A stretch of DNA of 43,939 bases from assembly GCA_964355375.1 (NCBI GenBank), contig CAYHFE010000005.1:1-43939 (forward strand). The letters are read 5' to 3'. Both the position numbers and the translations under genes were made by a program. Origin of the DNA: an uncultured Verrucomicrobiota bacterium. Its GTDB lineage: Bacteria; Verrucomicrobiota; Verrucomicrobiia; Limisphaerales; SIBE01. The notes below the pieces were generated by a model that ran no database searches, was not told the origin of the DNA, and saw nothing but the letters and a program-made list of their open reading frames with translations. Positions 1 through 43,939 of this stretch are shown here, one piece after another (the stretch's first letter is position 1; every line of letters starts with the position of its first letter).

Positions 1-1
1 G

Positions 2-490
2 GTCATGGGTGGTTTGATGCAATGGATCTTTCCGACGATCTTTCGCAAATCCGATGAAGCCCGATCGCGGCAGGATTGGCGGGCGCTGGCCCACACCTGC
101 GACCGTGTGACCGTGCTGTTCTTGGGGTTGACCGTCGTCGGCCTGGGCCTGCTGATCGGGGTGGCGCCGTTCCTGGTCGGACCGTTGATCCGGCCGCAAT
201 ACAGCGAAGCGCTGGCCATGCTGATCCCGGCTGGCGCCGCGATGGTCACCGTGCAAGTCAATCAATTCTACTATCTGCTCCTGCAAGGACAGCACAACAG
301 CGCCGGCATGGTCAAAGTGATGATGTGGGTCGCCGGATTCAAGACCCTGGGCAGTGTCGTGGCGGCGGCGATCTCGTGGCCGGCCTTCTGCTGGTGGCTG
401 GTGATCTCGATGGGGTTGAGTGGAGCGTTGGGACGATTCTTCATCCGGAGAATGGCCTTGCGTGGGGACTCCTTTTCGGGCGATGACTGA
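2..490 (+). CDS. C-terminal part of a polysaccharide flippase (Wzx/MATE-like) membrane protein, 5'-truncated by the window edge
   Basis: The frame is open from the window start. It has several hydrophobic helices and a Wzx-like segment (APFLVGPLIRPQYSEALAMLIP), and lies upstream of a methyltransferase and a glycosyltransferase. Confidence 0.6.
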   Translation, partial: VMGGLMQWIFPTIFRKSDEARSRQDWRALAHTCDRVTVLFLGLTVVGLGLLIGVAPFLVGPLIRPQYSEALAMLIPAGAAMVTVQVNQFYYLLLQGQHNSAGMVKVMMWVAGFKTLGSVVAAAISWPAFCWWLVISMGLSGALGRFFIRRMALRGDSFSGDD

Positions 491-579
491 ATTCGCGAAA
501 ACCGAGCGGTCAGCGGAACCTCCGCCTCGAACCGCCCTGCTGCCCGAGTCGGGGCGGCAAAGTCAGTGATGGACGTGAT

Positions 580-1317
580 ATGGATCGATTGGTCGTAACC
601 GCGAAAGATCGCTTTTGGCACCCGGATATCTTTGTCCGCGACCAATGGGTGCAGGCCGAGGCGGCGAAGCTGGCGCCGGGGAGCAAGGTCTTGGATGCCG
701 GAGCAGGCGCCAGCAAGTATCGTCCCTTCTTCGCGCATTGCGAGTACCGGACGCAGGATTTCTGTCTCTACCAGGGGCCGCTCGTCAAGTATCTCCAGCC
801 GATCGATTACGTCTGCGACATCGCGGCGATCCCGCTCCCGGATCAATCGCTCGACGCCATCCTCTGCACCGAAGTCATCGAACATGTCGCCAATCCGATG
901 ACCGTGCTCGACGAGTTTCGGCGCTTGCTCAAACCGGGAGGGAAACTGCTCCTGACGTCGCCGCTCCTGTCGCACCTGCACATGGAGCCTTACCATTACT
1001 ACGGCGGATTCACCCATTATTGGTATCGGCATTGGCTGCCGAAGAAAGGATTTCAACTGGACTCTGTCACGCCGGTGGGCGGTCCGGGACGAACCTGCGT
1101 GGTCTTTGGCCAGGCCTTTTACCTGATGTGGTCGGCGGCGGAGAAGAAGCTCGGTTGGGGGCGGCGGCTCGGTTCGCGGCTCTTCCGAGCGCCGGGCTGG
1201 TTCCTCTTGTATTACCTTTTGCCCTGGGTGCTGCCGAAATTCGATCGTTGGCTGGGCCAGCAGTTGATTTGTTCGAGCTATCTCGTGGCGGCCACGCGCC
1301 AATCCGGATCGCCGTGA
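580..1317 (+). CDS. Class I SAM-dependent methyltransferase (type 11)
   Basis: Motif I VLDAGAG, plus IPLPDQSLDAILCTEVIEHV and RLLKPGGKLLLT. Confidence 0.9.
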   Translation: MDRLVVTAKDRFWHPDIFVRDQWVQAEAAKLAPGSKVLDAGAGASKYRPFFAHCEYRTQDFCLYQGPLVKYLQPIDYVCDIAAIPLPDQSLDAILCTEVIEHVANPMTVLDEFRRLLKPGGKLLLTSPLLSHLHMEPYHYYGGFTHYWYRHWLPKKGFQLDSVTPVGGPGRTCVVFGQAFYLMWSAAEKKLGWGRRLGSRLFRAPGWFLLYYLLPWVLPKFDRWLGQQLICSSYLVAATRQSGSP

Positions 1318-2435
1318 GACGCCTGGAGAAGATCTTCGCCCTGGTCCCGGATTGCCATGTCGCTCATGGGTATTACCGCGTGCTTTGGGGGCGCCACATC
1401 TATGAAGGACTCCGGCCGCTCCTCCAGACTCTCGTGACGCCCGTGGCGGTCGATTTCAATTGGGCCAGGCAAGGGCACAACGTCGAGACCGGACCGCTCG
1501 ATCGGGAACGAGCGGCGACGAGCGAGCAATTGTGGTCCCAGATTCAAGCGGCCCACGAGAACCACGGGCTGGACGCCGTGATCTCCTACTGCTTCGCCCA
1601 GGATCTCGAACTGGACTTGGTGCGGCGGACGATTGGCCTGGGCGTCCCCTGGATCAACTTCTTCTGCGACAGCACCCACATGTTCGAAAAGGTCGAAGCA
1701 CTCGCGCGAGTCGTGTCGCTGAACTGGTTTCCCGAAAGCGCGGCCGAGTCGCGCTATCGGGCGCTCGGCGTGCCTTACCTGCGCCAGCCGTATGCGCTCA
1801 ATCCGGAGTGCCTGCCCGATCTGACGAGCCGCGATCCAACTTGGGCGGCGGCGTTCATCGGATTGCCGACGACCAATCGCATCACGCAGCTCGGTTGGCT
1901 GCGCGCGTTTGGCTGTCCGGTGGCCGTTCGGGGACACGGCTGGGTCGGTGAAAGGGAAAACCCTTTTTACAGCCCTCAGCCGAGATCCAAGCGCTTCTTC
2001 CGAGCGCTCCTCCAACGCGGCTTGGCCGAGAAGTTGGTCCGGCGAGTGTTCTGGCCGGTCGTTCGGCGACAAGCCCGGGGACCGCTCGACGACGCGGAAT
2101 TTCCTGAATTCGTGAAGCGTTCGCGCATCGTGCTGGGCCTGAATCAAGGCAAGGATGCGCAAGGCCGATTGGCCAGCTATCTGAAGTTCCGCGACGTGGA
2201 ATTCCCAGGTTACGGCTGCTGTTACCTCACCGAACACAACGAGGACATCGCCGAGGCCTTGGCCATCGGCTCCGAGGTGTTGACCTATCGCAACCTGTGG
2301 GACGCCGCGGCGCAGATCAAGCAGCTCCAGCGTGAACCGGAGCGCGCCGTGCGCATTGGCCGCGCCGCCCGGCAACGCGTCCTCTCTTCCCACACCTGGG
2401 CGGTCCGCCTGCGGCAATTGTCCGAGCGTCTCTGA
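1314..2435 (+). CDS. CgeB/Glyco_trans_1_2-like glycosyltransferase
   Basis: The GTG start overlaps the upstream TGA (GTGA 1314-1317). The C-terminus LKFRDVEFPGYGCCYLTE...IGRAARQRVLSSHTW is typical of this family. Confidence 0.8.
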   Translation: MRRLEKIFALVPDCHVAHGYYRVLWGRHIYEGLRPLLQTLVTPVAVDFNWARQGHNVETGPLDRERAATSEQLWSQIQAAHENHGLDAVISYCFAQDLELDLVRRTIGLGVPWINFFCDSTHMFEKVEALARVVSLNWFPESAAESRYRALGVPYLRQPYALNPECLPDLTSRDPTWAAAFIGLPTTNRITQLGWLRAFGCPVAVRGHGWVGERENPFYSPQPRSKRFFRALLQRGLAEKLVRRVFWPVVRRQARGPLDDAEFPEFVKRSRIVLGLNQGKDAQGRLASYLKFRDVEFPGYGCCYLTEHNEDIAEALAIGSEVLTYRNLWDAAAQIKQLQREPERAVRIGRAARQRVLSSHTWAVRLRQLSERL

Positions 2436-2446
2436 CCCTCGGCCAA

Positions 2447-2496
2447 GGGGTCGGTGCGGCGTGGCGCGACTTCGGACCATCCACGCCTTTGACCCC
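2447..2496. other. Intergenic stem-loop, possible terminator or stability element
   Basis: Nested inverted repeats GGGGTC/GACCCC and GGCGTGG/CCACGCC just after the GT stop. There is no clear U tract. Confidence 0.35.
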
Positions 2497-2592
2497 AGTC
2501 ATTGTCCGATTTCATGGGAACAGATAGATGCGAACTGAAGATCGTCGTTGCAGAACCGATTGCGAGCGTTCGAGTCTGGTAGATTTATTTCT

Positions 2593-5500
2593 ATGAATGC
2601 CTTTCCCACCCTCCCCGGCCGGTCCATCCACGCCCCGTTGCGATGGGCGCTCCGGTGTCTCCTTGTCGCGGCCCTGAGCGTGAATCTCGGCGCGCGCGTG
2701 GACCAAACGTTCAACGTCGGGAGCGGCGCGGAGAGCACGTTCGCCAGCATTGGGGCGATGGCGGCCGATGCCGACGGGAAACTGCTGATCGGAGGTCAAT
2801 TCACCTCGATGGATGGTCGTCTGCGTCCTTACCTGGCGCGACTCAATCCGGATGGCAGCCTCGACACCAACTTCGATCCGGGATTGGGCCCCAATCTGCC
2901 GGTGCAAACCATCGCCGTGCAAAGCGACGGAAGAATTCTCATCGGCGGCGCCTTCACCCAGTACGATGGATCCGAGTGCCTCGCCTTCGCTCGTCTCTGG
3001 CCCGACGGACGTCTCGACCGAGAGAGTCAAGCCAGCCGCAATCTTTTCAGCGGTGCGCCGCGACAAGCCGAAGTCAATGAAATCGCCGTCGAACCAGGTG
3101 GCAGCGTATTGGTCCGCGGCTTTCTTTATCGGGCGAGCTTGCTCCGCCTTTCTTCAGCCGGAGTTTGGGATCAGGCCTTCAATGAGAAAGTGAACGGCAA
3201 GCCCAACGGCCCCATTCGCTCGATGGCGGTGCAGCCGGACGGCGCCCTTCTCCTGGGCGGCGATTTCACGGCTTTTGGCGACAAAAAAGCCATTGGGCTC
3301 GTGCGCCTGAATCGGGACGGAACGCCGGACCTGGCGTTTGAGGCGGCGACCGGAACCCAAGCCACGGTCAACAAAGTGGCTCTTCAGCGTGACGGGAAGA
3401 TTCTGGTTGCTGGGATGTTCCCCGTTTCGGGAAGTCCGTCCGCCCAACTGTTTCTGCGCCTCGCCGCCAACGGAAGCTTGGACTCTGCTTTCGATCGCAA
3501 CAACTCCTTCCGTTCTCCGGGCGTGGCTCAAACGATCTTTCCCTTGCCGGACCAGCGAATCTTCGTCAGCGGACAACTGGCGGGCCCCGCGTCCCTCATC
3601 GTCAAAGAGGACGGGACCATGGATGGCGCGGCCTGGACCAACGTGGTCGTGGGCGCCTATGCCGTCTGGGGTCAACAAACCTATCTGAACGTCCATCCGA
3701 CCTCGGGCCGGGCGGACAGCGTGGGCCGATGGAATGCGAATCTCACGCCGGATCTTCTTTACCGCCCGCCGACCGTGCGCGGCAGCGCCATTCTCCAAGC
3801 CGTCAACGTCCAGACGAACGTCGTTTACGTGGGGGGCAATTTCACCAGTTTCCAAGGAATGGCCGTGCAGGCGGTGGCCCGTTTGGCGCTCGACGGAGCG
3901 ATTGACCCTTCGTTCCGACCGGGCAGTTTCGGCGAGTTCAATACGTCACCCACTCCGGCAGCTCACGTCCGAGCGCTGCTCCCATTGCCGGACGGGCGCC
4001 TCGTGATTGGTGGAGCCTTCTCTTCGGTGGGAGGTGTGAAACGGCTCAATCTGGCTCGATTGAAGTTGGATGGTTCGATCGACGAGACGTTTGTGAGCCA
4101 GGTCTCTGACCTCAATGTCATTGTCGGGCTCCTGCCGGATTTCAACGGCAAAATCCTTTATGCGTCCAAGTACGCCGTGGGCCGGCTCCATCCGGACGGG
4201 AGCGTCGATGCCAGTTTCAAGCAAGTTTACCCGGACAACGAAATCTTCGGCCTCGCCCGCGATACCAACAACGCCATCGTCATCACCGGCTACTTCAAAC
4301 AAGTCAACGGCAAGCCCGCCGGGACCGTGGCCCGACTCTCTCCGGACGGCGTCTTGGACGAGAACTATTTGGTCAATGCCGCCTTGTTCAATGGCGGGGC
4401 ACCGGTTCGCGCGGTGGCGGTTCAACCGGACAACAAGATTCTCATCGGAGGAGAGTTCGATGCCCGGAACAAACATCATTTGGTCAGACTGGGATCGCTC
4501 TTTCCTTCCTTGGATCCGAATTGGGATTCCTGGCTCAACTTCTCGGGAGAGTATTCCGGCGTTTACCGGTTGCTCGTTCAAACCAATCGCGACAACCGGA
4601 TCTTGGTCGGCGGACGATTTACTGCCGTCTCTTCGATCAGCGCATCCGGGAGCGCCAATGGCCTGGCTCGCCTGGAGGCCAACGGGAAGTTCGACCGCGA
4701 GCTGAATCCTCTGCTCAATGGCGGCGTGGATTTCTCCTATGTGCAGTCGGCCGGGTTTGACTATGCCATGATCAATGACTTCGCGGTCGATGGCGGCGGG
4801 GCCATTTACGCGGCGGGCCGATTTCGCAGCGTGGATCATCTGGCTCGGGGCAGCCTGGTGCGATTGGTGGACGATGGGTATCCCGGATTCGGGGCCTTCG
4901 CGACCAACCTCGTCCAGGTTTCTGAGGGCGCGGGAAATGTGGTTCTCCAGCTCACTCGAACCGGGGGCTCGGCCGGAGCGGTCAGCGTGACTTGGGAAAC
5001 TGTGCCCCGATCCAATGTGGTGTCCTTTGCCCAGGGCTCGGTCGCATGGCCAGCCAATGACTCCGCGCCCAAGCCGATCACGATTCCGTTCGTCGGAAAG
5101 AAGGACAGCATGTTTTGGGTGGTTCTAAGCCGCCCAATCGGTGGCATGAAAGTCGATTCCGGAAATTCCTTGGGGATCTACATCACCGCCGGAACCGGCC
5201 GGCCTGTGATGACCAGTGCCACCGCCGTGACCGGGACGAACAACCTGCCCTTTGTTTACCAAATCGTCGCGAACAACAACCCCACTCGATTCAGCGCGAA
5301 CGGTCTCGCGAGCTGGATGCGATTCGACTCTCAAACGGGTGTGATTCAGGGAACGTCCAGCCAGAACGGACGTTGGCAGGTCGGGATTACCGCCGCTAAC
5401 GGCCAAGGCGAGTCCACCACCAACGTGACTGTCTGGATCACGAGCAGCTACGACCAATGGACTCGTCAGTTGCCGGCCGGGAGCGATCCCAATCCCGGGG

Positions 5501-5841
5501 CTGATCCGAACCGGAATGGCCTCCCCAACCTGGTGGAGTATGCGCTGGGTTATGCACCCAATGACTCCGCGATGAAGGGGCTCACGGTCAACCGGGCGGG
5601 ATCGGATCTGTTCTTGAATCTCACACGCATCAGCGGCGGTCTGGAGAATTCGCTGTCCGAATATCTGGCCGGAGGAGTCACCTGCCGACTGGAGGTTTCA
5701 TCGGACTTGAAGACGTGGCAGCCGGTTTTGAATGAGTTGGTCAAAGCCAACAGCAACGTGGTCGGGAACCGGGAATCCGTGTCCTTGAAGATTCAGCCGC
5801 GCCCGGCCGTTCAGTACTACCGTCTGTGGCTCATGAATTGA
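2593..5841 (+). CDS. Secreted delta-60 repeat (beta-propeller) protein with Calx-beta-like and Ig-like domains and a C-terminal SSDL..W...YYRL module
   Basis: Signal peptide; many (V/L)QxDG(K/R)ILIGGxF...RLNxDGSLDxxF repeats; VSEGAGNVVLQLTRTGGSAGAVSV (Calx-beta-like); FVYQIVANNNPTRFSANGL...TGVIQGT (He_PIG-like Ig). Confidence 0.85.
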   Translation: MNAFPTLPGRSIHAPLRWALRCLLVAALSVNLGARVDQTFNVGSGAESTFASIGAMAADADGKLLIGGQFTSMDGRLRPYLARLNPDGSLDTNFDPGLGPNLPVQTIAVQSDGRILIGGAFTQYDGSECLAFARLWPDGRLDRESQASRNLFSGAPRQAEVNEIAVEPGGSVLVRGFLYRASLLRLSSAGVWDQAFNEKVNGKPNGPIRSMAVQPDGALLLGGDFTAFGDKKAIGLVRLNRDGTPDLAFEAATGTQATVNKVALQRDGKILVAGMFPVSGSPSAQLFLRLAANGSLDSAFDRNNSFRSPGVAQTIFPLPDQRIFVSGQLAGPASLIVKEDGTMDGAAWTNVVVGAYAVWGQQTYLNVHPTSGRADSVGRWNANLTPDLLYRPPTVRGSAILQAVNVQTNVVYVGGNFTSFQGMAVQAVARLALDGAIDPSFRPGSFGEFNTSPTPAAHVRALLPLPDGRLVIGGAFSSVGGVKRLNLARLKLDGSIDETFVSQVSDLNVIVGLLPDFNGKILYASKYAVGRLHPDGSVDASFKQVYPDNEIFGLARDTNNAIVITGYFKQVNGKPAGTVARLSPDGVLDENYLVNAALFNGGAPVRAVAVQPDNKILIGGEFDARNKHHLVRLGSLFPSLDPNWDSWLNFSGEYSGVYRLLVQTNRDNRILVGGRFTAVSSISASGSANGLARLEANGKFDRELNPLLNGGVDFSYVQSAGFDYAMINDFAVDGGGAIYAAGRFRSVDHLARGSLVRLVDDGYPGFGAFATNLVQVSEGAGNVVLQLTRTGGSAGAVSVTWETVPRSNVVSFAQGSVAWPANDSAPKPITIPFVGKKDSMFWVVLSRPIGGMKVDSGNSLGIYITAGTGRPVMTSATAVTGTNNLPFVYQIVANNNPTRFSANGLASWMRFDSQTGVIQGTSSQNGRWQVGITAANGQGESTTNVTVWITSSYDQWTRQLPAGSDPNPGADPNRNGLPNLVEYALGYAPNDSAMKGLTVNRAGSDLFLNLTRISGGLENSLSEYLAGGVTCRLEVSSDLKTWQPVLNELVKANSNVVGNRESVSLKIQPRPAVQYYRLWLMN

Positions 5842-5851
5842 ATCAAGACGG

Positions 5852-6052
5852 CTAAGTCGTCTCTATGAGTTCGGTTCAGGGTGGAACGGGCGACTTGCTT
5901 GTTCCTGTGGGCTGCCAGCCCACAGGCTTTGCTGCCGAGAATCTCACTGACGAGCTAGTCCAATTGCCGTGGCAGACTCGGCGGCAAGTTGCCGCCGAGA
6001 ACGGGCTGGTAGCCCGTTCCACCCTGAACCCAACTGCCTGCTTACGGCTAAG
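5852..6052. mobile_element. Composite MITE-like element: outer shell flanked by CTAAG direct repeats, carrying the GGGTGGAACGG multi-hairpin core (5879..6023)
   Basis: The core is an inverted homologue of 32786..32931. The right end CAACTGCCTGCTTACGG-CTAAG matches the ends at 15109, 19965 and 32959. Confidence 0.75.
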
Positions 6053-8189
6053 GAGCCGTGACTTTCCACGTCCCGCCGGGCATGGGGGGAGTGAGCAGTT
6101 GGGCGGAACTCAATTGCACACCCTGCAGAAACCAAACCGCCAATGATCCATCGCCGCGGTGTTGGAACAGCAAATCCGGTTTCCCGTCTCGGTCGCGGTC
6201 CACGGTGCTGACGACGCGCCAATTCGCGTCGCCGGGGGTCGAGGGAGTGAGCCGCGCGGATCCCGCGAGTTGGCGGCCCTTCAGATACCAGACCGCCAGG
6301 GAACCGTCGGCGTGCTGAAACACGAGATCGATCCAACCATCGGCGTTGAAATCTCCCGTGCCCACGACTCTCCAGTTTGGATCGTCAGGACGGTTCGGCT
6401 CGAGAAGGGAAGCGGATTTGAGTTGAAGGCCCTGCAAATACCAAACGGCCAGGGTTCCGTCCGTGTGCTGAAACACCAGATCGACCCACCCATCCTGGTC
6501 CAAATCGCCGATCGCGGCCACTCTCCAGCTCGGGTCCCCCGGGTGGCTCGGGCTGAGCAGAACGGCCGTGGTTTGTTCGGTGCCATTCATGGACCACACG
6601 GCCAGGGTTCCGTCCTCATGTTGAAAGAGCAGATCCGGGTGGCGGTCGCCATTGAAGTCGCCCGCGGCGACGGCGCGGTATCGGGTGTCGCCAACGTGGC
6701 TCGGCGTGAGAAAGGCCGCCGTTTTCAGCCGGGTCTCCTCCAGTAACCAGGCGGCCAAGAAACCCGTGGCATCTTGGAAAATCAGGTCGGAATGACCGTC
6801 CGCGTCAAAATCGCCTGGCCCCCTGATCACGCCAGAAACGATGGGAGGCGTGACGGCGACGGGGAAGGCGTTGGTCGCGGCGGCGCCGTTTCCATCCATC
6901 GTGATGGTAGGATAGGTGTTGCCCGCGCCGCAGCAGACGATTCGCGAGGTCGTGATCTGCAAGTTCCACCCGCCCGCGATGACCCCAAAATCGCCTTGAT
7001 TGGTGTCCGTCACGTAAAGCTTCCAAGCACCGTTGGGATCGGTGAAAGCGACGTCGGCGGCAGTGGCGGCCGCTCCGAGAGCGGGACCGTTGAGCAGGCC
7101 GAGGTCATTTGAATAAGGCTCGGCGGGGACCTGGCCCGGAATGAGATCGCCTCTCCCGTAGTCGCTCGGTTTGACGGATCCCGAGACGAGTTGTCGGCTG
7201 TAGGGCAATTCCGCGGAAGAGGTGCCATCGAACGTGAGCGTCAGTCCGTCCACCGCGGTGTCGCGGCCGGCGACGCGCCCGCCGGCATTGCGCATCAGGA
7301 CAAACTTCCGGCCCCGGGGCGACATCAGCACCGCCGCCAAGTCCGGGGTGTAGGTATGCGTCAAGCCGTTCAACGTCACGGTCACATTGCGGATCCGCTC
7401 GCCGGTGCGGCCAGCCTCGTTGGGCACTCCGGTCACGCTGATCACCGAGGGATACGGCTCGGCCCGTCCGTTTTCTTTGGTCAAATCGGAATTCGGCGCG
7501 AAGTCCGAGAGAATGATCCGGGTGGTATTGCTGAACCCAAACGTGTTGGTGACCGTGGCCCCCAAAAGAAAGTCGAACGCTTCCGCGCCCGTCGAGCCGA
7601 TATCGACGCCGGCAAACGGGGTGCCGTCGGCTTCCTTGCCTTCAATGCGAAACCGTGGTGACAAGGTGCCGCCACAGGGACCGTCCGCTCGGAAACGAAT
7701 GACGACGGAGAATATTCCATCTTTGGTGATGTCTCCGGCGGTTGGTCGGCCGTTGACCGCGAAGGCTACATTGTTGACCTCGCTTTGCAGCGCGACCTTG
7801 ACGTCCTTCACGGCGGTTCCCGTCGTGTTCTTAAAGGTGAACGTGACGGTGTTCGTTTCTCCGGGATCGATCGCTCCGTTGGGCGCGAGACAGCTTTCCT
7901 GGCCGGAAACAAGAAGGGCTGAGACGGCCTGGAAGCGGGCCGCGCTCGCTGTGACACTCAGGCCGAGAACCAGAGGCAGCACCACCGCGGCCACCCAGCG
8001 TCGCGATCTCCGGTTGCCGAAATCAGAGGAGGCCTCCGTTGGCTTAGGGCGTGCATTCAGGCCATGAACTCGTTCCCCGGGTGGGGTGAGACTCCGTCGA
8101 GCCCTGGAATCTTGGCCGGCCGGAAAGTCAGGGCTCGACGGAGTCTCGCCCCACCCAGGTTTATGGAAGGAAGATGGCTGGTTCATCAT
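6048..8189 (-). CDS. Secreted protein with a P-domain-like region and five C-terminal FG-GAP/VCBS-type repeats (putative adhesin or lectin)
   Basis: Repeats GDFNGDxxxDLxFQHxDGxLAVW with about 50-aa period; PYPSVISVTG...VTVTLNGLTHT (P-domain-like); signal h-region WVAAVVLPLVLGLSVTASA. The start (8189 or 8186) is uncertain because the N-terminus is repeat-derived. Confidence 0.8.
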   Translation of the reverse strand: MMNQPSSFHKPGWGETPSSPDFPAGQDSRARRSLTPPGERVHGLNARPKPTEASSDFGNRRSRRWVAAVVLPLVLGLSVTASAARFQAVSALLVSGQESCLAPNGAIDPGETNTVTFTFKNTTGTAVKDVKVALQSEVNNVAFAVNGRPTAGDITKDGIFSVVIRFRADGPCGGTLSPRFRIEGKEADGTPFAGVDIGSTGAEAFDFLLGATVTNTFGFSNTTRIILSDFAPNSDLTKENGRAEPYPSVISVTGVPNEAGRTGERIRNVTVTLNGLTHTYTPDLAAVLMSPRGRKFVLMRNAGGRVAGRDTAVDGLTLTFDGTSSAELPYSRQLVSGSVKPSDYGRGDLIPGQVPAEPYSNDLGLLNGPALGAAATAADVAFTDPNGAWKLYVTDTNQGDFGVIAGGWNLQITTSRIVCCGAGNTYPTITMDGNGAAATNAFPVAVTPPIVSGVIRGPGDFDADGHSDLIFQDATGFLAAWLLEETRLKTAAFLTPSHVGDTRYRAVAAGDFNGDRHPDLLFQHEDGTLAVWSMNGTEQTTAVLLSPSHPGDPSWRVAAIGDLDQDGWVDLVFQHTDGTLAVWYLQGLQLKSASLLEPNRPDDPNWRVVGTGDFNADGWIDLVFQHADGSLAVWYLKGRQLAGSARLTPSTPGDANWRVVSTVDRDRDGKPDLLFQHRGDGSLAVWFLQGVQLSSAQLLTPPMPGGTWKVTAP
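8062..8166. repeat. Palindromic REP-like element GGTGGGG(C/T)GAGACTCCGTCGAGCCCTG...CAGGGCTCGACGGAGTCTCGCCCCACC bounded by CCATGAAC/GTTTATGG
   Basis: Near-perfect inverted repeat. Homologous copies at about 13449, 29375 and 29513. Confidence 0.85.
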
Positions 8190-8280
8190 CGTCTCGTCTC
8201 TGGTTTATGGTTTATGGGCGGGTCGCGGGCCGGGGACGTTTTCGGTCACCGTGGTTGATAGGCCGGGTGCGAGCGCGACT

Positions 8281-9081
8281 TCATGGGGGTGCCAGGTGAT
8301 GAGACCGGGACCGGATGTAGCTGACATCTTGCGGATCGCTCGCCACCGGGTGGGGATTGGAACTGGCCGCGGGATTGGCGGGGCGCAAGACCGGTTTCTT
8401 CCACCGGTGCGACTCGGCGTGGCCATCGGCGAACGACAGGACGCCGGATTTCCGGTCATGCAGGGCGCCGGGCGCGGTGAAGTACTGCTGGGTGTTGGCC
8501 ACGGGAATCTCGAACGGAGTGTAACAAATGCTGACCGGATCGACATCGATGAAAACAAACAGCTCGGCCGGCTTGCCGAACTCTGAGTTTCGTTTGTAGA
8601 ACGTGACCGGGGGGATGGGGGCAAACTGCTGCGCCCCTCCATTCAGATAATCATTGATCGAGTAGCTGCGCAGTTTGGGGACACGCCGGCTGCCCACAGT
8701 ATAAACCGTCTTCTCGGCGGGACATCGGTAAACTTCCAGGCTCTTCAAATACGAGGCGAACCCGGCTCGCTTCGGATCGGTCAAGGCATTGGGATCGATG
8801 AACCCCGGGGTGGCTCCGTGGACCGTGCTCTCGACCCAATTCAATCCGCTTCCAGTGGGCGGAGCGCCCCGAACGTTCGAGGGGAGGCCGCCGTTGTGAT
8901 CGTCCTGATACAGGGTCCAGGTCAGGGTCAGTTGCCGGTGGTTGCTGATGCATTGAGCCCGCCACGCCTGGCCCCGGGCTTTCGCCAAGGCCGGCAAAAG
9001 CATCGCCGCCAGGATGGCGATAATCGCGATCACCACCAACAGCTCGATCAAGGTGAATCCGTGGCGGCGGCGTGGGTCCAT
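8281..9081 (-). CDS. Prepilin-type N-terminal cleavage/methylation protein with H-X9-DG motif (DUF1559-like)
   Basis: G|[24 protein letters not shown] at the N-terminus and [16 protein letters not shown] near the C-terminus. Confidence 0.93.
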
Positions 9082-9234
9082 GACTCGGTGAGAGTGGCCA
9101 TTCTGTCCGGAGATGTCCAGCGTCGCACAGCGATTGTTCGGAGAGCGTAGAAAGTCTGTTCACACCGGGATTCTCGAAAGAGTTCCGCTCTTTTTCTTTG
9201 CGGCGCAATCTGGCCTGGAACACAATACTGGACG

Positions 9235-12200
9235 ATGTCTCCCGACCTAAGAGCCTGTTTGGAAACCAGAAGCCGACGTCATGAAGCTCACTTTTCCAAT
9301 CCTCGGCCGACCCGAATTCCTCGAAAATCAGAGTCTCGTCACTGCGACTTCTCCGGCTGGATGGGACTACTCAGACACCCTCGCAACGCCAGAAAATGGG
9401 TGTCACGGCTCATCGTGGTGGCCGCGGTTGTTTGTCGTGCGAACCTCCAAGCTTGGCCGGGCCATGACTGGGATCAATGGCGGCAGGTGACGACCTGGCC
9501 AAAGCCGGAGCGGCCAACCGACCAGGCGGGTCGCCGGGATTTGGCCCCGCTCCTGGGCGGGGATGGGAAGAGCTCCCATCGCGTGACTTCGGTTCATGGC
9601 TGGGAAGAGCGGCGGCAGTCCATCGCCACGACGATTCAGCAGATCCTGGGTCGGCCCTCGAACTTGCAGCGGCCGGCGCTCGAAGTGCGGGAGTTGGGGG
9701 TTGAAGATCTGGACGGTTACACCCGCCGCCACATTCTGATCAGGACCGAGCCGGACGATTGGATCCCGGCCTATCTGCTCGTGCCGAAAAAGTTGTCCGC
9801 GATCCGGGTGCCGGCGATGCTGTGCCTGCATCAAACCGTGGCCCAGGGCAAAGAAGAACCGTGCGGTCTCCGGGGCGATCCGGAATTGGCGTTGGCCGTC
9901 GAATTGGTCCAACGCGGTTACGTGTGTCTGGCACCGGACGTCATTGGGTTTGGCGAGCGCATCGCCCCTGGAAAACAACCCTACGACAATAGCCTCGCCT
10001 TTTACCGCAAACATCCCGAGTGGTCCTTCATGGGCAAAATGGTTTGGGACGTCGGTCGGGCGATCGATTATCTGGAATCGCTGCCCTTTGTCGATCCGCT
10101 GAAGATCGGAAGCATCGGCCACTCTCACGGCGCGTATGGGACGTTGTTCGCGGCGGCCCTGGAACCGCGCCTGGCGGCCGCCATCGCCAGTTGTGGCTTC
10201 ACCACGTTCCGGAGCGATCCGAATCCGGAGAGATGGTCCCATCTCACCGCGCTCATGCCACAGCTCGGATTTTACCTGCCCGAGGCCGCGAACATCCCGT
10301 TTGACTGGCAGCACATCCTCGCGCTGGTGGCGCCGCGGAAATTGTTCGTCTGGTATTCGACCCAGGACTCGATTTTCCCCAAGACAGATAACCTAGTGGA
10401 CCTGCTGACGGATGTGCAAAAAGTCTATGGCCTCCACGACGCCAAAAGCGCGCTGACGTGGCAAGCGTTCGACGGCCCGCATCGCTTTCCGCGAGCGGGT
10501 CGCGAGGCCGCTTACCGTTGGCTCGAGGAGAACGGGTCGCGTGCTTCCACCCCGGCGGCTTCGGCTGCAGAGGCTCCGGGATCGGATCGATCTTCACCCA
10601 AGCGGGCGCTGGAGAAGACGGGAAGCGCGTTGTTTCCAGGCGACCTGGTGGCGCGGGCGCGAGCCAATGCCCGTGCTTACGCGTGGGCCGCGGAAATTCG
10701 GGATTCGCTCGTCGCGGCGGCCCGGCCCTGGATGGACCTGTCCGATGACGATCTCTGGGATCTCATGTTTGACCACACCATCCGGCGCGCCTGGCAGGTG
10801 TGGTCGGATGGGCATTGTCCGTCGTGCCAAAAGGCAGTGCCGATGTACGAGTGGATCCCGGACGCGCTCCGTCAGCCTTGGAAGATGCGTTGCCCGCAAT
10901 GCCGGGAACTCTTTCCGAAAAATGATTTTCTGAAGTTCTATCGTTCCGGAGTGAACGCGCAGGGCGAATTCGATCCGAATCGCGCCGATCGCTCCCTCCT
11001 TTTTAACGCGGACCATCCGGATCCGTCGGATCCCCAGCATCGATTTGGGGTGGACGACGGCGAGGGCTACACCGCCGACGGCCAGCGCTGGCGGTTTATT
11101 GGCGCGTATCTCATTTTTGGCCAATGGAAGCAGGCCATCGTCGCCGGGATCCGAAATCTCTCCGCCGCCTACGTCGCGACGGGCGACCTGATGTATGCGC
11201 ACAAGGCGGGCATTCTGCTCGACCGTGTGGCCGATTTCTACCCGGCGTTTGATTTCGGCAAGGAAGGGGTGATGTACGAGGGCGCCCCGCGGTCCGGATA
11301 TGTTTCGACCTGGCATGATGCGTGTGTCGAAGTTCATGACCTGGCATTGGCCTACGATGCGGTCTTTGAAGGATTGGCCCGGGACGAGGGATGGGTGACC
11401 TTTCTTGCGGCCAAGGCCGCGAAACACGCGCTGGCTCATTCCAAATCCTCGTGGGCCGAAATTCAGCGCCATATCGAGGAGAGAATCTTTCGCGATACTT
11501 TGGCGAATCGACCAAAGATCGAGTCGAATTATCCTTCGACGGACGTGACGATCACCGCGATCCAGACGGTCCTCGGCTGGCCGAGCAACCGCGCGGAGGT
11601 CATGGCCATGCTCGATGCCATCATCGGCCAAGCCACCGCCGTGGACGGTCTCACCGGGGAAAAGGGAATCGCCGGCTATTCCGTGATTGCGCCGCACGCC
11701 ATCGCCGAAATTTTGGGCCGCTACGCGCGGGCCGAGCCCGGGTTCATCCGGGAAATTCTCCGGCGTCATCCGCGGCTTCACGACATGTACCGGTTTCATC
11801 TGGAGACGTGGTGTCTTGGGCAATATTACCCGCGCACGGGAGACACCGGTTCGTTTGCGGAGAAGATGCCGGGCTACGCCGGCTTGGCGTTCGCCAAGAA
11901 CCCGGGGATCAATCCGTCGTCCTCCGCCTTTCTCGAGGCGCTCGCCGACGCGACGGGCGATCCGGATTTCGCCCGCTTGCTCTATGGCGCGAACGGGTCT
12001 TCCACCAAGGGCTTGCCCTATGACTTGTTTGCGGCCGAACCCGGCGCGTTCCAGGCCAGGGTGGCGAAGGTCATCGCCGCGAGCGGCGCGGCCATCAGAC
12101 AGACCAGCGTGAACAAGACCGAATGGGCTTTGGCCATCCTCCGTTCCGGCGAACAGTCCCAGGGGCGGGCGGCCTGGCTCGATTACGATTCCGGCGAGCG

Positions 12201-13362
12201 CCACGGCCACGCCGATGGCATGAACCTCGGTCTTTTCGCGAAAGGGCTGGACCTCCTGCCCGACTTCGGCTACCCGCCCGTGCAATACGGAGGGTGGAGT
12301 TCACCCCGGGCGGTTTGGTACACCCAGACGGCCGCGCACAATACCGTGGCCGTGGATGGCCGGAACACGCGTCCGGGGCGGGGGCAAACGACACTCTGGT
12401 TTGACGGCGTCCAATTCCGCGTGGTGCGTGCTTCCGGTGCGGCCTTGGCCGGTGTCCAGCAATTCGAACGGACTGTCGCGCTCGTGGATATTTCTGAGGC
12501 GGATTCCTACGTGATCGATCTCTTTCGGGTCGCCGGAGGAGCCGAGCACACTCGATTCCTCCACGGGCATTTTGGCCGGGTCACGACCCAGGGTTTATCG
12601 CTCGTTCCGGTGGAACCGCCTCGCTTCGCGCCGGTCATGCGCGCCTTTCGGCGAGATGTGGCGCCGGCTGATGGGTGGAGCGTGGATTGGCGCATCGAGG
12701 ATCACCTCAAGTACCTGCCGCCGTCGAGCGAGGTGCATCTTCGTCACACCGATCTGACGCGGGGCGCGGAGGTGGAAGTGGCCGAAGCCTGGGTGGCGGT
12801 GGGGCTTTACGGCGGGACGGCGGAAGCGTGGATTCCGAGCGTGCTCGTCCGGCGTCGGGGGACCGGGGCGGCGCTCTCTTCGATGTTCGTGGGAGTTTTG
12901 GAGCCGTATGAGAGAAAGTCCAACATCGCCGGGATACGCCGTTTGGAGCTCCAGGATTCAGTGGCGACATCCGAGGCGGCGAAGTCTGATCTCGAGAGCC
13001 ACGTCGGGATCGAGCTTCGTTTGACGGATGGGCGACGGGATGTGGTGATCTCGAGGAATGTTGAACTTGGCGCCGCGGCGCCTTCGAGTGGAGCCAACCG
13101 GTCTTCGATTCTCGCAACCGAAGGCGGCGTTCGTTTTGAAGGCGACCTTGGCTTGGCCCGATTCGACGCGGCCAACGGTTTGCGGCGGGTCGTATTTTGC
13201 CGAGGCGCTTCGTTCCAAATCGGAGAAATCCTCATCCGGGCGAAGAACGCGGCGGCCAGTTTTGAATTGGCCTTCGATGATAAGACTGTTTCCGTCGTCG
13301 CGGGTTCGCCCGACGCCCTGGAGAGTGTCGAAGTTGCAGGGACGAGGATCTGGCCGAAATGA
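9235..13362 (+). CDS. Secreted fusion of an alpha/beta-hydrolase (esterase-like) and a heparinase II/III-like polysaccharide lyase
   Basis: GHSHG nucleophile elbow with later D (TQDS) and H (GPH); Ala/Ser/Pro linker; CPSC...CPQC; HGHADGMNLGLF...DFGY and AHNTVAVDG (Hepar_II_III motifs). An alternative start is ATG 9361. Confidence 0.8.
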   Translation: MSPDLRACLETRSRRHEAHFSNPRPTRIPRKSESRHCDFSGWMGLLRHPRNARKWVSRLIVVAAVVCRANLQAWPGHDWDQWRQVTTWPKPERPTDQAGRRDLAPLLGGDGKSSHRVTSVHGWEERRQSIATTIQQILGRPSNLQRPALEVRELGVEDLDGYTRRHILIRTEPDDWIPAYLLVPKKLSAIRVPAMLCLHQTVAQGKEEPCGLRGDPELALAVELVQRGYVCLAPDVIGFGERIAPGKQPYDNSLAFYRKHPEWSFMGKMVWDVGRAIDYLESLPFVDPLKIGSIGHSHGAYGTLFAAALEPRLAAAIASCGFTTFRSDPNPERWSHLTALMPQLGFYLPEAANIPFDWQHILALVAPRKLFVWYSTQDSIFPKTDNLVDLLTDVQKVYGLHDAKSALTWQAFDGPHRFPRAGREAAYRWLEENGSRASTPAASAAEAPGSDRSSPKRALEKTGSALFPGDLVARARANARAYAWAAEIRDSLVAAARPWMDLSDDDLWDLMFDHTIRRAWQVWSDGHCPSCQKAVPMYEWIPDALRQPWKMRCPQCRELFPKNDFLKFYRSGVNAQGEFDPNRADRSLLFNADHPDPSDPQHRFGVDDGEGYTADGQRWRFIGAYLIFGQWKQAIVAGIRNLSAAYVATGDLMYAHKAGILLDRVADFYPAFDFGKEGVMYEGAPRSGYVSTWHDACVEVHDLALAYDAVFEGLARDEGWVTFLAAKAAKHALAHSKSSWAEIQRHIEERIFRDTLANRPKIESNYPSTDVTITAIQTVLGWPSNRAEVMAMLDAIIGQATAVDGLTGEKGIAGYSVIAPHAIAEILGRYARAEPGFIREILRRHPRLHDMYRFHLETWCLGQYYPRTGDTGSFAEKMPGYAGLAFAKNPGINPSSSAFLEALADATGDPDFARLLYGANGSSTKGLPYDLFAAEPGAFQARVAKVIAASGAAIRQTSVNKTEWALAILRSGEQSQGRAAWLDYDSGERHGHADGMNLGLFAKGLDLLPDFGYPPVQYGGWSSPRAVWYTQTAAHNTVAVDGRNTRPGRGQTTLWFDGVQFRVVRASGAALAGVQQFERTVALVDISEADSYVIDLFRVAGGAEHTRFLHGHFGRVTTQGLSLVPVEPPRFAPVMRAFRRDVAPADGWSVDWRIEDHLKYLPPSSEVHLRHTDLTRGAEVEVAEAWVAVGLYGGTAEAWIPSVLVRRRGTGAALSSMFVGVLEPYERKSNIAGIRRLELQDSVATSEAAKSDLESHVGIELRLTDGRRDVVISRNVELGAAAPSSGANRSSILATEGGVRFEGDLGLARFDAANGLRRVVFCRGASFQIGEILIRAKNAAASFELAFDDKTVSVVAGSPDALESVEVAGTRIWPK
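9251..9382. mobile_element. 132-bp MITE with GAGCCTGTT.../...CAGACACCCTC terminal inverted repeats (family A)
   Basis: The termini and internal motifs (CTCACTT; GAGTCTCGTCACTGCGACTTCTCCG) are shared with 23780..23899, 35395..35524 and 38904..39059. Confidence 0.75.
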
Positions 13363-13406
13363 TGTTCAGGCGTTCCCGAGGGTGAGCCTCCTGCCGTCGT
13401 CTCCAA

Positions 13407-13549
13407 CTTCTTGGAGAGCCTCCTTTCGCTTCGCGCTTGCCTTGGAAACATGAGCCCGTTCACGGTGGGGCGAAACTCCGTCGCGCCCTGAAATCTTGGC
13501 CGACAGAAATGGCACTGCTCGACGGAGTCCCGCCCCACCCAGGTTCAGG
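13407..13549. repeat. Degenerate GGTTCATGG...CCATGAAC-type unit followed by a GGTGGGGCGA...CGCCCCACC palindrome
   Basis: 13464..13539 is homologous to 8080..8155. The flanks CATGAGCC and GGTTCAGGG resemble the family termini. Confidence 0.7.
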
Positions 13550-13657
13550 GGAAGACTTTGAGCGATTTCCCGGACGGGGCTGCGAAACGGCCTCGCGCCG
13601 GACAGAGTCTTTGTTGACCGTCCTCCAGAAACGTGTACTTAATTCGGCAATCACATT

Positions 13658-14998
13658 ATGAAAAACACCTCCCTCATCCGTTTACTTCCGTGGCTGCCGC
13701 GCCGTCTGGCCTGGGTTCTGGCCGCGACCAGCCTTGTTTCGACCGTCCCCGCCCAGGACGTCCAGCCGCCCAAAGGCTTCACCGCTCTTTTCAACGGCAA
13801 AGATCTGTCGGGCTGGCGCGGAGGAGACACCTTCGACCACCGCAAGCTGCTCGAAATGACGGAAGCCGACCGCGCGAACAAGATCGGCGGGTGGACCAAG
13901 ACGATGAAGGAACATTGGCGAGCCGAGAACAACGAACTGGTCAATGACGGCCAGGGCGCTTACGCCACGACCGAGAAGGATTACGGGGATATCGAATTTC
14001 TCATCGAGTACAAGACCGTGCCCAAGGCCGATTCCGGAATCTATCTGCGGGGCGTGCCGCAGGTCCAGATTTGGGATCGCACGAACGAACGGGAGTTTCG
14101 CAATGGCGCGGATAAAGGCAGCGGCGGGCTTTGGAACAACAGCCCAGGCGCGCCCGGCAAAGACCCGCTGGTCGCGGCCGACAAACCGTTCGGTGAATGG
14201 AACAGTTTCCGCATCATCCAGGTGGGCGCTCGCACCACGGTCTGGCTGAATGGCAAGCTCGTGGTGGACCACGCTCTTCTGGAAAACTATTACGATCGCA
14301 AACGTTCCATCCCGGCGCGCGGCCCGATCGAACTCCAAACGCATGGTGGGGAGATCCGCTGGCGCAATGTTTTCCTCCGCGAAATCCCGGCCGAAGAGGC
14401 CAACGCCCTGCTCAGCCAGAAATCGGCGACCGGGTTCAAAGCGGTTTTCAACGGCCAGAATCTCGACGGTTGGGCCGGGCCTCTGGACCAGTATGAAGTC
14501 AAAGAGGGCGCCCTGACCTGCAAACCGCGCAAGGGCGGAACGATTTATACCAAGGAAGAATACTCCGATTTCATGGCCCGTTTGGAGTTTAAGCTCCCGC
14601 CCGGTGGCAACAACGGTTTGGCGATTCGTTATTCGGGCTCCGGCGACACCGCCTATGCCGGCATGTGCGAACTGCAAGTCTTAGACGATGGCGCGGCTCA
14701 ATATGCGAAGTTGGATCCACGTCAGGCCCACGGTTCGGCTTACGGGATGGCGGCGGCCCAGCGCGGCTATTTGCGGCCCGTCGGGGAATGGAACTTCGAG
14801 GAAGTCACGATCAAAGGATCGACCATCAAGGTGGAACTCAATGGCACGGTCATCCTCGACACGGATTTGAGCAAGATCACTCAGTACATGGCCAACAGCG
14901 CTCATCCGGGCAAAGATCGGACGTCCGGTCACTTTGGATTCGCCGGTCATAGCGATCCCGTCCAATTCCGTAATATTAAGATCAAGCCTCTGAACTGA
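13658..14998 (+). CDS. Secreted tandem DUF1080 (3-keto-disaccharide hydrolase-like) protein
   Basis: Signal peptide and two domains, each with (L/V)FNG(K/Q)xLxGW, (DSG/NNG)(I/L), GEWN and a C-terminal H...(W/F)RN motif. Confidence 0.9.
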   Translation: MKNTSLIRLLPWLPRRLAWVLAATSLVSTVPAQDVQPPKGFTALFNGKDLSGWRGGDTFDHRKLLEMTEADRANKIGGWTKTMKEHWRAENNELVNDGQGAYATTEKDYGDIEFLIEYKTVPKADSGIYLRGVPQVQIWDRTNEREFRNGADKGSGGLWNNSPGAPGKDPLVAADKPFGEWNSFRIIQVGARTTVWLNGKLVVDHALLENYYDRKRSIPARGPIELQTHGGEIRWRNVFLREIPAEEANALLSQKSATGFKAVFNGQNLDGWAGPLDQYEVKEGALTCKPRKGGTIYTKEEYSDFMARLEFKLPPGGNNGLAIRYSGSGDTAYAGMCELQVLDDGAAQYAKLDPRQAHGSAYGMAAAQRGYLRPVGEWNFEEVTIKGSTIKVELNGTVILDTDLSKITQYMANSAHPGKDRTSGHFGFAGHSDPVQFRNIKIKPLN

Positions 14999-15109
14999 GA
15001 TCGCTCCATGGTGACCCGTTCTGGTGCGTCAGTGTGGTCGGCGAGGGCTCCGACCACGGCACGCGAGGGCGCGTGCGCTCCCCATTTCAACTGAATGATT
15101 GCGGCTAAG
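14995..15109. mobile_element. Shell-type element carrying half of the GGGGAGCGCACGCGCCCTCGCGTG core
   Basis: Bounded by CTGAG and CTAAG. The right end is CAACTGAATGATTGCGG. The core 15033..15083 matches the right half of the 19789..19939 core. Confidence 0.65.
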
Positions 15110-15135
15110 ACCATTGCAGAATAGGAGAAACCACT

Positions 15136-16287
15136 ATGCCAAAAATGACTGACTGGATCGTCTCATTCGGAGCGGTCGTCGGCGTGATCAGCCTCGTCGG
15201 CTGCGCCACCAGCACCCCGTCCGGCCGCGGCGCAATCAGCCACGCGCCTTTCGGGACCACCAAAGATGGCAAGCCCGTCGAGATTTACACCCTCCGCAAC
15301 GCCGCCGGAACGGAAGCGCGCATCATGACCTACGGCGGCATTGTCGTGTCGCTGAAGGTCCCCGAGAAGAGCGGCCGGTTGGGCGACGTCGTTCTCGGAT
15401 ACGACACCCTGGCCGATTACGAAAAGGAAAGTCCCTATTTCGGCTGCCTCGTGGGGCGCTATGGCAACCGGATCGCCAAAGGCAAGTTCACGCTCAGCGG
15501 CACGACCTATTCCCTGGCCACCAATAACTATCCGAACGCGCTTCATGGCGGCGTGAAGGGCTTCGACAAGCAGGTGTGGACGGCCACTCCCCGACTCAAC
15601 GCGGGTACCCCAAGCTTGGAACTGAGCTATGTCAGCAAAGATGGCGAGGAAGGCTATCCGGGCAACCTCTCGGTCAGCGCAGTTTACACGCTCACCAAAG
15701 AAAACGCCTTGCGCCTGGATTACACCGCTACGACCGACAAGGACACGGTTCTGAACCTGACCCAGCATTCCTACTTCAATCTCGCGGGCCGGGGCGACGT
15801 TCTGAGCCACATCGTCGAGATGCCGGCCGACCATTTCACACCGGTGGACAGCACCTTGATCCCGACCGGCGAATTACGGTCCGTTCAAGGCACGCCCTTT
15901 GATTTCCGCAAGCCCACCCGAATGGGCGCTCGCATCAATCAGGCGGAAAGCGATGAGCAACTCAAGTTCGGAGGCGGCTACGACCACAACTGGGTCTTCA
16001 CCAAGAGACCGGGGGATTTGACGTCCCTGGCGCGGGTGACGGAGCCGGCGACCGGCCGGGTCTTGGAAGTCCTCTCCACGGAACCCGGACTGCAATTCTA
16101 TACGGGCAATTTCCTCAATGGCACACTCACTGGGAAAGGCGGCTGGGCCTACCAATTCCGCAACGGCTTCTGCATGGAACCGCAGCATTATCCGGATTCA
16201 CCCAATCAGCCCAAGTTTCCGTCGGTCGTTCTGAAGCCCGGGCAGACCTACCGGAACACGATCATTTACCGATTCTCCACCCAGTAG
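15136..16287 (+). CDS. galM: Aldose 1-epimerase (galactose mutarotase) with lipoprotein signal
   Basis: GRYGNRI, LHGG, NLTQHSYFNL, GYDHNW and FCMEPQHYPD motifs; lipobox LVGC; SD AGGAG. Confidence 0.93.
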   Translation: MPKMTDWIVSFGAVVGVISLVGCATSTPSGRGAISHAPFGTTKDGKPVEIYTLRNAAGTEARIMTYGGIVVSLKVPEKSGRLGDVVLGYDTLADYEKESPYFGCLVGRYGNRIAKGKFTLSGTTYSLATNNYPNALHGGVKGFDKQVWTATPRLNAGTPSLELSYVSKDGEEGYPGNLSVSAVYTLTKENALRLDYTATTDKDTVLNLTQHSYFNLAGRGDVLSHIVEMPADHFTPVDSTLIPTGELRSVQGTPFDFRKPTRMGARINQAESDEQLKFGGGYDHNWVFTKRPGDLTSLARVTEPATGRVLEVLSTEPGLQFYTGNFLNGTLTGKGGWAYQFRNGFCMEPQHYPDSPNQPKFPSVVLKPGQTYRNTIIYRFSTQ

Positions 16288-16321
16288 GAAGGAACCGTCC
16301 CGAGCATAAAATAGAATCGCT

Positions 16322-17269
16322 ATGAAACGTAGAAGCATACTGACGACGCTGGCGGGTTTGAGCGTCTTGGCCATGGCGGTGGGATGTTCCCAGGGCGACA
16401 AATCCGAGAAGGTCTTCGTCATGGTGCCCAAAGGCGTCCATCCCTACTACGAGCCGTGCTACGAAGGCTTCACCAACGCCGCCGCCAAGTACGGCGTCAA
16501 GACCGAGTACCGCGCCGCCAAGGCCTTTGAAGTGCCCCAACAGGTCGAGATCATCGAGAACTTGATCGCGCGGCGAGTCGCGGGCATCGCCCTCTCCGCC
16601 CTCGATGACCAGGGACTCGTGCCGGTCATCAAGGAAGCGACCGCGGCCGGCATCAAGGTGATCACCTTTGATGCGCCCGCCCCATCATCCGCAGCATTGA
16701 CCTATATCGGCACGATGAACGAAACAGCGGGCTACACGGCCGGGGAAGCGCTGATTCAACAGATGAATGGCGAGGGCGAGGTGGCCGTTCTCCAGGGGGG
16801 GCTCGGCGCTCCGAATTTGAATGACCGTTTTCGCGGATTCGAAAAAGCCCTGAAAGAGAAGGCGCCCAACATCAAAATTGTCGCCCGGGAAGATGAACAA
16901 GGGAAAATGGACCTGACCGTCAATAAAACCGAAGCGCTTCTCGAGGCCCACCCGAAACTCAAAGCCATCTTCAGCGTCTCCGCCGAAGGCGTTCCCGGAG
17001 CGGTCGCGGTGCTCAAAGAGCGCAACAAATCCAACATCATTCTGGCCGGCTTCGATGATCTGCCCGACACGCTCGCCGGCATCCGCAGCGGACTGGTGAA
17101 ATTCTGTGTGGCCCAGCGAACCTTCAAGATGGGCTGGCTCTCGATTGAGAAACTGCTCGACGCCACCGCGGGAAAGCCGTTGCCCAAACAGATCGACACC
17201 GGCGTCCTGATCGTCACCAAGGAAAACGTGGATAGCTACATGCGGGACATGAAGAAAGAGTTTCAGTAA
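16322..17269 (+). CDS. Sugar ABC transporter substrate-binding lipoprotein (RbsB-like)
   Basis: Lipobox AVGC; KEATAAGIKVITFD, YIGTMN, GFDD and IDTGVLIVTKEN motifs. Confidence 0.92.
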   Translation: MKRRSILTTLAGLSVLAMAVGCSQGDKSEKVFVMVPKGVHPYYEPCYEGFTNAAAKYGVKTEYRAAKAFEVPQQVEIIENLIARRVAGIALSALDDQGLVPVIKEATAAGIKVITFDAPAPSSAALTYIGTMNETAGYTAGEALIQQMNGEGEVAVLQGGLGAPNLNDRFRGFEKALKEKAPNIKIVAREDEQGKMDLTVNKTEALLEAHPKLKAIFSVSAEGVPGAVAVLKERNKSNIILAGFDDLPDTLAGIRSGLVKFCVAQRTFKMGWLSIEKLLDATAGKPLPKQIDTGVLIVTKENVDSYMRDMKKEFQ

Positions 17270-17288
17270 GCCGGCCCCGAACAAGTCC

Positions 17289-18278
17289 GTGAACCCTTCC
17301 GAGGCCACCCCCAAGGCCAAGCCACCGGCCGGTCGTGGCGTCCTCCAGAATCTGCTGCGCCGCCGGGAATCGGGCATCTTTCTCGCTCTGCTCGGATTGA
17401 TGGTGTTCATCACCATTTTCCAGCCTCAGTTTGCCACCCGGACGAATCTTTACCTGGTCGGACGCCAGGTGGCCTTCACGGCCATTGTCGCCCTCGGCGT
17501 CTTCTTCGTCATCCTGACCAGCGGGATCGATTTGTCGGTCGGATCGATGGTCGGGCTCAGCGGAGTCACGTGCGGTTCCGCGATGGCTGCCGGCTTTCAC
17601 CCCGCCCTCGCGATCTTGGTTGGTTTGCTGACCGGCGCGGCCGTCGGCGCGGCCAACGGCGCCATCGTGGCCTGGGTCGGGGTCACGCCGTTCATCGTCA
17701 CGCTCGGGTCGCTCAGCATGGCCCGGGGCGTGGTCTTGGTCCTGACCCATGGCGATTCCGTGCGCGCCATTCCGGAAGGGTTCATCAACGCCGGTTTGAT
17801 GGACCTCGCGGGCATTCCTGCTCCGGTGGTGGTCCTCCTGCTGATCGCGGCCGCCTCGCACATCATTCTCACCTATACCGTGTTTGGACGGCGGGTTTAC
17901 GCGGTCGGGGGCAACGAGGAAGCCACCGCCCTCTCCGGCATCAACACCCGGCGCGTCAAGTTCCTCACCTACGTGATCTCGAGCGTGCTCAGTTCGGTGA
18001 CGGGCATCCTCTTCATCGCGCGCTTTCGCTCCGCCCAAGCCAACGCCGGCCTGGGCATGGAACTGGACGCCATCGCCGCGGCAGTCATCGGTGGCACCTC
18101 GTTGATGGGCGGCCAAGGCACCGTCCTCGGCGTCTTGATCGGCGCCATGGTCATGGGGGTCATTCGCAATGGCCTCGTCTTGATGCAGGTGTCGTCCTAC
18201 TGGCAAGAGCTGATCATCGGCTCGATCATTGTCCTGGCCGCCGTTTTGGACGTCGTGCGGAGCCGAAGAAAGTCATGA
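17289..18278 (+). CDS. Sugar ABC transporter permease (RbsC-like)
   Basis: GIDLSVGS, PFIVTLG, GGNEEATALSGI and ELDAIAAAVIGGTSL motifs. Confidence 0.95.
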   Translation: MNPSEATPKAKPPAGRGVLQNLLRRRESGIFLALLGLMVFITIFQPQFATRTNLYLVGRQVAFTAIVALGVFFVILTSGIDLSVGSMVGLSGVTCGSAMAAGFHPALAILVGLLTGAAVGAANGAIVAWVGVTPFIVTLGSLSMARGVVLVLTHGDSVRAIPEGFINAGLMDLAGIPAPVVVLLLIAAASHIILTYTVFGRRVYAVGGNEEATALSGINTRRVKFLTYVISSVLSSVTGILFIARFRSAQANAGLGMELDAIAAAVIGGTSLMGGQGTVLGVLIGAMVMGVIRNGLVLMQVSSYWQELIIGSIIVLAAVLDVVRSRRKS

Positions 18279-19765
18279 GCGCTCCCTTGCTCGAGATGCG
18301 CGACATCTCCAAGAGCTTCCCCGGAGTGCAGGCGCTCCGCGCTGTCCACTTTCGCGTCGCGCAGGGCGAAATCGTTTGCCTCTTAGGCGAGAATGGAGCC
18401 GGCAAATCCACGCTGATGAAAATCCTGACCGGCGTGCATCGCCCCGACCAAGGGGCGATCCTGGTGGACGGGCGCGACGTTCGCTTCCGCGGCACCCGCG
18501 AGGCGTTTGAGCTGGGGATCAGCATCGTCTTCCAGGAGTTCAACCTCTGCCCGAATCTTTCGGCGATGGAGAATCTCTATCTCGGGCACGAGGTGCGCGG
18601 GCGCTGGGGTTTGCTCTCCTACCGGCAGATGCGCGCGCAGGCTCGCGCCGCCTTCGCCAGTTTGCGCACCGTCATTGATCCCGATGCGCTGGTCAAGGAT
18701 CTGGGCGTGGCGCAGCAGCAAATGATTGAAGTCGCCAAAGCGTTGTCTCACCGCACGCGCATCCTCATCATGGATGAGCCGACCTCGGCCTTGGCCGGAA
18801 CCGAGATTCAGAATCTTTTCCGCATCATGCGCGAGCTGAAAGATCGGGGGATTTCCATCGTTTTCATTTCCCACAAACTCCATGAGGTCCTCGAAATCTC
18901 GGATCGCGTCGTCTGCTTGAAAGACGGGGGAAACTCCGGAGAGGTGGAGACTCGATCGGCCACCGAAGACACGTTAGTCAGCATGATGGTGGGCCGGGAA
19001 TTGAGCCACCTCTATGCGGAGCGCCAACAGCGTCCCGGCGGAAAGGTCGTGCTGGAAGTGCGCGATCTCTCCGGTCCACCCATGATTCAGAACGTCTCCT
19101 TCCAACTGCGCCGCGGCGAAATCGTCGGCCTGGCCGGCCTGATTGGCGCGGGTCGCACCGAACTCGCCCGCCTTCTCATGGGCGCGGAACGAAAAACGTC
19201 CGGGACTATTTTGCTCGATGGCCAAGAGGTGATGATCCGTCATCCCGCCGATGCGGTGGCGCGCCGCATGGGATACGCGTCGGAAGATCGCAAGCAACTG
19301 GGGCTCGTCCTGCCCATGTCCGTCCGTGAAAACACGACGATGACGGTGCATCCGCGCATGGTGAATCGGCTTGGCCTGATGAGCGCGGCCAAGGAAAACG
19401 AGATCACCGATCGCTACATCGGCCGACTCCAGATCAAGGTCTCCAGCCGCGAACAGGTCACCCGAAACCTCTCCGGCGGCAACCAGCAGAAGGTCGTGCT
19501 GGCCAAGTGGCTGGCGATTCAACCGCGGGTCTTAATCCTCGACGAACCAACCCGTGGCATCGACGTGGGTGCCAAAGCTGAGGTCCATCGGATCATTTCC
19601 GGCTTGGCCGACGAAGGCGTCTCCATCCTGCTCATCTCCTCGGAACTGCCGGAAATCCTCCATGTCGCCGACCGGGTGCTGGTGATGCATGAGGGGCGGC
19701 TCACGGCGGATTTGCCCCGCGCCCAAGCCACCGAAGAAGCCATCATGAAGGCTGCGATTAGGTAG
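18275..19765 (+). CDS. Sugar ABC transporter ATP-binding protein (RbsA-like, two NBDs)
   Basis: ATGA overlap with the permease; GENGAGKST, IMDEPT, LSGGNQQKV and DEPTRGIDVGAK motifs. Confidence 0.95.
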   Translation: MSAPLLEMRDISKSFPGVQALRAVHFRVAQGEIVCLLGENGAGKSTLMKILTGVHRPDQGAILVDGRDVRFRGTREAFELGISIVFQEFNLCPNLSAMENLYLGHEVRGRWGLLSYRQMRAQARAAFASLRTVIDPDALVKDLGVAQQQMIEVAKALSHRTRILIMDEPTSALAGTEIQNLFRIMRELKDRGISIVFISHKLHEVLEISDRVVCLKDGGNSGEVETRSATEDTLVSMMVGRELSHLYAERQQRPGGKVVLEVRDLSGPPMIQNVSFQLRRGEIVGLAGLIGAGRTELARLLMGAERKTSGTILLDGQEVMIRHPADAVARRMGYASEDRKQLGLVLPMSVRENTTMTVHPRMVNRLGLMSAAKENEITDRYIGRLQIKVSSREQVTRNLSGGNQQKVVLAKWLAIQPRVLILDEPTRGIDVGAKAEVHRIISGLADEGVSILLISSELPEILHVADRVLVMHEGRLTADLPRAQATEEAIMKAAIR

Positions 19766-19965
19766 TCGAATCCATGGCCGTGGGAATTGGGGAGCAGACG
19801 CGCCCTCGCGTGGGCCGACCGGCGCCCACGCCGGTCGGAACGAAGGCCCCGTTCCGTTACTAAACGGCGACCTGTTCGGACCGGCAAATGTGGCCGGCGA
19901 GGGCGCCGGCCACCGCACGCGAGGGCGCGCGCGCTCCCCAGCTCAACGGAATAGTCACGGCTTAG
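19766..19965. mobile_element. Shell-type element carrying the full GGGGAGC...GCTCCCC multi-hairpin core (19789..19939)
   Basis: Inverted repeat GGGGAGCAGACGCGCCCTCGCGTG / CACGCGAGGGCGCGCGCGCTCCCC; right end CAACGGAATAGTCACGG-CTTAG. Confidence 0.75.
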
Positions 19966-20014
19966 CGCTGGCGGCTATCTTGGCCGGGACGTCAGCCAGC
20001 CCTCCTGGCACGAA

Positions 20015-22042
20015 TCAACGCGCCGGTCCGGAGGCCGGAGCGAGTTGACGCAGGGTTTCAAAGTCCGCATCGCCGGCCGCCGGATCAAAGCGCAGCGCCC
20101 GTTCCGATGCCAAGAGATCGTCGTATTCCTTTTGCAGCCGCGCTCGCACGCCGCTCTGGGCCCCGACCACGTAAAGGCCCGCCACATCCACGCGGTCGCG
20201 AATCTCGAGGCGGCCATCACGCCGCGCGAAATCGACTTCATGGATCCCCGCGCCATCGATGCGAAACACCTCCGCGGGTTGAGCCAGATAGGCAGGCAAG
20301 CGAAATTCAAAGACGCCGGCCCGAGGCGCAAACTTGAAGACCTTTTCCGCCGGGTCGGGAAGGTAGGCGAGATCATGCGCGAACAACACTCCGCCGTTGG
20401 GACCAGTCACCGAAGCCAAATCCCAATCCGGCTTCCCGTCCCGCGTTGCGCGGCGATACTCGAAGGCGTCACCTTCAAGCAGCAAATCCGCCATCAAACG
20501 AATCTCCCGATCCACCCGCGTGATCGGTTCGATCAAATCGCGGAATTTCAGCAATGATTTCAGACTCAGGTTAAACCAATAGAGGGAGGTGATGCGGCTG
20601 CTCAAGGCGTGATAGGCTTGGGCACGCAGCTCATCCGGCGTCGGCGAACCGCGCCGCGTCCGGCTGTTCCAATCATGATGCGCACCCTGCGACCAATAGG
20701 CGATTGGGCGCGGCCGATTCAGATCCCGCAGGCTGCGGGTCAAATCGCCGATCGTTTCCAGCGGCGCGCCCCAGCGGAGGCGCTCGCCGCCCCAGCGATC
20801 ATACGAACCCCAGGCGTCCGCCGCCGGTGCGCTCACCCGATAGGCGTCGTAATGCGGATAATCCGAGAGACCGGCGTAATCCCGCCAGACCCGTTCCTCG
20901 CTATGGGTGAGAGACGTGGCCAGCCGCGACGAATGGTAAGGGAGAAACGCACGCCAGACTTCCTGCGGCGGCACCGGCCGGCCGCCGCCATACTGCGGCT
21001 CACCCAGAAACTCGACGGCATGAATCCGCGGCAGAAGGGCATCGGTGTCGTATCGCTCGATCGGCTGCAAGCGGTTGAAGAGGCGGAGCGGATAGCGGGT
21101 GTAGAGTTCATCATTGTCGGTGTAGCCGGGCACGTCACCAATGTGAGCGGTGTCGATATGCATTCGTTTCAATGTCTTCAGAAACGGCTCCGTCGTGAGC
21201 GGGTTGGTCCGGCCGCTCCCCTCGGAAACCCAGCCGCCACTGATGTCAAACCGCTCGCGCTTGATCCGAACATGAGCCCAAAGCGACGCGACTTGGCCGT
21301 TCGGGTCCGCGGTCTGAACTTCGATCGCGCCATAGCTCAACGGGAGCGGACCAGTCTCGGCCACCCATCCGCCCTTTTCGCCCGCGGGGATTCCCCCCCG
21401 GGCCGGAAACGACAGAAAATTCGTCAGCCAAGCGTGGGGGCGCAAGATCAGGAACTCAGACGGGCTCGACGGCAGCCACAAACGGCACGCGCGCATCAGC
21501 AGGGGCTGGCGAGTCGTGTTGGCCAGATGAATGACCACGCGAGACGGCCGAACCGAGTCATTCGTGCCCAGAAAGGTGACCGCCGAGATCCAAGCCTCGG
21601 GGGCCTCGAGGACGAACGGTATTCGGCCAGACCAGTTCTGGGCGCGAATCTCGACTTCATGCCGCGTGTTCGCACCCCAAGTCGCGCGCCGACTATTGAA
21701 AGCCCAGACGGTGAGCGCTCCGGGAGGCAGAGCGAAACGGGAATTGGTCCGTGCCGACGGGGTGTCGTGCCACGCCCAATCGCCGAGCGCGAGCCATTCG
21801 GAGGGTATCTTGCCATCAAACCGGGAAACGAGATCCGGGGTGACGCCCAGAGATTCCGATCCGTCATTCCTCAGGAACAACTCGACCCGGGCGCCGAGCT
21901 CCGGATCAGACGCTCGCCGATATCGCAGGTTGGGGGATTGACTGTGTGGTGTGACGGACAGACCGATGATTTCCAGGGCGGGAGCCGGGCTCGAGAAGAC
22001 CAGAGCCGCCGCCAGAACGTAGAGGTGCAACTGAAAGCGCAT
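20015..22042 (-). CDS. Secreted hypothetical protein with a C-terminal glycoside-hydrolase-like (beta/alpha) region
   Basis: Signal peptide MRFQLHLYVLAAALVFSSPAPA with AAGGTGG upstream of the ATG; motifs EFLGEPQ, HYDAY, YWSQG and PTPDELRAQAYHAL...LYWF. Confidence 0.7.
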   Translation of the reverse strand: MRFQLHLYVLAAALVFSSPAPALEIIGLSVTPHSQSPNLRYRRASDPELGARVELFLRNDGSESLGVTPDLVSRFDGKIPSEWLALGDWAWHDTPSARTNSRFALPPGALTVWAFNSRRATWGANTRHEVEIRAQNWSGRIPFVLEAPEAWISAVTFLGTNDSVRPSRVVIHLANTTRQPLLMRACRLWLPSSPSEFLILRPHAWLTNFLSFPARGGIPAGEKGGWVAETGPLPLSYGAIEVQTADPNGQVASLWAHVRIKRERFDISGGWVSEGSGRTNPLTTEPFLKTLKRMHIDTAHIGDVPGYTDNDELYTRYPLRLFNRLQPIERYDTDALLPRIHAVEFLGEPQYGGGRPVPPQEVWRAFLPYHSSRLATSLTHSEERVWRDYAGLSDYPHYDAYRVSAPAADAWGSYDRWGGERLRWGAPLETIGDLTRSLRDLNRPRPIAYWSQGAHHDWNSRTRRGSPTPDELRAQAYHALSSRITSLYWFNLSLKSLLKFRDLIEPITRVDREIRLMADLLLEGDAFEYRRATRDGKPDWDLASVTGPNGGVLFAHDLAYLPDPAEKVFKFAPRAGVFEFRLPAYLAQPAEVFRIDGAGIHEVDFARRDGRLEIRDRVDVAGLYVVGAQSGVRARLQKEYDDLLASERALRFDPAAGDADFETLRQLAPASGPAR

Positions 22043-22100
22043 AATGGCCACCTTACCGTGAACCCCCGATCAATGCGAGCCCTCGATCCGCTCGACGCAT

Positions 22101-22154
22101 GTCGTCCCGGCTTCAGCCGGTTTTCACGTGGCGACCGGCTGAAGCCGGGACTAC
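22101..22154. repeat. GTAG-type REP doublet (REPIN-like)
   Basis: GTCGTCCCGGCTTCAGCCGG, a spacer, then CCGGCTGAAGCCGGGACTAC. Each half has its own CCGGCT/AGCCGG hairpin, and the right half reads GTAG on the minus strand. Confidence 0.75.
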
Positions 22155-22231
22155 ATACTTGTCAAAATGAGAATTGCTGGGGTGACTCGGGTCACCCTTG
22201 CGAGCCTCTGTCCGGTGCGATAGGATGGGGT

Positions 22232-23653
22232 ATGAAGATAGGATGCGCGATTTTCTCGTTGTTCATGATGCTGGTCCCAGCGGGCTTTGAATCCCACGGC
22301 GCGAGCTTGGAACAAGCGGAGTTGCGAAAGGTCTTCATCCTTCCCATCCGCGACGATATCATGCCTCCGCTGCTTTACCTGGTCCGCCGCGGAGTGAAGG
22401 AGGCCATTCAAGCCCAAGCCGACCTGCTCATCCTTGATATGGAAACCAACGGCGGGCGGGTCGATACGACGGAAGAGCTCATCGAGATCCTCGGCAAGTT
22501 CAAAGGCAAGACGGTGACCTTCGTCAATCGCAAGGCCTTCTCCGCCGGCTCCTTCATCGCGGTCGCGACGCAGCAAATCTACATGGCACCGCAAAGCGTC
22601 ATCGGCGCGGCCGCTCCGATCATGCTGGCACCCGGCGCCGGGGTTCAGGAAATGCCCAACACGATGGAGGTGAAGATGACCTCCGGAATCAGCGCCTTGA
22701 TTCGCGCCGTCGCCGAAAAGAACGGCCATAACGTCGAGGTCGTGGAAGCCATGATCAACAAGAACAAAGAGCTGAAGATCGATGGCAAGGTGATTAACGA
22801 GAAAGGCCAAATCCTGACGCTGAACAATGTCGAAGCCGAGCGCGAATACGGATCTCCGGCCAAGCCTCTGCTCTCCGCGGGAACGGTCGAAAACCTGGAT
22901 GAGCTCGTGGCCAAGCTCGGGTACCGGGGCGCTCGGCGGATCGGAATCCAGCCGACCGGGGTCGAGAAACTGGGGAGCTGGATCAACTCGATCAGTCCGC
23001 TGCTCTTGATCATCGGAATCATTGGAATCTACATCGAATTCAAGACGCCGGGATTTGGCTTGCCCGGAATCGTGGGCCTGAGCGCATTCGCCATTTATTT
23101 CTTTGGCGGATACGTGGCCGGCCTCTCCGGCGCGGAATGGGTGGCGGTATTCGCCCTGGGGCTGGTGCTGTTCGTCCTCGAACTGCTCGTCTTCCCCGGA
23201 ACCGTCCTCCTCGGCGTCATCGGCGCGGCCTTGATGCTGGGGGCGATCATCATGGCGATGGTGGACATCTATCCGGCCATGCCGGGATTGCCGACCTCGG
23301 TCCGCATTCGGGTCCCAGTGCAGGAAATCCTCTTCAATCTCTCCGTCGCGGTGGCGGGTTCGGCGGTCGCCGCCTGGCTGGTCAGTCGGTGGCTCCCCAA
23401 GACCGCTCTATACGCGGCTCTCGTCTCAACGGCGGCCAGCGGGGAAGTCTCCTTGACCCACCAGGAAGCCAGGCAACGCCGGAGGCTGGGCGAGATTGGC
23501 GTCACCATGTCCGCGTTGCACCCTGGAGGCAAAGCTCAGTTTGGGGACCAAATCCTCGACGTGATTTCGCAGGGCGAGATGATACCGAAGAACGAACGGG
23601 TCAAAATCATCGGTCACAGCGGCGCGGAAGCCATCGTGGAAAGCACCAACTGA
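22232..23653 (+). CDS. nfeD: Long-form NfeD membrane-bound ClpP-class serine protease
   Basis: ILDMETNGG, AFSAGSFIA, IYMAPQSVIGAAAP, IEFKTPGFG; C-terminal OB fold (LHPGGKA...DVISQGEMI). Confidence 0.88.
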   Translation: MKIGCAIFSLFMMLVPAGFESHGASLEQAELRKVFILPIRDDIMPPLLYLVRRGVKEAIQAQADLLILDMETNGGRVDTTEELIEILGKFKGKTVTFVNRKAFSAGSFIAVATQQIYMAPQSVIGAAAPIMLAPGAGVQEMPNTMEVKMTSGISALIRAVAEKNGHNVEVVEAMINKNKELKIDGKVINEKGQILTLNNVEAEREYGSPAKPLLSAGTVENLDELVAKLGYRGARRIGIQPTGVEKLGSWINSISPLLLIIGIIGIYIEFKTPGFGLPGIVGLSAFAIYFFGGYVAGLSGAEWVAVFALGLVLFVLELLVFPGTVLLGVIGAALMLGAIIMAMVDIYPAMPGLPTSVRIRVPVQEILFNLSVAVAGSAVAAWLVSRWLPKTALYAALVSTAASGEVSLTHQEARQRRRLGEIGVTMSALHPGGKAQFGDQILDVISQGEMIPKNERVKIIGHSGAEAIVESTN

Positions 23654-23779
23654 ACGCCCCGCCACGAGTGCTGGCGTCCTGCGGGGATCAGGCACCCGGA
23701 AAGATCCTCCGCGAAGAACCTGCGCTTTCGCCAGCCCCAAGCTCGGTTTCAGGCGATCGGCCGGTTCTCGCTCGAATTA

Positions 23780-23899
23780 GAGCCTGTCTGAAATTTCGTC
23801 TTCCTCGGAGGAGTCGAAGTGACGAAACTCATTTCTTCTGGGGAAACTGCGAGAAGTGGGCCTGCTGACAGAGGCTCCTCCGGCTTTTCAGACACGCTC
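23780..23899. mobile_element. 120-bp MITE, family A
   Basis: TIR GAGCCTGTCTGAAA / TTTCAGACACGCTC (13 of 14 complementary). The interior is an inverted homologue of 9251..9382. Confidence 0.8.
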
Positions 23900-23902
23900 G
23901 AG

Positions 23903-24376
23903 CTAAGGCCTGGCCGGGGGACGCTGCTCGGGAGACTCAGGCGCACCATTGGAGCGCGGCCCATGATCACGCCAGCCCTCCCGGTTTTTGGTGTCCGGCG
24001 GCCGATTGGACCCACGAGGCTTGAAAACTTCCTCGTAGCGCTTTTGTTGTTCTTCTGTCAGCTCCGACCGGATGCGCTCCCGCAGCTTGCGGTGAACCTC
24101 GCCGGCCTGCGGCGCGATTGACTCCCAAAGCTGACGAGTCTGCTCCTGGCTCTCCCGAAGATACTGTTCGATCCGTTCGCGCTGGGTCGGTGTCAACGCC
24201 AGCTCTTTTTGCATGCGACCAATCAAGTCTCGCGGCGGTCGAGGTCCGTTGAAGGCCGGAGAACTTCGTGGAGTGGGCGGGGGTGGCTGAAGGTACATCC
24301 GCCAAGTGAGACTTCCCGTGACCGCTCCGGCGGCAAAAATAACCAAGGCGGCAAGAATGGCCTTCCACTGTTTCAC
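23903..24376 (-). CDS. Membrane-anchored Spy/CpxP-like helical periplasmic protein
   Basis: GTGA overlap with the upstream gene; N-terminal TM (ILAALVIFAAGAVTG); two LTxxQ motifs (LALTPTQ, ELTEEQ). Confidence 0.7.
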   Translation of the reverse strand: MKQWKAILAALVIFAAGAVTGSLTWRMYLQPPPPTPRSSPAFNGPRPPRDLIGRMQKELALTPTQRERIEQYLRESQEQTRQLWESIAPQAGEVHRKLRERIRSELTEEQQKRYEEVFKPRGSNRPPDTKNREGWRDHGPRSNGAPESPEQRPPARP

Positions 24377-24678
24377 CAGGTGTCCTGCAGATGATCCAGC
24401 GGAGCCAACACGGTATCCTCCAGATCGGCGGCGAGAGTGTCCGTAGCCAGGTTCAAATCCGAAGAAATCGCCGCCCAAACGCCCATGACCAACGTGATCG
24501 CCACGCACGGAGCGGCGGCTTTCCAAAGGAGCCGACTCCACAGTGTCCACACGTCCACCGCAGCTTCCGAGACGATTCGTGCCATGATCCTCTTCTCGAA
24601 GGCAAAAGGCACCTGAGTGCTCGTCGGAAGGAGCCGGGCAGCCGCCAAGATTTTCTTCTGTAATTCGACAACATTCAT
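24373..24678 (-). CDS. Small single-TM putative anti-sigma factor
   Basis: Directly downstream of the ECF sigma gene; VPFAFEKRIMARI followed by one TM helix. Confidence 0.7.
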   Translation of the reverse strand: MNVVELQKKILAAARLLPTSTQVPFAFEKRIMARIVSEAAVDVWTLWSRLLWKAAAPCVAITLVMGVWAAISSDLNLATDTLAADLEDTVLAPLDHLQDTW

Positions 24679-24729
24679 AAAGCCTCGGTTAAAACAGACG
24701 CGCCTCACATCTCGGCGGTTACAGATCGG

Positions 24730-25305
24730 TTAGAGATACTTTTCCTGCGCCATTCGCCGCAAGATTTTTCGCATTTCGGCCCGCGCCCGAAAGGCCCGCA
24801 CTTTGACCAGGGGAACCGACCACCCGGTCAATTGCGCGATCTCTTTCACAGATCTCTCTTCAATTTCGAGCAAGTTAATGACCAAACGGGCGGAGGGCGA
24901 GAGTTGAGTCAGAATCTTTTCGATGAGCTCGCGGGCCGCCGCCGCCTTGTCGGTGTCCGCCGTCGGGCTGGCAATAAACTGATCCAGCCAATCCGTCTCT
25001 TGAAGACCGATGTCGGCGAACGGAGTTTCCCGATTCCGCTGATGGGTGCGAAGGAAGTCGTAACAAGTCCGGACCGCCAAGCGCATCAGCCAGTGTTCGA
25101 AAGGCGCTTCCGCCCGATAGCTGGACAGCTTCTGGAACGCCTTGATGAACACCTCCTGAACGACGTCCTCGATCTCGCTCTCGCGCCGCGCGTAGCGACG
25201 GGCCGCGGCAAAGATGCGGGGCTGATACTTCCGGATGAGGGGCTCAAAACTTGCAGGATCACCTTGAAGCACAGCTTCAATCAATTCCGCATCGGTCGGT
25301 TCCAT
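24730..25305 (-). CDS. ECF-family RNA polymerase sigma factor
   Basis: DAELIEAVLQGD, EDVVQEVFIKAF, FEHWLMRLA and SVKEIAQLTGWSVPLVKVRAFRAR motifs. Confidence 0.93.
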   Translation of the reverse strand: MEPTDAELIEAVLQGDPASFEPLIRKYQPRIFAAARRYARRESEIEDVVQEVFIKAFQKLSSYRAEAPFEHWLMRLAVRTCYDFLRTHQRNRETPFADIGLQETDWLDQFIASPTADTDKAAAARELIEKILTQLSPSARLVINLLEIEERSVKEIAQLTGWSVPLVKVRAFRARAEMRKILRRMAQEKYL

Positions 25306-25543
25306 CACCGGAGAATCTGACACACCGCCCCTCGAGGCAAAAGCCAAAAGCCTGTTTGAGCCCACCCCGCTCGCCTGGCGGCGCGATTTCGACGCCCGAA
25401 TTCACCCGCTGGACCGCGTGTATCATGTCCTGGCCCAGGCAAAAACACCTCCGCTCCGGAACGTCCTTCGGCTCCGAATAAAGGCCGCCCCCGGCGAAGC
25501 TGGCGATGGCGAAAAACAAGGCCGAAATGCGGGAAAATGCGGG

Positions 25544-25572
25544 TTGACACCACCAAAGGCCAAAACTACTCT
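25544..25572 (+). promoter_or_regulatory. sigma70-type promoter of rpsU
   Basis: TTGACA (25544-25549), 17-nt spacer, TACTCT (25567-25572). Confidence 0.7.
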
Positions 25573-25654
25573 CCCGCTGACTTTATCACACGGCGAGGGT
25601 CGTTGAATGTTCCTCGCCAGTGGACACTCAGTCGTGGAGAGGAAGTGAAATAGA

Positions 25655-25852
25655 TTGACTGAAATTAAACTCAGAAAGGGCGAGCCGGTAGAAAGAGCGC
25701 TGCGCCGGTTGAAGAAGAGGATTGATCGGGAAGGCACCTTGAAAGAGGTGCGAGGCCATCGTCACTTCGAAAAACCGAGCGAGAAGCGCCGGCGCAAGAT
25801 GAAAGTCGCTCGATTCTCGGCGATGCTGAGCGCCCGTTACGCGGATCTGTAA
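25655..25852 (+). CDS. rpsU: 30S ribosomal protein S21
   Basis: KGEPVERALRRLKK...RHFEKPSEKRRRK; TTG start with GGAGAGG upstream. Confidence 0.95.
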   Translation: MTEIKLRKGEPVERALRRLKKRIDREGTLKEVRGHRHFEKPSEKRRRKMKVARFSAMLSARYADL

Positions 25853-25869
25853 GCGATCGACTTCTCAGG

Positions 25870-25913
25870 GCCGAGTGCTGTCCAGTTTGAGAACCGGCAG
25901 ACTCGGCTTTTTT
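25870..25913 (+). terminator. Rho-independent terminator after rpsU
   Basis: GCCGAGT...ACTCGGC stem followed by TTTTTT. Confidence 0.7.
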
Positions 25914-25920
25914 CGTTATT

Positions 25921-26835
25921 ATGTACTCTCTATCGACCTGCTGGAACTCCAGCCGCCATACCGACGGAAGGGCCATGCTTCGGGAGATCCGTGACCTCGG
26001 CTTCGAGTATGCGGAACTGAGCCACGGGATTCGCATCAGCCTTCTGCCCGGCGTGATGGAAGCGGTGGATGCCGGAGAAATCAAGATTTCCACCCTCCAC
26101 AACTTCTGCCCTTTGCCCATCGGTGTGAACCACGCCGCGCCCAATCTGTTCAAATTCACCTCCTCGGATACTCGGGAACGGGAAAACGCCTACCGCCACT
26201 CCATCAAGACCATCGAAACCGCCGCCCGCCTGAAGGCGCATTTGGTCGTCCTCCACATGGGCTGCATCGAGATGAAGGATTACACCGACAAACTGGTGGA
26301 GATGCTGGCGGACGGTCAGAAGGAATCCTCCAAGTACCAGAAACTCTGCCAGGAGGTCGAAAGGAAGCGCGAACAGAAGAAGGAGAAATGCGTGACCCTG
26401 GCCAACGAAATGTTGGGCCGTCTGCTCGAGCACGCGGAACCCCGGGGCATCAAACTGGGGATCGAGAACCGGGAAGCGCTCGAAGAAATTCCGCTCGACA
26501 GCGACTTCGGCTTCCTCTTCGCCGAGTTCAACTCTCCCTGCGTCCGATACTGGCACGACACCGGTCACGCCCAAATCAAGGAGAATCTCGGATTCCTCCG
26601 CCACGCCATGCACTTGGAATCGATGGCCGAGCAACTGGCGGGATTCCACATTCATGATGTCCAGTTTCCCGGCCAGGACCATTGCCCTCCCGGCAGTGGC
26701 ATGATCGACTTCGCCGCTCTCAAACCATTCGTCCGCCCCGATCATCTCAAGGTCTTCGAATTGAGCCCGAGGGTTCCAGTCGAGCATCTCCAGGCCGGAG
26801 TGTCGCACGTGAAGTCGATTTGGGGCGACGTGTGA
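25921..26835 (+). CDS. Sugar phosphate isomerase/epimerase (AP_endonuc_2 TIM barrel)
   Basis: Metal-ligand motifs GIENR, WHDTGH, HIHD and VFEL. Confidence 0.85.
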   Translation: MYSLSTCWNSSRHTDGRAMLREIRDLGFEYAELSHGIRISLLPGVMEAVDAGEIKISTLHNFCPLPIGVNHAAPNLFKFTSSDTRERENAYRHSIKTIETAARLKAHLVVLHMGCIEMKDYTDKLVEMLADGQKESSKYQKLCQEVERKREQKKEKCVTLANEMLGRLLEHAEPRGIKLGIENREALEEIPLDSDFGFLFAEFNSPCVRYWHDTGHAQIKENLGFLRHAMHLESMAEQLAGFHIHDVQFPGQDHCPPGSGMIDFAALKPFVRPDHLKVFELSPRVPVEHLQAGVSHVKSIWGDV

Positions 26836-27932
26836 AAGACAGCCGGAGCATCTGGCGCATAGGATTGCGGGTCGCCATCGGAATGCTGCTTCTGGGCTGG
26901 ATCTTTCACGCGATCTTCATGCTGGAGGGCCGCCGCTCCTGGGTTTCGCCCAGTCCCTCTTGGGAAACTCTCGCGCGGTGGGAACAGTGGCAATTCGGCT
27001 GGACCCGCGGACCCTCGGAACTCTGGAATACCCTGAAGCTGGTTGATCCTACGGCCTTCGCCTATTCCCTGGTTGCGATGGGAATGACTCTGCTCCTCGG
27101 CGTCGTCCGCTGGCGGATGGTCCTGCGAATCCAGGGGCTTGACCTGTCGATGGCCCGGGCCCTGGAGATCTCCCTGGTCGCGCATTTCTTCAACTCGTTT
27201 CTCCTCGGCTCGACCGGGGGCGACCTGCTCAAAGCGTATTACGCCGCCCGGGAAACTCACCACAAGAAGCCCGAAGCCGTCGTCACCGTCGTCGTCGATC
27301 GCATCATCGGGCTGTTCGCGATGCTGTTGTTCGCCTGCCTGATGATGCTGCCCAACTGGCAGATGCTCTCCCGACATCGCCCTCTCGCCGCCATCTCGTG
27401 GATGGTCTTCGCTTTGATGTCCGGCTGCGGGATATTCGTGCTGCTCTCCTTCTGGGGCGGAGTCTCGCGGCCATGGCCCCAAGCCCGGGCCTGGATGCGC
27501 CGACTGCCCAAGGGCGACGTTTTGGAACGGGCTCTTGATGCCTCGCGGCAATTTGGCAAACACCCGCTCTTCTTGGTCAAGATGCTCCTCATTTCCATGG
27601 CCGTGAATGTGTTTTGCGTTCTGCACATCATGACCCTGGCGTGGGGCATGAAGCTGAGCATCCCGCCCATGGCGCTGTTCGTCATCGTCCCCGTCATCGT
27701 CTGCCTATCGGCCCTGCCCATTTCCCCCAGCGGCATCGGCGTCCGGGAGAATCTCTATGTCCTCATGCTCGGTGTGAAAGAAATCAACGTGGACGCCACC
27801 GCGGCTCTTTCGCTGTCGCTCCTCGCCTATGCCGGCTTTCTCTCCTGGAGTATCTTGGGAGGCATGGTTTATGTCAGCCGCCGTGAACGAGATCGATTGC
27901 GGGAGATCGCCGAGTCCGGCGCCGCGCCTTGA
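26832..27932 (+). CDS. Lysylphosphatidylglycerol synthase TM-region (flippase-like, UPF0104) protein
   Basis: GTGA overlap; RWRMVL, FFNSFLLGSTGGDLLK, DRIIGL and LPISPSGIGVRE motifs. Confidence 0.88.
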   Translation: MKDSRSIWRIGLRVAIGMLLLGWIFHAIFMLEGRRSWVSPSPSWETLARWEQWQFGWTRGPSELWNTLKLVDPTAFAYSLVAMGMTLLLGVVRWRMVLRIQGLDLSMARALEISLVAHFFNSFLLGSTGGDLLKAYYAARETHHKKPEAVVTVVVDRIIGLFAMLLFACLMMLPNWQMLSRHRPLAAISWMVFALMSGCGIFVLLSFWGGVSRPWPQARAWMRRLPKGDVLERALDASRQFGKHPLFLVKMLLISMAVNVFCVLHIMTLAWGMKLSIPPMALFVIVPVIVCLSALPISPSGIGVRENLYVLMLGVKEINVDATAALSLSLLAYAGFLSWSILGGMVYVSRRERDRLREIAESGAAP

Positions 27933-28022
27933 ATCCCCCAAATCGGCGGCCCGACCAGCTCAGGATTCGAGCGGAAAGTTCTTCCGGGAAGCCGATGGGT
28001 CGATAACTTGGTTGTTCCACCG

Positions 28023-29357
28023 ATGACACCTCTGCCCGAACTCGCCACCAGAATCGTCCAACGCCTCCAAGGCGCGGGCTTTGTCGCCTTTTGGGTCGGA
28101 GGATGTGTTCGCGACGCTCTACTCGGACGCGTCCCCGACGACTACGACATCGCCACCTCGGCCACGCCTTCGGAGATTGAAGCGCTCTTTGTCCGAACCA
28201 TCCCGGTCGGAAGACAGTTTGGGGTGCTGTTGGTCATGGAAGAAGGTCGGCCTTTTCAAGTCGCGACGTTCCGAGCAGACGCCGACTACCACGACGGACG
28301 CCATCCCTCTCAGGTCACTTTTGGCAGTGCCCTGGCCGATGCCCAACGGCGCGATTTCACCGTCAACGGACTGTTTTATGATCCGGTCGCCGATCGCCTG
28401 CACGATTGGGTCGGTGGCGAGATCGATCTGAAGGCGAAAGTGCTCCGAACCATCGGTGCCCCGGCCGAACGATTTGCCGAAGACCATCTCCGATTGCTTC
28501 GGGCGGTCCGCTTTGCCGCCCAACTGGGCTTTTCCCTCGAGGATGCGACCCTATCCGCCTTGCGGGAGCACAGCGCGGACATCGGCACGGTCAGCGCGGA
28601 ACGGGTTCGCGATGAACTGCTCAAGCTCTTTCGCCCGCCTCACGCGGCCCGCGGGCTCAACCTCCTTCGGCTCAGCGGCCTGATGCCTCATGTCCTTCCC
28701 GAATTGGTCGCGACGATCGCGTGCGAGCAGTCGCCGGACTTTCATCCGGAAGGTTCGGTCTATAACCATATCGCCCGCATGCTGGATCAACTGCCGGCGG
28801 AGGCGCCGCCGTCGTTGCCTTGGACGGTCTTGCTTCATGACATCGCCAAGCCGCAGACGGCCTCTCGGGACGAAGCCACCGGACGAATTCATTTTTACGG
28901 CCACGAAAAGGTGGGCGCCGACGTCGCCGAGCGAGTCCTCCAACGCCTGCGGTTTCCGCGGAAGCAAATTGAGGAAATTGTGGCTTGCGTGAATCAACAC
29001 ATGCAATTCAAGGACGTGCCTCAAATGCGCCAAGCGACTTTGCGCCGACTCCTTCTGCGCCCGACATTCTCTCTGGAGCTAGAGTTGCACCGACTGGATT
29101 GCCTCGGATCCCACGGACGGCTCGATCACTACGATTTTCTCGTGCGACAGTCCGAGGAAATGGCTCGCCAGCCTGAACTCAAGCCGCCGTTGCTCACGGG
29201 TCATGACCTGATCGCCCTTGGGATGAAGCCAGGCCCAGCCCTGGGAGTGTTGCTCGCCGAAATTCGGGAAAAGCAGTTGCAGGGCGATCTGACCAACGGA
29301 CCGGATGCCCGGGCCTGGGCTCGACAAAGAATCGGCGGCGATCCGCCCCCAATCTGA
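28023..29357 (+). CDS. cca: CCA-adding tRNA nucleotidyltransferase / poly(A) polymerase family with HD-like domain
   Basis: VGGCVRD...DYDIAT, DAQRRDFTVN, EDHLRLLRAVRF, SAERVRDEL and LLHDIAKP motifs. Confidence 0.88.
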   Translation: MTPLPELATRIVQRLQGAGFVAFWVGGCVRDALLGRVPDDYDIATSATPSEIEALFVRTIPVGRQFGVLLVMEEGRPFQVATFRADADYHDGRHPSQVTFGSALADAQRRDFTVNGLFYDPVADRLHDWVGGEIDLKAKVLRTIGAPAERFAEDHLRLLRAVRFAAQLGFSLEDATLSALREHSADIGTVSAERVRDELLKLFRPPHAARGLNLLRLSGLMPHVLPELVATIACEQSPDFHPEGSVYNHIARMLDQLPAEAPPSLPWTVLLHDIAKPQTASRDEATGRIHFYGHEKVGADVAERVLQRLRFPRKQIEEIVACVNQHMQFKDVPQMRQATLRRLLLRPTFSLELELHRLDCLGSHGRLDHYDFLVRQSEEMARQPELKPPLLTGHDLIALGMKPGPALGVLLAEIREKQLQGDLTNGPDARAWARQRIGGDPPPI

Positions 29358-29374
29358 TCGGCGACGCCCCACTT

Positions 29375-29662
29375 TCATGAACCAGGGTGGGGCGAGACTC
29401 CGTCGAGCCCTGACTTTCCTGACCGCCAAGATTCCGGGGCTCGACGGCGTTTCGCCCCTCCGTGGAAACGAGTGCAGGATCTCAATGCGTGCGCGAAGCG
29501 GGTCGAAGCTTTCCATGAACTTGGGTGGGGTGAGACTCCGTCGAACCCTGATTGTTCTGTCGGTCCATATTCCAGGGCTCGACGGAGTCTCGCCCCACCG
29601 TTGGATGGGTTCATGGCCCCGATTCACGTCCAATCGTTGGAGGTGTTCCCTTCCCATGAATC
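29375..29662. repeat. Mosaic repeat cluster: two GGTGGGG...CCCCACC palindromes alternating with about 50-bp GGTTCATGG...CCATGAAC units
   Basis: Palindromes at 29386..29461 and 29524..29599; units at about 29470..29520 (degenerate) and 29608..29662. Confidence 0.8.
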
Positions 29663-29793
29663 CCCCATCCCTTTGTGGGATACCACTTCGCATGAAAATA
29701 ACGGGCATTGGTACACAACGACTTGCTCCTACTTTCGGGGTAACCGGAGCGTGGCTTGGTCGTCCGCGAACCAGCCGCGCTCACCCCAAATCC

Positions 29794-29809
29794 TGGCACG
29801 AACATTGCA
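29794..29809 (+). promoter_or_regulatory. sigma54 (RpoN) -24/-12 promoter
   Basis: TGGCACGAACATTGCA is an exact match to TGGCACG-N4-TTGCW, is intergenic, and points toward the CDS at 30010. Confidence 0.75.
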
Positions 29810-30009
29810 AGCATTTTCGCCATGGGAAGGTACGTTCACGACCATCTACCCCACGGTGTCCCCGAAACTGTTGTCGTAGGCCACAGGAACGAGTGGGACC
29901 GCTCTCTCTCGCCCAAGACGAGAACGAACGGCCCCATCCGGCTGAAGATGATGGCAGACACCACCGGGCGCACAGCCTCGGTCGAGAGAACCCGCCGAGA
30001 AGAACCAGG

Positions 30010-31320
30010 ATGAAACGGATCCACCACACGATTCGCACCCAAGCATTGGATGCAACCGATCGCCGATCGTCTGGCCGCAAGAATTGGCTCCTGCTAACCC
30101 TGTTCGCGATGACGGCAATTCTATTGGCGTTTTCACCCCCATTGAGGAGGCTGATCTCCACGACCACTGCGGGCTGGGCGATTAAGCCACCCTCCACCCC
30201 CATGGTTGCATCCAAGTCGGGTCCCCACCCGTGGGGGGATCTCGAGTCGGAAGTCCTCATGTTGGAAGCGCCCACCGAGTATCTTTCGGACCGCCGGTTT
30301 GTCGCGGCGAAGCTCGATTGGTTTCTGCCTCCGAGCGCTTTCCTCCGTTTCCGGGATCAACTCCCCTCGTATGACCTGACGGCTGAAGAGCGGGCCGTGC
30401 TGAGTGACGAATCCCGATGGAAAACCAATTCGAGCGGGTTCTATTTCGCACCCGCCCGGGAATTGCTCCTTGGCCTAAACGCTCACGCCCGTCAGCAGAT
30501 TCATTCCTTCCTGGGGCAATTCCGGGAAAACGTCTATCAGAATCTCCCCTTTAGATACCCTCAAGGGACCGCCGAGCCATGGCTTGCGGATAGCGGCCTC
30601 CAAGCGGAAACCCAAAACCTGGTGAAGCGTTGCCTTTACCAACGAGGTCCGACTCTTTGCTTCTCCGATATGGCCATCCTCGAGAACACGCCCGTCGAAG
30701 AGTACCGCCGCGTTTTGAAGTGCCTGACTCGAACCCGAACCGTCTTCCTGCAACTGCGAGTGACGCCTTTATCGGACGTGAACGCTCTCGTGCAATACTG
30801 GGGCAAGAAGGAAACCACCCGACGAATTCGGCCGCTCTTGGAGTCTCTGGCCAAAACCCCTGATGGCGGCACGCTCGATGTGACGCATCTCCTTCCAGCC
30901 TTTGCTCGAGAACGGCTTCTCAGTTTTCCGGATAGCTCCGACCGTCGTGAATGTTCCCTCCAGAACTGCCTTTGGACCGCATTGAATTTCTTCAATGACC
31001 CGCCCGATGATCGATTCGCCGATGTCAATTACGCCAAGGAATTCCTGCGACGTGAATATGATCTTTATCAAGGCGAACCAACCTACGGTGATTTGGTGGC
31101 ACTGAAAAACTCACGGGGCGACCTGGTGCATTGGTGTGTTTATATCGCCGCCGACGTCGTTTTCACAAAGAACGGAGGGCACGTGTTGCAGCCTTGGGTT
31201 CTGATGTCTCTGTCCGACGTGGTAGCCCAGTATGGCTTGGACGAACCGGTGAAGGTCGTGATCTTCCGTGGCAAGAGCTGGAACATGACGGCGGTAAGTC
31301 GCGCTGCGCCCGATGGCTGA
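30010..31320 (+). CDS. Membrane-anchored hypothetical protein with a C-terminal papain/NlpC-P60-like Cys-His motif set
   Basis: N-terminal TM (WLLLTLFAMTAILLAFS); QNCLWTALNFF ... GDLVAL ... VHWCVYIA ... FTKNG. Confidence 0.7.
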   Translation: MKRIHHTIRTQALDATDRRSSGRKNWLLLTLFAMTAILLAFSPPLRRLISTTTAGWAIKPPSTPMVASKSGPHPWGDLESEVLMLEAPTEYLSDRRFVAAKLDWFLPPSAFLRFRDQLPSYDLTAEERAVLSDESRWKTNSSGFYFAPARELLLGLNAHARQQIHSFLGQFRENVYQNLPFRYPQGTAEPWLADSGLQAETQNLVKRCLYQRGPTLCFSDMAILENTPVEEYRRVLKCLTRTRTVFLQLRVTPLSDVNALVQYWGKKETTRRIRPLLESLAKTPDGGTLDVTHLLPAFARERLLSFPDSSDRRECSLQNCLWTALNFFNDPPDDRFADVNYAKEFLRREYDLYQGEPTYGDLVALKNSRGDLVHWCVYIAADVVFTKNGGHVLQPWVLMSLSDVVAQYGLDEPVKVVIFRGKSWNMTAVSRAAPDG

Positions 31321-31450
31321 CCTTTCGAACCCTCTCGTGTCGTTCGACGGCTGACGTCTTCCTCGCCAGTTGAGAGATCAACCGAGAGCTCGCGGGAGTT
31401 GACAGCGCATCGGATTGACGGGACCCTCTCGCTCTGAACTGTTGGATCGT

Positions 31451-31621
31451 ATGGAATTTGTCTATCTCGCGGCCGTCGTCGTGGTGTGGTATGCCCTGCA
31501 AAAGTGGATCCTGCCCAAATTGGGCTTTCGGACCTGACTATCCGGTCAATGCTCGGTCGAGCAGCCCAAAACCAAGTCCGAAACAGACAAAGCAGAGGTT
31601 TCCGAAGAGACGCCCAAGTAG
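31451..31621 (+). CDS. Small single-TM candidate selenoprotein (56 aa, Sec29, U-x4-C)
   Basis: MEFVYLAAVVVVWYALQKWILPKLGFRT-U-LSGQCSVEQPKTKSETDKAEVSEETPK. The in-frame TGA at 31535-31537 is followed by a SECIS-like hairpin, and the frame stays open to TAG at 31619-31621. Confidence 0.7.
31544..31566 (+). promoter_or_regulatory. Bacterial SECIS-like hairpin
   Basis: GGU-CAA-UGCUC-GGUC-GAGCA-GCC: a 5-bp upper stem with a GGUC apical loop at +21..+24 from the U of UGA. Confidence 0.65.
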
Positions 31622-31661
31622 ATTTCTCCTTTCGTGTCCCGCCGCCCGCTGAGCGGAGCTA

Positions 31662-32627
31662 TCACTTGGGGAGCCACTTCTCCCAGTTCTTCGCGAAGGC
31701 CTCCACATTTTGTTTCGTCACCGCCGTCAACGGCGTCGTGTCCATGAGATCAGACGGGCTCTTCTTCAAGTGCAATTTATTGATGAGGTGCTGCACCGAA
31801 CGGTAGCCGTAGCCGTACACATCTTGAGACAACAACATCTGCACATGCCCGCTGCGGACGTAGGGCAACTGTTGGGGTAAGGCGTCCACGGAGACACATT
31901 TGATCGTGCCCGGAGTCCATTTCAACGCGTTGTCGGTAAAGAGCGGCCAGCCGCCCAGCAATCCCCAACCGCTGATGTCGGGATTGGCCTGCATGACTTG
32001 CTCGATTCTGGCAACCGCGTCCTGGGGCGTTTCTTTGTGGTAATAAATATCGCGCAAGATGATTTCCGGATACTTCTTCGCCGCCGCCCGAAATCCCGCC
32101 GCCCGCTGCTGCAAGTTGGACGCGTTCGGATTGCCATCAATCGCGGCCACCACGCCTTTGCCGTTCATCAGCTTGGCCAACGCCTCCAAAGTCTGCGCAC
32201 CGCATTGGTAGTCATCAATGCCCAAGGCGACAAAACGCCGGCTCTTGGCCGCGTCTCCCGAGAACGTGACCACGGGGACGCCCTGCTTCACCGCTTTGTC
32301 AATGGCGTCGGTCAGCTTGTTGGCGTCCGAGCAGCTCACGATGATCCCATCCGTCCCGCCGAGGAGAAGTTGTTCGATAAACTCGGCCTGCTTTTGCGCG
32401 TCTTCCTCATTGGGAGTGCGCCAATCGATCTTGATTTTGATGCCCAACTGCGCGCCGAGCTCCCGGGCCGCGTCGTTGGCCCCGGCGTGGGCCGCCTCAA
32501 AAAACGGGTTCCCCTGCGACTTGGCCACCAGGCCGAGGGTGTAGCTCTTCTGGGTCTGGGCGGAGCGGGCGGAGACGACGGTGAAGAGCAAGGCCAAGCT
32601 GGAACAAATTCGGACCACGGTGATCAT
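31662..32627 (-). CDS. Periplasmic sugar-binding protein (Peripla_BP_4), with no adjacent transporter
   Basis: Signal peptide; AKSQGNPFF, IDKAVKQGVPVVTF, LGIDDY and VSVDALP motifs. Confidence 0.88.
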   Translation of the reverse strand: MITVVRICSSLALLFTVVSARSAQTQKSYTLGLVAKSQGNPFFEAAHAGANDAARELGAQLGIKIKIDWRTPNEEDAQKQAEFIEQLLLGGTDGIIVSCSDANKLTDAIDKAVKQGVPVVTFSGDAAKSRRFVALGIDDYQCGAQTLEALAKLMNGKGVVAAIDGNPNASNLQQRAAGFRAAAKKYPEIILRDIYYHKETPQDAVARIEQVMQANPDISGWGLLGGWPLFTDNALKWTPGTIKCVSVDALPQQLPYVRSGHVQMLLSQDVYGYGYRSVQHLINKLHLKKSPSDLMDTTPLTAVTKQNVEAFAKNWEKWLPK

Positions 32628-32759
32628 GGGCCGGAATCTACCGGAGCCGCTTCCGTTCCGCGAGCCTTAACACTGGTCGTCGTGCGCCCTTTTCGTTGCG
32701 CTTTCCGAGGCAAGGAGCGATGCTCGCCCCCACGGAACGGCCCGAATCAATGAAACCCG

Positions 32760-32959
32760 CTTAACCATGACACTTCTGTTGAAATGGGTGGAACGGCCAA
32801 CTTGGCCGTTCTCGGCGGCAACTTGCCGCCGAGTCTGGCCCGGTAATTGGACTCACCGTTCGGTGAGACTTTTGCCTTCAGAGCCTGCGGGCTGGTAGCC
32901 CGCAGGAACGGGCAAGTTGCCCGTTCCACCCTGAACCCAACTGAATTGACACCGCTTAG
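32760..32959. mobile_element. Shell-type element carrying the GGGTGGAACGG core (32786..32931)
   Basis: CTTAA-CCATGACACTTCTGTTG ... CAACTGAATTGACACCG-CTTAG (12 of 17 complementary). The core is an inverted homologue of 5879..6023. Confidence 0.78.
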
Positions 32960-32970
32960 GCTTCCCGGTC

Positions 32971-34428
32971 ATGTCCTTCGCCTCGCTCGTCTTCTTCCTC
33001 TTTCTGCCCACCGTCTTTGCCCTTCATTACGCGGGACGCGGTCGGCGCTGGCAAAACACGGTTTTGCTGATCTCGAGTTATGTGTTTTACGGGTGGTGGG
33101 ATTATCGGTTCTGCGGATTGATGCTTTTCGCATCACTGCTCGATTATTCGATCGGACGAGCGATGGGACGAACCCAAGGACGCACACCCCGGCGGGTCCT
33201 CCTCGGCTTAACCCTGCTGAGCAATCTCGGGCTGCTCGGGTTTTTCAAATATTTTAACTTTTTCACCGACAGCTTTGCCCTCGCCCTGTCAGCCTTGGGG
33301 GTCAACGTCAACACCTCGACTCTCAATATCGTCCTGCCGGTCGGCATCAGCTTCTACACCTTTCAGACGTTGAGTTACACGCTCGACATTTATCGCGGCC
33401 AGATCCAGCCGCGCCAGGATCTGCTCGACTACCTGACCTTTGTCTCGTTCTTTCCCCAGTTGGTCGCGGGCCCCATCGAACGAGCCACCCACCTGCTCCC
33501 GCAGTTCGCCACTGCCCGATCGTTTTCGGCGGAAACGGCGATCGCAGGCAGCCGCCTGATTCTCTGGGGGTTGATCAAGAAGATGGTCCTCGCGGACAAC
33601 CTGGGCGGCATCGTTGAAGACGTTTTTGTTCAAGTGCGGACCGCGAGCGGAGCGGAGCTGGCGTGGGCGACCGTCTGCTTCGCGTTTCAAATTTATTGCG
33701 ACTTCTCGGCCTATTCGGACATCGCGACCGGCATCGCCAACTTGTTTGGCATTCGCTTGATGAGGAACTTCGCCTATCCCTATTTCTCGCAAAGCCTGAC
33801 GGAATTCTGGCGACGCTGGCACATCTCGCTCTCCACCTGGTTTCGCGATTATGTCTTTATCCCCCTCGGGGGAAGCCGGGGCGCGCTGGGTCGAGTCATC
33901 GGCACGATCATGGCGACCTTCCTCTTGAGCGGCCTTTGGCATGGCGCGGCGTGGCATTTCGTGGCTTGGGGGGCGTGGCACGGATTGGGTCTGGTCTTGG
34001 AGCGCTGGCTGAAAACAGGAGCTCGGGCGCTCTCCTCGACCTGGGTTCCCGGCGGTGATTCGCTGATCCCGAGCCTCCGGGCCTTTGGAGGGATGATCCG
34101 GACATTCTTCCTCGTGTGCGCCGGCTGGGTTTTATTCCGTGTGGATTCGCTGACCGACGCGCTCGACATTTACCGCCGCATCGGCAGTCAAATCGTCAGG
34201 GCCGCCTTCTACGTCCGCTTAGGACAGTTGGGATGGCAGCATGGCGCGATTCTGGCGGGGTTGGCCAGCCTCATCCTTGTGGAATGGTTCGGCCGCCGCC
34301 ACTGGAATCCAGTTCGTTTCGAGCGGTTTCCCCAAGCGCTGCGATGGTTCCTCTATACGGCGTTATTCTGGGGAATTCTTTATTGCGGAACGCGCCGCTC
34401 GGCGGACTTCATCTACTTTCAGTTCTGA
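32971..34428 (+). CDS. MBOAT O-acyltransferase (AlgI/PatA/DltB-like)
   Basis: LPVGISFYTFQ, FFPQLVAGPIER, YCDFSAYSDIA, EFWRRWHISLSTWFRDY, SGLWHG and the terminal FIYFQF. Confidence 0.95.
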   Translation: MSFASLVFFLFLPTVFALHYAGRGRRWQNTVLLISSYVFYGWWDYRFCGLMLFASLLDYSIGRAMGRTQGRTPRRVLLGLTLLSNLGLLGFFKYFNFFTDSFALALSALGVNVNTSTLNIVLPVGISFYTFQTLSYTLDIYRGQIQPRQDLLDYLTFVSFFPQLVAGPIERATHLLPQFATARSFSAETAIAGSRLILWGLIKKMVLADNLGGIVEDVFVQVRTASGAELAWATVCFAFQIYCDFSAYSDIATGIANLFGIRLMRNFAYPYFSQSLTEFWRRWHISLSTWFRDYVFIPLGGSRGALGRVIGTIMATFLLSGLWHGAAWHFVAWGAWHGLGLVLERWLKTGARALSSTWVPGGDSLIPSLRAFGGMIRTFFLVCAGWVLFRVDSLTDALDIYRRIGSQIVRAAFYVRLGQLGWQHGAILAGLASLILVEWFGRRHWNPVRFERFPQALRWFLYTALFWGILYCGTRRSADFIYFQF

Positions 34429-34434
34429 TTTCCG

Positions 34435-35397
34435 ATGAAACGCTTTTGCCTCCAAGTCGCGGCTTTTGGCTCGCTCCAACTCCTCCTCTTCACCGCTCTC
34501 GTCCGGCACCACGACGTTGCCGACGAAACCAATTACCTGGCTGAAACCGCGGAGAAACATCGGCGGCTGGCCCAGATTCCGTCTCCGAAGATCATTGTCA
34601 CCGGAGGTTCCAATGTTCCATTCGGCCTCCAATCCGATCGTCTGGAGAAAGCGCTGAAAATCCCGGTGGTGAACATGGGCCTCGCGGCGGGTGTGGGCCT
34701 TGATTTCATGTTGCGTGAACTCGAGGGTGGTTTGCGCGCGGGTGATTGGGTGGTGTTGAGCCTGGAGTATGACCGCTTCGGCGGCGGGTTTGACTCGGCC
34801 ATTCTCCAACAGATCCTGCAGTATCGGCCGGCCCACGTCTTTGCTCTCGAAATGAAGCACGTCCGCACGGTGCTGTTGGACCGCGGACTGAACATTCTCG
34901 GCGCGATCGTCCGCAGCTCCTTCCACTCGCTCACGACTCGCCCAGGCACGACCGACGGTGTGACGGCGTCCGCGCGCCGCGGATTCAATCCTTGGGGCGA
35001 CCTGACGGTCCATTATGGCCATCCGCCACGGATCACCGCCGACCAGGCCAATCGCGGAAAGCTCTTGCCCGATCGCCGGAGTTACCCGAGTGCCGGGGTG
35101 CTGGCGCGGCTGAACGAGTTCGCCCGACAATGTCACGCCCGTGGTGTTCGTTTTGCTTTTTCCTTCCCGCCCCACTCTCCCGGACCGTTGGCGGAGAATG
35201 CCGCGGCGGTATCGCAAATCGAGTCGGCGCTGAAACAGATTCCTCACCTGACGATCCTTGACTCGCCGCTCGATCAGACTTACGCCCCCGAATTGTTCTA
35301 TGATACCGGCTATCACCTGGGCGAAGCCGGGGCGCGACAACGCTCGGAGAAGCTCGCGGCGTCGCTGCAACGGGCCTTCCTCGCTCAGCCCCGTTAG
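34435..35397 (+). CDS. SGNH/DltD-like periplasmic acyltransferase partner
   Basis: Six bp after the MBOAT gene; N-terminal anchor; IIVTGGSN, VVNMGL, LSLEY and FYDTGYHL motifs. Confidence 0.7.
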   Translation: MKRFCLQVAAFGSLQLLLFTALVRHHDVADETNYLAETAEKHRRLAQIPSPKIIVTGGSNVPFGLQSDRLEKALKIPVVNMGLAAGVGLDFMLRELEGGLRAGDWVVLSLEYDRFGGGFDSAILQQILQYRPAHVFALEMKHVRTVLLDRGLNILGAIVRSSFHSLTTRPGTTDGVTASARRGFNPWGDLTVHYGHPPRITADQANRGKLLPDRRSYPSAGVLARLNEFARQCHARGVRFAFSFPPHSPGPLAENAAAVSQIESALKQIPHLTILDSPLDQTYAPELFYDTGYHLGEAGARQRSEKLAASLQRAFLAQPR

Positions 35398-35524
35398 CCT
35401 GCCTTGAAAGCAGAAGGCGCCGCGCCGAGACTCACTTATTTCCGACTCAAGGCGGCCGACTTCATCGAGTATCAGAGTTCCGTTACGCGACTCCTCCCGG
35501 AGAAAGGACCTCAAAAACAGGCTC
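35395..35524. mobile_element. Degenerate MITE, family A (130 bp)
   Basis: TAGCCTGCCTTGAAA ... AAAAACAGGCTC; colinear with 9251..9382 (CAGAAG, CTCACTT, ATCAGAGT, CGACTCCTCC). Confidence 0.7.
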
Positions 35525-35591
35525 CAAGGTCACGCGTTTCGGGATCGCGTCCGGATCAACCGGCGACCCCAAGCTCCTCGCGGCCATCCGT

Positions 35592-38795
<3,204 letters not shown>

Positions 38796-38903
38796 TTTCT
38801 CCTCCTCACGATGTGAATCTGCTTCCCGGACATGGCTCGAGAGTAGCCGCGCGCGCCGACCCGGGCAAGGCGGAATCAGGAAGAAGACGCGCGCCGGACC
38901 CAA

Positions 38904-39059
38904 GAGCCTGTTGGAAAAGTCCATTCCAACCGTCGGAGGCGAGGCCACGAGACTCGGATTGGTCTGAATATAGGGCGCACTGGCCGGAGCCGGATGCCCG
39001 ACGCCGCCGCAGCGCGTGATGCTCCGGTTCGACGCCTGTCCAATCCACCGAACACACTC
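38904..39059. mobile_element. 156-bp MITE, family A, in the divergent carB/gspF intergenic region
   Basis: GAGCCTGTTGGAAAA ... CCGAACACACTC; internal CGGAGGCGAGGCCACGAGACTC resembles the family motif. Confidence 0.6.
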
Positions 39060-39066
39060 AAGCGCC

Positions 39067-40068
39067 ATGAAGCATGACGAATTCGCCTTTGTAAACCACC
39101 AGCTCGCGGGAATGCTGAAGAGCGGCATTCCCTTGGAAGGGGCGCTTCGACAGCTCAGCGCGACCATGCAAGGGGGCAGTCTGCGCGATGAATTCACCAA
39201 GCTGGAAACCGACTTGAGCTCCGGCACTCCCCTCCCGGAGGCCCTGGCCCGGCGCCAGTTGCCGGATCTTTATCGCCAAATGATTCGGGTGGGGGTTGCC
39301 AGCAACGACTTGCCGGGCGTGCTGACCATGCTCGCGGATTACTACCAACGAGTCAGCCTGATCGCGATGCGGCTGAAAGGCTTGATGGTTTATCCGCTGA
39401 TCGTCCTCTTGGTTTCGCTCGGATTGTCCGTGTTTGTCACCATCGTCTTCCGTGTGTTCACGGCCGACCTCGCCGAGTCGCTTCAGGGGATGGGCGATAG
39501 CGCGTTCTTTGTGGCCGGACTCCCGGTCATGATCTGGATGCCCATGATCATCCTGGGATTGGCGAGCGGATTGGCGTTGGCGGGCCTGATGTGGCCAGCC
39601 TGGCGCAGCGCCCTCCGTTGGCGTCTTCCAGGTTTCAAGGAAGCCGGATTGGCGCGTCTGGCGTCTGCCATGAACCTCATGCTCAAGAGCGGCACTCCCT
39701 TGGGCGAGGCGCTCGGACTTCTACGAACCTTGGAGAACCATTCACCGGCGGCTCGTGACATCGGGCAATGGCAAAACCGTTTGGCGGCGGGCGGGGCGAA
39801 GTTCTCGGATCTGGCCATCTCGAACGTCACCGTGCCGCCCCTGTTCACCTGGCTGGTCAGCAGCGCGGGTGAGGATCTGGCGGAAGGCTTTCGCCGGGCG
39901 GCGGAAGTCTATCAAGCGCGCGCGGCGCACCGCGTGGAAATGTTGCTCTATGCGGCCTTGCCGGTTTCCATTCTGTTTCTGGCCGCGATGCTCGTCAGTC
40001 AGGTGATTCCGCTGATCCGAATCTTCGTCCGGTTCGGCGGCTTGCTGGACCAACTCGGGAGCGAATGA
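39067..40068 (+). CDS. Type II secretion / type IV pilus platform protein (GspF/PilC family)
   Basis: QLAGMLKSGIPLEGAL, IRVGVASNDLPGVL, LMVYP, and a second repeat MLKSGTPLGEAL. Confidence 0.85.
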   Translation: MKHDEFAFVNHQLAGMLKSGIPLEGALRQLSATMQGGSLRDEFTKLETDLSSGTPLPEALARRQLPDLYRQMIRVGVASNDLPGVLTMLADYYQRVSLIAMRLKGLMVYPLIVLLVSLGLSVFVTIVFRVFTADLAESLQGMGDSAFFVAGLPVMIWMPMIILGLASGLALAGLMWPAWRSALRWRLPGFKEAGLARLASAMNLMLKSGTPLGEALGLLRTLENHSPAARDIGQWQNRLAAGGAKFSDLAISNVTVPPLFTWLVSSAGEDLAEGFRRAAEVYQARAAHRVEMLLYAALPVSILFLAAMLVSQVIPLIRIFVRFGGLLDQLGSE

Positions 40069-41216
40069 ACGATCTCGATTCCATGCTGTTCCTGGCCGGA
40101 TGGATGGTGGTGGGACTTCTTCCGCTCGCCGCCCTGTCATACGGGGTCTATTATCTTTTCAGCCTGCCACTTCGACGCCAGGAACAAGCCCGCCTTCTGC
40201 TCGACCTGGTTGAAACAGGTCTGAGCCACGGCTCTACCATCGAGCATACAATCCTCTCCGCTTCCCAGACCCGCGATCGGTCGCTCGGACGGCGGTTCCA
40301 TCAGATGGCCGGAATCCTCGAACGCGGATCCCGCTTGTCCGCGGCGATGGACCAGGTCCCCGGGTTGGTGCCCTGCCCGATGCAGGCGATGCTCAAGGTC
40401 GGCGAGGAAATTGGCGACGTGAAGCGGATCCTGCCCGCCTGCCGGGCTTTGCTCAAGGATTCGTCCGCTCAGATCCAAAGTTCCCACAACTACCTGGTAG
40501 TTCTGGCCTTCGTCGCGATTCCAGTGATTCCGGCACTTTTCTGGATGCTCCAATTGATCGTGGCGCCAAAGCTCAAACAGATCTTTGCCGACCTCACCGA
40601 AGACATGGGGCTTCCGGCGCTGCAGCTTTTTGACGGAGCCTTGCTCGTCGCGCAGATTCAATTGGCGCTGACCCTCCTTTTCTATGCCGGAGCCGTCTTC
40701 TACGCGGGAGGGCCGCGGTTGGTCTCCTGGCTGGGATCGAAAGTCCCGATGGGTTGGCTGGAATGGCTCTGCTATGCCACGCCGTGGCGGCGCAAGCGCA
40801 TGCAGCGGGATTTCTCCGCGATGCTTGGGGTTCTGCTCGACGCAGGCGTGGCGGAGCCTCGGGCCATCGAGCTCGCCGCCACGAGCACCGCCAATCCGAT
40901 CTTCATCCGCCGCGCCCGCGACGTCATCGCCGAACTGCGGCGCGGAGTGAGACTCGGCGAGGCCATGCAAAAGCTCGATGACACCGGGGAGTTTCGCTGG
41001 CGTCTGGCCAATGCCCTGAAATCAGGCAAAAACTTCTTCCTAGCGTTGACGGGCTGGCTGGAGGCCCTCGATGCGAAAGCGTTTCAACAGCAGCAAGCGA
41101 CCGCGCAAACAGTCACGACGGCGATCGTCTTGTTCAACGGGGTGATGGCGGCACTGGTGGCGGTCTCGGTCTTTCGCGCTCTGACCGCCATCATCGAGGC
41201 GGGGGTCTTATGGTGA
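40065..41216 (+). CDS. Second GspF/PilC-family protein with an extra N-terminal TM
   Basis: ATGA overlap; LERGSRLSAAM, MLKVGEEIG, LGVLLDAGVAE and LRRGVRLGEAM. Confidence 0.8.
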   Translation: MNDLDSMLFLAGWMVVGLLPLAALSYGVYYLFSLPLRRQEQARLLLDLVETGLSHGSTIEHTILSASQTRDRSLGRRFHQMAGILERGSRLSAAMDQVPGLVPCPMQAMLKVGEEIGDVKRILPACRALLKDSSAQIQSSHNYLVVLAFVAIPVIPALFWMLQLIVAPKLKQIFADLTEDMGLPALQLFDGALLVAQIQLALTLLFYAGAVFYAGGPRLVSWLGSKVPMGWLEWLCYATPWRRKRMQRDFSAMLGVLLDAGVAEPRAIELAATSTANPIFIRRARDVIAELRRGVRLGEAMQKLDDTGEFRWRLANALKSGKNFFLALTGWLEALDAKAFQQQQATAQTVTTAIVLFNGVMAALVAVSVFRALTAIIEAGVLW

Positions 41217-41653
41217 CCGGTCCCACTCCAGATCGCGCCCGGCGTTCGGAGCGGGGCACGCTGACCATGGAATTAATCGTGGCCATGGCTATTCTCGTCG
41301 CGGTCGTGATCCCTCTGGGCTTCTCGTTCATGCAGGAGCAAAAGCTGTGTCGGGCCTACTACTTCCGGGCGGTGGCGATGGAGATCATTGACGGGGAGAT
41401 GGAGATTCTCCAAGCGGGCGAGTGGCGAGCGTTTCCCCAGGGCACACCCGCGTATCCAGTGCGGGCCGCGTCCGCCACGAATCTTCCGCCGGGCCATTTT
41501 GTTTTGACGTTCAATCCACCGACGCTGCGTCTGGAGTGGACCCCGGAGAAGAAGGAAAAGGGCGGCTCCGTTTCGCGGGAAATCAAGATCACCGACCTGC
41601 GTCGGGAGAACAAAGACGAAGCCGTCAAACCTTTCAAGATTCCTTCCCCATGA
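41210..41653 (+). CDS. Minor pseudopilin (GspI/PilV-like position)
   Basis: RRSERG|TLTMELIVAMAILVAVV class III signal with E5. Confidence 0.75.
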   Translation: MVTGPTPDRARRSERGTLTMELIVAMAILVAVVIPLGFSFMQEQKLCRAYYFRAVAMEIIDGEMEILQAGEWRAFPQGTPAYPVRAASATNLPPGHFVLTFNPPTLRLEWTPEKKEKGGSVSREIKITDLRRENKDEAVKPFKIPSP

Positions 41654-42408
41654 GCACGTGCCGTTCAGAGCCTGAGAATCGCCGGTCGGAGACCCGACCA
41701 CTCCGCCACCGTGATTTCGCCCGCGGGAGGAGAATTCTCCGAATCGAGCCGGCTGCGTCGCGCCAGCGTCTTGGACTGCGCCGGCCCTCCGGCGCTTTGG
41801 CCAGTGCCCCAGAAGCGGCCGAGGCCTGCCGCACTCCAAAACCTGGCGGAGTTCCCCCGCCCCCCTCTCGGATATCGGCCCGCCCAGTTGATGAACGGTT
41901 CATCGCGAGGGGGACACCCCGGCGCCGCCGGAGCCGTGGATTCCTCCTCATTGATTGTCTCATTTACATCGGCGTCCTGGCGGTCGTGTTGCTGCTGGCA
42001 TTTTCCGCGTTCTACAAGTGCCTCGACTTCTCCCGGGATTTGAATCGAAACGCCGCCGATATCGCCCGGGCTCTGCAGGCCGGAGAACATTGGCGGGCTG
42101 ATATTCGGTTGGCCACGGCGGCACCGAAGTTGGTTTCTGAAGAAGGGTGGTCGGCGCTGGAGATTCCGCAATCCACCGGCACCATCGTCTATCTGTTCGC
42201 CGATGGAACGGTCTGGCGTAAACCGGACTTGCAGGCCCCCGCGCGCAAGGTCTTGTCGGACGTCCAAACCTCGCGAATGGATCGGCAACCGCGCACCCAA
42301 GTCGTGGCCTGGAGTTGGACCGTGGAATTGCGGACCAAGAAGAGGTTTATTCGAGTGCGGCCGACCTTCGATTTTCTGGCGGTCGCTCGACCAGCGGGTC
42401 CTTTATGA
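41650..42408 (+). CDS. Minor pseudopilin (GspJ/PilW-like) with a repeat-derived 97-aa leader
   Basis: ATGA coupling to the upstream gene; RRRRSRG|FLLIDCLIYIGVLAVV; no in-frame ATG or GTG lies closer to the cleavage site. Confidence 0.7.
   Translation: MSTCRSEPENRRSETRPLRHRDFARGRRILRIEPAASRQRLGLRRPSGALASAPEAAEACRTPKPGGVPPPPSRISARPVDERFIARGTPRRRRSRGFLLIDCLIYIGVLAVVLLLAFSAFYKCLDFSRDLNRNAADIARALQAGEHWRADIRLATAAPKLVSEEGWSALEIPQSTGTIVYLFADGTVWRKPDLQAPARKVLSDVQTSRMDRQPRTQVVAWSWTVELRTKKRFIRVRPTFDFLAVARPAGPL
41761..41848. repeat. Palindromic REP-like element CGCCAGCGTCTTGGACTGCG...CGCACTCCAAAACCTGGCG inside the pseudopilin leader
   Basis: Imperfect inverted repeat with internal hairpins, lying within a CCATGAGC (41648) ... 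GTTCATCG (41905) frame. Confidence 0.65.
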
Positions 42409-42731
42409 GACTCAATCTTCAGGCACGAATCGGACCGATCGCCGGGACGGATCCGCGACCCCGGTCGGCTGCAGAACGGCTTCCGCCGGGCGCACGCCGA
42501 GCGGAGCGCGGCTCGGCCGTTCTGGTGGTCTTCATTCTTCTGACCGTGATGAGTGTGATCGTGGCCAGCAATGGCTTGGCCCTGCATCACCTGAACCGCG
42601 AAATCCAACTGACCGAAGCGCGACAGAAGCGCCGTCTGGAAGCCCAGACTCCGATGGCGCCACCTCCGGCCGCCCCTTCGGCGAACCGCACGACCAACGC
42701 AGTGCCAGTGCCGCGACCGTCCCGGCGTTAG
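42405..42731 (+). CDS. Short PilX/GspK-like pseudopilin
   Basis: ATGA overlap; RRAERG|SAVLVVFILLTVMSVIV, which lacks E5 as GspK/PilX do. Confidence 0.7.
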   Translation: MRLNLQARIGPIAGTDPRPRSAAERLPPGARRAERGSAVLVVFILLTVMSVIVASNGLALHHLNREIQLTEARQKRRLEAQTPMAPPPAAPSANRTTNAVPVPRPSRR

Positions 42732-43435
42732 GTCCAAACAGAACCGGACGCGACTTCGCGCTGCAACTGACGGTTGGTTTCGGCGATGCGCAGCGCCATG
42801 GTTCGCGAGATGGCGAAAAGAATCGGACCAGCCAACCTTGGAATTTCCTTGATCAGGAGGAGAAAGGCCTGCGCGCTCAGGCGAAACAAGCGGCTGTCCG
42901 ACTCGCCGACGACGTCGGCCGAGCGGGCGGTTTGGGTGAACATGGACATCTCGCCAAAGAACTCGCCGGCGGCGATCCGGCACAAGGTGGTATCGACCAG
43001 ACCCACGACCAAGCGGGCGCGGACTTCGCCCGTCAGCACGAAGAAAACGGCGTCACCCGGATCTCCTTTCTTGATGATCACTTCCCCCTGTTTGGCCGTG
43101 CGCAACTCGCCAAAGCGGAGGAACTGAGCGAGCTCCTCGTTCGAGAGGCCAGCGAGACTTTCGAAGGCCCGCAGCTCCTCCGGGCCAATGCACGGACCCT
43201 CGCTGCCCGCCTCTCCAGCCAGCTCGGCGTCGGAGGCTTGGCGGAAATGAACTCCCAGAGCGGGGAAGTCCTTGGCCTGATGCCAGAGATTGTCCGTTTG
43301 CGAGAGAATCCAGGTGTCGCGCAAGACCCGTTCTTCTGTCACCCAATCGATGAGCGTGGACAACGCGATCGGGCCATAGACCATATTGTCGCATGCCCAG
43401 ACCTTGAAACTATCTTCTCCAACGGTCGCTGTCAT
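42728..43435 (-). CDS. GYF_2-like plus cyclic-nucleotide-binding domain protein
   Basis: VYGPIALSTLIDWV...DTWI...W (GYF_2/DUF4339-like); GDPGDAVFFVLTGEV and GEFFGEMSMF..TARSADV (cNMP). There is no HTH. Confidence 0.82.
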   Translation of the reverse strand: MTATVGEDSFKVWACDNMVYGPIALSTLIDWVTEERVLRDTWILSQTDNLWHQAKDFPALGVHFRQASDAELAGEAGSEGPCIGPEELRAFESLAGLSNEELAQFLRFGELRTAKQGEVIIKKGDPGDAVFFVLTGEVRARLVVGLVDTTLCRIAAGEFFGEMSMFTQTARSADVVGESDSRLFRLSAQAFLLLIKEIPRLAGPILFAISRTMALRIAETNRQLQREVASGSVWT

Positions 43436-43521
43436 GGCCCGGGAGAGTAATTGTCGCCTCGACTAAAAGCGATCCAATTCTTGTTCTAAACGGGCCGGTG
43501 AGACGCGGATGCGCGAGGGAG

Positions 43522-43929
43522 CTATTCCCATTTTGAAGCCAAGCGCAGGATTTCCTTGGTCGGACAATCCGGGATCGCCCGAACCTGACCGGATCGCTCG
43601 GTCACGACCAAACGATCGTCCTCAATTCGATAGCGAGCCGTCCACTCCACTCCGAATTCCGTGGGGTTTTCCGTGATCGCGAACGGTTGCTCTTTGCCAT
43701 CCTGGGCCAAACAGAGCGCCAAACCATCTTCGCCATCGAGCAGCCACCCATCACCATTTTCCGTGGAGAACAGGATTAACGGGCCCAGGCGCGCGAGCCC
43801 GGCGCGTTTCTCTTTCGCTCGATGGAGGGTCTGATTCACTTCGCCGTGGAGTGTGGCTTGAACGCGTCCAATGGAGCGCCCGCTGGATTTTGCAGAGGAC
43901 GCCCCGCCGGTTTGGTTCGATTTCGTCAT
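43522..43929 (-). CDS. Hypothetical protein
   Basis: 135-aa ORF with globular-like composition (LILFSTENGDGWLLD), co-oriented with the next gene. The start is near the window edge. Confidence 0.6.
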   Translation of the reverse strand: MTKSNQTGGASSAKSSGRSIGRVQATLHGEVNQTLHRAKEKRAGLARLGPLILFSTENGDGWLLDGEDGLALCLAQDGKEQPFAITENPTEFGVEWTARYRIEDDRLVVTERSGQVRAIPDCPTKEILRLASKWE

Positions 43930-43939
43930 GAGCCCGCAT

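Follow-up and report, generated by a model that had tools for sequence, protein, structure and literature searches.

The question raised by this locus is whether an in-frame TGA within a short reading frame marks the end of a gene or the site of a selenocysteine (Sec) in a small membrane protein. The window, by which we mean the whole stretch of DNA analysed, comprises 43,939 nucleotides of a contig from an uncultured Verrucomicrobiota bacterium. Judging from sequence comparison, we put at about 87% the probability that positions 31451–31621 are a functional gene, encoding a 56-residue membrane-anchored selenoprotein of a widespread bacterial family. The features on which the argument draws are as follows.

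31348–31611, no strand assigned: 264-nt metatranscriptome contig (X4), matching without mismatch and spanning the UGA and the hairpin
31451–31621, + strand: candidate gene for a small selenoprotein, 56 codons including a UGA (Sec), followed by a TAG stop
31454–31519, + strand: predicted single transmembrane helix, residues 2–23 (EFVYLAAVVVVWYALQKWILPK), from AlphaFold2 and conservation
31523–31552, + strand: juxtamembrane motif G25-F-R-T28-U29-L-S-G-Q-C34, in the family G-x2-T-[U/C]-x4-C
31535–31537, + strand: UGA, probably read as Sec (residue 29); homologues have TGA or Cys in this column
31544–31566, + strand: lower stem GGU...GCC, specific to the window; 31544–46 pairs with 31564–66 in the minimum-free-energy fold
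31549–31564, + strand: putative SECIS hairpin, UGCUC / GGUC loop / GAGCA, coinciding with codons C34-S-V-E-Q38; conservation and covariation
31565–31618, + strand: hydrophilic C-terminal tail (PKTKSETDKAEVSEETPK), probably disordered (pLDDT 54–62, coil)

The product and its relatives

The ATG at 31451–31453, the in-frame TGA at 31535–31537 and the TAG at 31619–31621 are read directly from the sequence, exactly where the original prediction had placed them. Read through the TGA on the + strand, the frame runs from the initiating Met through a transmembrane helix, WILPKLGFRT, the UGA and LSGQCSVEQ into a tail, and its product, MEFVYLAAVVVVWYALQKWILPKLGFRT-U-LSGQCSVEQPKTKSETDKAEVSEETPK, has 56 residues, with U29 and C34 forming a U-x4-C pair. 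The membrane-anchoring helix claimed for it agrees with AlphaFold2, which, from a 71-sequence alignment, predicts a helix at residues 2–23 (mean pLDDT 94 for residues 1–10 and 88 for residues 11–20), within which W13, L16, W19 and L21 are near-invariant in that alignment and P22 is invariant. Across the same 71 sequences, C/U29 and C34 are invariant, which bears out the proposed pair, and G25 and T28 show conservation of 90% or more; the family tails abound in K, P, E and S. The N-terminal helix would act as a membrane anchor, with G-x2-T-Sec-x4-Cys right after it and a short, charged, disordered tail beyond, such that a selenol/thiol pair would lie at the membrane surface. As basic residues come after the helix, a topology with the N-terminus outside and the motif in the cytoplasm is mildly favoured. 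Predicted self-association of natural Cys forms scored 0.04 against a mark of 0.42, a value that bears neither way on binding.

The original prediction looked to homologues with Cys or TGA at position 29, and these exist. When 401 genomes of the order were searched in six frames, 14 further copies with an in-frame TGA and 4 with Cys came to light, so that 15 of the 19 family members in this sample, the window copy included, carry TGA in the same column; no homologue in it at E <= 0.002 has TAA or TAG at the site. Six further weak order-level matches (E > 0.01) were inspected and rejected as chance. Twelve other genomes of the window's own family gave only chance matches by six-frame search (4 of 8 inspected), and the distribution is therefore patchy; selA is present in 9 of these 12. 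A phylum-level profile search (401 genomes, 2 of them from the window's order) returned two weak partial matches besides G000, and a search for shared 5-residue words with the read-through protein gave no homologous protein candidate.

A far wider sample came from a pattern scan of genome_contigs, with 22 specified bases sought on both strands of 596 Gb at four gap lengths. It returned at least 120 matches at at least 119 loci, against about 0.3 expected for equal base frequencies, and every one of the at least 120 matches listed is in frame and encodes a family member. The pattern is thus a clean search signature for annotation, although matches selected by the 13-mer it contains are uninformative on hairpin variation in the wider family. 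The family occurs in records under the labels Verrucomicrobiota, Melainabacteria/Obscuribacterales, Planctomycetota and Armatimonadota, among others. Of 60 related proteins considered from a library of 1.84 billion, 52 have Cys at the site (T-C-M-S-G-x-C) and 2 are gene calls that end at the UGA; those related database proteins that were looked up are named only 'hypothetical protein'.

The family does not correspond to a named one, as had been supposed. The window protein matches no family in Pfam-A or NCBIfam at E <= 10, and the best E values for 19 members and 30 Cys forms in these collections are 0.005–0.05, all far below the cut-offs. None of the 119 selenoprotein families in Table 1 of a 2026 review (PMC13188914) offers a fitting row. 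The literature consulted on selenoproteins of Planctomycetes, Melainabacteria and Verrucomicrobia, on new families and on membrane selenoproteins, including text passages of PMC4807772 and PMC12013277, does not describe it, and the ESM Atlas holds one unnamed 'hypothetical protein' cluster with a score of 0.84. As far as these sources reach, the family thus appears to be absent from current selenoprotein catalogues. A gene of 56 residues escapes inventories because the UGA splits it into 28 and 27 codons and inventories need gene calls or known domains. The family would add a selenoprotein to lineages poorly studied for selenium use, namely Verrucomicrobiota, the non-photosynthetic Cyanobacteriota (Obscuribacterales), Planctomycetota and Armatimonadota.

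Decoding of the UGA and the hairpin that follows it

We infer selenium insertion at residue 29 from four lines of evidence: the UGA/Cys column, a coding signal downstream, conservation and covariation of the hairpin, and the presence of Sec machinery. To begin with the last, the same genome contains a tRNA-Sec (68.4 bits, anticodon TCA), selA, selB and a Sec-type selD that itself has an in-frame TGA, all scoring above curated cut-offs, as the prediction had called for; UGA-29 would be decoded by the genome's own SelA, SelB, SelD and tRNA-Sec. In the order sample, selA occurs in 15 of 15 genomes with the TGA form, against 140 of 401 genomes overall, and is missing from 2 of the 4 with the Cys form.

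This association also bears on a reading of the UGA as Trp or another standard residue, through codon reassignment or leaky termination. Three database proteins (P0024, P0057 and P0062) do have W at the site, and the abstract of PMC13462651 mentions UGA-to-Trp reassignment in some Verrucomicrobiota. However, TGA is the usual stop here, ending 31 of the 45 long open frames in the window, the gene just upstream included, and terminating 42 of 118 complete family genes among the matches listed. The residue aligned in homologues is Cys rather than Trp, a GGUC-loop SECIS stands at the canonical distance, and TGA forms are tied to selA; we therefore consider this reading scarcely credible.

A second alternative is that the UGA is an ordinary stop, leaving a hydrophobic micropeptide of 28 residues (or 40 from the TTG at 31415) and a hairpin that serves as a terminator or other RNA element. 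Gene callers do end the frame there, P0021 and P0048 stop after ...GIRT, and the single-sequence fold lacks significance. Against this stands, first of all, the replacement of UGA by Cys in homologues, with sequence conserved across the site. Second, all 118 of 118 genes among the matches listed keep the frame past the UGA open for 16 codons or more, where the other frames close within 12 codons in 33 of 115 (+1) and 41 of 116 (+2). Third, differences within the tail, counted over 19 independent close pairs, fall on codon positions 1, 2 and 3 in the proportion 46/36/106, a third-position excess that speaks indirectly for translation past the UGA. Fourth, the spacer takes only in-frame lengths: of the matches listed, 110 have 12 nt, 10 have 15 nt and none has 13 or 14 nt. 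Finally, no T-run follows the hairpin, the sole terminator-like site lies on the other strand, and TGA forms in the order sample are confined to selA-positive genomes. Ordinary termination is thus very improbable. None of the outcomes that the original prediction had named as refuting it was observed.

The hairpin itself is present as described in the original prediction, with arms UGCUC (31550–31554) and GAGCA (31559–31563) around the loop GGUC (31555–31558), which falls at +21 to +24 when the U of UGA is +1. The 13-mer TGCTCGGTCGAGC, which forms UGCUC-GGUC-GAGC and at the same time encodes C-S-V-E, is identical, synonymous positions included, in 15 of 15 TGA forms found by protein search. 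The flanking pair 31549/31564 is an A.G mismatch in the window copy, which therefore lacks a sixth base pair. Of 115 other distinct sequences among the matches listed, 108 do form this closing pair, against 10–22 of 115 in slid controls. Over 68 distinct hairpins it is C-G in 42, U-A in 11, G-C in 4, A-U in 2, G-U or U-G in 3 and unpaired in 6, and its covariation score was reached by 0 of 500 shuffles. Counted from the UGA, the 6-bp stem with its GGUC loop begins after 11 nt in 105, and after 14 nt in 10, of the 115 distinct sequences among the matches listed. The lower GGU/GCC stem that had also been proposed fared less evenly: it forms in the minimum-free-energy fold of this copy but is not kept in the family, where 44 of 115 sequences among the matches listed have the next pair outwards of the closing one. 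Taken as a single sequence, the fold does not stand out (z = −1.46; 19 of 200 shuffles do equally well), and it is from conservation that the hairpin takes its above-chance standing. A search of 31300–31700 against Rfam found no SECIS or other family, with one sub-threshold chance match to algC on the minus strand.

The element recruiting SelB would be a minimal SECIS whose stem, capped by the GGUC tetraloop, has 6 bp in the family and 5 bp here. Lying inside the reading frame, such a hairpin would fix the codons UGC-UCG-GUC-GAG-CAR, which is why TGA forms read C-S-V-E-Q and Cys forms vary past the second Cys; the conserved SVEQ is thus imposed by the SECIS RNA and not by protein function. With 16 nt, 13 of them invariant, overlapping five codons, the hairpin offers a compact system for SelB recognition and for the study of RNA and protein constraints on the same bases, and possibly a short Sec-insertion tag. 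Invariance of the 13-mer in nucleotides, across records of several phylum labels, could also be expected of a non-coding or regulatory RNA, or of a leader peptide that senses selenium on behalf of a gene downstream, the peptide having no function of its own. Yet Cys forms that do not have the hairpin sequence keep W-x2-L-x2-W-x-L-P-x2-G-x2-T-C-x4-C, no downstream gene is common across lineages, and the next gene in the window is convergent, all of which makes an RNA or leader role most improbable.

Expression, gene context and possible function

The metatranscriptome contig X4 starts past the stop of the upstream gene (31320); contigs of this kind are strandless, and DNA carry-over is possible. 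Two other contigs from RNA libraries, X5 (31504–31654) and X7 (31571–31831), are not assignable to the small gene. Two of the three contigs may belong to the transcript of the convergent gene, of which X7 may be the 3' end. Positions 30800–31347 are without RNA contigs, an observation that proves nothing, and a promoter scan of 31250–31750 found none.

The neighbours of the window locus and of 18 other loci in the order are unrelated, mostly housekeeping genes. Among the matches listed, redox or sulfur context is confined to loci of Obscuribacterales type and a few more: of 120 loci, 33 have, within 3 kb, a gene for a rhodanese, for a Pyr_redox_2 plus rhodanese protein (CoA-disulfide-reductase-like), or both, and at 21 of those 33 a long Pyr_redox_2 plus rhodanese frame lies upstream on the same strand. 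ArsR/SmtB regulators occur within 3 kb at 13 listed loci, thioredoxin within 1.4 kb upstream at 5 and DsbD_N at 3. Copies in Obscuribacterales follow rhodanese and CoA-disulfide-reductase-rhodanese genes and stand beside ArsR-type regulators, and this context makes it likely that the selenol/thiol site takes part in redox, sulfane-sulfur or metalloid chemistry. The redox or metal role originally ascribed to the U-x4-C pair is a putative one. More specifically, with soluble reductases or sulfurtransferases as its partners, the pair might cycle via a selenenylsulfide or carry a bound sulfur, which is plausible if a little short of an even chance; binding of a thiophilic metalloid or metal is less probable. 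If the association with rhodanese, CoA-disulfide reductase and ArsR is functional, it would tie selenium use to stress from reactive sulfur or metalloids at the membrane.

A proposal along that line keeps the gene and its Sec decoding and takes U-x4-C for the binding site of such an element, for instance As(III), Sb(III), Hg or Cu(I). The protein would then be a chaperone or sensor tethered to the membrane and would not act as a redox or sulfur relay. ArsA, ArsC-like or Acr3 genes lie within 3 kb at 12 of the 120 listed loci, besides the 13 with ArsR/SmtB, and at one locus (L072) ArsR-ArsC-Acr3-ArsD-ArsA adjoins the gene; the ArsD encoded there reads C-C-S-T-G-I-C and so fits C-x-[ST]-G-x-C, like the C-M-S-G-x-C of Cys forms. 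Some Cys forms carry extra Cys residues (CMSCCC, CGRACC), and PMC13188914 lists Sec forms of proteins that handle metals, including one putatively for mercuric transport and others that bind metals. On the other hand, profile comparison with ArsD gives a probability of 2%; the ars genes are mostly on the opposite strand, in a neighbouring unit, the immediate upstream genes on the same strand being rhodanese and reductase; and most loci, that of the window included, are without metal-resistance genes nearby. Metal binding is thus rather unlikely.

Comparison with known systems

Several bacterial proteins resemble the family in part. FeoB-associated Cys-rich membrane proteins have Cys or Sec ligands near a helix. 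The Sec-containing 'putative mercuric transport protein' (PF02411) is likewise membrane-embedded or anchored, with Cys/Sec ligands close to a helix. The motifs of these proteins differ from that of the family, being C/SxxU in the PMC13188914 table; 49 family members scanned against Pfam gave no PF02411 or other match. DUF2892 (PF11127, the YgaP-like transmembrane domain) is also small and membrane-bound, and close to the membrane edge it conserves a Cys and a Pro, with L-G-[VI] after them, but it has two helices; its model matches another locus of the genome, C248, and not the window, and at an hhalign probability of 9.4% homology was rejected. DUF2892 is often found with rhodaneses and ArsR/BigR-type regulators. 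ArsD (NF033727) has the local C-x-[ST]-G-x-C (CCSTGIC at L072, CMSGxC in the family) but is a soluble thioredoxin-fold protein, the resemblance covers only six residues, and homology was rejected at an hhalign probability of 2.2%, the alignment falling on the C-terminal Cys cluster and not on the N-terminal site. TsoA, the 'LULAxC motif selenoprotein' (NF045695) of Table 1 in PMC13188914, is likewise a bacterial selenoprotein with a short U...C motif, an unassigned function and ArsR/SmtB-type regulators nearby; some neighbour genes of family loci score weakly against the TsoR model. It differs in being a 144-position family with U-x3-C, encoded in a three-selenoprotein operon, and homology was rejected, since NF045695 finds nothing in the genome at E <= 10 and NCBIfam scans of the family are empty.

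In decoding, a close comparison is E. coli fdhF. In both, a hairpin with a GGUC apical tetraloop lies in frame just 3' of the UGA, and the family stem-loop starts at +15 (11 spacer nucleotides), as does the upper stem of fdhF in the K-12 record; selA, selB, selD and tRNA-Sec are present in the genome. The same record places the fdhF TGA at codon 140 and its GGUC at +22 to +25, as the original prediction had stated. Its description of the hairpin as fdhF-like is apt for the tetraloop and its position, but not for the stem, which is continuous in the family (6 bp, 5 in the window), where the fdhF fold has an unpaired, bulged U. Without this U, the family loop comes one nucleotide earlier (+21 versus +22). 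Unlike fdhF, the family has no conserved lower stem and has 13 nt identical across records labelled with several phyla.

In overall design, close counterparts are eukaryotic. SELENOK and SELENOS are small proteins that cross the membrane once, carry a single Sec and have a disordered hydrophilic tail but no folded catalytic domain; the Sec of SELENOS is paired with a Cys close by. Both have the Sec at or near the C-terminus and a eukaryotic SECIS in the 3'-UTR. They have no sequence relation to the family, 19 members and 30 Cys forms of which gave no family match in Pfam-A. Taking these strands together, we tentatively propose, with the odds against the proposal as a whole, that this could be the first bacterial single-pass membrane mini-selenoprotein family, a functional counterpart of SELENOK/SELENOS. 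Its Sec-x4-Cys would be a membrane-tethered acceptor of reactive sulfur (persulfide or polysulfide), or possibly a selenium-handling one, recycled by rhodanese and CoA-disulfide/persulfide reductase under an ArsR/BigR-type sensor, and its 16-nt SECIS, identical under at least four phylum labels, would be a near-universal minimal SelB-binding element within C-S-V-E-Q. The family shares with SELENOK/SELENOS the small single-pass membrane protein, the one Sec and the disordered tail, and it differs from them in that its Sec directly follows the helix and its SECIS lies inside the reading frame.

The small open reading frame and its host genome

The candidate gene lies in a 340-nt gap between convergent genes, and re-reading of the sequence reproduced exactly the composition and coordinates given in the original prediction. 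The features of this interval are as follows.

Ending at 31320: upstream ORF of 671 codons, closed by TGA, convergent with the gene at 31662-32627
31451-31621, plus: small ORF, starting at ATG 31451 and encoding MEFVYLAAVVVVWYALQKWILPKLGFRT ahead of the TGA
31535-31537, plus: in-frame TGA
31550-31563, plus: hairpin UGCUC-GGUC-GAGCA, twelve nt past the TGA
31619-31621, plus: TAG closing the post-TGA frame, LSGQCSVEQPKTKSETDKAEVSEETPK
31588-31576, minus: terminator-like hairpin and T-run inside the tail-coding part, some 75 nt beyond the stop codon of the binding-protein gene
31662-32627, minus: periplasmic-binding-protein gene on the far side of the gap

No Pfam model matches the last 455 residues of the upstream ORF (29951-31317; scanned as L022:3-1367) at E <= 1e-5. 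At 29300-29700, the peptide-like word GGxRLRRxL...IPGLDGVSP occurs twice in overlapping frames of ORF translations, which suggests that the DNA is directly repeated where this long ORF begins.

TGA is a normal stop here, closing 31 of the 45 open frames of at least 250 codons in the window, the upstream gene included. The machinery for reading it as Sec, on which the proposal depends, was all found in the assembly containing the window (8.2 Mb, 956 contigs, 94% complete), namely a tRNA-Sec (68.4 bits against a cut-off of 47; anticodon TCA by ARAGORN), selB (277 bits), selA (491 bits) and selD. The last of these adjoins selA on the same strand (G000 contig C50:360-2775, loci L016 and L018) and contains one in-frame TGA, from which its product is read as a Sec-type SelD.

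As for expression, metatranscriptome run X4 yielded a 264-nt contig (31348-31611) with zero mismatches that starts past the upstream stop and spans both the UGA and the hairpin, and two other RNA libraries gave contigs 31504-31654 and 31571-31831. Contig 31571-31831 stops at the minus-strand terminator-like site and may represent the 3' end of the transcript from the convergent gene, so the convergent transcripts may overlap. As evidence of transcription, these strandless contigs, in which DNA carry-over is possible, amount to a hint.

Homologues in the order and the SECIS hairpin

The read-through protein matched no Pfam or NCBIfam model, even at E <= 10, and a word-indexed protein search returned zero matches. 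Within the window's own family, 12 further genomes gave only chance matches (four inspected) and the gene is absent from them, though 9 of the 12 have selA. A six-frame search across 401 order genomes matched 16 other genomes at E <= 1e-4, with exactly one internal TGA in 14 matches and no stop in two; two weaker matches (E 3.6e-4 and 0.002) are family members too, and the inspected weak matches above E = 0.01 (six in the order, four in the window's family) are non-members. Homologues with TGA or Cys aligned at position 29 are thus at hand, as the original prediction anticipated: 15 TGA forms, the window included, and four Cys forms (RTCMSCCCKLEQ and LTACGRACC at the U position). None of these 19 members ends at the T codon, TAA or TAG being found at codon 29 in no case. 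The TGA forms share the sequence M-D-x-L-Y-L-I-G-x4-W-F-V-L-x-K-W-V-L-P-[KR]-[FLM]-G-[VIFL]-x-T-U-[MLA]-[ST]-x-x-C-S-V-E-[QR], beyond which the hydrophilic tail varies. selA occurs in all 15 genomes with a TGA form, against 140 of 401 for the order as a whole; these 15 span eight families and are not independent in kinship. Two of the four Cys-form genomes have selA and two are without it. In about 125 selA-positive order genomes no copy was detected, leaving a patchy distribution.

The hairpin, with its lower GGU/GCC stem, is present at the predicted place in the minimum-free-energy fold, and the fdhF reference position proved right on checking the E. coli K-12 record (TGA at codon 140, GGUC at +22..+25; +21..+24 in the window). 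Folded by itself, the window sequence gives z = -1.46, equalled by 19 of 200 shuffles; this is unremarkable, and the case therefore rests on cross-sequence comparison. First of all, TGC TCG GTC GAG C is identical, with zero synonymous changes, in all 15 TGA forms found by protein similarity, so that the hairpin downstream of the UGA is conserved as foreseen; the third positions of adjacent codons vary freely, unlike the 13-mer, and TGCTCGGTCGAGC is absent from the four Cys forms of the order. Second, covariation links the base preceding TGC with the base two places past GAGC, both of them third codon positions: this closing pair forms in 108 of 115 distinct sequences (C-G in 83, U-A in 16, G-C in four, A-U in two, G-U or U-G in three) against 10-22 of 115 in slid controls, and formal analysis of 68 distinct hairpins found 19 double-sided changes against 3.7 expected, with the observed score matched in none of 500 shuffles. 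The next outward pair (44 of 115) is not above slid controls. Comparatively judged, selection acts on the hairpin at the RNA level, and the covarying closing pair with no next pair outward delimits the predicted SECIS element of the family as a 6-bp stem with a GGUC tetraloop. The window copy has A.G mismatched at the sixth pair, leaving five pairs. The second Cys is invariant in TGA and Cys forms, and the residues past it are variable in Cys forms, which makes the 'SVEQ' of TGA forms a by-product of the SECIS. The 13 nt are identical among records labelled with several phyla, which may reflect SelB constraint alone or gene transfer too.

Third, the frame past the UGA behaves as coding sequence would: all 118 complete cases have at least 16 open codons (median 30.5), and in frames +1 and +2 a stop comes within 12 codons in 33 of 115 and 41 of 116, respectively. 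Among 19 independent close pairs, differences at codon positions 1/2/3 number 46/36/106 in the tail beyond the hairpin and 39/14/68 over the 25 codons ahead of the UGA. TGA is also the true stop of 42 of 118 family genes, 20-50 codons further on, and recoding is therefore position-specific.

Spread of the family

Scanning genome_contigs with CCN NNN NTN GGN NTN N6 TGA N(12-15) TGCTCGGTCGAGC, run as reverse complement, gave at least 119 loci (at least 120 matches), where about 0.3 would be expected by chance on our own arithmetic. All 120 matches listed are in frame and encode the hydrophobic helix, motif and hydrophilic tail, with a UGA-hairpin spacer of 12 nt in 110, 15 nt in 10, and 13 or 14 nt in none. 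Record titles, available for 80 of the at least 119 loci, read Cyanobacteria, Melainabacteria or Obscuribacter(ales) in 41 (one Drouetiella included), Verrucomicrobiota in 24, Planctomycetota in five and Armatimonadota in four; the other six are Calditrichaeota, Riflebacteria, a 'Proteobacteria' MAG, a doubtful 'Flavobacterium psychrophilum' MAG and two unclassified bacteria. Several MAGs among the loci listed have two or three gene copies, and several order loci encode proteins identical to those of Verrucomicrobia-labelled records (e.g. L033 = L063, L035 = L095), from which the window's order would belong to that phylum. The small gene on the 'Flavobacterium psychrophilum' contig (L064, at 4396) is nearly identical to Obscuribacteraceae copies (L069, L072, L104); judging by this gene, the label or binning looks wrong.

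Searched exhaustively with HMMER, a set of 1.84 billion representative proteins returned 71 at E <= 1e-3, and residue 29 was tallied in 60 of these. Cys occupies the site in 52 (44-109 residues, ...L-P-x2-G-[IV]-P-T-C-M-S-G-x-C...); two are gene calls ending after ...GIRT, three (P0024, P0057, P0062) have W, possibly a TGA that an automatic pipeline rendered as Trp, R and L occur once each at the Sec/Cys column (P0011, P0016), and one protein is unrelated. The ten database clusters looked up are nameless or named 'hypothetical protein'. Counting from the first Cys, position +3 is Gly in at least 90% of the Cys forms in alignments A2 and A3; in TGA forms it is D, R, K or G.

Possible function and relation to known selenoproteins

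AlphaFold2, with 71 aligned sequences, predicts one confident helix (residues 2-23; mean pLDDT 94 over residues 1-10 and 88 over 11-20), the remainder being coil at pLDDT 54-68. W13, L16, W19, L21, P22, G25, T28, U/C29 and C34 are invariant or near-invariant in that alignment. One to three residues, usually acidic, precede the helix, and K and R follow it; by the positive-inside rule for membrane protein topology, the protein is probably N-out and C-in, which would place the Sec-x4-Cys pair at the cytoplasmic face.

At the 19 order loci, neighbours are unrelated and mostly housekeeping genes. The genes neighbouring 120 distinct TGA-form loci were grouped into clusters, whose representatives were then searched with Pfam and NCBIfam models. 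A recurring unit at Obscuribacterales-type loci comprises a divergent ArsR/SmtB regulator (weak, sub-threshold BigR and TsoR model scores), a rhodanese, a Pyr_redox_2, dimerisation and rhodanese protein (1e-142 to the CoA-disulfide-reductase model, below its equivalog cut-off), the small selenoprotein gene and an alpha/beta hydrolase. Rhodanese and/or reductase-rhodanese genes lie within 3 kb at 33 of the 120 loci, with a long same-strand reductase ORF lying upstream in 21 of these 33; an ArsR-type regulator lies within 3 kb at 13, DsbD_N within 3 kb at three, and thioredoxin within 1.4 kb upstream at five (directly upstream and on the same strand in two).

Rhodanese, a CoA-persulfide-type reductase and an ArsR-family sensor form the pattern of reactive-sulfur detoxification operons. 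Because the neighbours fit this pattern, our tentative reading, at a probability of roughly 0.4, is a selenol/thiol pair that would cycle as a selenenylsulfide or carry sulfane sulfur at the membrane. The main alternative, that the U-x4-C pair may bind a thiophilic metalloid or metal, draws on ars genes among the neighbours (ArsA, ArsC-like or Acr3 within 3 kb at 12 of 120 loci) and on the C-x-[ST]-G-x-C motif shared with ArsD; we consider it less likely than the sulfur-chemistry reading.

In an Obscuribacteraceae MAG (L072:1922-6122), a complete ArsR-ArsC-Acr3-ArsD-ArsA operon adjoins the hydrolase, small selenoprotein and reductase-rhodanese unit. A Melainabacteria contig (L120) carries two small-gene copies, at 2249 and 5187, 2.9 kb apart, with ArsC-like (LMWPc), ArsI/CadI, ArsR and ArsR-rhodanese fusion ORFs between them.

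Homology to ArsD and to DUF2892 was rejected on profile comparison (2% and 9%). The original view that this is no named selenoprotein family holds against NCBIfam (release 20.0) and Pfam-A, which have no matching model, and against Table 1 of the 2026 review PMC13188914, where, as far as that table goes, none of the 119 families and subfamilies fits; a literature search, supplementary tables lying outside it, found no description of the family. The nearest motif in that table is the 'LULAxC' of TsoA, a 144-position family against the 56 residues here, and TsoA identity was rejected, its model matching nothing in the window's genome. The family stem starts 11 nt past the UGA (+15), as the upper stem of fdhF does, but is missing the bulged U of the fdhF stem. 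Judged from sequence, the recoding mechanism is canonical and the protein family a new bacterial one among selenoproteins, notable for its very small size with a membrane anchor, an unusually invariant SECIS overlapping five codons and a very clean search signature.
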